This document shows positions 1 to 64,000 of a stretch of DNA of 64,000 nucleotides, in pieces; positions within the stretch are counted from its first letter, which is position 1; every line of letters begins with the position of its first letter. Made by a program: the position numbers and the translations under genes. Source of the DNA: Propionivibrio sp. (lineage in GTDB: Bacteria; Pseudomonadota; Gammaproteobacteria; Burkholderiales; Rhodocyclaceae). The notes under the pieces are model-generated. The model did no database searches, was not told where the DNA came from, and saw nothing but the letters and a program-made list of their open reading frames with translations. The stretch spans positions 8,546 through 72,545 of the forward strand of contig JAVBSG010000008.1 of the NCBI GenBank assembly GCA_031547245.1. The letters are read 5' to 3'.

Positions 1-2078
1 AATTGCCGCAGCGTTTTGATCGCGGGGAACGCTTTGTCTTCGACGTTGAGTCGGTTTTGACGCCCGATGCAATCGTACCAGGGCAGATACTGCTTTCGAG
101 GTATCGCGCCTCGGATGACGCCAGCAGGGACGCAAAGGAGATTGCAGCACGCGCAGTACATCCAGGAGAACGCTGGCGTTTCACGGTTCGGCTCAAACGC
201 CCTCACGGGAACGCCAATCCGCATGGTTTCGACTACGAGGCATGGTTGCTTGAAAGAGGTATCCGGGCAACGGGGACAATCAATGCGCGAGCGGAAGCGG
301 TTAGGCTGGAGGAATTCGTCAAACACCCAGGATATGCGGTAGAGCGCTTGCGCGACCGGCTACGGGAACGCTTTTTGGACGTGTTGCCGGAGGCGCCCTA
401 CATCGGCGTATTGACGGCATTGGCCATTGGCGATCAGCGTGCCATTCCGGGAGCGCAGTGGCAGGTGTTCAACCGTACCGGCGTCACACATCTTGTAAGT
501 ATATCCGGGCTCCATGTCACGATGGTTGCGGCTCTGGTCGCCGCCTTGATCAATATTCTGTGGCGGCGTAGCGCACGCCTGATGCTTCGCTTACCGGCGC
601 AAAAAGCGGCCATTGCCGCTGGCTGGCTGGCGGCCATGAGTTATGCGCTGCTGGCGGGATTCGAGGTTCCTGCGCAACGTACGGTGTTCATGCTTAGCGT
701 CCTGGCGCTGTCACTGTGGTCGGGGCGCAATCTCGGTGCGGCCCGGACCCTGTTGCTGGCGCTGTTTCTGGTCCTGCTGTTCGACCCCTGGGCTGTGCTG
801 GCAATAGGTTTCTGGCTGTCGTTCTGTGCGGTCGCCGTGCTCTTTTTCGTGAGCAGTGCTCGTTTGGGTGAACGAAACGGGGAAAAAAGCGGCGAACAGC
901 GCTGGTTGAATGGAATAAAACAATGGGGGATTGCGCAATGGGCCGTCACGGTCGGTAGTCTGCCCCTGCTATTGTTGTTTTTCCAGCAATTTTCGCTGGT
1001 GGCGCCGCTGGCCAACGCCGTGGCGATTCCCGTGGTCAGCTTTGTCATTACTCCGTTGGCGCTGGTGTATGCCCTGCTGCCTTGGCCGCCATTGCTGCAT
1101 TTCGACCACTGGCTGCTGTCGCAGTTGATGGTGCTGCTTGAAATTCTGGCGGATTGGCCAATGTGGCAGCAGGCCGCGCCGCCTTGGTGGGCAACTGCGA
1201 TGGCGGTTCTAGGCATGCTCTGGCTGCTGTTGCCGCGTGGTTTTCCGGTGCGTTGGCTTGGGTGCTGCCTGTTTCTGCCGGCATTGTTTTTTCCTGCGCC
1301 TCGTCCGCTTTCCGGCGAGGCGTGGGTCGACGTTCTCGATGTCGGTCAGGGATTGGCCATTCTCGTGCGGACAGAGGAACATTCGCTGCTGTACGACACC
1401 GGGCCTTCATTCGGCGGCGAGGCGGACGCCGGGCAACGGGTCGTCGTACCGTTTTTACGCGCCAACGATGTGGGCAGGCTGGATGCCTTGGTGGTTTCGC
1501 ATCGCGACAAGGACCATTCCGGCGGTCTGATGGCGGTGCAGGGGTTCGGAACGGTCGACCGCTTGTTTACCTCCGCAATGGAGCTCGGCGGGGAACCCTG
1601 CGTTGCAGGCCAGACATGGGATTGGGACGGCGTACGTTTCACGGTTTTGCATCCTCAGGCAGAAGACTATGCCAAAAATTCAAAACGCACGAACAATTTG
1701 AGCTGTGTGCTGCGCGTCGAAAGTGGCGGCGCGAGCATTATGCTGGCGGCTGACATCGAGGCGGCCGACGAACGAGGGTTGCTGGCGCGTTCTCCGGGTC
1801 TTTTGCGCAACGACGTACTGATCGTGCCGCACCATGGCGGCAAAGGATCGTCGTCGCCTGAGTTCGTGGCCACCGTGGCGCCTCGTGAGGCCGTTTTTTC
1901 AGCCGGTTACCGCAACCAGTTCAAACATCCCCGTCCGGAGGTGCTGGCGCGTTACGCCGGCAGCCGGCACTGGCGGACGGATCAGGATGGCGCGTTGCAC
2001 ATTGTATTGGGAAAAACTGTGGAGATCTCGGCTTGGCGCGCGGTTCGCCGTCGCTATTGGCATGATGCGCCGAGTTGA
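1..2078 (+). CDS. comEC: DNA internalization competence protein ComEC/Rec2, 5'-truncated at the window edge; C-terminal metallo-beta-lactamase domain
   Basis: ORF 3..2078 has no in-window start. Multi-TM central competence domain followed by an MBL-fold motif (VSHRDKDHSGG...HHG). Typical ComEC architecture. Confidence 0.85.
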   Translation, partial: LPQRFDRGERFVFDVESVLTPDAIVPGQILLSRYRASDDASRDAKEIAARAVHPGERWRFTVRLKRPHGNANPHGFDYEAWLLERGIRATGTINARAEAVRLEEFVKHPGYAVERLRDRLRERFLDVLPEAPYIGVLTALAIGDQRAIPGAQWQVFNRTGVTHLVSISGLHVTMVAALVAALINILWRRSARLMLRLPAQKAAIAAGWLAAMSYALLAGFEVPAQRTVFMLSVLALSLWSGRNLGAARTLLLALFLVLLFDPWAVLAIGFWLSFCAVAVLFFVSSARLGERNGEKSGEQRWLNGIKQWGIAQWAVTVGSLPLLLLFFQQFSLVAPLANAVAIPVVSFVITPLALVYALLPWPPLLHFDHWLLSQLMVLLEILADWPMWQQAAPPWWATAMAVLGMLWLLLPRGFPVRWLGCCLFLPALFFPAPRPLSGEAWVDVLDVGQGLAILVRTEEHSLLYDTGPSFGGEADAGQRVVVPFLRANDVGRLDALVVSHRDKDHSGGLMAVQGFGTVDRLFTSAMELGGEPCVAGQTWDWDGVRFTVLHPQAEDYAKNSKRTNNLSCVLRVESGGASIMLAADIEAADERGLLARSPGLLRNDVLIVPHHGGKGSSSPEFVATVAPREAVFSAGYRNQFKHPRPEVLARYAGSRHWRTDQDGALHIVLGKTVEISAWRAVRRRYWHDAPS

Positions 2079-2286
2079 ACATGCCGGAAAAATTACCCGA
2101 CTTAAGTCGGGTGACAAGGGGGAGGGGGAAAATACTATTATTACTTTTGCGACCCGACGATCAAGATGCGGGCTACTGCGATGAACCGTTCGTTCGCGAG
2201 GGAGAGCAGGAATCGTTTTGTTTTCTGGTTTTGCGGCAGCCGATCGGCCAGCCGGTTTTTCAATGAAACATCAATGGAGGGAGTCA

Positions 2287-3278
2287 TGATTTCAAAGAGA
2301 CTTATTGGCGCGGCCGTTCTGAGCCTGGTAACCACGGTAGCGGCAGCCGCCTACCCTGAGCGGGATATTACGGGTACCATCATGTGGGGTGCTGGCGGAG
2401 CGATGGACGTCGTCGCGCGAGCCATCGGCCCACATGCCGAAGCGGTTCTTGGCAAGAAAATCGTGATGGTCAACAAGCCGGGCGGCACCGGAGCCATTGC
2501 CACCAACGCCGTGGTCAATGCGCCGGCTGATGGCTACAGCATTCTATTCGGTGCGGAAAATCCGCAACTGCATAAGGTGCTGGGTTTGGCGGAATTCGAC
2601 TACGACAAGTTCTATCCGGTCGGTATTTTCGGACGGGGCGTCGGTGTCATCATCGTCAAGGCGGATGCGCCCTGGAAAACCTTGACCGACTTGGTCGAGG
2701 AAGCGAAAAAGCGTCCTGGCAAGCTCAAGATGGCCATGACCGGCCCAGGCGGCTTGCCGCATACGGTTTCCTCGATGATGACGGCGGTCACGAAATTCAA
2801 TGCGATTCCCGTGCCGTTTGACGGTGAAGGCCCTGCAGTCACGGCAGTCATGGGGGGGCATGCCGATTTCACTCCGGTTGGCCTCAGTTCGGCGACGGAG
2901 AGCATCAAGGCGGGCCGGGTACGGGCGCTGGCTGTGGTGAACACTGAAGAACTGGCCGCCTTGCCAGGAGTACCTCCCATTACCAAGGAGTATCCTGAGT
3001 TCGGCAAATTCCTGCCATGGGGGCCGTTCTACGGCGTATTCGTCAGAAAGGACACACCGGACGACATCAAAGCGACGCTTGTCAAGTCCTTCAAGACGGC
3101 GTGTGATAACCCGCAATTCAAGCAGTTGATGGCCGACCGCGGCAATCTGATGATGAATATCTCGGGCGCGGAAGCGGACGATTTCCTGAAGAAATGGCAA
3201 TCGGTGACCAGCTGGCTGCTGCAGGATGTGGGTGCGGCCAAAATTTCACCCGAAAAGTTCGGCATTCCGAAGCCTTGA
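2287..3278 (+). CDS. tctC: Tripartite tricarboxylate transporter substrate-binding protein TctC (Bug family)
   Basis: ATG at 2287 preceded by GGAGGGAG. Signal peptide MISKRLIGAAVLSLVTTVAAAAYPE. Bug/TctC-like periplasmic binding fold, followed by tctB and tctA. Confidence 0.85.
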
Positions 3279-3286
3279 TAGCTTGA

Positions 3287-3316
3287 GCCCGGCCATGACC
3301 GGGCATTTTCTTTTGC
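3287..3316 (+). terminator. Rho-independent terminator after tctC (GCCCGG-CCATGA-CCGGGC followed by a T-tract)
   Basis: 6-bp GC stem plus ATTTTCTTTT seen directly downstream of the tctC stop. tctC is often attenuated relative to tctBA. Confidence 0.5.
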
Positions 3317-3365
3317 CGGGCCGAGCCACAAGGGGTGAGGCTCGGCCGCGTCAAGGAGGAAAACA

Positions 3366-3872
3366 ATGACAATGGATAAAAAAGTCTTGAAACCCAGATT
3401 GCCTGGGGAGCTTTGGTTTGCCAGCATCATGTTGCTATTCGGGCTGACGGCGTTATGGCTGTCCTATCGGATTTCCGGATTTTCGTCGTGGAGTTCGGCC
3501 GGATCGATGCCCTTGGGGACGAGCGTCTTCATGTCTGTGAGCGCGTTGTCGATTCTGATCAGCACCCTGCGCAAGCCGCCACTGCCGGCTTCCGATCGAT
3601 CTGCCGCACGCCAGTTTTACGAGAAGATATTCCCGATGCGGCATATCGTATTTGCCGGCATCATCATCCTTTACATGCTGCTGCTGGAGCCGCTGGGTTT
3701 CATCACCTGCTCATTCCTGTATCTGACGGCATCGAGCGTGGTTCTGGGCGAGCAGCGCTATTTGCGCATGATCGTGGTCAACATGCTTTCGCTGGCCGCA
3801 GTCTATCTCGTATTTCAAACGGCGTTTTCGGTCGTATTGCCGGAAGGTCCGCTCGAGAGGTTGTTCCAATGA
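3366..3872 (+). CDS. tctB: Tripartite tricarboxylate transporter small membrane protein TctB
   Basis: 168 aa, four predicted TM helices. SD AAGGAGGA upstream. Stop overlaps the tctA start (ATGA). Confidence 0.7.
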   Translation: MTMDKKVLKPRLPGELWFASIMLLFGLTALWLSYRISGFSSWSSAGSMPLGTSVFMSVSALSILISTLRKPPLPASDRSAARQFYEKIFPMRHIVFAGIIILYMLLLEPLGFITCSFLYLTASSVVLGEQRYLRMIVVNMLSLAAVYLVFQTAFSVVLPEGPLERLFQ

Positions 3873-5398
3873 CTGAATTAGCAACGGCATTTTCATATTT
3901 TTTCACGAGCTGGCTCGATCCCTATCTGTTGTTCCTGACGGCGGCCGGAACGTTTTTCGGCATCTACATCGGCGCCATTCCCGGTTTGTCGGTGACGATG
4001 GCCGTATCGATCCTGATTTCGTTTACCTTCAAATGGCAGGTCAATGAGGCGCTGGCGCTGATCGCAGGCATATACTACGGCGGCGTGTATGGCGGCTCGC
4101 GTAGCGCCATTCTGATCAACGTGCCGGGAGCGCCGGCGGCTATTGCTTCGGCGCTGGATGGCTACCCGTTGGCCAAGCTGGGCGAGGCGGGGCAGGCGAT
4201 CGGTCTGACGACTCTGATGGGGGTCGTGGGCGGATTCATCGGCATTATTTGCCTGGCGGCGGGAGCCCCTGCGTTATCGTCGTTGGCTTTACTGTTTGCG
4301 CCGCGCGATTACATGATGCTGGCCATCTGGGGGCTGCTGCTGGTAGGTAGCCTCTCGGGCGAGTCTTTGGCCAAAGGTATTTTCGCCGGATCGCTGGGCA
4401 TCCTGTTCGGTATGGTCGGGCTGGACCCGCTGACGGCCGAACCGCGTTTCACCTTCGGTTCGGTGCAATTGACGGCAGGGGCTCCTTATGTGGCGGCAAT
4501 GATCGGGCTGTTCGGCGTATCCGAAGTGCTGGTGCAATTGCATGAACTGAACTTCCCGACAATCAAGCAAAACGTGAGCAAGATACTTCCTTCGTGGAAT
4601 CTGGTCCGCAAGTATTTCCCGCTGGCCTCGCGCTGTTCGCTGATCGGCGTGATCGTCGGCGCCTTGCCGGGGGCGGGTGGCGATATCGCGGCCCTGATGG
4701 CCTACGATCATGCCAAGCGGTCGGTCAAGAAACCATCGCGCCCGTTCGGCGAAGGCGCCTGGGAAGGCATCGTGGCACCGGAATCTGCCGCCGTAGGAGC
4801 GATTGGCGGCGCGTATATCCCAATGCTGACGCTGGGTATTCCGGGAGACGCCGTGACCGCCGTGATCATCGGGGCGTTGTATATCCACGGTCTTAAGCCG
4901 GGGCCGATGATGCTGCTGGAGACACCGCACCTGTTCTGGTTCACCGTGGGCAATCTGGTGCTGGCCAACATCTGGCTGGCGATTCTCGGCCTGACCGGTA
5001 TCAAAATATTCGCCAAGATCGTGGAAATGCCCAAGTCGGCGCTACTGCCGATGATCGTGGTGCTTTCGGCCGTGGGGTCCTACGCGATTCAGAACAATCC
5101 AGTGGATATTTATTGGATGCTGGGCTTTGGCGTGTTTGGCTACTTTCTCAAAATCTATGGTTTTCAGGTCGGTCCGGTTATCCTCGGGATCATTCTCGGG
5201 CCATTGCTTGACACGAACTACCGCCGGGCCATGATTTCCGCTGGTAACGAGCCGCTGCAGTTCCTGACGGAATTCTTTACCAGTCCCGTGTCGCTGGTTT
5301 TACTGATATTGTTGGTGTTGACGGTTCTCAGCCAGACACGTTTGTGGGGAATCATCACAAGATCCGGGAAACGGGCAGGGGGTTATGCCGAGAGCTGA
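3869..5398 (+). CDS. tctA: Tripartite tricarboxylate transporter large permease TctA
   Basis: About 509 aa polytopic membrane protein starting MTELATAFSYFFTSWLDPYLLF. The longer ORF 3413..5398 is a frame artefact upstream of the ATGA coupling site. Confidence 0.85.
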   Translation: MTELATAFSYFFTSWLDPYLLFLTAAGTFFGIYIGAIPGLSVTMAVSILISFTFKWQVNEALALIAGIYYGGVYGGSRSAILINVPGAPAAIASALDGYPLAKLGEAGQAIGLTTLMGVVGGFIGIICLAAGAPALSSLALLFAPRDYMMLAIWGLLLVGSLSGESLAKGIFAGSLGILFGMVGLDPLTAEPRFTFGSVQLTAGAPYVAAMIGLFGVSEVLVQLHELNFPTIKQNVSKILPSWNLVRKYFPLASRCSLIGVIVGALPGAGGDIAALMAYDHAKRSVKKPSRPFGEGAWEGIVAPESAAVGAIGGAYIPMLTLGIPGDAVTAVIIGALYIHGLKPGPMMLLETPHLFWFTVGNLVLANIWLAILGLTGIKIFAKIVEMPKSALLPMIVVLSAVGSYAIQNNPVDIYWMLGFGVFGYFLKIYGFQVGPVILGIILGPLLDTNYRRAMISAGNEPLQFLTEFFTSPVSLVLLILLVLTVLSQTRLWGIITRSGKRAGGYAES

Positions 5399-5486
5399 GG
5401 AAGCACGGCCGAATTGGTGCTCTCCCGGCGCACATCCCCGAAAAAGCGAACAGTTTTTTAATGGAATGGAAACTTAGCGAAGGAGT

Positions 5487-6278
5487 ATGGAAAATATGAA
5501 GGAAACTCGGTTGATTCAAGTTGGCGGCAAACCGTTGGGTAACGGTGTCCTGCCGGCCATTATCACGCCGCTGGTCGGCAAGACCAAGGCTGCCGTTCTG
5601 GACGAAGTGGCGGCAATCGTTCCCAAGAGCCCCGATCTGCTTGAGTGGAGGATCGACTTCTTCGAAGCGATTGGGGATGCTCAGGCGGTAATCGACACGG
5701 CGTTGGCCATTCGCAAGGTTGCCGGCGGGATTCCGGTGTTGCTGACGCGGCGCAATGCGACCGAAGGCGGGCAGCCGCTGACCATCGACGAACCGGCGGT
5801 CGTTGCCATGTATACGGCGGCATGCCAGGCCAAGTGCGTCGAGCTGATCGACTACGAGCTTTCCAACGCGCCTGCCGATTTGAAGGCTCTGCGGGACGTA
5901 TCGAAAGCCAACGGCATCGGCATGATCATGTCGTACCACAATTTCCAGATGACGCCCGATGCCGCCACGCTGGACAGCAAGTTTGCAGCTGCCAAGCAGT
6001 TGGGAGCAGACGTCGGCAAGGTGGCGGTGATGCCGACCTGCGACCGCGACGTGCTCGAACTGCTGGCTGCCACCAGCCGCGCGCGCGATACGCTGGATCA
6101 GCCGTTGATCAGCATGTCGATGGGCGGCGTGGGATCGATTTCGCGCATCATGGGCTGGATTTACGGTTCGGCAGCGACGTTTGCCGTCGGCAAGAGCAGT
6201 TCCGCGCCGGGGCAGGTGGCCATTGAGGATCTGCGCACGGCGCTGTCGATCGTACGCGGAGCGGTTAACGGAAAATAA
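5487..6278 (+). CDS. aroD: Type I 3-dehydroquinate dehydratase (AroD family)
   Basis: 263 aa. AAGGAG SD 4 nt upstream. Type I DHQase length and conserved Lys-region motif (VAVMPT...SMSMGGVGSISR). Confidence 0.8.
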   Translation: MENMKETRLIQVGGKPLGNGVLPAIITPLVGKTKAAVLDEVAAIVPKSPDLLEWRIDFFEAIGDAQAVIDTALAIRKVAGGIPVLLTRRNATEGGQPLTIDEPAVVAMYTAACQAKCVELIDYELSNAPADLKALRDVSKANGIGMIMSYHNFQMTPDAATLDSKFAAAKQLGADVGKVAVMPTCDRDVLELLAATSRARDTLDQPLISMSMGGVGSISRIMGWIYGSAATFAVGKSSSAPGQVAIEDLRTALSIVRGAVNGK

Positions 6279-6304
6279 GCAATCCGGATCGACTTGAAAG
6301 GATG

Positions 6305-6339
6305 CAAAAAAGCCCCGCCAAATACCGGGGCTTTTTCTT
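6305..6339. terminator. Bidirectional rho-independent terminator between convergent aroD and the symporter gene
   Basis: AAAAAAGCCCCGCCAAATACCGGGGCTTTTTCTTT: GC stem flanked by an A-tract and a T-tract. Confidence 0.6.
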
Positions 6340-6376
6340 TGCCTGCCGTTTCATGAGGGCAGGTGATTTGTCCGCT

Positions 6377-7777
6377 TCAAGAGTGCTGATGCGCCAGTTG
6401 GTTTCCTTCCTGGCTGCTCAGGATTGACGTATCGGTTTGTTTCAGCAATTGGCTGGTGACGACGCCGGCCGTCATTGCGCCGCTGACGTTCAATGCCGTG
6501 CGGCCCATGTCGATCAGCGGCTCGACGGAGATCAGCAGGGCCACCAGCGTGACGGGCAAGCCCATGGCCGGCAGTACGATCAGTGCGGCGAAGGTCGCGC
6601 CGCCGCCGACACCGGCAACACCCGCCGAACTGAGCGTGACGATGCCGACAAGCGTGGCGATCCACGAGGGGTCCAGCGGATTGATGCCGACCGTGGGTGC
6701 GACCATGACCGCCAGCATGGCGGGGTAGAGCCCGGCGCAGCCGTTCTGGCCTATCGTGGCGCCGAACGAAGCGGCGAACGAGGCGATGGCTTCCGGTACT
6801 CCCAGGCGCCGTGTTTGCGCCTCGACATTGAGCGGGATGGTGGCGGCGCTCGAGCGACTGGTGAAGGCGAAGGCCAGCACTGGCGAAACCTTCTTGAAAA
6901 ATCGGCCGGGATTGACGCCGACCAGCGTCAGCACCAGTGCGTGTACGCCGAACATGATACCCAGTCCGATGTAAGAGGCGGCGACGAATCCGCCCAGCTT
7001 GAGGATTTCCGCCGGGTTGGAGCCGGCGATCACCTTGGCCATCAGCGCCAGCACGCCGTAGGGAGTCAGCCTCATGACCAGACGCACGAGTTTCATGACC
7101 CAGGCTTGCAGCGTATCGATGGCGCGAAGAACGCGCGCACCCTGTTCGGCGTTGTCACGCAACAGGTTCAAGGCGGCCACGCCCAGGAAAGCGGCGAAAA
7201 TTACCACGCTGATGATCGAGGTCGGATTGGCGCCTGTCAGGTCCTGGAAGGGGTTTTTCGGGATAAAGGACAGGATTATCTGCGGCAGCGACAAGCCCGA
7301 GATCTTGCCCATGTAATCGGCCGACTGAATCTTGGCCAGGCGTTCGCTCTCCTGCGTTCCCTGAATCAATCCATCAGCCGTCAGTCCGAAAAGGTTAACC
7401 ATGGCAATGCCGACCAGCGCGGCGATGGCCGTGGTGATAAGCAGCGTGCCGATGGTCATTACACTGATCTTGCCCAGCGAGGAGGCTTTATGCAGGCGCG
7501 CCACAGCGCTGAGAATGGAAGCAAAGACCAGCGGCATGACGATCATCTGGAGCAGCCTGACGTAGCCGTTTCCCACCACATCGAGCCAGGAAATGGTTTC
7601 TTTGAGCGTCGGCGCGTTCGTGCCGTAGGTGCCTTGCAGCACCATGCCGAAGACCACGCCGATCGTGAGGCCCACCAGGACCTTTTTCGAAAGGCTCCAC
7701 GAGGTGCGTTCCGTCATCGCCAGACCGGCAAGCAATCCGATGAAAACCAGGATATTGAATGTCAATGCGTAGTTCAT
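6377..7777 (-). CDS. Dicarboxylate/amino acid:cation symporter (DAACS family, GltP/DctA/TcyP-like)
   Basis: 466 aa, about 8-10 TM helices with DAACS-type hairpin regions (SSAATIP, GVPEA). The antisense 452-aa ORF 6437..7795 is a high-GC shadow ORF. Confidence 0.8.
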
Positions 7778-7979
7778 AGGAATATTCGGATGTGATTCAA
7801 AGTTGTTTTGAAGCCTGAATCATAGAAAGGATCGCCAGACAACGCCACGAATTCCTGGTTATATGCAGTTATCTATTCTTTATATGTATTTGTCATCAAC
7901 AGAGCTTGTCTCTTTCCGTAGCCAAGCAAACCGCGTTTCCAGGACATAGAAAACGGTCAGCTTTTAATTGCATAAGTCA

Positions 7980-10643
7980 TTACAGCAATCCGAGCTGGCG
8001 TGCCCTGGCAATGGCCTGTGTGCGGTTGCGTACGTTCAGTTTGCTGAACATCTGCGTCAGGTACCACTTGGTCGTACTGACAGTGATGCCGAGTTTTTCG
8101 CCGATTTGCTGATTAGTCAAACCGAGATTGAGGAGCTTGAGAATTTCCCGCTCCATACGGCTCAGGCTTTCTTGCAAGGCGGCGGAAGGCAGTGTTTCTT
8201 CGTCCTGGGCGAAGGATTCGAGCAGGCCGTTGACGAAGCCGGGGTCGACATGCCTGATCTCTCCGAGAATCTCCGCGATGGCGCGGCCCTCGTTGAGGAA
8301 GGCGCGGCGGTAGCCGCCGGAGGCGGCGAGCGAAACGGCGGATGCGAGATAACGGCCGGCGGCGGCTTTTTCGCCGACAGCTTTCTTGCACAAGGCCTGC
8401 AGGATATGGATGACGATCAGGTTGCCATTGAAGCCGTCGGCCTGGGCGCGCTGTTCCAGCGGCGCGAGGATGTTGAGCGCGCGCGTCGGCTGGTGCCGTG
8501 CAAGGTGGATGCGCGCGTTGAGCAGGGATTCTTCCTCGCCGCCCGCGCATACCAGCGCGCAGGTTTCTTCGAGCGTCCGCGTGGCTCCGTCAACATTGCC
8601 CTCGCGCAGTTGGAGTTCGGCGATGACGAGGGTGATCAGGCGGCGCCGGCGGTCGCTTTCCGGGCGCTGCGCGAGTTCGCTGGCTTCGGCCAGGGTGTTC
8701 CAGGCGGCTTCCCGCTCGCCGCAAACGTGCTGCAGTTTGGCCAGCATGCGCAGGCCGAGCAGGGAGAAAAACACCATGCCCAATTGTCGCGACAGTTCGA
8801 TTCCCGTCAGCAGACGGTAACGCGCCGCCTCAAGGTCGTTCTGTTCATAATCCAGCGCGCCGAGCTGGATGTATAGCAGTGCGGCGACCGGCACCGGCGA
8901 TCCCTTGGCGTCGGCAAAGCGGTTTATGCCGTTCTGGCACATGGCGCGGGCTTCGCGCAATTTGCCCTGAGCGGCCATCATCTGCACCATTGGCCCCATG
9001 GCGTCGACCGTCATGAAGTGATTGTCGAGCTGCTGCCCCAACTGCACGCCCTGGGCGAGCGTTTCGACGGCGGCTTTTCGTTCCCCGACCAGCGCCTGTG
9101 CCTGACCGAGCAAGCTGATGGCATATACCCGGAAGAAGGAGGCGCTGTCGCCCAGCCATTCCAGGGCCTGTTTGGCGTGGGTAACGGCATCGCGCGGATC
9201 AGTCCAGCTCAAGGCAATGTATGCGTGGATAGTCGCCAGCATGCCGCGTCGCTTGCGTGGTTCGTCCTCGGTTTCCAGTTGTTGGGCCAATTCAGCGTAG
9301 GGTTGCGCCTGTGCGGTCTGGCCGCTCAGGCAGAGCATCCAGGCCTTGTAGCCGGAGAGATCGCTGTGCGAACGGACAAAATCATCGGGGAACTCGTCGA
9401 GCCAGGCGCGAAGCTTGGAAAGTTCTCCACGCGATAGCACGTCGTCGGCGAAGGTACGGAACAGTCGTACGGTGGCGGCGAAATCCCTGGCAGCCAGGGC
9501 GTGGCGGATGGCTTCTTCCTCGAAGCCGTTGGCCTCGTACCATTGGCTGGCCTTGATATGCTGCCGTTGTTGTTCCACGGTATTCGACTCGGCGCGCAGG
9601 AATTCCGCGAATAACTGGTGGTAGCGGTACCAGAGCCGCTTTTCGTCGAGCCGCAGTAGAAACATGTTCGCCTGTTCGAGACGGTTCAGCAGGAGGCGGC
9701 TATCGTCCCGGCCGGCGACAGCGTCGCACAGCGAAGCGCAGAGGCGGTCCAGGTTCGCCGTGCGGCGCAGGAAGTCTTGTATTTCCACGGGCTGATGGCC
9801 GAAGACTTCTTCGGCCAAATAGTCAAGTACGTGGCGATGTCCTCCGCTGAAGGCATTGACGCGCTGCGTGAAGTCGGCCATCGACTGCGCATCGCCGGAA
9901 TGCTGCAGGGATAATGCCGCCATTTGCAGTCCGGCGATCCAGCCTTCGGTTTTTTTCTCCAGAGCGCATACGAGATCATCGTGCAAGGGTATGCCGATGG
10001 CCTGTTCGAGAAACTGTGCGGACTCTTTGGGCAGGAAACGCAAGTCGTCAAGCACGATTTCGCTCAGGAGGTTTTGCATGCGCCATCGTGCCAGCGGCAG
10101 ATCGGGCACCTTGCGGCTGATGAGCACGAGACGCAGTTGCGGCGGCATGTGTTCGACAATGAAGGCGATGGCGGCATGGATCTCCGCGGAGCCTGCCGCG
10201 TGGTAATCGTCCAGCACCAGGACGATCTGTTTTGCTATCTCGGAAACTTCGCTAAGCAGCGAGGTGAGCAACTCAGTGGGCGCGGGCAACTGGAGGCGTT
10301 CAATGAGAAATATCGGCGCGCGGCCGATATCGGGTACGACCGATTGCAGCGTGGCGACGAGATGGTACAGAAAACGGATGAGGTGGCTGTCTTCCTGGTC
10401 GAGCGAAAGCCAGGCGATGAGGCTCTTGCTGTCCACGAGTTGATTCTCGCCGCCGTTTTCACGCAGGGCATTGGCTACCAGGGTGGTTTTACCGAAGCCG
10501 GCCGGCGCGGTGACGATGGTCAACGGCCGTTCCAGGCCTTTGGCGAGTTTAGCCGTGAGCCTTGGCCGGGCGACGATTTGCGGGCCCGGCGCGGGAATGC
10601 TGATCTTGGCGTAAATCAGGGCGCGTTGTGGGTTGTTTGCCAT
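7980..10643 (-). CDS. MalT-like LuxR-family transcriptional regulator (N-terminal AAA/STAND ATPase, TPR-like middle, C-terminal LuxR HTH)
   Basis: 887 aa. Walker A GFGKTT. C-terminal LTNQQIGEKLGITVSTTKWYLTQMFSKLNVRNRTQA is a LuxR/GerE HTH. Confidence 0.8.
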   Translation of the reverse strand: MANNPQRALIYAKISIPAPGPQIVARPRLTAKLAKGLERPLTIVTAPAGFGKTTLVANALRENGGENQLVDSKSLIAWLSLDQEDSHLIRFLYHLVATLQSVVPDIGRAPIFLIERLQLPAPTELLTSLLSEVSEIAKQIVLVLDDYHAAGSAEIHAAIAFIVEHMPPQLRLVLISRKVPDLPLARWRMQNLLSEIVLDDLRFLPKESAQFLEQAIGIPLHDDLVCALEKKTEGWIAGLQMAALSLQHSGDAQSMADFTQRVNAFSGGHRHVLDYLAEEVFGHQPVEIQDFLRRTANLDRLCASLCDAVAGRDDSRLLLNRLEQANMFLLRLDEKRLWYRYHQLFAEFLRAESNTVEQQRQHIKASQWYEANGFEEEAIRHALAARDFAATVRLFRTFADDVLSRGELSKLRAWLDEFPDDFVRSHSDLSGYKAWMLCLSGQTAQAQPYAELAQQLETEDEPRKRRGMLATIHAYIALSWTDPRDAVTHAKQALEWLGDSASFFRVYAISLLGQAQALVGERKAAVETLAQGVQLGQQLDNHFMTVDAMGPMVQMMAAQGKLREARAMCQNGINRFADAKGSPVPVAALLYIQLGALDYEQNDLEAARYRLLTGIELSRQLGMVFFSLLGLRMLAKLQHVCGEREAAWNTLAEASELAQRPESDRRRRLITLVIAELQLREGNVDGATRTLEETCALVCAGGEEESLLNARIHLARHQPTRALNILAPLEQRAQADGFNGNLIVIHILQALCKKAVGEKAAAGRYLASAVSLAASGGYRRAFLNEGRAIAEILGEIRHVDPGFVNGLLESFAQDEETLPSAALQESLSRMEREILKLLNLGLTNQQIGEKLGITVSTTKWYLTQMFSKLNVRNRTQAIARARQLGLL

Positions 10644-10800
10644 GCGCTTTAGCGTGGATCGTCATAAGTGGCGGTCGTGCCATTGTACTCCGGCAAGTGG
10701 CGACGGAATTTTCCGAGGGAGAATTTTGGCAATCTTCCCTACCTTGGTCGGGTGATCCCCGAAAACCGTTTCGATAAATTAGCGCCAATCCAAACGAACA

Positions 10801-11877
10801 ATGAACAACTCAGAGACTCACATGGCACCTTTTTCAATCGCAGTCATCGGCGTCGGTTGGTTCGGACGCAAGCATATCGAAATTCTTCAGCAGGAACCGG
10901 CTTTGTTCAAGCTGGCCGCTATAGCCGATCCGACTCCAGAAGCAGAAGCGTATGCCGCGGATATCGGCGTGCCGTGCTTCAAGGATTACAGCGAGATGCT
11001 CGACCAGGTTCGCCCGCAGGCGGTCATCATCGCCACGCCCAACATACTGCACGTACCGGCGGGGATTGCCTGTGCCGAGCGTCGTATTCCCATGCTGGTC
11101 GAAAAACCGATAGCCGATTGCATCGAGGCGGCCATGCAACTGGTGGAGACCGCTGAACGCGCCGATGTACCGATGCTGGTGGGGCACCACCGGCGTTATA
11201 ACCCGATCATCGCCAAGGCGCGTGAATTGGTTAGAGGGGGCTTGATCGGGCGCGTTACGGCTGTTTCGGCTCAATGGATGCTGTTGAAGGCGGATGAATA
11301 TTTCACGGCTGTTCACCGGCGCATGCCCGGTGCCGGACCGATCCTGACCAATGCCGTTCATGACATCGACGATCTGCGTTTCATCTGCGGCGACTTGTCC
11401 TGTGTTCAGGCGATGGCCTCGAGTGCCGTTCGCCAGTATGCCGTCGAGGATACGGCGGCCATCATGCTGCGCTTTGCCAATGGCGCCCTGGGAACGCTGA
11501 CTGTTTCGGATACGGCAGTGTCGCCTTGGAGCTGGGAACTGACTTCAGGGGAAAATTCCTTCTATCCGCAATACGATGAGAATTGCTATCTGATTTCCGG
11601 AACGGAGGGGGCGCTAACCGTTCCCAGGCTCGAATTATGGCGCTACGGCGAAAAGAAAGCCTGGCAGGCGCCGCTGCTTCGCGAACGCTTCGATGTCGTC
11701 AAGGAAGATCCGCTTGTCAGGCAAATCCGGCATTTTCACGCTGTCGTTCGTGGTGAGGCCGAACCGATCATTACCGGCCGCGATGCTGTTCAGACGCTGC
11801 AGGCGGTACAGGCCATATTCGAGGCGACGAGAACGGGGTACACCGTCGAGTTCGAACAGGAACACGGGGTGCGATAA
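10801..11877 (+). CDS. Gfo/Idh/MocA-family NAD(P)-dependent oxidoreductase
   Basis: Rossmann GxGxxG (IAVIGVGWFGRKH) at the N-terminus plus the C-terminal alpha/beta domain of the family. Divergent from the MalT-like regulator. Confidence 0.8.
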   Translation: MNNSETHMAPFSIAVIGVGWFGRKHIEILQQEPALFKLAAIADPTPEAEAYAADIGVPCFKDYSEMLDQVRPQAVIIATPNILHVPAGIACAERRIPMLVEKPIADCIEAAMQLVETAERADVPMLVGHHRRYNPIIAKARELVRGGLIGRVTAVSAQWMLLKADEYFTAVHRRMPGAGPILTNAVHDIDDLRFICGDLSCVQAMASSAVRQYAVEDTAAIMLRFANGALGTLTVSDTAVSPWSWELTSGENSFYPQYDENCYLISGTEGALTVPRLELWRYGEKKAWQAPLLRERFDVVKEDPLVRQIRHFHAVVRGEAEPIITGRDAVQTLQAVQAIFEATRTGYTVEFEQEHGVR

Positions 11878-12225
11878 GTGTTGCTCTAGCTGTTTGTTCA
11901 AAACAAGGTATCCGGAGTTTTAGAAATTCCAATTTGCTGGGCGTGAGTCGACGAGAACACCACTTGCTTGTTGTTTAAGCACGGGCACTTCCTGAATGCC
12001 GGGAAGTGCCTATTTTTTATGTTGTCTCCTCCTGCGGAGTGTTTCAACACTAAGAAACTACCGGATAATGTCATATTGACGAAGGCTTTCCCGAGCATAA
12101 TGTCTTGATTTCCCATAGGAGAAGCGCCCGTTTGTTCAGCTTCAGAGCGCCGATTCGTTGCAGCCTTTGACTTGTCCAAGGCGAAGAGGCGATACTCTGC
12201 GACGAATCCTCTTTTTACCTTTGTG

Positions 12226-14865
12226 ATGAAAAGAAAATTGATGCGCATTTCTCTGCGGGTTCTTCTGGGACTGATGGTTGGCCTGCTTGCGGCGATCGCT
12301 TTGGGATTTGCCATCCTCGAACAGCGTGACAGCCGGGATGTTTTGCGTCAGGCGGAACAGATGCAGGCACGCAATCACCCGGTCGACGTCTGTCTGGCGG
12401 TTGTCAACAATTTCATCGCCGAACGCGGGCGTAGTGTGGCGGGAATGCTGGTTGCCAAGCCTATCGACAGTGTGCACCAGGGGTTTCTCGATGAGCGCCG
12501 ACAGGCGGTGGACGAGCATATTGACCAGGTTTTTGCCATGGTGCCCGCCGGTAGCCAGGATAAAGCCAGGGAAGTAAAGCTCCTCTGGGAACAGGTGCTT
12601 GCCATTCGCCCGGAGCTGGATCGGGCTCTTGCATTGCCCCAGGATCAGCGGGATGCCACCTTGGCCGGGCGCTGGCTGGACTCTGCCAACAATTTCGTGG
12701 AAGGCTTGCTAGAGCTGGTATACGTCATGACGGATTATCCCTCGATTGACGATTTTGGCCTGGATTACCTGAATAATCTACGGATCGCCTCGGTTCTTTT
12801 CAGTACGATGGTGACGGCTGAATCGGGCATTTTCCGGGCGAATTCCATGTCCGGCCGGGTTTTCAATCAACAGGAAATCACGGCTCTGCGCGTAATACGC
12901 CATCAGTCGTCGCTTGTTTGGGAAAGACTGATTCAGGGTGCCCAAAGAATCGATAATGCAGCTACGACAGCCGCATTGGAAAGGCTGAAAAACAGCCCGG
13001 TCGATGAATTGCGGGCGCGCCAGGGAGAAATTCTCGAGGCGGCGGAAAAAGGCGGCTTTGTCGCCGATGGCAACAGTCTGCAACGTTATGCCATGGTCTC
13101 GATGGCAGTTGCCAAAGAGGCGGGCGATCTGGGGGACAGCCTTGGCCAGTTGAAGGAAAGATACACCCGGGATCGTGTTGAACAGGCACGCGAGCGTACG
13201 CGCATGGCCTGGCTGGGAATCGCCGCGGCTTTATTGCTGGGTACGCTGTCCTTCGCTGTGCTCGCCAAGCGCGTCGCCGGGCCGCTACGGGCAATTCAAC
13301 AACGCATCGACCTGCTGATCAAGAAACAATCCGGGCACTTCCCTCAGACAACCGTGGCGCCGGAAGGCGACGAACTGGATCGCGTCAACATGGCTTTGCA
13401 ATTGCTCGACGAAGCCATGGACGCTAGAGTACGTAGCGATGAAGCCCTGCTTGCGCATGAGGGGCTCAGCGCCTCGATATTGAGGACGGTGCCGCAAGCT
13501 ATTATCGTTACGAATGCACAGGGCATCATCGTGATGTTCAGTCCGGGCGCCGAGGCCATGCTGGGCTATTCGGCCGCGGAGGTGATTGGTATTCATTCCC
13601 CGTTGTTGTTTCACGATGAAAAAGAAATACAGGAGCGAGCCAGAGAGCTGACTGAAGAATTGGGCGGGACGGTGCAGCCCGATCGGCAGGTTTTTTTTGC
13701 CAAATGCAGTGCGACTGGTCTGCAGGAAGAGCATGAGTGGACTTACATCCGCAAGGATGGTTCACGCTTGACGGTGTTGCTGTCAGTTACTGAAGTCACG
13801 GGATCGCACGGAAATTTCTACGGTTGCGGTGTGGCAACCGATATCACCGAGCGTTCGCAGTTGGCTGCCGAAATGTCCCGCCTCGCCAATTATGACCCAT
13901 TGACGCAGCTTCCCAACCGCCGTTTGTTCCAGGACCGGATAAGCATGGCCATCACCCAGGCGAAACGGGAAAATACTCTGCTTGCGCTGATGGTAATCGA
14001 TATCGACCGTTTCAAGCCTGTAAACGATCAGTATGGCCATTCCGTGGGTGATGTCCTGCTGAAAGCAATTGCCGGACGAATGCATAATTGCCTGCGCGAA
14101 TCCGACACGCTGGCGCGCGTCGGGGGGGATGAATTCGTCGTAATCCTGCCCATGATTGGCAACAGCCATGATGCTGTGGGCGTAGCGAACAAAATCAGGC
14201 AATCGATCAGCCAACCGTTTGATTTGATGGAGGATATTACGGTAAGTGTCGATTGCAGCATCGGCATTGCCATTTACCCGGATCACGGCACGAGCGAGGA
14301 AGTTCTTCTGAAGAACGCCGACAACGCGATGTATGTTGCCAAAGCGCTGGGCCGCGCGCAGGTGCATGTGGCCAATGAGGGCGACGGGCAAGGGGATGGG
14401 GAGGCCAGAAGCGCCACAAGCCGTATTCAACCGACTGACCGGGGAGGACCCATCACAAGTCTCCTTTGGCGGCGTTCATATCAGTGCGGCAACGCCACGA
14501 TTGACCAGGAGCACCGGGAGCTTTTCGATTCTGGTAACGCGATTATCCGCGCCATAGCCAACGGCAGTACTCCGCCGGAAAAATTTCCGGAAACGATGGA
14601 TGCCCTGATAGATTTGGTGATTACGCATTTCAGGAACGAAGAGCACATATTGGCCGAATACGGCTATGGCAAGCTGGAAGAGCATGCTCAGAAACATGAG
14701 CAACTGGTTAAACGGGCGCTCGAAATGCGTAGTATGGCGACAGAGGGTAAGCTATCCCTGGAGGATTTGGTGGCTTTCCTGACCCGAGACATCGTGGCAG
14801 GCCATATGCTGATTGACGATCGTGACTATTTCAGTATGTTGAGGCAGCATGAAGGGCAAAAGTAA
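12226..14865 (+). CDS. Sensor diguanylate cyclase: TM / periplasmic NIT-like helical sensor / TM / PAS / GGDEF / C-terminal bacteriohemerythrin domain
   Basis: Intact GGDEF motif (RVGGDEFVVILP). PAS region IVTNAQGIIVMFSPGAEAMLGYSAAEV. Hemerythrin signature near the C-terminus (IDQEHRELF ... HFRNEEHIL ... EEHAQKHEQL). First ATG at 12226; the listed ORF start at 12172 is a TTG. Confidence 0.8.
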   Translation: MKRKLMRISLRVLLGLMVGLLAAIALGFAILEQRDSRDVLRQAEQMQARNHPVDVCLAVVNNFIAERGRSVAGMLVAKPIDSVHQGFLDERRQAVDEHIDQVFAMVPAGSQDKAREVKLLWEQVLAIRPELDRALALPQDQRDATLAGRWLDSANNFVEGLLELVYVMTDYPSIDDFGLDYLNNLRIASVLFSTMVTAESGIFRANSMSGRVFNQQEITALRVIRHQSSLVWERLIQGAQRIDNAATTAALERLKNSPVDELRARQGEILEAAEKGGFVADGNSLQRYAMVSMAVAKEAGDLGDSLGQLKERYTRDRVEQARERTRMAWLGIAAALLLGTLSFAVLAKRVAGPLRAIQQRIDLLIKKQSGHFPQTTVAPEGDELDRVNMALQLLDEAMDARVRSDEALLAHEGLSASILRTVPQAIIVTNAQGIIVMFSPGAEAMLGYSAAEVIGIHSPLLFHDEKEIQERARELTEELGGTVQPDRQVFFAKCSATGLQEEHEWTYIRKDGSRLTVLLSVTEVTGSHGNFYGCGVATDITERSQLAAEMSRLANYDPLTQLPNRRLFQDRISMAITQAKRENTLLALMVIDIDRFKPVNDQYGHSVGDVLLKAIAGRMHNCLRESDTLARVGGDEFVVILPMIGNSHDAVGVANKIRQSISQPFDLMEDITVSVDCSIGIAIYPDHGTSEEVLLKNADNAMYVAKALGRAQVHVANEGDGQGDGEARSATSRIQPTDRGGPITSLLWRRSYQCGNATIDQEHRELFDSGNAIIRAIANGSTPPEKFPETMDALIDLVITHFRNEEHILAEYGYGKLEEHAQKHEQLVKRALEMRSMATEGKLSLEDLVAFLTRDIVAGHMLIDDRDYFSMLRQHEGQK

Positions 14866-15075
14866 GTCGAAAGAGGGCTCGTGTCCTGAGTTGTTAGTTC
14901 GTTGAATAGTGATTGCTGGAGAGAACGCATGAGACAACTGACGAGGCGGGGGGCAGGCAAGGCGCGAAGCGGAGCCGGGTTGAACACCTGGCGAGCATTC
15001 GCAACGCCGCATGGCGCTTAGCCTCACCAGTTTTCAGCAACGAATTGGTAACTCAGGACATTAGGTATTTCCGTG

Positions 15076-16233
15076 ATGAATCAAGATCAGGCGCAGGAGA
15101 ATTGTTATCAGGAGCAGCTTGTCTGGCAGGAAAAGGGTATTCGACATTCCGCCCGCTGGCGCTCCGAATCCGGGATGCCTTTGCCGCGCCGCGTGGTTGT
15201 TGCCGACGATTCGATGTCGGCCGATGCCGCCTATCGTATGGCGTGCGAAGGGACCGCCTTGCTGTGGCGCGGCGATTTTCAGAACGCACGGCAGCTTCTA
15301 CAGGCCATGGCTCGGCGCTATGACCGCAAGTCTAACCGTTCCGGAAAGCCCGCGCCGGGATATCCGGAAGCCTTTCACCTGAAACGCATGGCTCAGGCGC
15401 AACGTGTGCGTCTTCTCGGAATGGTTTTGATTCCGTTCGAAGCCGAGCATGTGATCCCGTTGCGGCGGGCTCCAGACGTGCAACAGGCTTGCAGGCAAGC
15501 CTACGGTGATGGCGATGGCCCTTATGTTGCTTCGCTTCGCGAGCTTCAGGGGCTGATCGGTGCGCATGAATGGCGCAAGAGAGGCGTCGCCATTGCGGCT
15601 TTGGGCGGGAATATTCATCCGCACTATGGCGTTTTTTCTCCCGTGCGTGGCGAATATGTGGCTTTAGTGGCGGAAACTCCATTGCCTGACAGGTGCAGTC
15701 AGTCTTTCGATGTCGGCACGGGAACCGGAGTTCTCGCGGCAGTGTTGGCCCGGCGCGGCGTTCGTCGCGTCGTTGCGACGGATACGAATGGGAGAGCTCT
15801 GGTCTGCGCCAATGAGAATATAGAGCGGCTTGGCCTGAGCGAGCAGGTTGAAGTAGTCAGGGCGGACCTTTTCCCCGAAGGGCATGCCTCGTTGATTGTC
15901 TGCAATCCGCCGTGGCTCCCCGGCAAATCGGGTTCATTGCTCGAGAGTGCGGTGTACGATCCGGACAGTCGCATGCTGCGCGGTTTTCTGGATGGCCTGG
16001 CGGCGCATCTGGAACCTGGGGGGGAGGGGTGGCTGATTCTCTCAGATCTGGCGGAACACTTGAAACTCCGGTCCAGGGAAACACTGCTCGAATGGATCGG
16101 GAAGGCCGGACTGAAGGTTTTGGGGCGACACGATATGCGGCCAGTGCACGCCAAAGCCTTCGACCCCTCGGATCCGCTGCATGCGGCGCGAGCCGCGGAA
16201 ATAACCTCGCTGTGGCGCCTGGGCGTTTCATGA
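15076..16233 (+). CDS. Class I SAM-dependent methyltransferase with NPPW motif (HemK/PrmC / N6-adenine-type fold) and an uncharacterised ~170 aa N-terminal domain
   Basis: Motif I DVGTGTGVLAAVLA. Motif IV IVCNPPWLP. ATG at 15076; the ORF's first codon at 15073 is GTG. Confidence 0.6.
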   Translation: MNQDQAQENCYQEQLVWQEKGIRHSARWRSESGMPLPRRVVVADDSMSADAAYRMACEGTALLWRGDFQNARQLLQAMARRYDRKSNRSGKPAPGYPEAFHLKRMAQAQRVRLLGMVLIPFEAEHVIPLRRAPDVQQACRQAYGDGDGPYVASLRELQGLIGAHEWRKRGVAIAALGGNIHPHYGVFSPVRGEYVALVAETPLPDRCSQSFDVGTGTGVLAAVLARRGVRRVVATDTNGRALVCANENIERLGLSEQVEVVRADLFPEGHASLIVCNPPWLPGKSGSLLESAVYDPDSRMLRGFLDGLAAHLEPGGEGWLILSDLAEHLKLRSRETLLEWIGKAGLKVLGRHDMRPVHAKAFDPSDPLHAARAAEITSLWRLGVS

Positions 16234-16271
16234 GCGGTTTCCAGCCCGGGTGCGATAAGCAAGATATCTGA

Positions 16272-17081
16272 TCAGGCTTTTGTGTCGTCGTCCCAGTCCG
16301 CTACCCAGAGAGTGTTTCCTGTCCGCTTCCATTTGGGAGCTCCCTTTCGGCCTACCATCCTTAGGTATCCCCAAATAGTCAAAGTCATGGCGAAAATGAA
16401 TATCCCCAACAAGGCGTAAACCCATCGTGGATGCGGACCGGCGAAAACCATGGCGCAGATGAGCAGGGCGTTGAAAGCGATCATCGCCAGAGGAAGAAAG
16501 AACAGCGTAAGAAAATTTTGGAAATAGGACCAGAAAGCCGCCATGTTGCCGCCCAGCGCATAGCGCACGATGCCAAATAGGATCAACGACAGGAAGAATG
16601 TCATGACGCCGCCCGCCGTCAGAAGCGCAATCGATCCGAAACTGAAGTTTGAAAGGCTGTCGCGCTCGCTATCGTAGTAGATGACGTAGATTTCGCCGAT
16701 GATGGGCTCGGCGCCAGAGCCGGTGTTGCCTTCACGGGTGATGACTTCGCCATTGGGCGCGGTAAAACGGATGATGGGCACAAACATCGGGCCGTCGTCA
16801 TCACTGCTCGTTTGCTCACGCACGGTGAAGTCGGTGATTGTCGCCTCGATGCGCTCGCCTTGCGTGAAATTTCTCAGTGATTCGTAAAGCAGGAGTGTGC
16901 CGCCAAATGCCAGTGATCCAATGCTGAAGATGATCAGCCAGACATAGCCTACCGAAACGCAGCCGAGGCGTTGGCCTTTCCCTATGCGTTTGAGTACCCG
17001 GATAGCCGCCCAGAGAGAAAAAAGTACCAGGGCGATCATGACGTAACCGACAGGCTGGATGCGAGAAACGGTTGAGAGCAT
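16272..17081 (-). CDS. DUF3592-like integral membrane protein
   Basis: 269 aa. Two N-terminal TM helices, a beta-rich about 80 aa loop (PIIRFTAPNGEVITREGNTG), three C-terminal TM helices. No catalytic motifs. Confidence 0.5.
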   Translation of the reverse strand: MLSTVSRIQPVGYVMIALVLFSLWAAIRVLKRIGKGQRLGCVSVGYVWLIIFSIGSLAFGGTLLLYESLRNFTQGERIEATITDFTVREQTSSDDDGPMFVPIIRFTAPNGEVITREGNTGSGAEPIIGEIYVIYYDSERDSLSNFSFGSIALLTAGGVMTFFLSLILFGIVRYALGGNMAAFWSYFQNFLTLFFLPLAMIAFNALLICAMVFAGPHPRWVYALLGIFIFAMTLTIWGYLRMVGRKGAPKWKRTGNTLWVADWDDDTKA

Positions 17082-17239
17082 GAGAAGAATCGATGGAGGG
17101 AACTGTTTTGATTGCTATTTTTCAGGGTGGAGAGACTACGCCGAATGACAAAATTATAAAGTAACCCTCATGCATTGGCGCAATGCTGCTTCGTGATCGT
17201 CGTTTCCGGGGAAACGGTTGCCAGCGAAGGTCGGTTACA

Positions 17240-18028
17240 ATGCGAAGCGTTATGGGAACCATGCGTTTTGCTTCTCTGGGCAGCGGTAGCCGGGGAAATT
17301 CACTGATCGTCGATACGGGCGATACGAAATTGCTGCTGGATGGCGGTTTTTCGATGCGGACAATTTTGGGTCGCCTTGCGCGTTTGTCCATTGCTCCGGA
17401 AGACATAGCCGGCATTCTCGTGACCCACGAGCATAGCGACCACATGGCTGGCGTTTACCGGTTCGCCTGCCGCCATGAAATCCCGGTTTATTTGACGCAC
17501 GGGACCCATGCGGCCATACCGCTTGCCGGCAACCTCACTCCCGTGTGCACCCTGATAGATAGCCACGCCGGATTCTGCATCGGCAATGTGGAAGTCACAC
17601 CCTTTCCGGTTCCCCACGATGCGCGCGAGCCAGTCCAATACGTTTTTTCCAATGGCGCACATCGATTGGGCGTTCTTACCGATTGCGGAGTGGCCACCCA
17701 ACATATAGTCAGTGTTCTCAGCGGCTGCCAGGCATTGGTGCTGGAATGCAACCACGATACGAAACTGCTGGCCGATTCAGCCTATCCGGCAATGCTGAAA
17801 CGCAGGATTTCAGGAGACTGGGGGCATTTGAGCAACAAGCAGTGCGCAGAACTATTGCGGCAGTTGGATACGAAAGCATTGCAGCACGTCGTTGCCGCAC
17901 ATCTGAGTGAGCAGAACAACTCGCCGACGCTGGCTGCCAAGGCGCTGGCGGAAGCTTTGAACTGCGAGGAGAAGTGGATTGGCGTGGCGTCGCAGGACGA
18001 AGGGTTCGGCTGGCGTGGCCTGAGTTGA
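17240..18028 (+). CDS. MBL-fold metallo-hydrolase (YycJ/PhnP-like)
   Basis: HEHSDH metal-binding motif. First ATG at 17240; the longer ORF from 17183 lacks an SD. Confidence 0.75.
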   Translation: MRSVMGTMRFASLGSGSRGNSLIVDTGDTKLLLDGGFSMRTILGRLARLSIAPEDIAGILVTHEHSDHMAGVYRFACRHEIPVYLTHGTHAAIPLAGNLTPVCTLIDSHAGFCIGNVEVTPFPVPHDAREPVQYVFSNGAHRLGVLTDCGVATQHIVSVLSGCQALVLECNHDTKLLADSAYPAMLKRRISGDWGHLSNKQCAELLRQLDTKALQHVVAAHLSEQNNSPTLAAKALAEALNCEEKWIGVASQDEGFGWRGLS

Positions 18029-18037
18029 AACGGACGT

Positions 18038-18068
18038 AAAAAAAGCCGGGACAAAACCGGCTTTTTTG
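18038..18068. terminator. Bidirectional rho-independent terminator (AAAAAAGCCGGGACAAAACCGGCTTTTTT)
   Basis: Perfect stem-loop with an A-tract on one side and a T-tract on the other, between the convergent MBL hydrolase and lipoprotein genes. Confidence 0.6.
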
Positions 18069-18081
18069 GAGATGGAAAGAA

Positions 18082-18426
18082 TTACTTCTTTTCTTCAGTC
18101 GCAGGAGCGGCTTCAGCCGGTTTGGCATCCGCTGCGGGGGCGGCGTCGGCCGGCTTAGCATCGGCGGCCGGGGTTTCAGGAGCGGCGTCGGCCGGTTTTG
18201 CATCAGCTGCGGGCGCAGCATCGGCCGGCTTGGCATCGGCAGCAGGTGTCTCAGGAGCGGCATCGGCCGGTTTGGCATCTGCGGGGGCTGGCGCAGCTTC
18301 AGCGGGGGCTGGTGCAGGAGCAGCAGCGGGGGCGGCCGGAGCGGGAGCGGGGGCCGGTTCTTCCTTTTTGCCACAGGCAGTTAACGTCAAAGCAACAAGG
18401 GCGGCAATGAGGAGCGAGTTTTTCAT
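18082..18426 (-). CDS. Ala/Pro-rich repetitive lipoprotein (lipobox LTAC)
   Basis: MKNSLLIAALVALTLTAC signal/lipobox. The rest is low-complexity (ADAKPADAAPETPA)n repeats ending EEKK. Confidence 0.6.
   Translation of the reverse strand: MKNSLLIAALVALTLTACGKKEEPAPAPAPAAPAAAPAPAPAEAAPAPADAKPADAAPETPAADAKPADAAPAADAKPADAAPETPAADAKPADAAPAADAKPAEAAPATEEKK
18115..18300. repeat. Imperfect tandem DNA repeats (about 42- and 75-nt units) encoding the ADAKPADAAP(A/ETP)A peptide repeat
   Basis: Repeated blocks of the form GGCGTCGGCCGG(C/T)TT(A/G)GCATC...GCGGG visible on the + strand. Potential slipped-strand length variation. Confidence 0.55.
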
Positions 18427-18567
18427 CTTCAGTTTTCCTTCACAAATAACGGCAAACGATAGAGCAATACAACGAACGAACAAAAAAACAGTTGACTGAC
18501 AGATACCCTATCAATCAACTCAGGATTTATAGTATAGCAGGATTAACCGGCACTTGAGCCGTAAGGG

Positions 18568-19044
18568 TCAGAGCCCGAGAGTCATGCTACTGAGCGCGAT
18601 GACTCCCCCTTTGAGCATTTCTTCAAAGCGCGAGAAGTAAGGACGGCACTCCGACGAATTGTCGATTATGGCCTTCGACCGGACCTGGTCCTTATGAAAA
18701 CGGATCAATGCATGCTCGTCGTCGACTAGCAACATGGCATCACTAAGCTTGGTGAGCTGCGAATCGCATTCATATACCTCCATTTTTCCCTGGTAGTCGG
18801 CAAACAAGCTTGTCAGGCGTGGGCTGTTTCGACGGAATGGTTCGGGATTTCGCAGGACGATTTGCAGTTTGCTTTGATGTTCGCCAGAAAGAAAGCGTCG
18901 CAGAAAAAATGCGTTTTCTTTCTTTTCCAGCCCGAGTTCGACCAGATCCTCGTCGAAAATACGGATACGCCGGGTCGCCAGTAAGAGAATCTTTTGTAAA
19001 TAACTTCTATGCTCAGCCCAACTGGTGATGAGTTCTGGTTTCAT
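18568..19044 (-). CDS. Hypothetical cytoplasmic protein (158 aa) in a low-GC islet
   Basis: ATG confirmed. No recognisable motif. Local GC is clearly lower than the flanks. Confidence 0.45.
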   Translation of the reverse strand: MKPELITSWAEHRSYLQKILLLATRRIRIFDEDLVELGLEKKENAFFLRRFLSGEHQSKLQIVLRNPEPFRRNSPRLTSLFADYQGKMEVYECDSQLTKLSDAMLLVDDEHALIRFHKDQVRSKAIIDNSSECRPYFSRFEEMLKGGVIALSSMTLGL

Positions 19045-19053
19045 GGTGTATGG

Positions 19054-19509
19054 CTATTGATTGGCGCTCGGTTTGGGAGGGTTGAATCCGCCGAGTTGCT
19101 GCCCGGGTTTGATCCCTTTTTCGGAGAACCAACCCTGATTCATCTCCAGCGCATAGCGTGATGGTCCTTTTGAACAATGACTGTCTTCCGTTTGCGGTTT
19201 CATATCCTCTATGTTCAGGATCTGGCCTTTTCCATCCAAAAACGCCACGGAAAGAGGTATAAGCGTGTTGCGCATCCACATGCAGTGCTGGCCTTCCTCG
19301 GCAAAAACGAAAAGCATCCCATGATTGGCGGGCATGCTTTTGCGCATCATCAGCCCACGTGCCTGGACGGCTTTGTCGATGGCAAGTTCAGCCTCGATGC
19401 GATGGAAACCGGCGGTTAATTCAACGACCGGCAATGGCTTCTGTGCAAAAACCGCACCAGCAAACAAGGATAGAATGACTACGGTTATGGCATGAAAAAA
19501 TCGAGGCAT
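19054..19509 (-). CDS. DUF192 (COG1430) family secreted protein
   Basis: Signal peptide MPRFFHAITVVILSLFAGAVFA. Conserved DUF192-like core (GMLFVF...LSVAFLDGKGQILNIEDM). Confidence 0.6.
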   Translation of the reverse strand: MPRFFHAITVVILSLFAGAVFAQKPLPVVELTAGFHRIEAELAIDKAVQARGLMMRKSMPANHGMLFVFAEEGQHCMWMRNTLIPLSVAFLDGKGQILNIEDMKPQTEDSHCSKGPSRYALEMNQGWFSEKGIKPGQQLGGFNPPKPSANQ

Positions 19510-19565
19510 TTTTGGCTCCATCTGCAAAAAACTAAATAAGAGCATCAGTCGGGTTGGTTATTGCA

Positions 19566-19829
19566 TTACTTCGCGCGTTTTCGGTTGGTGGTTTTCTTTG
19601 CTTTATCAGTATTCTTACGGACGACTGTCGGTTTGTAAGACCTCGCCTTGGAGCTCGGCTGCAGTTTCCTCTGTGCATCTTGTTTGGCCGGTTTGGCAGC
19701 GACTTCCTGTCCATTGGCAACCGAGGCGTTTTCATGCTCGGCGGCCTTGGGCACGGCATGAACGGAAGCATGACCGAACATGAAGAGGGTGACCAGGAAA
19801 CATTGCACGATTATCTTTTTAAAGTTCAT
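19566..19829 (-). CDS. Small secreted Lys-rich basic protein (hypothetical)
   Basis: 87 aa from MNFKK. Signal peptide then a KAKKTTNRKRAK-type basic tail. Same strand and tightly spaced with the two genes above. Confidence 0.4.
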   Translation of the reverse strand: MNFKKIIVQCFLVTLFMFGHASVHAVPKAAEHENASVANGQEVAAKPAKQDAQRKLQPSSKARSYKPTVVRKNTDKAKKTTNRKRAK

Positions 19830-20115
19830 GACTAAAGGCGGCAAATGGTTGTTGGAGGAAAAAAATCAGCGAAAGCCCAATAACGATTCATTTTATTCCA
19901 AACTGAGGTGGCAGGTCTTTTTCGATTTGCATCAGAAGACGATTTATCCCAAGGAGAGCCTGGAAAGATGGGAGCTTGGCCGATAGTTCGATGATAGCGG
20001 CAAACATGGGAAAACTTCAGCACTTTTCGAGGAAAGCATAGAATACACAGAAATTCGTGTCTCCCTGCCACGTAATGAATTTGACATCTTCCTCCGCTTT
20101 TTTCGATTGAGAATA

Positions 20116-20832
20116 ATGAAATCCCAGAAGACACCAGCATCTCCACGCGCCGCGCGAGACAGCGAATCCACTTCCATCGGCTCCCAGGTCCATCGCCAAT
20201 TGCGGGAGTCCATCATCCGCGGGGAGATCAGCCCGGGCGTCGCGCTTTCCGAATCGGAGATCGCACGCCAATATGCGACCAGCCGGCAGCCCGTACGCGA
20301 GGCCTTCATCAAGCTTGCCGAAGAACGCCTTGTCAGCATTCAGCCGCAGCGTGGCACTTTTGTTGTCAAGATTTCGGTGGCTGACGTGCTTGATGCGCGT
20401 TTCGTGCGCGAAGCGATCGAAGTCGCCGTTACGCAGGAAGCAGCGCTCTCGGCGCCGCTTTCCGCCATTCGCGAGCTAAGGCAATTGGTGGAGCGGCAAA
20501 ACGCCTTGGGCTCAGGACACCCCCCGGAGTTCCTGGCCCTTGACGAAGAGTTCCACCGTACGATTGCGCTATCGGTAGGGCGCGCCCATGCCTGGCGCGT
20601 CATTGAGGGAATCAAGTCCCAGATGGACCGCATCCGCTATCTAAGCCTCGATGCGGCAACACCGCTTCCCGTCATCATCGATCAGCATAAAAGGATCGTC
20701 GATGGCATCGAGGCCGGCGATCCGACCGCGGCAGCGGCGGCAATGCGGACGCATTTGCGGGAAATCACCTTTTCCCTGCCCAACATCGCCGCCAGCTTCC
20801 CGGATATATTTGAACAAGAGCCGGACAGATAG
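20116..20832 (+). CDS. GntR-family transcriptional regulator (FadR/FCD subfamily)
   Basis: N-terminal wHTH (LSESEIARQYATSRQPVREAFIKLAEERLV) plus a C-terminal FCD domain. First ATG at 20116; the ORF start at 20107 is a TTG. Confidence 0.8.
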   Translation: MKSQKTPASPRAARDSESTSIGSQVHRQLRESIIRGEISPGVALSESEIARQYATSRQPVREAFIKLAEERLVSIQPQRGTFVVKISVADVLDARFVREAIEVAVTQEAALSAPLSAIRELRQLVERQNALGSGHPPEFLALDEEFHRTIALSVGRAHAWRVIEGIKSQMDRIRYLSLDAATPLPVIIDQHKRIVDGIEAGDPTAAAAAMRTHLREITFSLPNIAASFPDIFEQEPDR

Positions 20833-21855
20833 TCAGGCGCTTCGTCCGGCCAGAGCCAGCACGTCGGCCCATACGCCGTCGTCGACGACGATTCCGTTGG
20901 CGCGGTGCTCCGCGCGGATACGCAGCGTAGACTGCCCGGGATAGAGGACCTCCCTGCTGTTTTCAGCCGGCGTGGAAGAGTTGACGTAGTCGGCCACGCC
21001 ATCGGCCACTTTCTCGGTAAATTCCTCGCCGCCCAACTGGCGCGGATCGAAAACCATGAATACCTGCGAGCAGCCGGTGCAACTGCCGCGCTGGATCTTG
21101 TCGATGTCGTTCGTGGCGATTCCTTCGGAGAGTACCGCTGCCAGCGTATCGAGCAGGATGGCGAACCCCGATCCTTTCCAGTAACCCATGGGCAAAATGC
21201 GCATGGATTCCTCGATCGGCCCTGGTTCGGACGTCAGATTGCCGTTTTTGTCGAACCCTCCCGGGTAGGGCAGTTGTGCTCCCTTCAGGCGAGTGACCTG
21301 CAGCTTTCCATAGGAATACTGGGACATCGCCATGTCCAGAACGATATGGCCTTTCCGCCGTGGCACGGCCATGACAAAGGGGTTGTTGCCCAGACGGGTA
21401 TTTTTGCCGCCCCAGGATGGCATGCACGATTCGGTATTGGTCCAGCTGATGGCGACAAAGCCTTTGTCCGCCGCGTACCAGCCGTAAGTGCCGCCACGCA
21501 TCCAGTGCGTCGTATTGCGCATCGTCACTATGCCCACGCCTTGTTCGGCGGCGATGGCCATGGCACGGTCGGTCGCGTAAAAGGCATTGAGGATGCCGGG
21601 GCCACACTGTCCGTCGTAGATTTCGATGACTCCCAGTTTTTTTGCCAGCGACGGCTTGGCCTTTGGATCGACCCAGCCGCGTTGCAAATAGTCAACGAAA
21701 CGCGCCACACGGTTGAGTCCGTGCGAATAAATGCCGTCGCAGGAGGATTCCGTGTGGATTCGCGCGCATGTCCGCGCATCCTCCTGATTCATCCCCGCTT
21801 TGACAAAGGCTTCCGTAACCACTTCATGGACTGTTTCAAATGGAATGCGTGTCAT
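20833..21855 (-). CDS. Ldh_2-family (malate/L-lactate/L-sulfolactate dehydrogenase-like) oxidoreductase, YiaK/DlgD-like 3-dehydro-L-gulonate 2-dehydrogenase candidate
   Basis: About 340 aa with the characteristic SHGL...NPF...H motifs of COG2055. Start taken at MTRIPFE (21855). Confidence 0.75.
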   Translation of the reverse strand: MTRIPFETVHEVVTEAFVKAGMNQEDARTCARIHTESSCDGIYSHGLNRVARFVDYLQRGWVDPKAKPSLAKKLGVIEIYDGQCGPGILNAFYATDRAMAIAAEQGVGIVTMRNTTHWMRGGTYGWYAADKGFVAISWTNTESCMPSWGGKNTRLGNNPFVMAVPRRKGHIVLDMAMSQYSYGKLQVTRLKGAQLPYPGGFDKNGNLTSEPGPIEESMRILPMGYWKGSGFAILLDTLAAVLSEGIATNDIDKIQRGSCTGCSQVFMVFDPRQLGGEEFTEKVADGVADYVNSSTPAENSREVLYPGQSTLRIRAEHRANGIVVDDGVWADVLALAGRSA

Positions 21856-22037
21856 CTCGATACTCCAAAAAACGGGCCAGCGTTTTGACAATACGCTGGC
21901 CTCGCCGGTTTGATTCCATTTCTAAGTCGCGAGTGCCTTTGTCGCCTTCGCCTCGCCGTGCTATAGCACTGTCAGCGGCTCGTCTTCGTGTCACTCACGA
22001 TTTAAAAATGGAATAATCACAAATTCTCTGCAGAAAA

Positions 22038-23246
22038 TCACCAGCTCCAGAGCGTACCGTCCTCAAGGCGGGCTACCGGCAGGTAAGCCGGTTCGTAAGG
22101 ATACTTGGCGGCAAGTTTTTCGTCGATCTCCACGCCCAAGCCAGGTTTGTCGCCAGGATGCATGTACCCGTCGTCGAAACTCCAGGCACACTGGAATACC
22201 TCCATGGCCTGCGCGGGATAGCCCATATACTCCTGAATGCCGAAATTCGGCACCCACAGATCGAAATGCAGCGCGGCTCCCATGCAGACCGGCGACAGAT
22301 CGGACGGCCCGTGGCTGCCGGTACGCACCTGATACAAAGCGGCCAGATCCGCAATGCGGCGCAGATGGGTAATGCCGCCCGAATGCGTGACGGTCATGCG
22401 GATGTAATCGATCAGCTGCTCTTCGATCAGTTCTTTGCAATCCCAGATGCTATTGAATACCTCACCGACCGCGATCGGCGTCACGGTATGCTGGCGGATC
22501 AGGCGGAAAGCTTCCTGATTCTCGGCTGGCGTCGGGTCCTCGATCCAGAACAGGCGGTAATCCTCGATCGATTTTCCGAGCCGCGCCGCTTCGATCGGCG
22601 TCAGGCGGTGGTGTACGTCATGCAACAGGTGATGTTCGAACCCGAATTTGTCGCGTACCGCCTCGAACAGTTTTGGAACGTAGTCGAGGTATTTTTCCGT
22701 CGACCAGGATTGCTCCTCGGGCCAGCCCTTGGAGGCAGGCTCATAGGCCTCCTTGCCTTTGGATACGCCGTAAACCGATTTCATTCCAGGCACGCCGCAT
22801 TGCACGCGGATTGCCTTGTAACCCTTTTCCTTGTAGCTGGCGAACGCATCGAGCGTTTCCGGGATGTCGCGCCCAGTACCATGGCAGTACACCAGAACGT
22901 GTTCCCGCGACGCGCCGCCCAGCAACTGATAGACCGGCATATTGGCAACCTTGCCCTTGATATCCCAGAGCGCCATATCCACCGCGCCAATCGCCGACAT
23001 GGTAACCGGCCCCCGGCGCCAATACGCACCCTTGTAGAGGTACTGCCAGACATCCTCGATTTTCTGCGGATCGCGGCCGATCAGAAGCGGACAGACATGG
23101 TCCTTGAGATACGAGGCTACGGACAGTTCGCGGCCATTCAGTGTCGCATCGCCAAGCCCCGTCACGCCGTCGTCGGTGGTGATTTTCAACGTGACGAAAT
23201 TCCGTCCTGGGCAACACACAATCACATCTGCGCCAACAATTTTCAT
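22038..23246 (-). CDS. manD: D-mannonate dehydratase-type enolase-superfamily enzyme (ManD / D-galactonate dehydratase family)
   Basis: About 402 aa. Enolase-superfamily capping and barrel domains with KxK and metal ligands (D...E...D). ATG at 23246 preceded by GAGGAG; the ORF-track start at 23252 is a TTG. Confidence 0.8.
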
Positions 23247-23823
23247 TGCCAATTCTCCTCTCAGATTTTCCGTCTACCTTCCAGCTGCTCAAAGTGAATC
23301 TTTCATTGATACAAAATACCACAAAATTCGTATCTACCATACAAGTATAAGAAAATAGTTTTTTGTTCTCTACCTCGAAGTGCAAGAAAAATAAGGGGAA
23401 ACTTCTGTAATAAAGAGCGACGAGTAGTGTCAATCCATAGATGTTGCCATTCCAGGGGAAGGCAAACAACCTCGCCCCAACGGGCTGCGTATCAATTTCC
23501 TGACAAAACCCGCCGCTTTATGGGCAGCCTCGCCGCAAGCGGTGGGGAATCAACCCCGAAGAGATTTGACCGTTCATCTCTTAGGAGCAGCCACTTATCA
23601 CATATTCATGGAAATCTCGCCGTTTTATGTTCAAGATACGTGCCAGTGGTACGATATATGGGATGTATGCTGTTCGCTTGCAAGGCTATGTGAAATTGCA
23701 TAAGGAAGCCGTGACTGATTCGAGTGGAAAACAGTCGGGCATGTGTTATCGATCGAGAATTCCGAAGGAAAAACTATGCATAGATCTTTGCTCGTTCCAC
23801 GGAAAAAGGGCTTCTCCATCCCC

Positions 23824-24276
23824 ATGAGTCGTCGTGATCACGGAAGATTCACACGCGGTTTCACGTTGATCGAACTGATGATCGTGGTTGTGATCATCTC
23901 CATTCTGGCTGCAATCGCCTATCCCAGCTATACGGAATATGTCAGGCGTGGCATCCTGGTCGAAGCCAGCGAAGCGCTGACAGCTGCCAAGATGTCGATG
24001 GACCAGTTTTATTTGTCCAAGCGCAGTTTTGCCACAGCCCAGGATGCGAATGGTCCGTGTACGAAAAACGAACGCAAATCATTCACGATCACCTGCCAAT
24101 GGAATTCAGCTAATCCGTTGAACTATACCCTGACGGCGACCGGCACGGGAAGAGTTGCTGGCTTTACCTACACAATCGATCAGGCGGGATCGAAAACAAC
24201 GGCTGTGACAGTCGGCGGCGGCTGGCCTGCAACAAAAAATTGTTGGATTTTCAGCAAAGGTGGCCCATGCGTATGA
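23824..24276 (+). CDS. pilE: Type IV minor pilin PilE-like (prepilin N-terminal methylation motif)
   Basis: Leader [12 protein letters not shown] then [26 protein letters not shown]-terminal ...YTLTATGTG...CWIF resembles PilE-type minor pilins with a disulfide loop. Confidence 0.75.
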
Positions 24277-24875
24277 ATGGTCGGTTGCGCCAGATGAATG
24301 ACGAGCGCGGCTTCACGCTGGTCGAAATTCTGACGGTCATCTTCATTCTGGGAATACTGGCGGCGCTTGCCATCCCCAGCCTGAGCGAATGGATCAACAA
24401 ATCCCAAGTACGTTCTGGGATCGAGGATGTGCAAAGCGGGCTGCAGCTTGCGCAGTCGGAAGCGGCCAAGCGCAATATGGATGTTGAGTTCTCCCTGCTC
24501 GCTAGCCAACCTGTTCCTGCCAGCAACGTTCTCAACACAGCGGCAGCTGCCAACGGGTCATACTGGACCGTGCGTATTTTGCCGACTGGCAGCGGTGTGA
24601 ATAAAACGTTTGTGCAGGGCGGCGACTTCGGCAGCCGCGGCGTCAATATTACCGGCCCCGCCACATTGATTTTCAGTGGAATTGGCAGGGTGCTGACCAG
24701 TGCGGGGACACCGCCAACCTTTCTGACTGTTACTCAGGTCTATCGAGTGGAAACGAAGACCAACAAGTATCCGATGTGTGTTCTGGTGCGCCCCGGCGGC
24801 GGCGTCCGCTGGTGCGACCCAAACATAACATCGGCAGGATCGCCGCTTGCCTGCCCAGCGGACATTGTGTGCTAA
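24273..24875 (+). CDS. fimT: Type IV pilus minor pilin FimT/FimU (GspH-domain pseudopilin)
   Basis: Prepilin motif [30 protein letters not shown] overlap with the pilE stop. The start could alternatively be 24267 or 24294. Confidence 0.7.
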
Positions 24876-24900
24876 GCCAAGTATTTTCCAGGATATCGTC

Positions 24901-25311
24901 ATGAAAAATCAACAGCGCGGCGGGATACTCATCGAGGTACTGATCAGTCTGGTCATTTTTGCCTTGGGTATCGTTGGGCTGCTCGGTTCAATGGCAGTTT
25001 CGTCGCAGTACTCCAGCGAGAACCGCTTCCGCACCGAAGCCATGACTATGGCCGATGAGCTGTTTGGACAGATGGCGGTATCCAAGGCTTCGACACTGAA
25101 CACTGACTATGGCCCCGACTCAACCAACTTCAATGATTGGGTGAAAAAGCGCGTGCAAACCCTACCGAACGGGACGGCAGCCATCGTTTTCCCCGGAAAT
25201 GAAGCGATTGCAGGCGGAACCTTTGCGCAACTGACAATCAGCTGGATTTCTCCCAACGCCAGACCGGACACTCCCCAGGGTGTGTACACCACGACGACGT
25301 ATTTCCGTTGA
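24901..25311 (+). CDS. pilV: Type IV pilus modification/minor pilin PilV
   Basis: MKNQQRGGILIEVLISLVIFALGIVGL: PilV-type prepilin N-terminus. Confidence 0.75.
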   Translation: MKNQQRGGILIEVLISLVIFALGIVGLLGSMAVSSQYSSENRFRTEAMTMADELFGQMAVSKASTLNTDYGPDSTNFNDWVKKRVQTLPNGTAAIVFPGNEAIAGGTFAQLTISWISPNARPDTPQGVYTTTTYFR

Positions 25312-25348
25312 TATGAAAAAACTTGCTGGAAATTTTGTGAGCCATCGA

Positions 25349-26500
25349 ATGAAACGAGACAGCGCATTTCATGCACCAGTAGGGAACGCGGGGTTTACTC
25401 TGGTCGAACTGATGGTCGGCGTGCTGATCGCCATGCTGGCCATGCTGTTGATTACTGAGGTGTACAGCAATGCGATCTGGCGGAAACGTGACATATCGGG
25501 TGGCAGCGAAGCGCAGAGAACGGCGTCGATGACGCTGTACCAGATTGCCAATTCGCTCAAGCAGGCGGGAAGCATCGTGGCGCAGTCACAGGAGGCCTGG
25601 GGCTGCACTTTGCGTGCCGCCAAGAACGGAACGACCTTGTTGCCACTGCCAAAGGCTTTACCCGTTCCGTTTGAAAATTTACCGACAACGCTGCGCCTTG
25701 CTCCTGTCATTGTCCGGGCGGGAGTGGTCGGAGAAAGTTCGCGCGAATCAGATCTGATTCTGGCAATTAGTTCCGGATTGGAGTCATCTGGCATTGCTTT
25801 CAAAATACGCGAGGTTTTGGGCAGCGACAAATTTGTTTTGTCCAATTCCAATGGTTTTGTTGCAGGCGATCTATTGTTAACGACAAATTCGGCCAGTGGC
25901 AACTGCAACGTTACGCAAATTGCAGCGGATCACGGAGCGACCTACACGGACGGAAAACTGGATAACACGCCACAATCTGTTACGGTTGGGGGAATGTATG
26001 CCATGAGCACCGCTCTAGGTTCTCTTGCGATCGGAGACCAAATCTACGGTCTTGGACGTGCCCCGCAATTCAATGTCTTTGGTGTCGCCTCTCAAACCCA
26101 ATCACTCGAAATGTATGACTTGTTGCAAATGCATGGACTGCAAGCGCCAGCACCGATTGCCGAAAATGTGTTTTTGCTCAAAGCAATATATGGAATAGCT
26201 ACAGGCACCGGCGGTGTCGTGAATAAATGGGTTTCGCCGACTGACGCGGGATGGACATTCAGTGATCTTCAGAGCAATACGGATACCGTACGTGAAAAAC
26301 TCGGTCAGATTAAAGCCATTCGTATCGCTCTGATAACGAGGGGCAGTTATCCGGCCGCCACCGAGAGTTTTCAGGACAAACTCGAGCTGTTTGGTTCGAC
26401 TGGATTGAAACAGACCATCACTCTGACAAAAAGCGAACAACGCTATCGCTATCAGATTTATGAAAGCGTGATTCCTCTGTTCAATACACGAGATATCTGA
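25349..26500 (+). CDS. pilW: Type IV pilus assembly minor pilin PilW
   Basis: Leader ...GNAGFTLVELMVGVLIAMLAMLLITEVY. ATG 25313 (coupled 1 nt after the pilV stop) is an alternative start. The ORF-track start at 25280 is a GTG. Confidence 0.7.
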   Translation: MKRDSAFHAPVGNAGFTLVELMVGVLIAMLAMLLITEVYSNAIWRKRDISGGSEAQRTASMTLYQIANSLKQAGSIVAQSQEAWGCTLRAAKNGTTLLPLPKALPVPFENLPTTLRLAPVIVRAGVVGESSRESDLILAISSGLESSGIAFKIREVLGSDKFVLSNSNGFVAGDLLLTTNSASGNCNVTQIAADHGATYTDGKLDNTPQSVTVGGMYAMSTALGSLAIGDQIYGLGRAPQFNVFGVASQTQSLEMYDLLQMHGLQAPAPIAENVFLLKAIYGIATGTGGVVNKWVSPTDAGWTFSDLQSNTDTVREKLGQIKAIRIALITRGSYPAATESFQDKLELFGSTGLKQTITLTKSEQRYRYQIYESVIPLFNTRDI

Positions 26501-26519
26501 AATTTGGAGCGAAGCGCGT

Positions 26520-27122
26520 ATGAAGATGCAAAGTACTGTTACATCGCGAGAGCGGCAACAAGGCATGGTATTGGAAATCGTGCTTGTCGTTCTTGTCGCT
26601 CTGCTGCTGGCCAGTGTATCCCTGTTCCGTTCAGTTGATACTTCATCGACAGTGTCAGGCAATATCGCGTTTAAAAGTGATGCCAATAATCGCGCACAAC
26701 TGGCGTTCGATCAGGTGATTGCGTGGACCACCAATGCAAAAAACTTCGATACCTATATCACCAACGGAGTCGACCTTCCAAGCAGGAATTACTCGGCCAG
26801 GATGCTGGAGGTTGATGCACAGGGAATCCCTGTGGTGCTCAGAAATCTGGATACTTTTGATGCCAGCTATACCCATGCACCGCCCGCAACCGCGCTTATG
26901 AATGCTGAAGGAATGAGGGTTCGCTACTTGGCAGAGCGCATGTGCACGACAAACGGTGCTCTTAACAAGAATCACTGTACGTATGCTTACGAGGCAGATG
27001 AAGTTGAAAATGGTCCCATAAAAATAGTCAAAGAACCCGACAAACCCGCTTTGCGCGTCACCGTGCGAGTCGATGGACCGCGCAATACGGTGTCTTTTAT
27101 TCAGGCCACAGTTCGCCCCTAA
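26520..27122 (+). CDS. pilX: Type IV pilus minor pilin PilX
   Basis: N-terminal hydrophobic segment QQGMVLEIVLVVLVALLLASVSLF. Position between pilW and pilY1. Confidence 0.7.
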   Translation: MKMQSTVTSRERQQGMVLEIVLVVLVALLLASVSLFRSVDTSSTVSGNIAFKSDANNRAQLAFDQVIAWTTNAKNFDTYITNGVDLPSRNYSARMLEVDAQGIPVVLRNLDTFDASYTHAPPATALMNAEGMRVRYLAERMCTTNGALNKNHCTYAYEADEVENGPIKIVKEPDKPALRVTVRVDGPRNTVSFIQATVRP

Positions 27123-27156
27123 TTCACATTCAATATGATTATACCGGAGTCATGAC

Positions 27157-30100
27157 ATGAAACAAAAAATGCGCGTGCTGTGCAAAAACCTTCCTGGAAT
27201 TGGGATCAGCGCCGGCATCGTCTGTCTCTCTCTGTCGATGGCCTGTGCTGCCCAGACCCAATTGGCCGATTTGCCTTTCAGTTCTGCGCCACCTGCCCCG
27301 GTCAATCTGATTTTTACCCCGTCGGTTGAATTTCCGACAGCGACTGTTTATACGCACAAGGACAGCAGCTATACCGCCAAGAACGAGTATCTCGGCTATT
27401 TCGATCCCAACAAATGTTATGACTACAATAAGTCGGAAAAGTATTTCGAGCCGGTGGCAATGGCGGGCACCAATCACAGTTGCTCGGGGAGTTGGAGCGG
27501 TAATGCTCTCAATTATGGAACGATGAGCGGCATCGATCCTTTCCGCTGGGCATTGACGGGAGGATTCCGCTCGATCGACACTGCATCGACCGGCAATACG
27601 GTTGCCGGCCGTGGTGTTACCGTGCTGCAGCGTGCCTATCAGAACAGCCGCTCCGCGATGGGTAGTCGCACGATCCCCGGCACGAGCGGGAGCAATGTGA
27701 CGATCACCAATTCTTCATTAGGACTCAACGTAAATATCGGAGGAACCGCTTATCAGGCAGCCGTGCGCGTTTGCGATGACCGTAAAGGCTCAAGCTACCT
27801 CGAAGCGAACTGCACTCCCTATAGCACTCCCGACGGTGTAATCACGTTCAAACCCGTCGGGCTGATTCAGCGTTATGAAGACAAGATGCGTTTCGGCGTG
27901 TTCAGTTATCTATTTAATGAATACAATCCGGACACCGCACCTATTCTGGACGGTGGCGTGATGCGAAGCCGCCTAAAAAACGTCGGATCATCCAAATGGG
28001 ATGGAACCAACAATCCAGCCTATGAATGGTCTACAACAACGGGGGTGTTTGTAAACAATCCGGATACAGCTGACGCCGCGGCGAGTGGAGTATCCAACAG
28101 CGGGGTTATCAACTACCTGAACAAGTTCGGTTTTACCAGCGGAGGTTATGAAGTCTATGACCAGCCTTCGGAAATGGTGGCGGAAGCCTTGCGCTACCTG
28201 ATGAAAAAACCGGCTACGGCTTCATATTATCAACGGGCAAATGACGATCCTCGGCGTAAGGACGGTTTTCCGGCCATTACCAACTGGGAGGACCCCATCA
28301 TCAATGCCTGCCAGCGAAATGCCATTCTCGGCATCGGCGACGTGAACACCCATTATGAATATACCTTCGGAGATTTGCCGTTTGATCCGGTGGCATGGAC
28401 AAAAAAACTCAATACCTTCGAGGGCACTACGGGCCTGGAAACGGCGCGTTGGAACAATGGCGGGTCAAACATGATGGCTGGCATCGCCTATTATGCGCAT
28501 ACTCAGGACATACGTCCCGATATCGTCAAGTCAGTAAAGATGACACTTGACTTTTTTTGGGTCGACGTCATGGAGCCTTCAGGAAGAGGAGTGTCTGGGC
28601 ATACGGAATATGTCAACAAAAATCAGTACTGGCTGGCGGCTAAATATGGCGGTTTCAAGGATGAAAATGGTGACGGAGTTTTTACGCCTGGAAAGGATAT
28701 CTGGAACGGCCAGGGGCGCCAATATGTCGGTTACAACCTACCGGACAATTACTATCCAGCCTCAGATCCAAAGGCCATGGTTAACGGACTTGAAGCTGTC
28801 TTCAGTCAGATCGGCAGTTTGAAGGCAACCGGAAGAGGAACAGGAATTATTTGGCAGCAGGAAGGCGGTAACTCGGAAATTTTCAGTGCAAATTACGACA
28901 CGACCAACTGGTCGGGCGATGTAGTCGCGTTGAAGAGCGTTGCTGTCAACTCAAATGACACCATTGGTGGGACATTTGCCTGGAGTGCCGCAGAAAAAAT
29001 CGATGCCCAGGACTGGAATACCGGTCGGAAAATTGTTACCGGTAAGGTTGTTGATGGCGTCTTTTCAGCCGTTCCATTCCGTTTGGCGAATCTGACTGCG
29101 GCGCAAGCAGCGACATTCGATGCCAATCCCATCAACCAGCAGGCAATCCTTGAGTACTTGCGTGGTAGCCGGAATGGAGAGGGAAGTGTTTTCCGCAAAC
29201 GCGATCATGTGCTTGGCGATATTGTACATTCGAAACCAGTGAGCGTCGGCGCGCCTAAAGAGCCTTATCTGGAAGTATTGAATCCTGGTTATCTGGCGTT
29301 TTGGGAAGCGAAAAAAAATCGTAAGGGAATGATTTATGTGGGCGCCAACGATGGCATGCTGCATGCCATTGAGAGTACGACCACAGGAACGACGGGAGGC
29401 CAGGAGCTATGGGCTTACATTCCATCTTTTCTGTACTCCGGGCCGAGCAACCCTTCCACCCCGGAAGTCGATGGGCTGCAAGCGCTGAGTAAATCCAGCT
29501 ATACCCATCACTATTATGTCGATGCAACGCCCACGGTGGCTGACGTCGATTTCGATCGTATTGGTACGGCGTGGAAGGAGTCGACGGATGCAGAATGGCA
29601 TACACTGCTGGTAAGTGGCCTGGGTAAAGGGGGGAAAGGATATTTCGCCATCGACATCACCAACCCGGGCTCAGTTGCTACAGAGTCAACTGCCGCCGGC
29701 AATGTTCTGTGGGAGTTTTCGCCTCCGGACATGGGTTTTACCTACGGACAGCCCGTAGTGGTCAAAACACCGGCATGGGGTTGGGTGGTCATTGTCACGT
29801 CTGGCTACAACAATGCCTCCGGCAAAGGGATTCTGTACATTCTCAATGCCAAGACGGGTGCCTTGATTAAATCGGTCGATACCGGAGCAGGGTCTCTGAC
29901 GGCTCCGGCCGGGTTTGCCCATATCTCTGCGTTTATTGCGAGAGAGGGCGACTATATGGCTACACAGGTCTATGGTGGCGATTTGTTGGGCAACCTGTGG
30001 CGGTTTGATCTGACGGATGCAGATGGCGACGTCAAGGTTCACAAACTGGCCAGGCTTACGGATGCCAAAGGTCAAGCGCAACCGGTGACCGTCTATCCTA

Positions 30101-30798
30101 CGATAGGGAGACCCAAGGGCGGTACCCCCGATCATCGCTGGGTTTTTGCCGCAACGGGGCAGTTTTTGTCAACGAGCGACATTACGGGGGGCTCGGGTAC
30201 ACAAACTCAGACCATGTATGCCATCCGCGATGGTGGGCAATTCTCGACATTGCCCGATTCGGCGGCAACAATTACGAGAGCTGACCTGACGCAATTAACC
30301 AATCTTGAAACCGGCCTTACGGGTACTCCGGATAAGGGGTGGTACTACGACATGACTGGTGTGTTGGCTGGAGCCACAGAGCGCGTGTGGACACCGATTA
30401 CGATGGCATCGGGTTATGTCGTGTGGACCGGAAGCATGCCCTCAGTGCCGGCGGATTCCTGTTCCAACTCCATGCTGGGTGGAATGAGTACCATTTATGC
30501 AGTGAATGTCGAATCGGGAGCTTCGGTTCTCACTGACGTTGATGGAAATGCCGTGCGCTCTATCCAAGTCAATTCATTGGTCGTTGAAACGCAGGTCGTG
30601 TTTGACGAGAATGGCAAAGCGAGATTAATCATAGATGCCGGCCAGGGGCAGGCCGCAACTGGAGCCGAGGGGGAAACGAGCGATGATGAAAACAACTGCA
30701 AGAAGTTAGGTTTTTGTCCAAGCATACCATCAGGTGTTAATCTCCCTCAAGATAAACGAGCGGCGCCTGGCGTGATCAATTGGCGTTTGGCCAATTGA
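27157..30798 (+). CDS. pilY1: Type IV pilus tip-associated adhesin/biogenesis factor PilY1
   Basis: 1213 aa. Signal peptide. Large N-terminal region plus C-terminal PQQ/beta-propeller-like PilY1 domain. GGAG SD upstream. Confidence 0.85.
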   Translation: MKQKMRVLCKNLPGIGISAGIVCLSLSMACAAQTQLADLPFSSAPPAPVNLIFTPSVEFPTATVYTHKDSSYTAKNEYLGYFDPNKCYDYNKSEKYFEPVAMAGTNHSCSGSWSGNALNYGTMSGIDPFRWALTGGFRSIDTASTGNTVAGRGVTVLQRAYQNSRSAMGSRTIPGTSGSNVTITNSSLGLNVNIGGTAYQAAVRVCDDRKGSSYLEANCTPYSTPDGVITFKPVGLIQRYEDKMRFGVFSYLFNEYNPDTAPILDGGVMRSRLKNVGSSKWDGTNNPAYEWSTTTGVFVNNPDTADAAASGVSNSGVINYLNKFGFTSGGYEVYDQPSEMVAEALRYLMKKPATASYYQRANDDPRRKDGFPAITNWEDPIINACQRNAILGIGDVNTHYEYTFGDLPFDPVAWTKKLNTFEGTTGLETARWNNGGSNMMAGIAYYAHTQDIRPDIVKSVKMTLDFFWVDVMEPSGRGVSGHTEYVNKNQYWLAAKYGGFKDENGDGVFTPGKDIWNGQGRQYVGYNLPDNYYPASDPKAMVNGLEAVFSQIGSLKATGRGTGIIWQQEGGNSEIFSANYDTTNWSGDVVALKSVAVNSNDTIGGTFAWSAAEKIDAQDWNTGRKIVTGKVVDGVFSAVPFRLANLTAAQAATFDANPINQQAILEYLRGSRNGEGSVFRKRDHVLGDIVHSKPVSVGAPKEPYLEVLNPGYLAFWEAKKNRKGMIYVGANDGMLHAIESTTTGTTGGQELWAYIPSFLYSGPSNPSTPEVDGLQALSKSSYTHHYYVDATPTVADVDFDRIGTAWKESTDAEWHTLLVSGLGKGGKGYFAIDITNPGSVATESTAAGNVLWEFSPPDMGFTYGQPVVVKTPAWGWVVIVTSGYNNASGKGILYILNAKTGALIKSVDTGAGSLTAPAGFAHISAFIAREGDYMATQVYGGDLLGNLWRFDLTDADGDVKVHKLARLTDAKGQAQPVTVYPTIGRPKGGTPDHRWVFAATGQFLSTSDITGGSGTQTQTMYAIRDGGQFSTLPDSAATITRADLTQLTNLETGLTGTPDKGWYYDMTGVLAGATERVWTPITMASGYVVWTGSMPSVPADSCSNSMLGGMSTIYAVNVESGASVLTDVDGNAVRSIQVNSLVVETQVVFDENGKARLIIDAGQGQAATGAEGETSDDENNCKKLGFCPSIPSGVNLPQDKRAAPGVINWRLAN

Positions 30799-30862
30799 TC
30801 ATAATTTGGCAGTAGTTTGAAAAAGGAATGGTTTTTTTCCCGAAAACGAAAGTTTTGCCGCA

Positions 30863-30893
30863 GATACCACCCTCCTATAGGGAGGGGGGTATC
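30863..30893. terminator. 31-nt near-perfect palindrome (GATACCACCCTCC-TATA-GGGAGGGGGGTATC), a probable bidirectional terminator between convergent pilY1 and the Zn-ribbon gene
   Basis: Inverted repeat read directly. T/A-rich flanks on both sides. Confidence 0.5.
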
Positions 30894-30930
30894 TTAATCA
30901 TGTCATCCATGATTCCCGGTATTCGCTCCT

Positions 30931-31332
30931 TCATTGACCTGAAGTTAACAGCAACCATTCCCTCCAGCGGCGCCGTGCTTCCTCCTTGCTTTCACGTTCT
31001 TTGGCGCGGCAAGGGGCGCAACGCCTGGCCGTGGTGAAACGCTCGCCCCTGGCGACTTCGTACCACCAGCGCTGGCGCTTGGCTGTCCATACGCATTCCG
31101 TTCCACAATCGATGCAGCGGAACGGCAGATCTTCGTAGTAGCCGCGGCGGACGAACAGTGGATCCCCATAGCTGTTGCTCGGACGAAGCCATGTAGGATC
31201 TACAGCAATGGCATTTTTTGGCGGCATGGGCGGAGAATCGTACAGCCAGTGCATTGCCGATTGCTCGTGGCGTGTACGGCGCGCGGTCTTGATTTCCTGT
31301 CGCCGCTGTTTTCCGCTTTTGTATGCCTTCAT
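30931..31332 (-). CDS. Small zinc-ribbon protein (CxxC-x25-CxxC) with an Arg/Lys-rich C-terminal tail; last gene of the putative sigma54/RtcR-dependent operon
   Basis: 133 aa from MKAYKSG (GGAAG 5 nt upstream; the upstream in-frame ATG at 31347 has no SD). CIDCGTEC...CAPCRAKE four-Cys pattern. Basic tail RRRWREW. Confidence 0.5.
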   Translation of the reverse strand: MKAYKSGKQRRQEIKTARRTRHEQSAMHWLYDSPPMPPKNAIAVDPTWLRPSNSYGDPLFVRRGYYEDLPFRCIDCGTECVWTAKRQRWWYEVARGERFTTARRCAPCRAKERESKEEARRRWREWLLLTSGQ

Positions 31333-31430
31333 CTTTCTTCCATCCAATAACGTGAAATTCCAGTGAAATGGAGTATCCAGGCATCTCCGCAGGGGAACGC
31401 AGGGGGCGTGAGCCCCCTGCGGGAAATGCG

Positions 31431-32570
31431 TCAGTTCGGCCGGATCTGCACCAGGCCGTTCAGCACCTGATCCAAGCCGCCGAAGACCGAGATGCGGTCG
31501 ATCCTTTCCGCCACGCGCTCCAGAGTTTCCAACTCCTTCAGGCGCAGGGCGGTCGGGTTGTCTTCCATCACCTTGGCCGTGTTGAGCAGCGAGCGCGTTG
31601 CGGCGGTTTCTTCCCGGCGGCGGATGACGTTGGCTTCCGCAGCCTTGCCGGCTTCCACCACCTGCGCGAGGATCGCCTTCATCTCGCCTGGCAGGATGAT
31701 GTCCTTGACGCCGATGCTGCCGACATCGAGGCCGAAGCCGTCGAGCTTTTGGGCGATATGCGCGCTCACCACTTCGTCGATGAGCAGCTTGTTTTCCAGC
31801 AGTTCATCGAGGTTGCGCGTTCCCACCGCTGCCCGCAGGCCGAACTGCAGCTCGCGGTAGAGGTGTTCGACCGGTTTGCTGAGTTTTTCGTAAGCGAGCA
31901 GCACGTCCGCGAAGCGCCACGTCGCCGCGAGGTTGACGCGCAGGCCGACTTTGTCGCGGGTCAGGATTTCCTGGCCGCTGACCTCCATCGCCTGCCAGCG
32001 GGTGTCGACCTGTTCGACCTGCACGTCGCGGTTGAAGCGCCAGTAGGCTTCAACGCCAGGCTGCAACAGTTCCTGCACGCGGCCATCGACGCGCAGCAGG
32101 CCGACGTGGTAGGCAGGCACCTGGGCGACCAGCAGGCCGCTCATGCCCATCAGGGCCTGTCCGCGCAGCGCCGGTTGCAACAGCCGCGAAGCCATTTCGC
32201 GGGGCAGGGCGCAGCCCTGGCGCAGATCGACCCGTTCAAGGCGATGTCTGATCAGGCCCAGCCAGAAAAAACGGCGCGATGCAGGCGGCAGTATTTCGAC
32301 CAGCACGTCGTTCTCGTAACGCAGGCCGGCTTCGTCCTCGGTCAATTCCATGCAGACGAAATACTTCCCGGCGGTTTCCGGTTCGTTCTGACGCAGGTAA
32401 TCGACGAGAGGGACGTCGAGCATGGGCGCATCCAGCTTCCAGACACTCAGCGTCAGTTCGTTCAACGGATCGAAGAAACAGTGGCGGCCGGCATCCAGAA
32501 TGCGTTCGAAATCGCCTTTGCGCAGCAGGGCGGCACGTTCGTTCTTTTTGACGATGAATCTTTTCAGCAT
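31431..32570 (-). CDS. SPFH/band-7 (slipin/stomatin-like) domain protein with an uncharacterised ~150 aa N-terminal extension
   Basis: C-terminal half has the SPFH core and an ALRLKELETL-type helix typical of band-7 proteins. ATG preceded by AAGGAGAAAAA. Confidence 0.8.
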   Translation of the reverse strand: MLKRFIVKKNERAALLRKGDFERILDAGRHCFFDPLNELTLSVWKLDAPMLDVPLVDYLRQNEPETAGKYFVCMELTEDEAGLRYENDVLVEILPPASRRFFWLGLIRHRLERVDLRQGCALPREMASRLLQPALRGQALMGMSGLLVAQVPAYHVGLLRVDGRVQELLQPGVEAYWRFNRDVQVEQVDTRWQAMEVSGQEILTRDKVGLRVNLAATWRFADVLLAYEKLSKPVEHLYRELQFGLRAAVGTRNLDELLENKLLIDEVVSAHIAQKLDGFGLDVGSIGVKDIILPGEMKAILAQVVEAGKAAEANVIRRREETAATRSLLNTAKVMEDNPTALRLKELETLERVAERIDRISVFGGLDQVLNGLVQIRPN

Positions 32571-32861
32571 TTTTTCTCCTTGATTTCCGGCTTTTGTAAG
32601 CCATTGTCGTACTTGCCGGTTATCGCCGGTCCGGCGGGCGCTTTGGGCGGCTTACGCGTGAGGGCGTCCGGCGGAGCGCCGTGGATTCCAACTCCTTCCT
32701 GGCAGCGCATCGCTGCAGGTCGGCGGTAATCCCTGGCTTCCTGCCGAACGCCTTGCCGCAAAGCGGTCCGAGGCGCCGGGCCGAACCGGCGGCGGGTGCT
32801 TGCGCATGCCGCAACCGGCGGGTGCTGCTGGTGGTACTGAACACTGTCGTTACAGGACAGT

Positions 32862-32933
32862 TGGAACGGGAGTCGAACCCGCGACCCATCGGTTATTAGC
32901 CGATCGCTCTACCCGACTGAGCTATCCAGTGGC
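32862..32933 (-). tRNA. tRNA-like element B: near-complete cloverleaf with an imperfect acceptor stem and non-canonical anticodon loop CUAAUAA (anticodon position reads AAU). Degenerate/pseudo-tRNA or tRNA mimic
   Basis: Minus-strand read 5'-GCCACUGGA UA GCUC AGUCGGGUA GAGC G AUCGG CUAAUAA CCGAU GGGUC GCGGG UUCGACU CCCGU UCCA-3'. D-arm, anticodon arm and T-arm (GGGTTCGACTCCC) are canonical. Only 4 of 7 acceptor base pairs form and there is no genuine encoded CCA. Confidence 0.45.
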
Positions 32934-32986
32934 TGCACGCAGGGAATCGAACCCAGACATTCAAGATGCCCAACCAAGGCATGCAG
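32930..32986 (-). ncRNA. tRNA-like element A: minihelix-like RNA (7-bp acceptor-like stem CTGCATG/CGTGCAG + T-arm CTGGG-TTCGATT-CCCTG + encoded CCA) lacking D and anticodon arms
   Basis: Minus-strand read CUGCAUG-CCUUGGUUGGGCAUCUUGAAUGU-CUGGG UUCGAUU CCCUG-CGUGCAG-CCA. Its 3' CCA abuts/overlaps the 5' end of element B. Could be one composite Y-RNA-like transcript with B. Confidence 0.35.
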
Positions 32987-33126
32987 ATATCGCTTTCCCG
33001 CGACGGCGGCATACAGCGGAACGACAAACGCCATCTTTCCAGGATGGCATCAGGCTCCGATGCACCGGCGGGGTGGGAACCCCTTGCCCGTCGGCCATTG
33101 CCGCAAGTTGGCGACGATCTGTTCAT

Positions 33127-33143
33127 TGCGAAAGGCGTGCCAG
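33127..33143 (-). promoter_or_regulatory. Sigma54 (RpoN) -24/-12 promoter (CTGGCACGCCTTTCGCA) reading leftwards into the tRNA-like elements, SPFH and Zn-ribbon genes
   Basis: Minus-strand TGGCAC-N5-TCGCA. GG and GC separated by exactly 10 nt (consensus TGGCACG-N4-TTGCW, one mismatch in the -12 box). Sits about 140 nt upstream of the divergent rtcR start. Confidence 0.5.
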
Positions 33144-33283
33144 AAGTGGGAAAGAATCTGTGCTATTTTTCAACGTATTGAATTTATTTGTGTTTGTTCT
33201 CGTTCGAAGGCGGAAGAAAAAACAGTAGTTCCTCAATATGAGATAAAATTGGATAATTATTTATCTGAATTTATATAAACCTT

Positions 33284-34891
33284 ATGAAGAAAATCGTGGT
33301 CATCGGTTTCCTTGGTACGCAGTTGGACTATGCGGGAAAAGGCAGCACCCGCTGGGAAAAATGGCGTCCGTCGATCGCGCTCTGCCAGCAGGAGGATCTG
33401 GTCGTGCATCGCCTGGAACTGATTCACGATCCGCGCAGCCGCGGCCTGGCCGAGCGCGTCGTCCTGGACGTCGCCAGCGTGTCGCCGGAGACCGAGGTGC
33501 GCCGCAATGAGATGGAGCTGCGCAACCCCTGGGATTTCGAGGAGGTTTACACCACGCTGCACGATTTTGCGCGCAACTACCCCTTCGACCCCGAGAACGA
33601 GGAATACCTCATCCACATCACCACGGGAACGCACGTCGCGCAGATCTGCTGGTTCCTGCTGGCCGAAGCGCGCTATCTTCCGGCACGGCTGCTGCAAACC
33701 TCGCCGCCGCGCAAGAAGGAGATTGCCAACAGCATCGGGTCCTACGAAATCATCGACCTCGACCTCTCGCGCTATAACCAGATCGCGCAGCGCTTTGCCC
33801 GCGAGCATGACGACAGCGTGTCCTTCCTCAAGTCCGGCATTGCCACGCGCAACCCTGCCTTCAACCGCATGATAGAACGCATCGAACACGTGGCCGGCCG
33901 TTCGCGCGCGCCGATGCTGCTGGTGGGGCCTACCGGCGCAGGCAAGTCCTTCCTGGCGCGCCGGGTGTATGAGCTGAAACGCCAGCGGCAGCGGCTGGCC
34001 GGGCGCTTCATCGAGGTCAACTGCGCCACGCTGCGCGGCGATTCGGCGATGTCCAATCTGTTCGGCCATGTCAAAGGGGCGTTTACCGGTGCGCAGAGCG
34101 AAAGGCCCGGGCTGCTGCGTTCTGCCGACCTGGGGCTGCTTTTCCTCGACGAAATAGGCGAGCTTGGGCTTGACGAACAGGCCATGTTGCTCAAGGCCAT
34201 AGAGGAAAAGCGCTTCTTCCCCTTCGGCGGCGACCGCGAGGCGGAAAGCGATTTCCAGCTCATCGCCGGCACGCACCGCGACCTGCGGCAGTGGGTGAGC
34301 GAAGGGCGTTTCCGCGAGGATCTTTACGCCCGCATCAATCTGTGGACTTTCATGCTGCCGGGCTTGTCCGAGCGGCCCGAGGATATCGAACCCAACCTCG
34401 ATTTCGAGTTGGAGCGCTTCGCCCGCGAAGACGGCCAGGTGGTTCGCTTCAACGTCGAGGCCAGGCGCCGCTACCTGTCCTTTGCCGCCTCGCCGCAGGC
34501 GCGCTGGCAGGGTAATTTCCGCGAACTCGGAGCCTCGTTGACGCGCCTGGCCACGCTAGCCGAAGCGGGGCGGATTACCGAAGAACTGGTTTCGGAAGAA
34601 ATCGTCCGCCTGCGTGCAAGCTGGAGCATAGATGGTGAAGAAGATGCCGTGGCATCGCTCGCCAGGCAGTTTCCCGGAGTTTTTTCCGATTCGCTCGATC
34701 TCTTCGACCGGTGCCAGTTGAACGCCGTGATCGATGTCTGCCGGAATTCGTCCAGCCTCTCCGAAGCCGGTAGAAAGCTGTTTGCCGTATCGCGGCAGGA
34801 GAAAAAACAACCCAACGATGCTGACAGGTTGCGCAAGTACCTGGGCCGCTTCGGGCTGACGTACGAAATCCTGGCTGACGAACAATCCTAG
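33284..34891 (+). CDS. rtcR: RtcR-type sigma54-dependent transcriptional regulator (N-terminal CARF-like domain, central AAA+ with GAFTGA, C-terminal HTH)
   Basis: N-terminus MKKIVVIGFLGTQLDYAGKGSTRWEKWRPS...HITTGTHVAQICWFLLAEARYLPARLLQTSPPRKKE is characteristic of RtcR. Walker A GPTGAGKSF. GAFTGA loop (VKGAFTGAQ). C-terminus ...NDADRLRKYLGRFGLTYE. Confidence 0.88.
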   Translation: MKKIVVIGFLGTQLDYAGKGSTRWEKWRPSIALCQQEDLVVHRLELIHDPRSRGLAERVVLDVASVSPETEVRRNEMELRNPWDFEEVYTTLHDFARNYPFDPENEEYLIHITTGTHVAQICWFLLAEARYLPARLLQTSPPRKKEIANSIGSYEIIDLDLSRYNQIAQRFAREHDDSVSFLKSGIATRNPAFNRMIERIEHVAGRSRAPMLLVGPTGAGKSFLARRVYELKRQRQRLAGRFIEVNCATLRGDSAMSNLFGHVKGAFTGAQSERPGLLRSADLGLLFLDEIGELGLDEQAMLLKAIEEKRFFPFGGDREAESDFQLIAGTHRDLRQWVSEGRFREDLYARINLWTFMLPGLSERPEDIEPNLDFELERFAREDGQVVRFNVEARRRYLSFAASPQARWQGNFRELGASLTRLATLAEAGRITEELVSEEIVRLRASWSIDGEEDAVASLARQFPGVFSDSLDLFDRCQLNAVIDVCRNSSSLSEAGRKLFAVSRQEKKQPNDADRLRKYLGRFGLTYEILADEQS

Positions 34892-34894
34892 GCG

Positions 34895-35452
34895 CTACCG
34901 CGCCTTGAAAAAACCGAGCACGGCGCCGCACAGTCCTCCGACGATGTGGGCAAAGTGCGATGTGTTGCCTTGCGTGAACAGGGTGTCGTAAAGCTCCTGT
35001 CCAAGGTAAAGCACCAGGACCAGGAGGAATGTCATCGGGATCCTGCCGCTACGGAAATTGACGATGGAGGCGAGCAGGATGAGCATGAAGACGATACTGC
35101 TGGCGCCGGCCAGGGCGACCTGCGGGAAAAGCATGATGCTGAAAAGCCCGGTGACGGCGGCCGTGACCAGCATCGCCTGCAGCATGAAAGGCGAGCCGTA
35201 CTTTTCCTCGAGCATCGGTCCGAGGATGAGGATCATCAGGAAGTTGCCGATGAAATGGTTGAAACTGGCGTGGCCGCAGATGTGCGTGATGAGGCGTAGA
35301 TACTGCAGGGGGTCGTCGAACGAGGTACGGAATACGGTGAAATAGGCCGACATAATCTGCCCGCCCGTCGCGTAACCCAATGCCAGTACGATAGCGCTGA
35401 TGAAGAAATAGGAAAGGATGACTGGGGAGTTGTAGTCGAGTTTATGCAACAT
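34895..35452 (-). CDS. Rhomboid-family intramembrane serine protease
   Basis: Six TM helices. GxSG-type motif (AGASSIVF) and catalytic His (AHIVGG). First ATG at 35452; the ORF-track start at 35467 is a TTG. Confidence 0.75.
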   Translation of the reverse strand: MLHKLDYNSPVILSYFFISAIVLALGYATGGQIMSAYFTVFRTSFDDPLQYLRLITHICGHASFNHFIGNFLMILILGPMLEEKYGSPFMLQAMLVTAAVTGLFSIMLFPQVALAGASSIVFMLILLASIVNFRSGRIPMTFLLVLVLYLGQELYDTLFTQGNTSHFAHIVGGLCGAVLGFFKAR

Positions 35453-35648
35453 TGTTTTGGTGCGCAATGCAGGTGAAACGAAGCGGACTCTCGTCCGGCT
35501 CGAGGAGAAAAATCGCGGGAATTACCGGTTTCGGTTCGGAGCAGGGCGAAGACCGGCGCTACCCGGACTGCCGGTGGTTTGCCGTGGCAAACCACCGGAT
35601 ATCCAGCCGGGCATGTCCGATTTCTTTGTTGTTCCAGCGGCGGGCGGC

Positions 35649-36371
35649 TCAGCCCTGGCCGCAACACTGCTTGTACTTCTTGCCGCTGCCGCAAGGGCAA
35701 GGATCGTTGCGGCCGGTTTTCGGCGCGTCATGGCGGATGGTCTGGGTGCCGCGCTTGGCCAGCCAGAAGCGGTAGACGTCGGTCACCGCCTGCGGCAGGT
35801 CCTCTTCGCATTCGCGCTCGATTTCTGCACGCTCGTCACCGTCCGGCCATTCCTCGCCGTGTTCCCGGGCGGCGGCTTCCGCTTCGCCGGTCAGCACCAT
35901 CAGCGGGAAGAGGCGTTCGTCGAGGTAGTTGATTTCCTCTTCGGTTTCCTCGTCTTCGCTTTCCTCGAAAAACTCGAACCAGTCATCCTCGGCTTGATCG
36001 ACAGCCGACAGATAGGCTTGGCACCAGGGCAGGTAATCGCTGGGACTATCTTCCCCATCGTCTTTCGGGTAGAGCAACAGGGTCGGCGGGTTGCCGGCGG
36101 CCAATTCGGCCTCCAGATTCTGGGCAAAGCGCTGGATCAGGCCGGCGGCTTCGCGGCCGGCGCCGCTGTCGAGCGCGTCCTCGCTGCCCAGGATGTCGAG
36201 CAGGCGGTTTTCCACGGATATCGGCCGCGGTCCCGCAAGTGCAGCGCAGAGATAACCCTGTATTTCGTCGAGGCGTAGCGCTTCTTCCAGCGCCGGGTCA
36301 TCAAGGAGGGCTTCCAGGCGGTCGAGTTGTTCGTCGGCGAGGGAAGCGGTCGGAGAAATCTGCTCAGTCAT
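35649..36371 (-). CDS. YecA/UPF0149-family protein with C-terminal SEC-C metal-binding motif
   Basis: Acidic protein ending [17 protein letters not shown] (SEC-C motif). Confidence 0.75.
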
Positions 36372-36375
36372 GATG

Positions 36376-36795
36376 TTAACCTCGCGTATTGGTTGAAGGT
36401 TCGAAATCGGCTAGCGTTACTGTCGGTTGAGGCGTCCATCCCTCGGCGCGGTGTTCCGCGACAACGTTGGTGAAAATGCCGCCGCGCACGAAGAACTTGG
36501 CAGTCAGGCGCATGAAGCGCGGTTCGAGCGCCTTGACGAGGTCGTCGAGGATCTGGTTGGTTACCGCTTCATGGAAACAGCCTTCGTTGCGGAAGGACCA
36601 GATGTAGAGTTTGAGGCTTTTGAGCTCGACGCATCGCTTTTCGGGGATGTAGTCGAGGGTCAGCGTGGCGAAATCCGGTTGCCCGGTCTTGGGGCACAGG
36701 CAGGTGAATTCGGGGATTTCCATATGAATGTGGAAATCGCGGTGCGGAGCGGGATTGGGGAAGGTTTCCAGCGTTTTTGAGGCTTGAGTGGTCAT
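36376..36795 (-). CDS. queF: NADPH-dependent 7-cyano-7-deazaguanine (preQ0) reductase QueF (type I, unimodular)
   Basis: About 139 aa from [15 protein letters not shown]. Conserved Cys ([14 protein letters not shown]) and the QueF motif. The ORF-track extension to 36894 would overlap the smc start region. Confidence 0.85.
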
Positions 36796-36932
36796 GAAGG
36801 TACCAGAATGACAGGATTGGAGCGGTTTAAGCAAACGAAATGATATTATAGGCGTCCTTAAACGCCAGCGTGTTGCCGCGTCACCGCTTACCATACTTTA
36901 TTTACGCAGCCCTTATGGCTGCGTTCTACTTG

Positions 36933-39900
36933 ATGCGCCTGACAAAACTCAAACTTGCCGGATTCAAATCCTTCGTCGATCCCACGACGGTTGCTTTGCC
37001 GGGCCAGCTCGTCGGCGTCGTCGGGCCGAACGGCTGCGGCAAGTCCAATGTGATGGACGCCGTGCGCTGGGTGCTCGGCGAATCGAAAGCGTCCGAGTTG
37101 CGCGGCGAATCGATGCAGGACGTGATTTTCAACGGATCCAGCACACGCAAGGCGGTGTCCCGCGCTTCTGTCGAACTGGTTTTCGACAATTCGCTCGGCC
37201 GCATCGCCGGCCAGTGGTCGCAGTACACCGAACTGTCGGTAAAAAGGGTGCTGACGCGCAACGGCCAGTCCGAGTATTACATCAACAATCTGCACGTGCG
37301 CCGCAAGGACATCACCGACCTGTTTCTCGGCACCGGCCTCGGGCCGCGCGCCTACGCCATCATCGGCCAGGGCACGATTTCGCGCATTATCGAAGCGCGG
37401 CCCGACGAACTGCGGGTTTTCCTGGAAGAAGCCGCCGGGGTGACCAAGTACAAGGAACGCCGCAAGGAGACCGAGGGGCGTCTGGCGGACACCCGCGAGA
37501 ATCTGCTGCGCGTCGAGGACATCCGCGCCGAACTCGGCTCGCAGATGGAGCGCCTGGAAGGGCAGGCGGCGATCGCCCGTCAATACCGCGAATACCACGA
37601 CGATCTGACGCGCAAGCAGCAGTTGCTCTGGCTGCTGCGGCGCAATGAGGCGCAGGCCGAGCGCACGCGCCTGGGCAGCGAGATCGAACAGGCCGTTACC
37701 GGCCTGGAAGGGCAGAACGCGGCGCTGCGGGAAACCGAGCTGCACCTCGAGGAAACGCGCGAGAGCCATTATGCGGCCAACGATGGCCTGCAGAACGCGC
37801 AAAGGATGCTGTACGAAGTCAATGCCGAGGTGGCGCGGCTGGAGGCGGAAATCCGCCACCGCCGTGAGTCGCAGCAGGAATATGAGTCGCGGCTCGTGCA
37901 ACTCACCGACGACAAACAGCACTGGCAGGAGCAGATTGCGAAATTCGCGGCAGATCACGAACGCTGGCTGGAATTGTCGGTGTTGGCCGACGAACGGGTC
38001 GAACAGGGCGAAATGCGTCTGGCGGCCCAGCAGGAGCGCTTGCCGGTTGCCGAGGAGGCACACGCGGCGGCGCAGGAGGAAGTCAACCGCCAGCGCGGTG
38101 ACCTGGCGCAAGCCGACAAACACCTGCAGGTCGAGATCGCCAACCGCGGCCATGCCCAGCGCTCCCTTCAGATCATCGCCGGCCGCCGCGAGCGGCTGCA
38201 GCAGGAGCGCGAGGCGCTACCGGTTCCCGACACCGCTGAGTACGAACTCAAGCAGGAAACCTTGGCCGAACTGCGCGAAAGCATTGCCGAGGGGCAGGAG
38301 AAAGTGTCCGCCAGCCAGCGCCAGTTGCCGCTGCTCGAACAGCAACGCCGGGATGCGCTGTTGCGGGTGCAGCAGGTGCAGAAGGAGCGCGCCGAGGTGC
38401 ACGCGCGCCGCTCAGCGCTGGAGCAGTTGCAGAAACGGGTGCAAGGCGACGGCAAACTGGGCGACTGGCTGCACCGGCATCGTCTGGACAATCGGCATCC
38501 CTTGTGGAAGTCGCTGCATGTCGAAGCCGGCTGGGAAGACGCCGTCGAGGCCGTCCTGCGCGAGCGGCTCAGTGCGCTGCCGGCCGAAATAGCCGATCCG
38601 GCCTGGAGCAAGGATCGGCCGGGCAGCAAGCTGACATTGCTGCTCCCCGGGGAAGAGGCGCTTTCGGCGCTGGAGAAAAAAGGACTGCGTGCGCGCATCC
38701 GTTGCGACGACGCAAAGCTCGCGGGCATTCTCGACGAATGGCTGCGCGACGTATTCACCGCCCAGGATCTGGCCGGCGCGCTGGCGCTTCGGGAAAGCCT
38801 GGTGGGGTCCGCCTGCTGCGTAACGCCGGGCGGCGACGTGGTGACGCGGCAGAGCGTTACGCTGTTCGCGCCCGATGCGGCCGAACACGGTTTGCTCGAG
38901 CGGCAGCGGGAAATCGAACATCTCGGTGAAGTCATCGCCGGCCTGGAAGACCGTGTTGGGCAGGAGCAGGCGCACCTGGCCGAGATCGAGGAAAGCATGG
39001 CCGATGCGCAGGAGGTGCTGCAAGCGGCGCGCAAGCATCTGGACGACCAGCAGGAGCAGGCGCATGCCATCCAGGTCGAGACGCTGAAGCTGGCGCAGGC
39101 GCTGGAGCGTTTCCGCGAGCGCCAAGCGCAGATCGACGGCAGCCTGGAGGAAATGGCGGCGGAAGAGGAGGGGGAAAACGAGCGCCTGTTCATAGCCGAG
39201 GAAGCGATCGAAACCCGGCGCGAAGAAATCCGCGAACTGCAGCAGACCATGAATTCGGCGCTGGCGAGGCTGGAACAGACGGACCGCAGCCTGCGCGACG
39301 AACGCGAGCGGGTGAATGCCGTCGAGCGCGAACTGCGCGAAGCGCAGTTTTCGCAACGCGAATGTCGTGGCAAGCTGGAGGAGATCGCCAACAACCGCAC
39401 GCTGGCGCGCAAGCAGACCGAGCGTATTATCGAGGAACTGGCGCGCTGCGAAGAGAATGCGCTGGCGATACAGGCCGAGGATATGGAGCCGAAGCTGCAG
39501 GAGGCGCTCGATCAGCGCGTGGCGCGCGAGCAGGCTCTGGCGGCAGCGCGCGATGCGCTGGAAACGGCGACTGCCGCGCTACGTGGTCTGGAAGAGCAGC
39601 GCATGAAAGTCGAACAGAGCCTCGACCCGTTGCGCGAACGGATCAGCGAACTCAAGCTCAAGGAGCAGGCGGCGGCGTTGAACGTGGAGCAGCTGTCAGC
39701 GCAACTTCTGGAAGCGAAAGCGAACGAGGAGGTGCTGGCCGGCGATTTGCCCGGTGCGCGCCCCGGCGCACTGCAGAGCGCGATTTCCGGCCTGCAGCGT
39801 TCCATCGAGGCATTGGGCGCCGTCAACCTGGCGGCGCTGGAAGAGCTGGAGTCGGCGCGAGAGCGCAAGGGCTTCCTCGACGCGCAGTCGGAAGACCTGA

Positions 39901-40433
39901 CGCAGGCCATGGAAACGTTGGAAAACGCAATCCGCCGCATCGACCGTGAGACGCGCGATCTATTACAATCGACCTATGACGCAGTCAACAAGAGTTTCGG
40001 CGAACTGTTCCCGATCCTGTTCGGCGGCGGCGAAGCAAAGCTGATCATGACCGGCGACGAGATTCTCGATGCCGGCGTGCAGGTGATGGCGCAGCCGCCC
40101 GGCAAGAAGAACTCGACGATCCATCTCTTGTCCGGTGGCGAAAAGGCGCTGACGGCGATCGCGCTGGTGTTTTCGATGTTCCAGCTGAATCCGGCGCCGT
40201 TCTGTCTGCTTGACGAAGTCGACGCTCCGCTGGACGATACGAACACCGAACGTTTCTGTGCGATGGTGCGGCGCATGTCGGCCAACACGCAGTTTTTGTT
40301 CATCAGTCACAATAAGATTGCCATGGAAATGGCGCAGCAGCTGGTAGGCGTTACGATGCAGGAATCAGGGGTATCGCGTATCGTCGAGGTGGATATGGAG
40401 GAAGCCTTGCGCATGCGAGAACAGATCGTTTAG
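36933..40433 (+). CDS. smc: Chromosome segregation protein SMC
   Basis: Walker A GPNGCGKSN at the N-terminus. Long coiled coils with a hinge. C-terminal signature LSGGEKALTAIALVF and Walker B LLDEVDAPLD. Start at MRLTKLKLAGFKSF. Confidence 0.9.
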   Translation: MRLTKLKLAGFKSFVDPTTVALPGQLVGVVGPNGCGKSNVMDAVRWVLGESKASELRGESMQDVIFNGSSTRKAVSRASVELVFDNSLGRIAGQWSQYTELSVKRVLTRNGQSEYYINNLHVRRKDITDLFLGTGLGPRAYAIIGQGTISRIIEARPDELRVFLEEAAGVTKYKERRKETEGRLADTRENLLRVEDIRAELGSQMERLEGQAAIARQYREYHDDLTRKQQLLWLLRRNEAQAERTRLGSEIEQAVTGLEGQNAALRETELHLEETRESHYAANDGLQNAQRMLYEVNAEVARLEAEIRHRRESQQEYESRLVQLTDDKQHWQEQIAKFAADHERWLELSVLADERVEQGEMRLAAQQERLPVAEEAHAAAQEEVNRQRGDLAQADKHLQVEIANRGHAQRSLQIIAGRRERLQQEREALPVPDTAEYELKQETLAELRESIAEGQEKVSASQRQLPLLEQQRRDALLRVQQVQKERAEVHARRSALEQLQKRVQGDGKLGDWLHRHRLDNRHPLWKSLHVEAGWEDAVEAVLRERLSALPAEIADPAWSKDRPGSKLTLLLPGEEALSALEKKGLRARIRCDDAKLAGILDEWLRDVFTAQDLAGALALRESLVGSACCVTPGGDVVTRQSVTLFAPDAAEHGLLERQREIEHLGEVIAGLEDRVGQEQAHLAEIEESMADAQEVLQAARKHLDDQQEQAHAIQVETLKLAQALERFRERQAQIDGSLEEMAAEEEGENERLFIAEEAIETRREEIRELQQTMNSALARLEQTDRSLRDERERVNAVERELREAQFSQRECRGKLEEIANNRTLARKQTERIIEELARCEENALAIQAEDMEPKLQEALDQRVAREQALAAARDALETATAALRGLEEQRMKVEQSLDPLRERISELKLKEQAAALNVEQLSAQLLEAKANEEVLAGDLPGARPGALQSAISGLQRSIEALGAVNLAALEELESARERKGFLDAQSEDLTQAMETLENAIRRIDRETRDLLQSTYDAVNKSFGELFPILFGGGEAKLIMTGDEILDAGVQVMAQPPGKKNSTIHLLSGGEKALTAIALVFSMFQLNPAPFCLLDEVDAPLDDTNTERFCAMVRRMSANTQFLFISHNKIAMEMAQQLVGVTMQESGVSRIVEVDMEEALRMREQIV

Positions 40434-40441
40434 GACAAAAA

Positions 40442-44619
<4,178 letters not shown>

Positions 44620-44623
<4 letters not shown>

Positions 44624-45168
44624 CGGATATTTTGGAGGCGAAGCGCATTCTCGCCGGAGCGGAAATCGTTTATTCGGCGGAGGACGTGGCTGCCGCCGTC
44701 AGCCGCCTGGCGGCTGAAATCACGGAAAAACTGGGGGAAAGCAATCCGCTGGTGCTCTGCGTCATGAGCGGCGGCGTGCCGTTTGCCGGCCAATTGATGA
44801 CGCAGCTGCATTTTCCGCTGGATTTCGACTACATGCATGTGACCCGCTACGGGCAGGAAATTTCCGGCGGCGCGCTGTCGTGGCGCGCGGCTCCAAGAAC
44901 TTCCGTCGAGGGGCGGACGGTGCTGATCCTGGACGATATTCTCGATGAAGGGCTGACGCTGGCGGCGATCGTTGAACGAATGAAGGAGTTGGGTGCCAAA
45001 GCCTGCTATACCGCTGTGGCGACCGATAAGCTGAACGGGAAAATGAAACCGATCCGGGCGGATTTCGTGGCGCTGACGGTTCCTGACCGTTTTGTTTTTG
45101 GCTATGGCATGGATGTGCGGGGCAAGTGGCGCAATCTTCCGGCCATTTATGCAATGAAGGAAGAATAA
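44620..45168 (+). CDS. hpt: Hypoxanthine(-guanine) phosphoribosyltransferase
   Basis: PRPP-binding motif [14 protein letters not shown]. About 182 aa type I PRTase. Confidence 0.8.
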
Positions 45169-45169
45169 G

Positions 45170-45934
45170 ATGCTGGCAGTGATTGGAGGCAGCGGCCTCA
45201 CGCAACTGGCAAACCTGGACATATCGCATCGCGAAGTGTTGCGCACCCCGTACGGAGAACCTTCGGGGGCAGTGACGTTCGGGAAAATCTGCGGCTGCCC
45301 GGTAGCATTCATGGCACGGCATGGTTATGGGCACACCATTCCGCCTCACGAAATCAACTACAGGGCGAACATCTGGGCGCTCCACCACAGCGGCGCCAAG
45401 GCCATCGTGTCCGTGGCGTCGGTCGGCGGCATCCGGCCCGACCTGAAACCCGGCGACGTGATCGTTCCGCACCAGATCATCGACTACACCTGGGGGCGCA
45501 AGAATACCTTCTTCGAAGGGCTGGACCGTCCCGTCGTGCATATCGATTTCACCGAGCCTTATGATCCTCCCCTGCGAGCGTCATTGCTCAAGGCCGCCAA
45601 AGCCGCCAAGGTACCCGTCAAGGATGCGGCCGTTTACGCCACGATGCAGGGGCCCCGCCTGGAAACGGCAGCGGAGATCGATCGGCTGGAACGCGACGGC
45701 GCCGATGTGGTGGGCATGACCGGCATGCCGGAAGCCGTGCTGGCCAGGGAACTGGGCGTTCCCTATGCAGCCATCAATGTCGTGGCCAACCATGCCGCGG
45801 GGCGTGGCGACAGCAAGAACAACATCAGTTTCGATATCACCGATGCGATTCTGCAGGGGGCCATGGCCCATGTGCGATCGATCATCGAGAGCCTAGCGGG
45901 GTGCGGCGACTGTGGCCATCCGTCCCGTTCTTAA
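45170..45934 (+). CDS. mtnP: S-methyl-5'-thioadenosine/thioinosine phosphorylase (MTAP / PNP-family)
   Basis: [10 protein letters not shown]...[22 protein letters not shown]: MTAP-family phosphate- and nucleoside-binding motifs. Confidence 0.8.
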
Positions 45935-46451
45935 AATGGGCGATCCCCGCCTGTGGCAGCGCTCACAGGAAATCGTCCAGTTCGATACCCCGGGGTTGCA
46001 CGACCTGATTCACGACATGGAAGATACGATGCACCATCTCGACGGGGCCGGATTGGCCGCGCCGCAGATCGGTGTCGCGTTGCGGGTAGTCATTTTCGGC
46101 TTTGATTTCAATCCACGTTACCCCGAAGCGGGCAGTGTCCCTTATACTGTACTGATCAACCCGGTGCTCTGCCGGCTGTCGGACGAAGCCGAGGAGGACT
46201 GGGAAGGTTGCCTTTCCGTGCCGGGGCTGCGGGGAAAAGTGCCGCGCTGGCGGCATTTGCGCTACGGGGGCTTCGACCCCTACGGCCAACCCATCGACAG
46301 GACGGTGGAAGGGTTCCACGCCCGTGTCGTCCAGCACGAATGCGACCACCTTGATGGCATTCTTTACCCCATGCGTATCAAGGACTTGCGCCACTTCGGC
46401 TTCAAGGATGCATTCGAGCTGGCCGAGCAGGGAAGAATGCCGGAAGAATAG
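45912..46451 (+). CDS. def: Peptide deformylase
   Basis: Motifs GxGLAAPQ ([10 protein letters not shown]), EGCLS, QHExDH (QHECDHLDG). GTG start at 45912 aligns with the full-length Def N-terminus and overlaps the mtnP end by 23 nt. Confidence 0.85.
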
Positions 46452-46531
46452 GCTTTTCGCTTTTCCCGGCTTGCCAAAACATTCTGTCCGTTAATCCAGG
46501 ACAGGTCTCGCTTTTAAGAGGAGAAGGCTTG

Positions 46532-48100
46532 ATGGATATGCTGTTTGACCCGGCAATCTGGATTTCGTTGGTGACCCTGGTCGTTCTCGAAGTCGTTCTT
46601 GGTATCGATAACCTTGTATTCATAGCAATTCTCGCGGACAAGCTTCCGCCGCATCAGCGCGACAGAGCTCGCTACATCGGTCTCTTTCTTTCGCTTCTGA
46701 TGCGTATAGGATTGCTGGCCACCGTATCCTGGCTGATCACGCTGACGCAGCCATTGTTCTCACTGGGCCCCGTGAGTTTTTCCGGCAGGGACCTGATCCT
46801 GCTCGTCGGCGGCGTGTTCCTGACGTTCAAGGCGACGGTCGAGCTGCACGAGAGGCTGGAAGGGGTGACGCACACTGGTAGCGCCAACCGGGCCTATGCG
46901 AGCTTTGGGCTGGTCGTTTCCCAGATCGTCGTTCTGGACGCCGTCTTTTCGCTGGACTCGGTGATTACGGCGGTCGGCATGGCCGATCACCTTGAAGTCA
47001 TGATCGTGGCGGTGGTCATCGCGATGATCGTCATGGTCGCGGCATCGAAGCCATTGACTTACTTCGTGAGCGCGCACCCGACCGTCGTCATTCTGTGCCT
47101 GAGCTTCCTGCTGATGATCGGATTCAGCCTCATGGCCGAAGGCGTGGGCTTTCATATCCCGAAGGGCTATTTGTATGCGGCGATCGGATTCTCCATCTTG
47201 ATCGAGACGTTCAACCAGGTTTCCCAGCGGAACGTATTGAAGCATGAAGCGAAATTGCCCCTGCGGGACAGAACCGCCGAGGCAATTCTGCGGCTCATGG
47301 GCGGTAGGAAGACTCTCGCCGCGAGTAAAGAGGCTGAAAATGCCGCCGAGGAAACTCCCGTCATCGAATCGGTATTTGCCGACGAAGAACGGATGATGAT
47401 TTCCGGCGTGCTGTCTCTCGCCGGACGCTCCGTACGGCGCATCATGACGCCGCGCAGCGACATTTCCTGGGTCAATTGCGAAAGCAGCCTCGATGCGATA
47501 AAGCAGCAACTGCTCGATACGCCACACAGCCTCTTCCCCGTATGCCGGGGCTCGCTTGATGCCGTCGTGGGCGCGGTGCGCGCAAAAGAGCTCCTTGTCG
47601 CGATTGGCGAAGGCAAGGATATCTGTTCCTACGCGGGCCAGTTTCCCGCGATGTTCGTTTCAGACCATATCGACAACATGCAACTGCTGCACAAGCTGCG
47701 GGAAGCCAAGGGGAGTCTGATCATCGTAATCGACGAGTATGGCGACGTTCAGGGCCTGGTGACGCCGCACGATATCCTCGAAGCTATCGCCGGCGATTTC
47801 CCGGACGCGGACGAAGCGCCGGATATTTCGGCCGATGGAGACGGCTGGCTGGTCAAGGGAACGACGGATCTTTACCAACTTGAGCAAACCATTGGCGATT
47901 TGTCCGAGGCCAGACAGGATGAGAGCTTTGTAACCGTGGCCGGGCTGATGCTGGCGCAATCGGGCGACTTGCCTGCCCTGGGGGATGAAGTTCTCATCAA
48001 CGGTTTCGTGTTCAAGGTACTGAAACTGGACAAACACCGCGTCGATCTGGTTCGCATCGTGCGCGAACCGCAAACTCCGCAGCTTAAGGAGGAGGGGTGA
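46532..48100 (+). CDS. TerC-family membrane protein fused to CBS pair and CorC/HlyC transporter-associated domain
   Basis: N-terminal 7-TM TerC region, then CBS domains and a C-terminal CorC_HlyC domain. First ATG at 46532; the ORF-track start at 46529 is a TTG. Confidence 0.8.
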
Positions 48101-49212
48101 ACGCTCCATGTCGCCAGCGGCTTGGACTGCTGCTGGTTGCTTTCTCATTAGTGCTGGTTTCTGCGTTTGCAGTAGCTGCCGATGAACCGTGGTTCGCCTT
48201 TCACCAGGGCGAATTGATCGGGTTTAAAAATTCACGCGGTAAAGTGATGATTGCGCCGAAATTCAACGAGATTTTCACGGTCGCCAAGCGTTTTGATCAC
48301 ATCATCGCCGCCGGGGACGATGTAGGCGAACAATCGCGCTCCTACTATTTGCTGAAAGACGGCCGCCAGATCGGAGAGGACAGCCTGTACACGTTCGACA
48401 CGAAACCGGATTGTGAAAGCGAAGGCTCAATCCGGTTTCGGGACAAACAAAGCGGCAAGATCGGCTATTTCGACCGGAACGGCCAAGTCATGATTGCCGC
48501 GCAATTCGATGCGGCCGAACCCTTCCGCAACGGCGTGGCCTGGGTGCTGCGCGATGCGACGAGGTTTTGTTATGACGACGTTGCGGCAGTGGAGTGCGAG
48601 CATTACGGCTTCAAGGGTGGGCAAAAATTGCTGATCGACCGCCGCGGCGAAGTTCTGGTCGAGGGATTCGCTACCGATAATCTCGACACGCTCGACTGGT
48701 ATTCGCTGACCGTCGGCGACCAGCCGCCTTCGGACGCGAGGCGGGTGTCGTTCAAGGGCGTGAACGGGCGCTATTACTCGTTCATCGACATTGAAAAGGA
48801 GTTCACCGCATGGTTTGCCGAGTCGTTTCTGCCTCATCTGGACACGGCGTCTTTGCAGGCCAACAGTTACCATACGGTCTGGCGCGGGGTTTCGGATCAA
48901 CCGTTGAATGATTGGGTTCGCGTGCGAGGCAAGTCTGCCGCCGACTACGTGCCGGCTCTGCGCAAGCATCTGGCCGCGTTGCGGATATCGGGAGAGTATG
49001 GCGTCATGCTGCTGACCCGGCCGTGGCCGTTCGACGCGAAGCGAAACCCAGGCTACTTCGACGGCTGCGGCAATTTCGCCTACTGGAAAACGCCGCAAGT
49101 CTCGGCCATGGAAAATCTCAATCGCGGTGTGTTCGAGCCGGACAAGCACGCCAGTTTCGATTTCGTCCGCACGAAAAACGGTTATCGGCTGGTATCGTTT
49201 TCCTTGCCTTAA
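48097..49212 (+). CDS. Secreted WG-repeat (KWG) containing protein
   Basis: GTG start with AAGGAGGAGG SD. Signal peptide [22 protein letters not shown]. Repeated GK(I/V)G(F/Y)...G(K/Q)VMIA..F motifs typical of WG repeats. Confidence 0.6.
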
Positions 49213-49262
49213 AAGGAATACTGTTTTTTTACCTGAACGAAAACCACTGAATGGAGTTGTTT

Positions 49263-49550
49263 ATGCTGCAAACACGTTTCCTTGGCGTCATCGTTGCCGT
49301 CCTCAGTATCGCTGCATGCACCACGCCCGCGCCCGAAAACAAGGCAGCGGCAGATACGCCCGCTTCTACGGCTCAGCGGCCCGGCTCCGACCGGGATGCG
49401 CACGGCTGCATTCCGTCCGCTGGCTATGCATGGTGCGCGCGCACGGATCGTTGCGAGCGTCCCTGGGAACTTGCGCGGGTCGCAGGCTTTGAGAACGAGC
49501 ATGAAGCCTTCGACAAATACTGTAAGAATCCCACAGTTGTGCGCCAGTAA
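49263..49550 (+). CDS. Small Cys-containing lipoprotein (hypothetical)
   Basis: MLQTRFLGVIVAVLSIAAC lipobox, followed by about 75 aa with 4 Cys. Weak terminator-like hairpin upstream at about 49195-49232. Confidence 0.45.
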   Translation: MLQTRFLGVIVAVLSIAACTTPAPENKAAADTPASTAQRPGSDRDAHGCIPSAGYAWCARTDRCERPWELARVAGFENEHEAFDKYCKNPTVVRQ

Positions 49551-49655
49551 ACGGGGAAAAGTGGCGGACGCAATGGGCCGATCTTTGCCTACAGATAAGC
49601 CAGCGGACCAGGACGTATAGATATACGTGGCGATTTCTTCGCCGCTGGCCGATCA

Positions 49656-50702
49656 TCACCGTCGCAGTTCCCCGATTTCCTTTTCCCAGAAGCGAATGGC
49701 GTGGTCTATCCATCCTTGCGCACTGGTACCTTGCCCAGTGCCAAACCCGTGAGCAACGTTTGGATATCGGCGGTATTCAACCCGCGTTCCGATACGCCGC
49801 AATGCCTCAATGCGTGTTTCCATCAGCGCTGGCGGCGCAATTCGGTCGTCCTCACCTACAACCACGAAGGTGGATGGTTCCGATGTAGTGACCTCCGTAT
49901 GGCCTGTATAGGCCATAACCACCACAGATGGCTTGGGGTGATGCGGGGCGCCAAACTGGGCTGTGCCGTGCGAGCCTATCGCCGCAGCCATTCGCGCTCC
50001 CGCCGAACTGCCCCACAGAGAATAGCTCTGGGTATCCACTTGCAAGGAATGCGCATTCCGGAGGATGTAAGCAATCGCCGCAGCCATATCTTCAGTTGCC
50101 GCCCTGCCGCCTCGGCCTACCCTATACTTCAGCACGAAAGCATTGAACCCCCGTTTGTTGATTTCATCGGCATAGGGAAAGCCTTCATGCACCGATCCTA
50201 CGTAAGAGAAACCACCGCCAGGCGCGATAACAGCGAAGGGGGCTCCTGGTTTTCCACGGAAAAAGAAAAGTCCCGTATTTTTTAGTGTTGGCTGCTTTTG
50301 CCGCTGGGCATCCGTGTGGAAGTCATAGAACACGGCATGGCCAGAGTTTGCATCGTCCACCATGCGATTGAGCGACGCAACCACGACGGCAGGCTCCACA
50401 TGGTTGTGGTATGGCAAAAGTTGTCCAATGTCGTTGAGCGGTATTTCCAAATTGTAGGTCAGCCCATCCCAAGGCAATATATGATGGCTGAAGCCCCGGA
50501 AGGCGGAGTGATTCAGCAGATCACCGAGTCGGTCCTCTGGACGTAGAGGAACGTGGCGCCTCTCGTAAGTAGAATCAACCACCGTCTTGTCGACCGGTAC
50601 AGGATTCGCTTCACCAGCTTCGATAAAGGGCGACGCGAGGAGCATGGGCAACATCTTTACTGTTGCCCTCCATACGTTGAAAAACCAAGCCGCTTTATTC
50701 AT
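49656..50702 (-). CDS. Alpha/beta-hydrolase fold esterase/lipase
   Basis: GxSxG nucleophile elbow (WGSSAGARMA). Downstream His/Asp motifs (EDDRIAP, AHGF). Confidence 0.7.
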   Translation of the reverse strand: MNKAAWFFNVWRATVKMLPMLLASPFIEAGEANPVPVDKTVVDSTYERRHVPLRPEDRLGDLLNHSAFRGFSHHILPWDGLTYNLEIPLNDIGQLLPYHNHVEPAVVVASLNRMVDDANSGHAVFYDFHTDAQRQKQPTLKNTGLFFFRGKPGAPFAVIAPGGGFSYVGSVHEGFPYADEINKRGFNAFVLKYRVGRGGRAATEDMAAAIAYILRNAHSLQVDTQSYSLWGSSAGARMAAAIGSHGTAQFGAPHHPKPSVVVMAYTGHTEVTTSEPSTFVVVGEDDRIAPPALMETRIEALRRIGTRVEYRRYPNVAHGFGTGQGTSAQGWIDHAIRFWEKEIGELRR

Positions 50703-50843
50703 GGCATCACCTGTAGAAAACCAAGGGTCGGTGGAAGCGCATGATCAGCACTGTCACGGCCGCACCGCCAAGCGTAATTATGCGACGATTCACTTTCTTA
50801 ATAGAATGTACAATCGACATACGGACTTGAGCTGGATTCAACA

Positions 50844-51749
50844 ATGCCAAGAGACGGTTATACCGATTTGATCGCTTTCATCCATGTGGCCCGCGAGGGG
50901 AGTTTCACCCGCGCCGCTGCACGTTTGGGTGTATCCGCGTCCGCTCTGAGCCATTCCGTTAAGGCGCTGGAAACGCATATGGATGTGCGCCTGCTGACCC
51001 GCACTACGCGTAGCGTCTCCATGACGGAGGCGGGGGCGCATCTGTACGAGCGCGTGGCCCCGCGTTTCGACGAAATCGATGCCGAGTTGATGGCAACCAC
51101 TGAACAACGCAAGAAGCCTGCGGGCATGGTACGTATTACGGCCGCCGAACACGCCGCCAACACCGTCCTCTGGCCCAAATTGGCCAAAATCCTCCCTGAC
51201 TATCCAGACATCACGGTGGAAGTCACCGTGGACTACAACCGTTCCAACATTGTTTCCGAGCGCTACGACGCCGGTGTGCGCTTGGGCGACGAGTTGGCCA
51301 AGGACATGATCGCCGTGCGTATCGGACCGGATATGCGCATCGCCGTCGTCGGCTCCCCCGCGTACTTCAACGGCAGGGCGAAACCAAAGACCCCTCACGA
51401 TCTGGCGGAACACAACTGTATCAACCTGCGCCTACCCACTCACGGCGGGTTGTTGCCTTGGGATTTCCGAAAGGGGAAACGCGAACTCAAGGTGCGCGTG
51501 ACCGGGCAGTGGATCTACAACAGTCTTTCGCCGATCGTGCGCGCGGCGGTGGCCGGACAAGGTTTGGCATTCGTGCCGGCTGACTCTGTGGCGGAACATA
51601 TCGCCGAGGGGCGGCTGATGCGCGTGTTGGACGACTGGTGCCAACCCTATACCGGATACCATCTGTACTATCCGAACCGCCGGCAGACCGGTGCATTTGC
51701 TGTCATCGTGGAAGCATTGCGCCATCGGGATAAATCTAAAAACGGGTGA
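50844..51749 (+). CDS. LysR-family transcriptional regulator
   Basis: N-terminal HTH (LIAFIHVAREGSFTRAAARLGVSASALSHSVKALE) plus a LysR substrate-binding domain. Divergent from the hydrolase gene. Confidence 0.85.
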   Translation: MPRDGYTDLIAFIHVAREGSFTRAAARLGVSASALSHSVKALETHMDVRLLTRTTRSVSMTEAGAHLYERVAPRFDEIDAELMATTEQRKKPAGMVRITAAEHAANTVLWPKLAKILPDYPDITVEVTVDYNRSNIVSERYDAGVRLGDELAKDMIAVRIGPDMRIAVVGSPAYFNGRAKPKTPHDLAEHNCINLRLPTHGGLLPWDFRKGKRELKVRVTGQWIYNSLSPIVRAAVAGQGLAFVPADSVAEHIAEGRLMRVLDDWCQPYTGYHLYYPNRRQTGAFAVIVEALRHRDKSKNG

Positions 51750-52020
51750 AATCTGCGCGCCGTTCTCCCTCGTAGGCTGCTTCCAGGAACGGACAAAGCG
51801 TATTGTTGAATTCCGCTCAAAACCGATTGCGGAATATGGGGCTTAATCAAAACAATTCCAGCCGCTACGATCTCCTTCACTGAGTTAGCTTGGATCACAC
51901 GCATATTCATGCGGTGCCCTGTGGCGTCTGACTCAGGTAAGCCCCCGACGATTGCGAAGAAACAATGACGTTTGAGCATTTATTTGAATCGCATCGCGCT
52001 TAACTTTCAGGAGTATTCAT

Positions 52021-53076
52021 ATGAAAACCATGGCATTGAACGTCACAGTCGTAGCTGCCATGATCGGTCTCTCAACAGGCTATGCGGCGGCGGCAGACTA
52101 CAAACAGAACCCGTTTTCGCTGGTTTACGAGGGGGCCATCACACAGAACGATCCGAGCAAGGTCAACATCCACCCAGTCAAGTACAAACTCAATGGCCTG
52201 GACATTGTCGCCAACATCTACACCCCAGCGAACTACGATCCGATGAAGAAATATCCGGCGGTCGTCGTCGCGCACCCGAACGGCGGAGTGAAAGAACAGG
52301 TCGCGGGCTTGTATTCCCAGCGATTGGCCGAGCAGGGTTATATCACGATCACCGCCGATGCTGCCTATCAGGGAGGAAGCGGTGGTCAGCCACGCAACGT
52401 GGACAAGCCCGCAAACCGCATTGAGGACATCCATGGCATGGCGGACTTCATCACACAGTATGCTGGTGTTGACAAAGATCGTCTGGGGGTACTCGGCATT
52501 TGTGGCGGCGGCGGGTACACGCTGAGCGCAGCGCAGACCGACAAACGCTTCAAGTCGATTGCCACGCTGAGCATGTTCAATTCCGGCCGGGTTCGTCGCA
52601 ATGGCTATGCGGATTCAGCACTGAACACGATCCAGTCACGCTTGCAGCAGGCTTCGACTGCCCACGCGCAGGAAGCTGCTGGTGGTCCTGTTCTCTATTC
52701 TGGCGATGCCAATCTCTCCGATGAGCAAATCGCCAAATTGCCGTTCGATCTGTATCGACAGGGTTATGAGTATTACTGGAAGACGCATGCTCATCCGAAC
52801 TCGACCTTCAAGTACACCACGAGCAGCCTGCTGGACTTGATGCGTTGGGATGCCACTAGCCAGATCGAACTGATCGACAAGCCATTGCTGATGATTGCGG
52901 GCGGCAAGGCTGACAGCCTTTATTTGAGCGAGGATGCGTTTGCCAAGGCCATCGGCACGAAGGACAAAGAATTGTTCAAAATCGACGGTGCCACGCATAT
53001 CGAGACCTACTGGGTTCCAGAGTATGTCGATGCCGCAATGCGCAAGCTGACAACCTTCTACGCGAAAACCCTGTGA
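52021..53076 (+). CDS. Secreted alpha/beta hydrolase, dienelactone-hydrolase-like (Cys nucleophile GICGGGG)
   Basis: Signal peptide. Nucleophile elbow with Cys (LGICGGGGYT). Prolyl-oligopeptidase/DLH-like fold. Confidence 0.65.
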   Translation: MKTMALNVTVVAAMIGLSTGYAAAADYKQNPFSLVYEGAITQNDPSKVNIHPVKYKLNGLDIVANIYTPANYDPMKKYPAVVVAHPNGGVKEQVAGLYSQRLAEQGYITITADAAYQGGSGGQPRNVDKPANRIEDIHGMADFITQYAGVDKDRLGVLGICGGGGYTLSAAQTDKRFKSIATLSMFNSGRVRRNGYADSALNTIQSRLQQASTAHAQEAAGGPVLYSGDANLSDEQIAKLPFDLYRQGYEYYWKTHAHPNSTFKYTTSSLLDLMRWDATSQIELIDKPLLMIAGGKADSLYLSEDAFAKAIGTKDKELFKIDGATHIETYWVPEYVDAAMRKLTTFYAKTL

Positions 53077-53097
53077 ATCCTGACTGAAGGAGATTTC

Positions 53098-54699
53098 GTG
53101 CGCCACAGTCATAGCAAAAGCGTGCCACTGGCCTTACTAATGCTGCTGATGACGATTCTGGCCAGACTAGTAAACGCCACTGAGTCCGACGGGCAGATTA
53201 CCGTCTGGCGCAGAGGCACCCAGCCTTCGGTCCAAGGTCCAGGACAGTACTACACCGGCGCCGTTCGGACCGATGAGCCATGGCGAACGGAAACGCCTGC
53301 CCGTCTTTCCGGGGAAACCGTCACTTTCGAACCTGGCGCACGTACCGCTTGGCACGACAATCCCGGCGGCCAGTCCATCGTCATCGCTTCCGGACGCGGC
53401 TTCTTCCAGGAAGAAAACGGCCCAATCGAAACCGCCTATGCCGGCGACGTGTTGACCTTTCCACCGAAGATCAAGCATTGGTTCGGCGCGGCTCCCGACA
53501 CCGGCATGTCCGCCATGGTCGTGGCCGCGGTCGTGAACGGCAAGAACGTGAACTGGGGCGAAAAAGTCACCGATACGCAGTATATGACGGCAGCCGCCAA
53601 CAAAAAGTCCGCGCGCCTTACGATCAATCGCGCTGGGAGCTTGGCATCCGGGAAATCCAACCCGGCCAATTTCACCGGAGAAGCCCGCGTCGACACGCTG
53701 TTCAGCGCCACCAGGGACTCCGATGCTTACGGCGCGTATGTCACCTTTGAACCCTGCGGCAGAACCGACTGGCACAGCCACCCCACGGGGCAGACGTTGA
53801 TCGTCACTGTGGGCCGAGGCTACGTGCAGCGCCAGGGCGGCCCGCTGCATGAAATCCGGCAGGGCGATATCGCCTGGACGCCTGCCGACGTGGTGCATTG
53901 GCACGGCGCGGCCTCGGATACGGCTATGACGCATCTTGCCCTTTCCGAACGCGCTCAGGGAAAAGCCGTGGCCTGGGGCGCGAAGGTTACCGATGAGGAG
54001 TATGGTGCCGTGCATCCAAACGTAATGCCAGCAAGGTATCAAAAAATAGCCCTTATCACAGCTTTTACCGCCAGCGGCGACATCGACCGCCTCAAGGCTG
54101 TGCTGGTGGAAGGCCTGCAGGCTGGGCTGACGGTCAACGAGATCAAGGAAGTTTTGATTCACACCTACGCCTATGCGGGCTTCCCCCGCGCCCTGAACGG
54201 CATCAACGCATTCATCGCGGTCATGGATGAACGCGAAAAACAGGGCATCAAGGACGTCATGGGGCCCGAAGCCGACGAGGTGAAAACTGACAAGAGCAAA
54301 TACGAGTATGGCCACGATACCCTTGCCAGGCTGCGCGACCCCTCGTTCCAACCCGGACCTGCCGGTTCCCTGAAACTCCCTGCCCAGCAGCCCCGATACG
54401 AAACATTTGCCCCGACCATCGAAGTGTTCCTCAAAGAACATCTGTTCGCGGACATTTTCATTCGTGACCTTCTGGATTACCGCAGCCGCGAAATAGCGAC
54501 GGTAGGCATGCTTTTCAATCTGCCCGGCACCAACGCGCAGTTCCGCTCTCACACAGGTTTGGCCATGACGCAGGGTTTTTCCGAACAGCAGATGAAGGAC
54601 CTTTTCACTGTCATGGGTTCGTATCTTGGCCGCGAGCGGGGTGACAACGCTCTTGCCGTTCTTCAGGAGGCAGTAGACGCTCGGAAAAATAAGCCGTAG
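53098..54699 (+). CDS. Secreted bicupin fused to carboxymuconolactone-decarboxylase (CMD/AhpD-like) domain
   Basis: GTG start with GAAGGAG SD and a signal peptide. Two homologous cupin halves (TVTFEPGARTAWHDNPGGQSIVIASGRG / YVTFEPCGRTDWHSHPTGQTLIVTVGRG). C-terminal CMD-like region (IHTYAYAGFPRALNG). Confidence 0.65.
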   Translation: MRHSHSKSVPLALLMLLMTILARLVNATESDGQITVWRRGTQPSVQGPGQYYTGAVRTDEPWRTETPARLSGETVTFEPGARTAWHDNPGGQSIVIASGRGFFQEENGPIETAYAGDVLTFPPKIKHWFGAAPDTGMSAMVVAAVVNGKNVNWGEKVTDTQYMTAAANKKSARLTINRAGSLASGKSNPANFTGEARVDTLFSATRDSDAYGAYVTFEPCGRTDWHSHPTGQTLIVTVGRGYVQRQGGPLHEIRQGDIAWTPADVVHWHGAASDTAMTHLALSERAQGKAVAWGAKVTDEEYGAVHPNVMPARYQKIALITAFTASGDIDRLKAVLVEGLQAGLTVNEIKEVLIHTYAYAGFPRALNGINAFIAVMDEREKQGIKDVMGPEADEVKTDKSKYEYGHDTLARLRDPSFQPGPAGSLKLPAQQPRYETFAPTIEVFLKEHLFADIFIRDLLDYRSREIATVGMLFNLPGTNAQFRSHTGLAMTQGFSEQQMKDLFTVMGSYLGRERGDNALAVLQEAVDARKNKP

Positions 54700-54776
54700 C
54701 CGGGCAGCTAGGCGCGGGGAACCATAGCCCCCGAGATGCCGGCATCCGGGATCCACCACCCTGTACGACTTGAACT

Positions 54777-55865
54777 ATGGAGTTTTGTATGTACTGCGAA
54801 CGAATGTTTCTCCGATTGATGTTCGTCGGCATGCTCTTCGTCCCTTTGGGGGCGATGGCCACGGGAAAAAATGAACCGTTGATGATTCAGGAGCAGGGCA
54901 GTTTCGCCGCAGGCGGGACCGTCATGGAAAAGCCTGGAACCTTCAACCCGCGCAAGCCCGCCGACCCCGCCGGGCAGACATACCACGGTGATCACGCCTA
55001 TGTGTTTTTCCAGAAACCGGTAGACGCCCGTAAATACCCATTGGTGTTCCTGCACGGCGCGGGCCAATTCTCCAAGACCTGGGAAAGTACCCCAGACGGC
55101 CGCGAGGGGTTCCAGAACATTTTCCTGCGCCGGGGTTTCAGCACTTACCTGGTCGATCAGCCACGGCGCGGTGATGCTGGGCGAAGCACTGTGGAGCAAA
55201 CCGTCACTCCTACCCCGGACGAACAGATGTGGTTCACGCAGTTTCGTGTGGGCGTCTGGCCTGATTACTTCCCCGGCGTCCAGTTTCTCAAGGACAAAGA
55301 TACGCTGAACCAGTATTTTCGGCAGATGACGCCGAATACCGGTCCCTTTGACACGGGGGTGATTTCCGATTCTCTTGCCAAGCTTTACGAAAGAATCGGC
55401 GATGGCATCCTGATTACCCATTCACAGGGCGGTGGCCCGGGCTGGTACACCGCGATGAAGAGTCCGAAGGTACGCGCCATCGTCGCTTACGAGCCGGGCA
55501 GCAATTTCACCTTCCCGGAGGGCGAAGTGCCCACGCCTATTGAAAACGCGTTCGCCACCTTGAGCGCCAACGCTGTACCGGTCGCGGATTTCGAAAAGCT
55601 GACCCGGATACCGATCATCATCTACTATGGCGATTTCATCCCGAGCCGGCCCTCCAACATTCCGGCGCAGGACTACTGGAGAGCCTGCCTGGAAATGGCA
55701 AAAAAATGGGCCGCTGTCGTCAACAAGCACGGTGGCGACGTGACCGTGGCACACCTGCCTGAAGCCGGCATCAAGGGCAACACCCATTTTCCGTTCTCCG
55801 ACCTGAACAACATTGAAGTCGCGGATCATCTGTCCGCCTGGCTCAAGGATAAGAAGCTGGATTAG
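54777..55865 (+). CDS. Secreted alpha/beta hydrolase (GxSxG: THSQGGG)
   Basis: Hydrophobic N-terminus/signal peptide. Nucleophile elbow HSQGG. Catalytic His near the C-terminus (GNTHFP). Confidence 0.65.
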   Translation: MEFCMYCERMFLRLMFVGMLFVPLGAMATGKNEPLMIQEQGSFAAGGTVMEKPGTFNPRKPADPAGQTYHGDHAYVFFQKPVDARKYPLVFLHGAGQFSKTWESTPDGREGFQNIFLRRGFSTYLVDQPRRGDAGRSTVEQTVTPTPDEQMWFTQFRVGVWPDYFPGVQFLKDKDTLNQYFRQMTPNTGPFDTGVISDSLAKLYERIGDGILITHSQGGGPGWYTAMKSPKVRAIVAYEPGSNFTFPEGEVPTPIENAFATLSANAVPVADFEKLTRIPIIIYYGDFIPSRPSNIPAQDYWRACLEMAKKWAAVVNKHGGDVTVAHLPEAGIKGNTHFPFSDLNNIEVADHLSAWLKDKKLD

Positions 55866-56049
55866 TCTCAGGCATTCAACACATTGATGATCCAGAGGGG
55901 CTACCCCTAGACGCTCAATCTTCGCAGAATAGTGGCGGAGGGATCGGCGACCCTCTGTGTTTCCTGATCGATTTGCGGGAAACGCTAAAAGCCGACGACG
56001 CCCGGCAGACGAAGGTACTACGAAAAACCGCCGGTATGGTCTGCCGTGT

Positions 56050-57159
56050 TTACACCCTGAACTTGCTGACGACTTCCTCGTCCAGCTCGATTCCCAGCCC
56101 AGGGCCTTCAGGAAGGACCAGGCAGCCGTCGGCAACTTGGATCGGCTGGCGCGCCAGTTTGTCGCGTAGCGGGTTTTCGTCGAGCGTCAGCTCGATCATC
56201 GGGATGTTCGGCATGGCTCCGGCCAGGTGCAGGTTGGCCGCCAGCGACACAGCGCCGGCCGAGAAATGCGGGATGCAGCTCATTTTCCAGGCGGAGGCCA
56301 GAATGGCGATGTTGCGGGTTTCGCTGATGCCGCCATCCCAGATGGCATCGACCTGTGCAATGTCGACGGCGCGGCGGACAATGAAATCCCGCATCGCATA
56401 ACGGGTCAGTTCCGTCTCGTAACCGGCGATGGGTATATCAGTGCGTTCGGCGAGGCGGATGCTGTCGTCGATGTTGTCACCGGAGATCGGTTCCTCGAAG
56501 AAACAGATGTCCAGCGGTTCAAGCAGGCGGCTCATTTTCAGCGCGGCATTGAAGTCATAGGCATTGTTGGCGTCAACGGCCAGATGCATGTCCTTGCCGA
56601 TGGCGGCACGGACCGCGCCGACACGCTCTCGGTCGATGTCCATCGGCATGGCGCCGATTTTCATTTTCATGGTGGCGAATCCCATTTTCCGGTAGCCGGC
56701 GGCTTCCGACGCCAGATCGTCGATGGTTTTCCCCTTCGCATAGTAGCCGCCGCTGGCGTAGGCCGGAACGCAGTTTTTCGCACCGCCGAGCAGTTTGTAA
56801 ACCGGTTGGCCGGCGAGTTTGCCGGTGATGTCCCAGAGCGCGATGTCGACGGCGCTCAGCACGCAGGGCATCAATCCTTTGCGGCCATAGCGGTAGGTGT
56901 TGTGGTAGACCTTTTCCCAAAGGGCTTCCTTGAGCAGCGGGTCTTCCCCGATCAGCAGCGGCGTGACCGTTTCGTTCAACAGCGTTTCAAGGGAATCCAG
57001 GCAACCCAGGGCGAAGCCTTCGCCGATGCCTTCGATGCCGGCATCCGTTTGCACCTTGACCAGGAACACCTCACGGCTGGCGATCGGTGCCAGGCCGTCG
57101 GCAAGGCTGTTGGCGGGGGTGAAACGAAGTTTGATGGGTTCGATGGCGGTGATTTTCAT
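56050..57159 (-). CDS. Mandelate racemase/muconate lactonizing enzyme-family (enolase superfamily) protein
   Basis: N-terminal capping domain. Barrel with KxK and metal-binding D/E/D pattern (MKMKIG...DANNAY...FFEEP...). Confidence 0.8.
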   Translation of the reverse strand: MKITAIEPIKLRFTPANSLADGLAPIASREVFLVKVQTDAGIEGIGEGFALGCLDSLETLLNETVTPLLIGEDPLLKEALWEKVYHNTYRYGRKGLMPCVLSAVDIALWDITGKLAGQPVYKLLGGAKNCVPAYASGGYYAKGKTIDDLASEAAGYRKMGFATMKMKIGAMPMDIDRERVGAVRAAIGKDMHLAVDANNAYDFNAALKMSRLLEPLDICFFEEPISGDNIDDSIRLAERTDIPIAGYETELTRYAMRDFIVRRAVDIAQVDAIWDGGISETRNIAILASAWKMSCIPHFSAGAVSLAANLHLAGAMPNIPMIELTLDENPLRDKLARQPIQVADGCLVLPEGPGLGIELDEEVVSKFRV

Positions 57160-57218
57160 GGGTTTTTTCGTGGCTTTGTGTGATTGTCGCTAGCCTTGTT
57201 CGCCGCAAGGTCGTCGAT

Positions 57219-59798
57219 TCAGTCGTTCAGGTTGTTCAGCAGGTCCGTTTCCAGCTTGATGCGCTTGGCGGCATCTCCCAGGCACGCTCCGGTGATCAGG
57301 AAAGTGTCCTCGACGCGTTCACCCAGCGTGACGATCTTCGCGGTATGCAGGTTGATGCCGTGCGCCGCCAGAACCTTGGCGATGGTGTAGAGCAGGCCGG
57401 GGCGGTCTGCCGCACTGACGGAGAGAACGAAATAGGCGCCTTTTTCATCGTCGGCAATGGTGACCTGCGGCTGGATGGGGAAATGCTTGACTTGCCGGGA
57501 AACGCGCTTGGAGGCTGGGGCTTCGGGCGGCGCCTGGTGGATGAGGCAATCCTTGAGTTCATGTTCGATGAAGTTGATCATGTTCCGGTCGCTGCCGCGC
57601 CCGGTGACGTCGAGCATGATGAAACTGTCCAGCGCGTAGCCGTGCCGTGTCGTGTGGACGCGGGCGTCGAGGATGTTGTAGCCGGCCCGGCTGAAGAAGC
57701 CCGCCATGCGCGCGAATAGGTCTTGCTGGTCGCGCGTATAGACCATGACTTCGATGCCGTCGCCGTGAGGATTGAGGCGTGCCTTGACGACCGGTTCCTC
57801 GCTGTCGATCCGGTGGTGCAGCAGGCGAGCATGCCAGGCGATTTCTTCAGCCGAATGGCGCAGGAAATACACGGTGTCGAGCTGTCCCCACAGGCGTTCG
57901 TGCGCCGATTCGTGGACGCCGTGATAGAGCATCAGGTGCCGCGCTTCGTCCTGGCGCTCCCGGATGAGGCCCTGCGCCGGCACCTGGCCGCCCGCCTGGA
58001 GCATGCGCTGCGCCTGCGAGTAGAGGTTTTCGAGCAGTTGCCCCTTCCAGGAATTCCAGACGGTCGGGCTGGTGCCGCGGATGTCGGCGACAGTCAGCAG
58101 GTAAAGTGCGGTGAGGTGGCGTTCGTCCTTGACGATTTCGGCGAATGCGGCCACGACGTCCGGGTCGGAAATGTCCTGTTTCTGCGCGATCCCCGACATC
58201 AGCAGATGATGGTGGATAAGCCAGACGATCAGCTCCGTGTCCTCTTCGGCGATTCCGTGCGCCTCGCAGAATTCCTGTGCATCGACGGCGCCGAGTTCGG
58301 AATGGCCGCCGCCGCGGCCCTTGGCGATGTCATGGAAGAGGGCGGCGATGTAAAGCACCCAGGGACGCTCGAATTCGCTGATCAGCTGGCTGCAGAGCGG
58401 ATATTCGTGGGCGAACTCGGTGGCCGACAGGCGGCGCAGGTTGCGCAGCACCTGCATGATGTGCTGGTCGACTGTGTAGGCGTGGAACAGGTCGTGCTGC
58501 ATCTGCCCGACGATGGCGCCGAATTTGGGCAGGTAGCGGCCGAGAATGTCGAACTGGTTCATGCGCCGGAGTTCGTGCAGGATCCCGCGCGGCTGCTTGA
58601 AGAGTTCAATGAAGCGCGCCTTGTTGACCGGGTTGTTGCGATAGTCGTCGTCGATCAGCTTGCGCGCCCGCCACAGGGAACGGATTGTCCGCGCCGTCAA
58701 CCCTTCCAGTTCGGGGTGCTGCTGCATGATCAGGAAGGCTTCCAGTATGGCTTCCGGCGTTTCGGTGAATACCCGTTCGTGGGTTACGTCGAGCATCTGG
58801 CGGATTTTCTGGAAACGCTCGTTGATCGGCTGTGGCTCCTGGTCCGGCGACGGGAAGATGACGGCCTTCATATTCTGCAGCATGATCGTGTTGAGCTGCA
58901 TGATCGTCTTGGCCGTGCGGTAGTATTCCTGCATCAGCTGTTCGCTGGCGCGGAGTTTCGGCGTGGTGCGGTAGCCCAACTGCTCGGCGAGCGCCGTCTG
59001 GTAGTCGAAAAGCAGGCGGTCCTCGCGGCGTCCGGCCAGGAAGTGCAGTTGGATGCGCAGGCGCTGCAGGAATTTTTCCCGGCGTTCCAGCCCTTGCTCT
59101 TCCTGGTAGGTGATGAAACCGTGCCGTTTCATGTCTTTCCAACTGCTGCCGTAGCCAGCCACCTGAGCAATCCAGAGAACCGTCTGCAAGTCCCGCAGGC
59201 CACCGGGGCTATCCTTGCAGTTGGGTTCCAGGCTGTAGGGGGATTCCTGGTACTTGCGGTAGCGTTCTTCCTGCTCGGCCTGCTTCGTGTGGTAGAAGGC
59301 CTGTGGGTCCAGGCTTCCCTTGAATTCCCGTGTCATGCGGGTGAACAGCGGATAGCTGCCGATGACGAGCCGTGCTTCCACCAACGCGGTCTGCACGGTC
59401 AGGTCGCCGTCGGCTTCGTTCAGGCATTCTTCCACGGTGCGTACGCTGTGGCCGATCTCCAGCCCGATATCCCAGAAAAGCCCCACCAACTGCTCGATCT
59501 GCCGGGTCTGCGCCGGGTCTGCCGCCTCGGGCAGCAGAATCAGCAGGTCGATGTCGGAATACGGCCACAGCTCGCCCCGGCCGTAACCGCCGACTGCCGC
59601 CAGGGCCATGGATACGGGAAAATGCAGTTCTTCCCACAGATCGCGCAGAATTTCGTCCACCAGGTGGCTGCGTTCATACAGCAGGCGCTCCGGATCGGGA
59701 TCGGCATCGTACTGCTCGCGTAGCGCGAGCTTGCCTTTCTGGACTCTTGATTTGTATCGGGCGAGAAATTCCCCGCGGTCTGCGGAATCAAGGATCAT
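57219..59798 (-). CDS. glnD: Bifunctional [protein-PII] uridylyltransferase / uridylyl-removing enzyme GlnD
   Basis: 859 aa. N-terminal nucleotidyltransferase (GGYGRGELWPYSDIDL). HD domain (HDIAKG). Two C-terminal ACT domains. Confidence 0.9.
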   Translation of the reverse strand: MILDSADRGEFLARYKSRVQKGKLALREQYDADPDPERLLYERSHLVDEILRDLWEELHFPVSMALAAVGGYGRGELWPYSDIDLLILLPEAADPAQTRQIEQLVGLFWDIGLEIGHSVRTVEECLNEADGDLTVQTALVEARLVIGSYPLFTRMTREFKGSLDPQAFYHTKQAEQEERYRKYQESPYSLEPNCKDSPGGLRDLQTVLWIAQVAGYGSSWKDMKRHGFITYQEEQGLERREKFLQRLRIQLHFLAGRREDRLLFDYQTALAEQLGYRTTPKLRASEQLMQEYYRTAKTIMQLNTIMLQNMKAVIFPSPDQEPQPINERFQKIRQMLDVTHERVFTETPEAILEAFLIMQQHPELEGLTARTIRSLWRARKLIDDDYRNNPVNKARFIELFKQPRGILHELRRMNQFDILGRYLPKFGAIVGQMQHDLFHAYTVDQHIMQVLRNLRRLSATEFAHEYPLCSQLISEFERPWVLYIAALFHDIAKGRGGGHSELGAVDAQEFCEAHGIAEEDTELIVWLIHHHLLMSGIAQKQDISDPDVVAAFAEIVKDERHLTALYLLTVADIRGTSPTVWNSWKGQLLENLYSQAQRMLQAGGQVPAQGLIRERQDEARHLMLYHGVHESAHERLWGQLDTVYFLRHSAEEIAWHARLLHHRIDSEEPVVKARLNPHGDGIEVMVYTRDQQDLFARMAGFFSRAGYNILDARVHTTRHGYALDSFIMLDVTGRGSDRNMINFIEHELKDCLIHQAPPEAPASKRVSRQVKHFPIQPQVTIADDEKGAYFVLSVSAADRPGLLYTIAKVLAAHGINLHTAKIVTLGERVEDTFLITGACLGDAAKRIKLETDLLNNLND

Positions 59799-59811
59799 CT
59801 GGTTTTTCCGT

Positions 59812-60612
59812 TTATCCGGCCCACTCAGGAGGCGGGCGCGTGCCGTCCGAGACGGTCAGCACTTCATAGCCGGTTTCGGTGACGAGGATCGTGTGCTCCC
59901 ACTGCGCCGAAAGGCTGTGGTCCTTGGTGACGACCGTCCATCCGTCTGCCAGCGAGCGGATGGCGGCCTTGCCGGCGTTGATCATCGGTTCGATGGTGAA
60001 AATCATGTTGGGGCGAAGAACGGCTCCCGTTCCCGGTTCGCCGTAGTGAACGACTTGCGGGTCTTCGTGAAAGCGGGCGCCGATGCCGTGGCCGCAGAAT
60101 TCGCGCACGACTGAGAAACCGGCCGCCTCGGCATACCGCTGCACGGCGTGGCCGATATCGCCGAGGTGCGCGCCGGGGCGAACCTCCATGATCCCTTTCC
60201 ACAGGCACTCGAAAGTGACTTCGCAGAGCCGGCGGGCCTGGATCGAGGTTTCGCCGATCATGAACATCCGGCTGGTATCGCCGTGGTAGCCGTTTTTGAT
60301 GGTCGTGATGTCGATGTTGACGATATCGCCGTTCTTGAGCTGGCGTTCGCCGGGAATGCCGTGGCACACCTGGTGATTGACTGACGTGCAGATGGATTTC
60401 TGGTAGGGCGTATAGCCGCTGGGAGCATAGTTCAGCGGCGCGGGAATACACCCCTGCACGTTGACCATGTAGTCGTGGCAGAGCCTGTCCAGCTCGCCTG
60501 TGCTGACTCCGGGTTTGACGAATGGCGTGATGTAGTCGAGCACTTCGGCGGCGAGGCGGCAGGCCACCCGCATCTTCTCGATTTCATCGGGGGTTTTCAG
60601 AACGATACTCAT
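59812..60612 (-). CDS. map: Type I methionyl aminopeptidase
   Basis: 266 aa. Conserved metal ligands in the DIVNIDIT, HGIG and EPM contexts. Confidence 0.9.
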   Translation of the reverse strand: MSIVLKTPDEIEKMRVACRLAAEVLDYITPFVKPGVSTGELDRLCHDYMVNVQGCIPAPLNYAPSGYTPYQKSICTSVNHQVCHGIPGERQLKNGDIVNIDITTIKNGYHGDTSRMFMIGETSIQARRLCEVTFECLWKGIMEVRPGAHLGDIGHAVQRYAEAAGFSVVREFCGHGIGARFHEDPQVVHYGEPGTGAVLRPNMIFTIEPMINAGKAAIRSLADGWTVVTKDHSLSAQWEHTILVTETGYEVLTVSDGTRPPPEWAG

Positions 60613-60796
60613 GTTTTTTTGAAAATGATTGGGTAAAAAAGAAAACGTAGCGCTTCAACAATGGGACTCGATTTTTGCGAACAAGTTTTGGCGCATCATG
60701 CGTCGGATTTCCACAATGGGATGGGCCAGTCTGTAATACGGGAGAAAGGGCAGTCCATGCCCCGCTCAAGGCAGGCGGGAGCGAGGCATGGGCGGA

Positions 60797-61312
60797 TCAT
60801 TTGCACTGCGTGTCGACGTAGCTGCGGGTCTTTTCGATTTCCTGCGCGCGTTGCGCATCTTCCATGAAATACCGCTCGCCTTTGTCATTCATCATGGCGA
60901 CCCGCCGTCCAGATTCGAGGATCTGCAATTGCTTGCGCGCGTTGTCGCAATTTTCTTTCTTCTTGGCGGCTTCGTCTGCTTCCTTTTTCGCCTTTTCCTC
61001 TTTCTCCTGCTGTTCCTTCTGGCGCTTACGGAATTCCATGTCGCGGTCAGCCAGCGATTTTTCCTTCGTTTCGCCCGATGCCTTGGGTTCGCCTTTCGGT
61101 TTTTGATCGTCCGTCGGCTGTGCGCCGTCGTTTTGCGGCGCGGCTTCGACAGGGGCTTTTTTCTGCACGTTTACCTGGCCGGGCGGTGGTTTGTCGGAAA
61201 TCACTTTTTTGCCGTTGGCGTCAGTCCATTGATAGATTTCCGCCCCCGCCTGCGGAGCGATGAAAGCGGCCGCGAGGATAGCGGCAAGAAGAGCAATTCG
61301 TTTCATGTTCAT
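60797..61312 (-). CDS. DUF4124-domain secreted protein with Lys/Glu-rich coiled-coil
   Basis: Signal peptide MKRIALLAAILAAAFIAPQAGA + EIYQWTDANGKKVISDKPP (DUF4124 N-terminal motif). Charged repeat. C-terminal Cys pair. Hairpin at about 60755-60792 downstream. Confidence 0.6.
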   Translation of the reverse strand: MNMKRIALLAAILAAAFIAPQAGAEIYQWTDANGKKVISDKPPPGQVNVQKKAPVEAAPQNDGAQPTDDQKPKGEPKASGETKEKSLADRDMEFRKRQKEQQEKEEKAKKEADEAAKKKENCDNARKQLQILESGRRVAMMNDKGERYFMEDAQRAQEIEKTRSYVDTQCK

Positions 61313-61322
61313 CCTGGATTTG

Positions 61323-61341
61323 TTGAGGCCTGCTGTATAAT
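61323..61341 (+). promoter_or_regulatory. Possible sigma70 -10 element (TG-TATAAT) for guaB
   Basis: TATAAT at 61336-61341, 28 nt before the guaB ATG, preceded by TG. The -35-like TTGAGG is too close (7-nt spacer), so only the extended -10 is credible. Confidence 0.25.
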
Positions 61342-61369
61342 ACGTTTTTGTAACATTGGATTATAGGTC

Positions 61370-62830
61370 ATGCGTGTAATTCAAAGGGCACTTACTTTCG
61401 ACGACGTTCTTCTCGTCCCTGCTCATTCCACTGTTCTGCCTCGCGACGTCAATCTGCAAACCCGTCTGACGCGCCATATTTCCCTCAATATTCCCCTGGC
61501 CTCGGCGGCCATGGATACAGTGACCGAAAGCCGCCTGGCCATTACCCTGGCGCAGGAGGGCGGCATCGGGATCGTACACAAAAACCTCTCTCCCAAGGCG
61601 CAGGCTGCGGAAGTTGCCAAGGTCAAGCGCTTCGAATCCGGGATACTCAAGGACCCGATCACCGTTCCGCCCACAATGTCGGTGCGCGAGGTCGTCGCGC
61701 TGGCACACATGCACAAGATTTCCGGTTTTCCGGTGGTGGAAGGCCGGGTCGTCGTGGGAATCGTGACCAACCGCGATCTGCGCTTCGAAACCAACCTCGA
61801 TCAGCAGGTGCGCAACATCATGACGCCGCGCGACCGTCTGGTGACGGTCAAGGAGGGTGCCACCGTCGACGAAGGCAAGGCGCTGATCCACAAGCATCGC
61901 CTCGAACGTGTTCTGGTCGTCAATGACGCTTTCGAATTGCGCGGCCTGATTACCGTCAAGGACATCATCAAAACCACCGAGCACCCCGATGCCTGCAAGG
62001 ATCCGCACGGACGCCTGCGCGTCGGCGCGGCCATCGGCGTGGGCGCGGGAACGGAAGAGCGTGCCGAGCTGCTGGCAGAAGCGGGCGTCGACGTCATCGT
62101 GGTCGATACGGCCCACGGGCATTCGCAAGGCGTACTGGAGCGCGTGCGCTGGGTCAAGAAAAAATTCCCGGCGATCGACGTCATCGGTGGCAACATCGCC
62201 ACGGCCGACGCAGCAAAAGCACTCGTCGACCACGGGGCCGACGGTGTCAAGGTTGGTATCGGGCCGGGATCGATCTGTACCACGCGTATTGTCGCCGGTG
62301 TAGGAGTACCGCAAGTCACCGCCATTCAGATGGTCGCCGATGCGCTGGCCAGCACGGGCGTTCCGCTGATCGCCGACGGCGGCATCCGTTATTCGGGCGA
62401 TATCTGCAAGGCCATTGCCGCCGGCGGCTACAGCGTCATGCTTGGCGGCCTGTTTGCCGGTACGGAGGAAGCGCCGGGCGAGGTCGAACTGTACCAGGGG
62501 CGCTCTTACAAGTCGTACCGGGGCATGGGGTCCATTGGTGCCATGGCTGACGGCGCTGCCGACCGCTACTTCCAGGACAACAACGGTAACATCGACAAGC
62601 TGGTGCCGGAAGGTATCGAAGGCCGCGTTCCCTACAAGGGGTCGGTCATCGCCGTCATCCACCAGCTTCTGGGCGGCCTGCGCTCCTCGATGGGCTATCT
62701 TGGCTGCGCTACCATCGGCGACATGCACCAGCGCGCCGCTTTCGTCGAAATTACGGCTGCTGGTGTGCGCGAATCGCACGTGCATGACGTGCAGATCACC
62801 AAGGAAGCACCGAACTACCACGTCGATTGA
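61370..62830 (+). CDS. guaB: IMP dehydrogenase
   Basis: Conserved catalytic Cys loop ([11 protein letters not shown]). CBS pair insertion. About 486 aa. Confidence 0.9.
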
Positions 62831-62845
62831 TCGATATCCTTCAAC

Positions 62846-62873
62846 GGGGCGGCGATAGCCGCCCTTATTCTTT
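62846..62873 (+). terminator. Rho-independent terminator after guaB (GGGCGGC-GATA-GCCGCCC + TTATTCTTT)
   Basis: 7-bp GC stem then a T-rich tract, 16 nt past the guaB stop. Confidence 0.6.
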
Positions 62874-62885
62874 CAGGGTTTGAAC

Positions 62886-64000
<1,115 letters not shown>

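Follow-up and report, generated by a model that had tools for sequence, protein, structure and literature searches.

The locus lies within a window of 64,000 nucleotides, the whole stretch of DNA that was analysed. It comprises the gene of an RtcR regulator and, on the opposite strand, a sigma54 promoter followed by a structured RNA, an SPFH protein gene and a zinc-finger protein gene.

33284..34891, plus strand: rtcR, with CARF-like sensor domain, sigma54-activating AAA+ domain (GAFTGA) and C-terminal HTH
33171..33183, minus strand: putative IHF-like site ATTCAATACGTTG; its centre lies some 60 nt upstream of the estimated transcription start
33127..33142, minus strand: sigma54 -24/-12 promoter TGGCACGCCTTTCGCA, TGGCAC-N5-TCGCA, a pattern match; transcription start estimated near 33116
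32615..33116, minus strand: structured leader (the broadly defined 'b7a' RNA), about 500 nt long and preceding the SPFH gene, recognised by conservation and covariation
31431..32570, minus strand: SPFH/Band-7 (slipin-type) protein, 379 aa, with N-terminal beta-repeat region (about residues 1-145), SPFH domain and long C-terminal helices
31398..31421, minus strand: hairpin that separates the SPFH and zinc-finger genes, G+C-rich, with a perfect 10-bp stem and no U tract (sequence reading)
30931..31332, minus strand: basic zinc-finger protein, 133 aa, with zf_Tbcl (treble-clef) domain, CxxC...CxxC
30863..30893, minus strand: candidate terminator hairpin, 12 bp with one bulge, then a T-rich stretch (sequence reading)

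Regulator, promoter and protein-coding genes

The RtcR architecture that an earlier note had read from the sequence at 33284-34891 was borne out by the Pfam RtcR/CARF domain PF06956 (5.1e-89) and Sigma54_activat PF00158 (7.6e-49), by a score of 846 bits against the NCBIfam equivalog NF038308 (cutoff 650) and by the PADLOC model RtcR--CARF_AAA_HTH (2.4e-266), and GAFTGA is seen in the translation. On the divergent strand, the -24/-12 element proposed in that note is present, and TGGCACGCCTTTCGCA is the single match to TGGCAC-N5-TYGCW in the 64 kb (0.26 expected by chance); a search with a strict pattern located the element at the corresponding distance, 450-570 nt ahead of the SPFH start, in 62 related loci. 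An independent sigma70 promoter for the SPFH and zinc-finger genes had been named as evidence that would speak against sigma54 control, and a scan of 30700-33400 found no sigma70-like promoter. The putative IHF-like site has one mismatch to WATCAANNNNTTR, the IHF consensus, and its ATCAA-N4-TT block is kept in a four-way alignment. A unit under RtcR/sigma54 control, whose transcript carries a tRNA-mimic RNA and encodes an SPFH and a zinc-finger protein, is supported.

The SPFH/band-7 protein was correctly recognised (Band_7 1.2e-27, residues 150-321). Its N-terminal extension of about 150 aa exists as described, but it is common to all orthologues rather than unique to this gene, and the copy number of its repeats varies among them. 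The description as a membrane scaffold is not supported: no hydrophobic segment was found in the protein (highest 19-residue Kyte-Doolittle mean 1.24), and N-terminal beta repeats stand in place of an anchor. The SPFH fold and its oligomer-forming relatives were counted in favour of the best explanation. The CxxC...CxxC zinc protein likewise stood up to the domain search (PF13451 zf_Tbcl, 7.7e-10); it is basic, with 29 K+R against 16 D+E, and its 74 homologues adjoin the SPFH gene wherever the context is readable. The candidate terminator, missed by a simple terminator scan, lies 38 nt after the zinc-finger stop codon and is convergent with the end of pilY1 (30798).

The structured leader RNA

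Conservation runs blockwise over the entire length of the leader (83 loci), and covariation support was found for every one of its domains, which are listed from 5' to 3'.

33005..33096, minus strand: 5' domain, with closing helix 33096-33094/33007-33005, hairpin P2 33091-33064 and hairpin P3 33063-33013
32933..32986, minus strand: tRNA-like module 1, with 7-bp acceptor-like stem 32986-32980/32939-32933, linker and T arm 32956-32940 (MFE fold)
32862..32928, minus strand: tRNA-like module 2 (b7a-tRNA proper), a cloverleaf with 4-bp acceptor stem and D, anticodon-like and T arms, without CCA
32843..32861, minus strand: conserved hairpin ACUGUC-(7 nt)-GACAGU directly 3' of module 2, in the MFE fold
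32615..32819, minus strand: 3' domain, a 200-nt rod with closing helix 32819-32814/32620-32615, long helix 32791-32775/32639-32624, distal helix 32763-32752/32663-32652 and variable tip

The two tandem tRNA-like RNAs of the earlier note are present and their range, 32862-32986, was exact, but the conserved leader extends far beyond the pair on both sides. Among Rfam families other than tRNA no match to the leader was found, save a weak mascRNA-like hit confined to module 1 (32933-32986). The module 2 cloverleaf, the module 1 stem and the 5' and 3' domains all lie above shuffle and slide controls. For module 2, RNAalifold on 68 sequences recovered the cloverleaf; pairing is at 98.9%, and there are 157 double-change cells where shuffles give 42 (0/500). 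The 5' domain (RNAalifold, 35 sequences) reaches 93.1% of cells paired, with slid controls at 38-51%; it has 146 double-change cells where shuffles give 53, and none of the 500 shuffles is as high. These figures include the T arm of module 1. The corresponding values for the 3' domain (RNAalifold, 47 sequences) are 92.7% paired, with slid controls at 32-43%, and 250 double-change cells against 83 (0/500). In 74 loci a stem is formed around the first T arm, its sequence varying while complementarity is kept, and 29 loci have 7/7 pairs, a result seen in 5% of shuffled controls; in Pseudomonas loci module 1 is a full cloverleaf and ARAGORN calls two tandem tRNAs. The hairpin that follows module 2 occurs in most alignment rows, with the stem variants CUGUC/GACAG, CUGCC/GGCAG and AAGCC/GGCUU.

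Module 2 scores 51.2 bits against Rfam tRNA and is labelled 'tRNA-Ile AAT' by ARAGORN, which would favour ordinary tRNA genes, or tRNA pseudogenes, located there by chance. Across orthologues, however, the anticodon-like loop ranges from the tetraloops that replace it in many of them to 7 nt or more and varies in sequence, the 'anticodons' that ARAGORN reads number about 16, with others of 2 and 4 nt besides, and the acceptor stem spans just 4-6 bp; on these comparisons the b7a RNA is therefore classed as non-decoding. With CCA also absent, and with over 70 genomes keeping the elements at a fixed place in a conserved sigma54 leader, chance tRNA genes are scarcely credible.

Related loci and the missing enzyme genes

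Related loci (n=86) were collected from Rhodocyclales, Burkholderia, Ralstonia, Pseudomonas (including P. aeruginosa PA4582/PaFlo8) and others. The order that they usually show is divergent rtcR, sigma54 promoter, tRNA-like leader, SPFH, (zinc finger), rtcB, (HEAT), (rlaP), (rtcA), and rtcR is divergent in 64 of the 76 loci with enough upstream sequence. The neighbourhood survey called for earlier confirmed that SPFH/zinc-finger partners of RtcR recur, mostly in front of rtcB: among the 74 informative loci, those with at least 3 kb of downstream sequence, rtcB follows the SPFH gene in 64, with a zinc-finger gene between them in 21. A promoter-proximal half without the enzymes is therefore a rare state; rtcB is missing after the SPFH gene in 10 of the 74, and only 2 of these keep the zinc-finger gene.

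The absence of rtcB, rtcA and rsr from the window, as reported earlier, was upheld. No homologues of RtcB, RtcA, RlaP or the HEAT protein were found in the 64 kb (tblastn, all E > 0.1), no TROVE/Ro60 domain in ten of its long ORFs (466-897 aa), and no Y RNA match at or above the Rfam gathering score. Relative to the related loci, comparison of the sequences indicates that the distal rtcB-(rlaP)-rtcA part is lost or relocated. The closest relative, L087 (sequence of 2.3 kb), likewise has no rtcB directly after the zinc-finger gene, though rtcB may lie in another part of its genome. Against it, dN/dS is 0.06 for the SPFH gene (at dS 0.54) and 0.19 for the zinc-finger gene, and module 2 shows one substitution where synonymous sites have diverged. 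By these measures purifying selection on the retained genes is strong and the module is functional.

Identity of the locus and proposed working

Band-7 protein and b7a-tRNA beside RtcB were described by Burroughs and Aravind (NAR 2016), as relayed in bioRxiv 10.1101/312249. The locus shares with these operons the divergent rtcR, the sigma54 promoter, the tRNA-like RNA and an orthologous SPFH protein (65% identical to that of P. aeruginosa, where the order is rtcR-PA4582(PaFlo8)-rtcB-PA4584-rtcA), and its zinc-finger gene also occurs in many members; unlike them, it has no rtcB, rlaP or rtcA downstream. This kind of gene cluster, for stress-inducible RNA repair, is thus already known from comparative genomics and is not a new RtcR regulon, its sole oddity being that the RNA ligase and cyclase genes are missing from the 64-kb window. 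P. aeruginosa deleted for PaFlo8 showed no phenotype in the assays that were applied, and the preprint holds no experimental demonstration of b7a RNA as a separate species or bound to the SPFH protein. Compared with the preprint's account, two features may go further, namely the multi-domain leader of about 500 nt with covarying 5' and 3' domains, and a vault-like layout of the SPFH protein, with N-terminal beta repeats of variable copy number and without membrane anchor. The eukaryotic vault particle (major vault protein and vault RNA) is among the closest known systems.

The Salmonella rsr-yrlBA-rtcBA operon, with a Ro60 orthologue and Y RNAs bearing a tRNA-like domain, resembles the locus in RtcR/sigma54 control and in that repair genes and a protein cofactor of ring or cage type are co-transcribed with a tRNA-mimic non-coding RNA. 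Here, in contrast, the protein is SPFH, not Ro60/TROVE, and the RNA stands at the transcript 5' end with two tRNA-like modules and extra domains. The resemblance to YrlA suggested earlier holds as an analogy only: with the YrlA model the RNA reaches 18.5 bits, where the gathering score is 69, and so fails to match. It is also without the Ro-binding stem. E. coli rtcR/rtcBA shares the RtcR architecture and divergent sigma54 promoter; it lacks the RNA, SPFH and zinc-finger module, whereas the window lacks rtcBA.

We consider it probable that the locus is an RtcR-controlled 'Band-7 / b7a-tRNA' Rtc RNA-repair operon working as proposed below, with its accessory half kept (structured RNA, SPFH protein and zinc-finger protein) and its enzyme half (rtcB, rlaP and rtcA) absent in cis. 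The earlier note had instead seen a distinct RtcR regulon, a membrane-scaffold response in place of RNA ligation. RtcR-type CARF regulators can indeed drive genes other than rtcBA, as in CoCoNuT and other defence superoperons, and rtcBA is absent from the window. However, a different target set is not supported, because the same RNA/SPFH part, with the zinc-finger gene in about a third of loci, opens widespread rtcB operons (64/74), and synteny thereby contradicts it; RtcR is an orthologue at equivalog level whose identity to the regulators of rtcB-bearing loci is 64-83%, and the SPFH protein has no membrane segment. We regard such a regulon as very improbable. Unlike the defence superoperons, the window holds no McrBC/CoCoNuT or restriction genes, PADLOC models matching RtcR only. 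It is also doubtful, if somewhat less so, that the locus is a decaying remnant, in which a deletion took rtcB-rlaP-rtcA and the remainder is being lost. The rarity of the ligase-less arrangement and 64 kb without rtcB or rtcA would suit it, but the three ORFs, the tRNA-like module and the promoter are intact, and the strong purifying selection measured against a relative with the same gap argues that the locus is not simply decaying.

The leader could alternatively act only in cis, adjusting expression of the genes behind it as an attenuator, decoy or sensor, for instance through cleavage or binding when RNA is damaged, and not as part of a trans-acting RNP. Such a role is possible because the leader lies in the 5' UTR, between promoter and first gene, with no terminator-like site found before the SPFH gene; in all loci examined it is contiguous and co-oriented with that gene. 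Yet a leader of 500 nt whose five domains covary independently, and which includes two tRNA mimics, far exceeds the needs of known leaders; the Shine-Dalgarno sequence is left free, the 3' domain closing about 33 nt ahead of it; and the Salmonella Y RNAs are co-transcribed in an analogous operon yet act in trans. A purely cis-acting leader is accordingly a less likely reading, though one to be taken seriously.

As an RNA-repair operon, the locus would work as follows. [quoted passage not shown] RtcR would then oligomerise and open the promoter at 33142-33127, probably with the help of an IHF bend. In E. coli, RtcR activation is reported to require RtcA and RtcB themselves, so an operon truly without both might not be inducible. 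The transcript would start with the RNA of about 500 nt (three-helix 5' domain, two tRNA-like modules, hairpin and 200-nt 3' rod), a structure backed by covariation, followed by the SPFH and zinc-finger genes. The RNA may be freed by tRNA-processing enzymes reading the acceptor/T-arm mimics and may join a soluble SPFH ring or cage, in which the basic zinc-finger protein may or may not take part. Damaged tRNA-like substrates would be held or presented by this RNP, as is thought for Ro60 and Y RNA. In most relatives RtcB from the same transcript would act on this platform; here it would pair with an RtcB encoded elsewhere, or serve a separate purpose, for instance the sequestration of broken RNAs.

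The RtcR gene, its divergent promoter and the common operon

All the features listed in the earlier note are present in the window, those of the genes and the promoter being as follows.

33284-34891, + strand: rtcR, 535 aa; CARF - sigma54 AAA+ - HTH enhancer-binding protein
33142-33127, - strand: sigma54 -24/-12 promoter TGGCACGCCTTTCGCA, divergent from rtcR; TGGCAC-N5-TYGCW pattern
32570-31431, - strand: SPFH gene; Band_7 1.2e-27 (Pfam)
31332-30931, - strand: zinc-finger gene, 133 aa; PF13451 treble-clef zinc finger

The identity of the 535-aa protein as RtcR is borne out by an N-terminal RtcR-type CARF domain (Pfam PF06956, 5.1e-89, residues 2-185, full profile), a Sigma54_activat domain (PF00158, 7.6e-49), GAFTGA read in the translation and a score of 846 bits against the NCBIfam equivalog NF038308 'RNA repair transcriptional activator RtcR' (cutoff 650). 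The divergent sigma54 promoter proposed earlier also holds, since TGGCACGCCTTTCGCA is the sole match to TGGCAC-N5-TYGCW in the 64-kb window (chance expectation 0.26) and an equivalent element, by the strict pattern, is kept 450-570 nt 5' of the SPFH gene in 62 related loci. A promoter scan found no sigma70-like promoter between 30700 and 33400. In the intergenic alignment an ATCAA-N4-TT block that resembles an IHF site is present some 60 nt 5' of the predicted start, and a search 5' of the promoter for a defining upstream activating sequence for RtcR returned only a weak inverted repeat of 17 nt and a direct repeat of 9 nt.

The earlier statement that rtcB, rtcA and rsr are absent from the window is confirmed: tblastn with RtcB, RtcA, RlaP and HEAT protein queries from related loci gave no homologue across the 64 kb, every E value exceeding 0.1, and no TROVE domain was present in the operon or in ten scanned long ORFs (466-897 aa), which are housekeeping genes such as ComEC, TctA, GlnD and IMPDH. 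A canonical rtcBA or rsr-yrlBA-rtcBA operon differs accordingly, having rtcB and rtcA 3' of the promoter, whereas the window has neither there, no TROVE domain among the ORFs scanned and no YrlA above the gathering score. Whether rtcB or rtcA lies outside the window is relevant, as RtcA and RtcB are described as taking part in RtcR activation in E. coli; in Salmonella, RtcR is known to be activated by RNA ends with a 2',3'-cyclic phosphate and to depend on RpoN. RtcR homologues elsewhere control quite different gene sets.

The operon ends in a hairpin, found by eye and convergent with pilY1; a simple scan gave no intrinsic terminator on the operon strand. The PilY1-type protein (1213 aa, with a beta-propeller domain at 2.5e-37; window 27157-30798, + strand) converges on the operon, 132 nt separating its end from the stop codon of the zinc-finger gene. 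The rtc module is thus flanked by a type IV pilus gene cluster on one side and by rhomboid / UPF0149-SEC-C / SMC housekeeping genes on the other, a setting not seen at the related loci examined. Within the operon, the 98-nt gap from the SPFH stop codon to the zinc-finger start codon holds a perfect 10-bp G+C-rich hairpin, CGCAGGGGGC-TCAC-GCCCCCTGCG (window 31398-31421, - strand), with no U tract, which may act in processing or in stability, or else be a REP-like repeat.

Relatives of the SPFH protein number thousands in the database, the best 120 being 73-100% identical, and over its full length it shares 62-83% identity with proteins encoded ahead of rtcB. The gene order in Dechloromonas, Azoarcus KH32C and several MAGs is rtcR, divergent from about 650 nt of non-coding sequence, SPFH, rtcB, in some cases RlaP, and rtcA. 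Homologues of the zinc-finger protein share contigs with SPFH homologues, and their gene sits between SPFH and rtcB wherever the context is readable. A scan for orthologues, taking one genome per species, was positive in at least 575 genomes, the best 80 of which include Rhodocyclales, Thiobacillus, Burkholderia, Paraburkholderia, Ralstonia, Roseateles, Chitinimonas and many Pseudomonas; a scan of IMG/VR found a single locus. Among 74 loci with at least 3 kb 3' of SPFH, rtcB follows in 64, RlaP in 37, RtcA in 35 and a HEAT protein in 8; the zinc-finger gene occurs in 23, with rtcB also following in 21 of these. Divergent rtcR was found in 64 of the 76 loci with enough upstream sequence. These comparisons establish the parts of the locus, their order and the conservation of the sigma54 promoter, and from the recurring order and the locus counts it follows that the window holds the front half of a common operon. 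To call it a variant RtcR regulon, as the earlier note did, was an overstatement, given that rtcB follows SPFH in 64/74 related loci.

Only two other loci among the 74 combine SPFH with the zinc-finger gene and have no rtcB after them, one in an Azoarcus MAG and one in Chitinimonas lacunae. The closest relative, a 2.3-kb metagenome contig whose SPFH protein is 94% identical, has the zinc-finger gene and then a gene other than rtcB. The Band-7/b7a-tRNA operon, an RtcB operon class of Burroughs & Aravind 2016, has in common with the window an orthologous SPFH gene with a tRNA-like ncRNA beside it, whereas the RtcB gene adjacent in that class is lacking in the window.

Several related loci depart from the common order in ways of their own. 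The Azoarcus MAG (L047, 1649-9784) continues after SPFH and the zinc-finger gene with a MoxR-like AAA+ ATPase, a 192-aa protein without a Pfam match and a DUF2201 metallopeptidase/VWA-like protein, and has an rtcB copy across rtcR, convergent with the rtcR 3' end. A second, divergent RtcB paralogue lies beyond rtcR, besides the operon copy, in L006 (5013-6221), L022 (4209-5399) and L040 (3425-4633); its identity to the operon-type RtcB is 58% in the first two and 74% in L040. Dechloromonas sp. ARDL1 (L001/L008, 6864-9150) carries an IS21-family element (transposase and IstB) at the usual place of rtcR, with the sigma54 promoter, the leader and SPFH-rtcB-rlaP-rtcA still present. In Roseateles-type loci (L049, 5713-9131; also L045, L053 and L055) the tRNA-like element and SPFH occur without rtcR and rtcB, directly 3' of arrays of genuine tRNA genes, of which L049 has nine, and of an HNH endonuclease gene, SPFH being followed by a protein with a sub-threshold match to ClpP-like SDH proteases; the RNA-protein pair seems to occur here in another setting, which may be mobile.

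A structured leader RNA with two tRNA-like modules

The intergenic alignment is conserved from the promoter nearly to the SPFH start codon, its conserved blocks spanning about 500 nt across 83 loci, and this leader comprises the following parts.

33096-33005, - strand: leader 5' domain; closing helix and two hairpins
32986-32980/32939-32933, - strand: stem of tRNA-like module 1; 7-bp stem around a linker and T arm
32928-32862, - strand: tRNA-like module 2; Rfam tRNA 51 bits; ARAGORN 'Ile-AAT'
32861-32843, - strand: conserved linking hairpin; joins module 2 to the 3' domain
32819-32615, - strand: leader 3' domain; long interrupted rod closed by GCCGGU/ACCGGC

Covariation establishes the secondary structure of the RNA. 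For module 2, RNAalifold returned an unprompted cloverleaf with D, anticodon and T arms from 68 non-redundant sequences; 98.9% of cells are paired, compared with 34-47% in slid controls, and 157 cells show double changes against 42 in shuffles (0/500 as high). The corresponding figures are 93.1% paired and 146 double-change cells against 53 shuffled (0/500) for the 5' domain, counts that take in the T arm of module 1, and 92.7% paired and 250 against 83 (0/500) for the 3' domain. The module 1 stem is clade-specific in sequence across 74 loci with its complementarity kept, all 7/7 pairs forming in 29 loci as against 5% of shuffled controls, and in Pseudomonas module 1 is a complete second cloverleaf. 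The description of two tandem tRNA-like RNAs was therefore correct.

Module 2 was considered as a real tRNA gene, and that reading was rejected. It has the cloverleaf, but in place of a 7-bp acceptor stem and a 7-nt loop with a conserved anticodon, its acceptor stem has 4-6 bp, alternating between UGGA/UCCA and UCGA/UCGA, and its anticodon-like loop ranges from GAAA or UUCG tetraloops to at least 7 nt, on a stem that covaries at all five pairs. Across genomes ARAGORN assigned it about 16 different 'anticodons', or impossible ones of 2 and 4 nt. Module 2 is not a decoding tRNA.

Searches with Rfam 15 families other than tRNA gave no match above chance on any part of the leader; low-threshold matches to microRNA, frameshift-element and similar models were taken as chance, and YrlA identity was rejected, its model reaching 18.5 bits, short of the gathering score of 69. 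The leader holds four copies of a C-rich motif, (A/G)CCC(C)GCCGG, on the - strand, one in the 5' domain (33074-33061) and three in the 3' domain (32824-32808, 32798-32780 and 32641-32624). Each copy lies on one strand of a helix, and the motif may serve as a repeated protein-binding or tertiary-contact element.

The SPFH and zinc-finger proteins

In the SPFH protein, residues 187-374 are stomatin-like (match at 7.7e-24), while for the first 150 nothing significant was found in Pfam or among PDB sequences. The N-terminal region contains two weak copies of the SPFH-opening beta-hairpin motif (hhalign E 7e-5 and 0.014), and in homologues of 509-591 aa (P0005, P0196, P0201, P0205 and P0228, one of them from Xenorhabdus miraniensis) there are one to about three additional N-terminal units of about 70-150 aa, so that the region behaves as a variable-length repeat array. 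AlphaFold2 was unusable with 10 close sequences (pLDDT 51.8) and, from a 63-sequence alignment including the long repeat variants, gave a confident model of pLDDT 84.5 that rises to about 90 in the N-terminal region. The fold class is established, and the model predicts two beta-rich repeat units and the SPFH domain followed, as in ring and cage builders, by coiled-coil helices (295-337 and 339-362). The major vault protein gave the longest alignments to it, with a core score below that of stomatin; repeat copies number 2 to about 5 across homologues, and the internal repeat signal is weak.

This helix layout is common to the membrane-anchored SPFH scaffolds (stomatin, HflK/C, flotillin and QmcA), but the anchor is absent. 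The N terminus consists of beta repeats instead of a transmembrane helix or hairpin, the sole operon partner is the zf_Tbcl protein and not NfeD, and the protein has no hydrophobic segment (highest 19-residue hydropathy 1.24), which leaves the membrane scaffold of the earlier note unsupported; a soluble oligomer is more plausible. The zinc-finger protein carries 29 K+R and 16 D+E and is basic. The P. aeruginosa orthologue PA4582/PaFlo8, 65% identical to the SPFH protein of the window, is described as embedded in the rtc locus under RtcR, and its deletion left growth, motility, biofilm, secreted factors and oxidant survival unaffected.

Selection on the ligase-less form and its possible role

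Compared with the closest relative, SPFH shows a dN/dS of 0.06 at dS 0.54 and the zinc-finger gene one of 0.19, which establishes selection on both genes, and module 2 differs by one substitution despite a synonymous divergence of about 40-50%. In the window, RtcR, the promoter and every RNA domain are intact. The low dN/dS and this intactness argue against a decaying remnant. The window locus is a known, experimentally untouched kind of locus in a rare ligase-less form.

As for function, 'SPFH/Band-7 modules' and 'a novel tRNA-like molecule' reportedly appear as potential scaffolding cofactors in the 2016 abstract of Burroughs and Aravind. By analogy with Ro60/Y RNA and YrlA processing, the leader, whole or processed to a core, an SPFH oligomer and the basic zinc-finger protein may form a particle that binds damaged RNA or presents it to RtcB; in the window, RtcB would be supplied in trans or the particle would act alone. 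The main rival explanation is that the leader is purely cis-regulatory. With a particle of the former kind in mind, we offer tentatively, and as the less probable outcome, that the leader is more than a 'b7a-tRNA', being a large structured RNA of about 500 nt so far unrecognised, and that this RNA, a soluble vault-like SPFH cage and the basic treble-clef protein make up an RtcR-inducible ribonucleoprotein with a ligase-independent job, for example the capture or quarantine of broken tRNAs or ribosomal fragments. If true, this would explain purifying selection on the module where rtcB and rtcA are gone.

The Band-7/b7a-tRNA branch is presented as predicted only by comparative genomics, and its RNA, in a preprint citing the 2016 paper, as without experimental validation. 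With regulator, RNA, SPFH and zinc-finger protein kept under selection without the ligase, the 'cofactor' half of the system is split from the 'enzyme' half, and the locus offers a simple system for asking what the cofactor half does. The covariation map of the multi-domain RNA, which spans about 500 nt, and the SPFH model, with its repeats and no anchor, provide concrete constructs for studies of RNA-protein binding, processing and cryo-EM. Should the ribonucleoprotein idea be true, Ro60/Y RNA would be joined by a second RNA-cofactor particle in bacteria, one that recalls vaults in its layout.

Follow-up and report, generated by a model that had tools for sequence, protein, structure and literature searches.

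Candidate tandem tRNA mimics in the RtcR/sigma-54-associated leader of a Band-7/SPFH gene from Propionivibrio sp.

tRNA mimics tied to RNA-repair operons, either YrlA with Ro60 or b7a-tRNA with Band-7, are widespread. YrlA from M. smegmatis, which has a 7-bp acceptor stem, undergoes RNase P cleavage and acquires a CCA in vivo (PMC4201824). The b7a-tRNA class of Burroughs and Aravind (2016), as relayed in a later paper (10.1101/312249), consists of tRNA-like RNAs located beside Band-7 and RtcB; the same account proposes that b7a-tRNA is redundant with YrlA, reports that the two RNAs occasionally swap partners, and describes the class as a computational prediction unvalidated as of 2018. The class corresponds, on the Band-7 side, to the Ro/YrlA pair. 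Because the class is a computational prediction only and has no Rfam model, its members are annotated as ordinary tRNA genes with arbitrary identities, such as tRNA-Ile(AAU) at the locus described here and tRNA-Arg4 in P. aeruginosa. The latter (PA4581.1) lies between rtcR (PA4581) and PA4582 (Band-7, PaFlo8), which is the same type of locus; it lacks CCA, is annotated as a tRNA, and was measured by qRT-PCR at approximately half of canonical tRNA levels (PMC13637947).

In the window examined in this study (the whole 64,000-nucleotide stretch of Propionivibrio sp. DNA), two tRNA-like elements, A and B, lie on the minus strand between a Band-7 gene and a divergent rtcR. The features of the locus are as follows.

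33284-34891, plus strand: RtcR, divergent, a sigma-54 activator carrying a CARF-type RtcR domain at its N terminus (Pfam RtcR and Sigma54_activat)
33127-33142, minus strand: sigma-54 promoter TGGCACGCCTTTCGCA, divergent from rtcR (consensus match)
33004-33106, minus strand: structured 5' domain of the leader (RNAalifold on alignment)
32930-32986, minus strand: element A, a reduced tRNA-like module (family covariance model R1, covariation)
32980-32986, minus strand: element A, acceptor 5' strand
32957-32979, minus strand: element A, middle segment of 23 nt with a small GG-containing hairpin
32940-32956, minus strand: element A, T arm
32933-32939, minus strand: element A, acceptor 3' strand
32930-32932, minus strand: element A, CCA, directly abutting element B
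32862-32929, minus strand: element B, a b7a-tRNA-type cloverleaf (Rfam tRNA model, ARAGORN, covariation)
32844-32860, minus strand: hairpin after element B, CUGUC-CUGUAAC-GACAG, with a 5-bp stem and a 7-nt loop (covariation)
32615-32819, minus strand: GC-rich, rod-like 3' domain of the leader (RNAalifold on close relatives)
31431-32570, minus strand: Band-7/SPFH ("slipin family") protein of 379 aa (Pfam Band_7, E 1.2e-27)

On balance, it is probable that A and B are tandem non-decoding tRNA mimics within a leader of approximately 550 nt, controlled by RtcR and sigma-54 and preceding the gene for a soluble Band-7/SPFH protein. The motif TGGCAC-N5-TYGCW has one match in the whole window (0.26 expected), at 33127-33142 on the minus strand, and the motif recurs at the matching relative position in 46 related loci; the leader is predicted to start at approximately 33117. 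RtcR, at 33284-34891 on the plus strand, scores 845.9 bits against the NCBIfam NF038308 equivalog (cut-off 650), and the placement of both elements downstream of a sigma-54 promoter beside rtcR, as given in the initial annotation, is thereby borne out. The Band-7 gene begins 292 nt downstream of the last paired base of element B (32862) and is the sole gene of the operon within the window. Its product is most closely related to proteins of Rhodocyclales (Azonexus, Dechloromonas), with an identity of 74-94% to the 120 top-ranking relatives from the protein database and of 62-80% to the copies in the 80 loci surveyed below. The protein is stomatin-like in sequence and fold, soluble, free of a hydrophobic anchor, and beta-rich in its N-terminal domain; AlphaFold predicted the N-terminal 190 residues confidently as beta-rich and the SPFH part with low confidence (shallow alignment). 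Foldseek searches against the PDB matched the protein to SPFH cages only (stomatin, HflK/C, prohibitin, flotillin) and returned nothing informative, and no RNA-binding assignment, for the N-terminal domain. The genes neighboring A and B encode RtcR, Band-7, PilY1, PilW, a rhomboid protein, a UPF0149 protein, and QueF, with no integrase and no rsr among them, and tblastn over the 64-kb window found none of RtcB, RlaP, or RtcA, so the locus could be partly decaying. The rsr-yrlBA-rtcBA context initially invoked for the elements does not apply, as rsr is not adjacent, rtcB and rtcA are missing from the window, and the downstream gene is Band-7/SPFH.

For comparison, 80 loci from beta- and gammaproteobacteria were fetched from at least 552 Band-7 loci in GTDB species genomes. 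In about 70 of the 80 loci, the A/B pair precedes a Band-7 orthologue by 230-450 nt. Most loci have a tRNA-like element at 230-430 nt ahead of Band-7, and paired T-loop motifs spaced 63-83 nt apart were present in 71 loci, the window included. The rtcB gene lies directly downstream of Band-7 in 60 of the 80 loci and RtcR is divergent in 60 of the 80; RlaP and RtcA are also found downstream in many related loci, with Dechloromonas carrying the canonical operon Band_7-RtcB-RlaP-RtcA. RtcB is missing in at least nine loci besides the window. In three Pseudomonas loci (L057, L065, L070), Band-7 and RtcB remain but both tRNA-like modules are gone, indicating that the modules are dispensable in some lineages. 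No pil genes were seen at related loci, where the neighbor search was limited to RtcR, RtcB, RlaP, and RtcA. The initial annotation had tied its reading to conservation in related genomes and to compensatory changes at orthologous loci; both were found, with the pair kept beside Band-7 in approximately 70 loci and compensatory changes detected for element A (47 homologues) and element B (58 loci).

Element B strongly resembles an authentic tRNA. The Rfam tRNA model scores it at 51.2 bits (E 4.6e-8 in the 64-kb window; gathering score 29) in a match spanning model positions 4-67 only, at 32862-32928; ARAGORN calls a tRNA-Ile(aat) at 32855-32932; and the cloverleaf covaries. The D stem (GCUC/GAGC) is completely paired within a canonical GG-containing D arm, the anticodon arm (AUCGG-CUAAUAA-CCGAU) has a fully paired AUCGG/CCGAU stem and AAU as its "anticodon", the variable loop is GGGUC, and the T arm (GCGGG-UUCGACU-CCCGU) includes one G-U pair in its GCGGG/CCCGU stem. 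Just four of the seven acceptor pairs, the inner ones (UGGA/UCCA), are formed, and no CCA was seen at the 3' end. The initial annotation had correctly reported the minus-strand cloverleaf from 32862, the four acceptor pairs, the absent CCA, and the CUAAUAA loop with AAU; the end point, given there as 32933, is placed here at 32929. When 58 loci are aligned by sequence only, pairing holds in 92.6% of cells, compared to 35-45% with slid partners; all five anticodon-stem pairs covary, and 22 columns, mostly in the D arm and T loops, are invariant. Acceptor pairing frequencies at positions 1-7 in the element B family are 0.20, 0.45, 0.70, 0.94, 0.96, 0.96, and 0.97. The anticodon loop is far more variable, with 44 distinct loops in 71 loci, all but two of them 4-8 nt long (outliers of 1 and 15 nt) and many of them tetraloops, GAAA, GCAA, and UUCG included; the 7-nt loops present 18 different "anticodons", and amino-acid identity switches between close relatives with the body almost unchanged. 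A canonical tRNA-Ile was rejected as an identity for element B on the grounds of both its acceptor end (four of seven pairs and no CCA, instead of a 7-bp acceptor with discriminator and CCA) and its loop (44 versions among 71 loci, instead of a 7-nt loop with a conserved anticodon). Conservation and covariation of both elements, together with the freely varying anticodon loop of B, rule out decoding tRNAs and decayed relics alike. Selection appears to act on the tRNA "top half" and elbow, rather than on decoding.

Taken by its second-hand definition, the predicted b7a-tRNA class is the one to which element B belongs. In addition to its resemblance to tRNA, element B has an adjacent Band-7 gene, in an arrangement that recurs in related loci, and is homologous to the element at orthologous Band-7 loci (the 58-locus alignment with 22 invariant columns). 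Like the class, it is a tRNA-like RNA located beside Band-7 in RtcR/RtcB repair loci, with homologues at 70 loci. The window differs from the class in having no adjacent RtcB, RlaP, or RtcA, and linkage to RtcB was not detected by tblastn across its 64 kb. By homology, then, the window copy is a predicted b7a-tRNA in a reduced operon.

Element A is a conserved second mimic in reduced form, which combines an acceptor stem and a T arm with a vestigial D loop and often ends in an encoded CCA. In the window, its acceptor stem (CUGCAUG/CGUGCAG) has 7 bp including one U-G pair, and its T arm (CUGGG-UUCGAUU-CCCUG) includes one U-U mismatch; the minihelix reported earlier, in which a 7-bp stem and a T arm are joined by an encoded CCA abutting B, is retained, with the addition of the mismatch that went unmentioned. 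Since the middle segment ranges from 12 to 26 nt, the 5' acceptor strands fall in different columns of plain MAFFT alignments (A2, A3), and a covariance model was used instead. This model (R1), built from a gapless 10-sequence seed of ten other loci only, recovers element A full length at 32929-32986, scoring 18.8 bits with an E value of 2e-4 over the 801 nt searched. The window copy is the weakest of the family (18.8 bits compared to 24-63 bits in others), and carries an 8-nt insertion along with the T-stem U-U mismatch. Among 47 distinct homologues, double changes occur in all seven acceptor pairs, 93.5% of cells are paired, and covariation is 0.54 compared to 0.16 in shuffles (reached by 0 of 500); slid-partner, shuffle, and best-of-18 null controls were used to offset the bias of a covariance-model alignment toward the modelled structure. 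Of 58 loci, 28 carry CCA after the stem (1.7 expected) and 56 have GG within the middle segment (70% expected). The fetched Pseudomonas loci, which come from species other than P. aeruginosa, carry element A as a full cloverleaf. By eye, the 3' portion of the middle segment may also be a pairing partner for the last 3 nt of the 5' acceptor strand in several Rhodocyclales (AUGCC/GGCAU in the window, GCGAGCC/GGCUCGC in L016), an alternative pairing that is missing in Roseateles-type copies.

Conserved structure extends to both sides of the pair. The 5' domain contains the hairpin GACGGGC-A-[GGGG-UUCCCA-CCCC]-GCCGGUG, a long covarying hairpin, and an invariant AUGCCGC; 18 of its 24 pairs are preserved via two-sided changes (RNAalifold, 45-sequence MAFFT alignment), and it reaches the gathering score of no Rfam family. 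The hairpin CTGTC-CTGTAAC-GACAG after B, already listed in the initial annotation, is present at 32844-32860, with approximately 80% of cells paired and double changes in all five pairs in the 58-locus alignment. Its CUGUAAC loop fits the anticodon-loop-like pattern Y-U-NNN-A-N, which is kept in 31 of the 58 loci, and Burkholderia has a GCAA tetraloop in its place. The rod-like 3' domain, computed with the author's own script on close relatives only, reaches to approximately 45 nt from the start codon of Band-7. When 23 Rhodocyclales leaders were folded with RNAalifold, 49 pairs were obtained for the 3' part of the leader, including the five of the hairpin after B; 28 of the 49 show double changes, and pairing holds in 94.8% of cells. 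The whole covarying leader of approximately 550 nt has no Rfam family. Single-sequence folding of A and B together showed no gain over shuffled sequence (z = -0.28); it lends no support, and the case for more than chance thus rests on model scores and comparative data.

Compared to YrlA (RF02553; Chen et al. 2014), the locus has a similar RtcR/sigma-54-controlled RNA-repair context, similar conservation of the T arm, D arm, and acceptor alongside an anticodon end unconstrained by decoding, and a proposed role beside a protein that forms rings or cages; in addition, the order T arm, acceptor 3' strand, acceptor 5' strand, D arm recurs across the A/B junction. It differs in lacking a Ro60/Rsr gene among its neighbors, a Ro-binding stem, and the motif GNCGAAN0-1G, and in comprising two separate modules that are not circularly permuted. 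Membership in RF02553 was rejected at 18.5 bits compared to a gathering score of 69 (E 0.7, model positions 30-81 only), and L003 scores 26 bits; the weak match arises only because the T arm of A and the D arm of B happen to adjoin. A circularly permuted YrlA domain was also rejected, as both elements form separate acceptor stems with covariation, and a YrlA beside Ro60/Rsr was rejected from the neighboring genes only. The hairpin between the 3' strand of A and the 5' strand of B is flagged as non-pairing in the Rfam YrlA alignment. The earlier YrlA-type reading was thus sound with regard to non-canonical tRNA mimics, the RtcR/sigma-54 promoter, and YrlA as a functional analogue, and mistaken with regard to family, which the Rfam score contradicts, and context. 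The reduced architecture and encoded CCA of element A also recall mascRNA and the tRNA-like domain of tmRNA, to which its weak partial Rfam matches (16.6 bits for mascRNA and 10.9 bits for tmRNA) are far under the gathering scores; no mRNA-like domain, SmpB context, or eukaryotic context is found here.

If A and B are non-decoding mimics, the leader RNA would be recognized as a tRNA-shaped object, and, since selection appears to fall on the top half and elbow rather than on decoding, it would act via its tRNA shape. Band-7, the repair enzymes, or RNase P may engage such a structural mimic. The RNA would most likely serve the Band-7 oligomer and the tRNA-repair enzymes as a partner or scaffold, paralleling YrlA with Ro60/Rsr, and RNase P probably cuts 5' of element A, perhaps also at the junction between the CCA of A and element B, releasing the modules. 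We infer all of these functional steps from the comparative data and the analogy with YrlA. The RNA-Band-7 pair can exist without the ligase, and its persistence where no ligase is adjacent suggests that it is a functional unit of its own. It is possible, although somewhat doubtful, that A and B are only the recognizable core of a single, as yet uncatalogued RNA of approximately 550 nt, comprising the 5' domain, A, B, the hairpin, and the rod, which serves a soluble SPFH cage as its dedicated partner. The 5' domain would open with an acceptor/T-minihelix-like hairpin, followed by A with its CCA end, B, an anticodon-arm-like hairpin, and a rod of 200 nt. The resulting Ro/Y-RNA-like or vault-like ribonucleoprotein would handle damaged tRNAs; its function would be independent of the ligase, as the trio of RNA, Band-7, and RtcR persists without adjacent RtcB here and in at least nine other genomes, and the A/B junction would show how the permuted YrlA domain could have originated from tandem tRNAs. 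The comparative picture of a tandem pair, elbow and acceptor selection, frequent CCA on A, and a large leader yields testable predictions on RNase P processing and Band-7 binding, and, if the function is confirmed, the leader would supply the RNA of a soluble SPFH particle acting in the bacterial response to tRNA damage.

There are several other potential explanations for the tandem modules. A reading that is unlikely by itself, but compatible with the structural mimicry favored above, is that the modules are mainly cis-acting processing signals ("tRNA punctuation") with no trans role for the excised pieces; cleavage at A/B by RNase P, RNase Z, or exonucleases would split the 5' domain from the mRNA and set the stability of the Band-7/rtcB message. 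The 6-7-bp acceptor, T arm, and frequent NCCA of element A are determinants of bacterial RNase P substrates, its CCA adjoins the first paired base of B, the modules invariably lie in the leader ahead of coding genes, and M. smegmatis YrlA provides a precedent for RNase P cleavage with gain of CCA (PMC4201824). However, element B is a poor RNase P substrate because it has only 4-5 acceptor pairs and no CCA, and processing alone leaves its strictly conserved D arm and elbow nucleotides, the presence of two conserved modules, and the extensive flanking structure unexplained. A role as decoy or bait for tRNA-targeting ribotoxins is quite improbable; in it, the modules would either protect real tRNAs competitively or be cleaved into 2',3'-cyclic-phosphate fragments that act back on the CARF domain of RtcR. 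[quoted passage not shown] While these findings would suit a bait, no YrlA fragments were detected upon tRNA cleavage in Salmonella (PMC7790460), and the unconserved loop of B, often a 4-nt tetraloop, excludes a bait for anticodon nucleases in general. A bait made after induction also cannot be the primary sensor, since the promoter itself requires activated RtcR.

The two readings put forward in the initial annotation fare worse. That A and B are YrlA-type Y RNAs bound by Ro60/Rsr is now very improbable, and family membership is effectively refuted: the weak Rfam matches (18.5 bits in the window, 26 bits in L003), the common RtcR/sigma-54 control, and the occasional partner swaps mentioned in 10.1101/312249 are outweighed by scores far under 69, neighbors that do not include rsr, and acceptors that A and B each close for themselves. 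Hardly any credence can be given to decayed tRNA genes or an att remnant at the pilin cluster, or to B as a genuine tRNA-Ile(AAU), which the comparative data refute. The ARAGORN call of tRNA-Ile(aat), the nearby pilY1 and pilW, and public annotations that label such copies as tRNA genes (e.g., PA4581.1 as tRNA-Arg4; PMC13637947) would fit, but the position beside Band-7 is kept with compensatory changes in approximately 70 loci, and the unstable "anticodon" identity, loops of 4-8 nt, truncated acceptor, and absent CCA do not suit a tRNA. For a relic, there is also no integrase among the neighbors, rtcB follows Band-7 in 60 of the 80 loci, and the structure is conserved across beta- and gammaproteobacteria; a tRNA-derived att site was rejected accordingly.

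PA4581.1 differs from element B of the window in its "anticodon", which is ACG compared to AAU here. It is the only copy with expression data, and it was strongly up-regulated in a late cystic-fibrosis isolate (PMC8743555).

The tRNA-like elements A and B lie on the minus strand of the window, where the features that the initial annotation had described for them and for a neighboring hairpin are present as stated. The sigma-54 promoter and rtcR gene placed beside them were also found, with the promoter consensus, the only one in the window, located between the elements and the divergent RtcR gene. The proposed setting of the rsr-yrlBA-rtcBA type was not recovered: the first gene downstream is not rsr, rtcB or rtcA but encodes a Band-7/SPFH protein, no Rsr gene occurs among the neighboring genes, and the window contains no match to RtcB, RlaP or RtcA from a relative (tblastn).

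Features of the locus (window coordinates, strand, description)
31431-32570, minus: Band-7/SPFH protein, 379 aa, first gene downstream of the elements
32615-32819, minus: long-range GC-rich rod, ~200 nt (RNAalifold, 23 Rhodocyclales)
32862-32928, minus: element B, Rfam tRNA model, 51.2 bits against a gathering score of 29 (E 4.6e-8 for the 64-kb window)
32930-32986, minus: element A, acceptor stem CUGCAUG/CGUGCAG, 23-nt middle segment, T arm, CCA
33004-33106, minus: leader 5' domain (RNAalifold, compensatory changes in 18 of 24 pairs; invariant AUGCCGC)
33127-33142, minus: sigma-54 promoter TGGCACGCCTTTCGCA
33284-34891, divergent from the elements: RtcR (Pfam RtcR and Sigma54_activat; NCBIfam equivalog, 845.9 bits)

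The Rfam match to B is truncated, covering tRNA model positions 4-67 only, and B is also the site of the sole ARAGORN tRNA call in the window, tRNA-Ile(aat) at 32855-32932. Its U8-A9 is canonical, with a D arm of GCUC-AGUCGGGUA-GAGC, an anticodon arm of AUCGG-CUAAUAA-CCGAU, a variable loop of GGGUC and a T arm of GCGGG-UUCGACU-CCCGU; the AAU anticodon, the four acceptor pairs (UGGA/UCCA) and the absence of CCA noted previously were all seen again. The T arm of A is CUGGG-UUCGAUU-CCCUG, including one U-U mismatch, its CCA immediately adjoins B, and the hairpin CUGUC-CUGUAAC-GACAG sits 3' of B. Single-sequence folding of A and B together was no better than that of shuffled sequence (z = -0.28); therefore, the significance of these structures rests on model scores and comparison across genomes. 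No Rfam family other than tRNA reached its gathering score in the window, including the 5' domain and the rod.

The Band-7 protein shares 74-94% identity with its top 120 protein-database relatives, including Rhodocyclales. A scan of GTDB species genomes confirmed 552 relatives, 80 of whose loci were fetched (Rhodocyclales, Burkholderia, Pseudomonas, Roseateles and others; 62-80% identity; individual loci carry L numbers below). Most of these loci have a tRNA-like element called by ARAGORN at a distance of 230-430 nt upstream of Band-7, with identities differing by locus (Met, Ile, Leu, Thr, Val, Asn, Lys, Arg, Glu, Ser, or undetermined) and two abutting elements in Pseudomonas. A pair of T-loop motifs spaced 63-83 nt apart occurs in 71 loci, including the window.

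The proposed search for compensatory changes gave positive results for both elements. In a sequence-only MAFFT alignment of B from 58 loci, such changes occur in all five anticodon-stem pairs, the D stem shows no variation, an acceptor pair flips from G-C to C-G 13 times, and 92.6% of cells in the cloverleaf are paired, compared to 35-45% with slid partners. When B was anchored on its D and T arms, pairing frequency at acceptor positions 1 to 7 was 0.20, 0.45, 0.70, 0.94, 0.96, 0.96 and 0.97, and anticodon loops of 7, 6, 5 and 4 nt were found in 34, 19, 7 and 8 loci, respectively, with 44 distinct loops that include GAAA, GCAA and UUCG tetraloops. Since the paired body is conserved while the outer acceptor is often open and the anticodon loops vary, this sequence comparison indicates that B is selected for a tRNA body and elbow, and for neither decoding nor aminoacylation.

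Outside Pseudomonas, A always resembles the window copy (7-nt 5' strand, 12-26-nt middle, T arm, 7-nt 3' strand). A covariance model (R1) built from a gapless seed of 10 sequences gave 49 matches at E <=0.01, 48 of which were A at its expected place in 48 loci; the window copy was recovered at 18.8 bits with filters off. Two-sided changes affect 7/7 acceptor pairs in the model-derived alignment, the seventh frequently being open; paired cells make up 93.5% (73% in shuffles, 37-57% with slid partners), and the covariation score of 0.54, versus 0.16, was reached by 0/500 shuffles. A model-free search found at least 6/7 pairs in 55/58 loci, compared to 27% in the shuffled null. CCA follows the stem in 28/58 loci (20 NCCA, 8 direct) where 1.7 would be expected, and many other copies end in CCU or UCA, apparently decayed forms of it. 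A GG near the start of the middle segment (56/58 loci versus 70% expected, a weak statistic) would fit a vestigial D loop that docks on the T loop. In Pseudomonas, A forms a complete cloverleaf without CCA, its anticodon stem capped by a tetraloop, and scores 52.4 bits (Rfam) in L038. Two other Pseudomonas loci (L056, L068) contain a single chimeric element, A-like in its 5' part and B-like in its 3' part, which looks like a deletion between tandem copies, and in L057, L065 and L070 unrelated sequence replaces both modules while the 5' domain, Band-7 and RtcB are kept.

The sequence around the modules is conserved as well. The 5' domain is 88 nt long in most loci, and its first hairpin (GACGGGC-A-[GGGG-UUCCCA-CCCC]-GCCGGUG in the window; CACGGGC in most loci) resembles, in our reading, an acceptor/T minihelix of 12 bp that contains a conserved purine-G mismatch. 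The hairpin 3' of B is conserved with double changes, and its loop fits the anticodon-loop pattern Y-U-NNN-A-N in 31/58 loci. From this hairpin to the Band-7 start, RNAalifold predicted 49 pairs (five in the hairpin) among 23 Rhodocyclales, with 94.8% of cells paired and double changes in 28 of the pairs, statistics that derive from one custom script and close relatives only. Repeated CCCGCCGG motifs occur within the rod, the dominant structure in the downstream part of the leader. As judged by covariation, the leader RNA that surrounds A and B is conserved and structured.

The canonical operon order, as in Dechloromonas, is leader, Band_7, RtcB, RlaP and RtcA. RtcB lies directly 3' of Band-7 in 60/80 loci, and RtcR is divergent in 60/80; RtcB is missing, as in the window, from at least 9 loci with at least 3.4 kb of downstream sequence. 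In the window, Band-7 is followed by the convergent pilY1, and the ~630 nt between its stop codon and the pilY1 end (30799-31430, minus) hold no convincing gene and no detectable RtcB remnant, only an Arg-rich 130-aa ORF (30992-31384) lacking a Pfam match. Because relatives carry rtcB-rlaP-rtcA at this position, the operon appears to be truncated after Band-7. The Band-7 protein is stomatin-like by both sequence and fold and lacks a hydrophobic segment; in place of the classical SPFH membrane anchor, residues 1-190 are confidently predicted to form a beta-rich domain (pLDDT about 80-88). This domain, which lacks a Pfam match and any informative structural neighbor in the PDB, is a candidate RNA-binding module.

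According to a preprint (bioRxiv 10.1101/312249), some bacteria encode RtcB beside a Band-7 protein and an RNA known by prediction, for which functional redundancy with YrlA had been proposed, experimental validation then being lacking. The Pseudomonas aeruginosa counterpart, PA4581.1, lacks CCA, carries the annotation tRNA-Arg4 and lies between rtcR and PA4582 (PMC13637947), which encodes the SPFH protein PaFlo8 (PMC13086221). It is detectable by qRT-PCR (PMC13637947), and in a late cystic-fibrosis isolate it was one of the genes with the strongest up-regulation (PMC8743555). The A/B pair is a further member of this predicted, experimentally uncharacterised class (b7a-tRNA; Burroughs and Aravind 2016) in a reduced operon; its tandem reduced module, CCA and large structured leader may or may not feature in earlier descriptions of the class.

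Several other identities were considered. The YrlA-type Y RNA favored in the initial annotation was rejected, given an Rfam score of 18.5 bits versus a gathering score of 69, the lack of an Rsr gene among the neighboring genes, and a topology in which two modules each close on themselves in place of a single permuted domain; the weak match arises because the T arm of A neighbors the D arm of B. YrlA shares this linear order, a resemblance that falls short of membership. A decoding tRNA was rejected for B on account of its variable anticodon loop, open outer acceptor positions and missing CCA. The alternative of a decayed tRNA/att relic tied to the pilin cluster was set aside as well, the pil neighborhood being seen in the window only, with the other loci searched just for Rtc proteins.

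Conservation is concentrated in the acceptor/T coaxial stack and D/T elbow, away from the anticodon, so the RNA is most likely recognized as a tRNA-shaped object. Its constant genomic partner is a soluble SPFH protein, joined in most genomes by tRNA-repair enzymes. Damaged tRNAs are restored by RlaP (PMC12776372) and elicit a response from RtcR (PMC7790460). By analogy with YrlA and following Burroughs and Aravind, the most economical model we infer is that the RNA would act as partner or scaffold of a Band-7 particle in tRNA repair or surveillance. Since A has a 7-bp stem with NCCA, and RNase P cuts Mycobacterium smegmatis YrlA, which has a 7-bp acceptor and receives CCA (PMC4201824), A is a plausible RNase P substrate whose cleavage would be expected to process the leader into separate pieces. 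The elements might instead be pure processing punctuation, or a toxin decoy or bait; each of these possibilities partly overlaps the Band-7 particle model.

Other arrangements were observed among the relatives. Loci of the Roseateles/Rubrivivax type and related ones carry ordinary full-length tRNA genes (including Arg, Ala, Glu, Trp, Pro, Asp, His, Leu and Gln) upstream of the leader and in its orientation, 1-2.8 kb from Band-7, in arrays of up to nine (L044, L050, L073) or as one or two genes (L040, L048, L059, L061, L071). Neither a divergent RtcR nor a sigma-54 promoter was found at these loci, and a tRNA operon may there be co-transcribed with the leader, Band-7 and any RtcB present. In Dechloromonas sp. 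ARDL1 (L002/L081), the position that rtcR has elsewhere upstream of the leader is taken by an IS21-family element (IstB and Mu-type transposase), from about 850 nt upstream of Band-7 outward, and the operon has lost its divergent activator. Finally, eight loci (L003, ~7285-7403; L005; L006; L007, R1 match 7563-7609; L008; L009; L015; L037) contain a third tRNA-like element, without counterpart in the window, in the interval that separates the stop codon of Band-7 from the start codon of rtcB. Its 3' end reads ...GCGGGUUCGAGUCCCGC-CGUGUCC-A-CCA, and because the Rfam tmRNA model fits its two ends only (16.8 bits), it resembles a tmRNA-type domain composed of an acceptor and a T arm, with ACCA.
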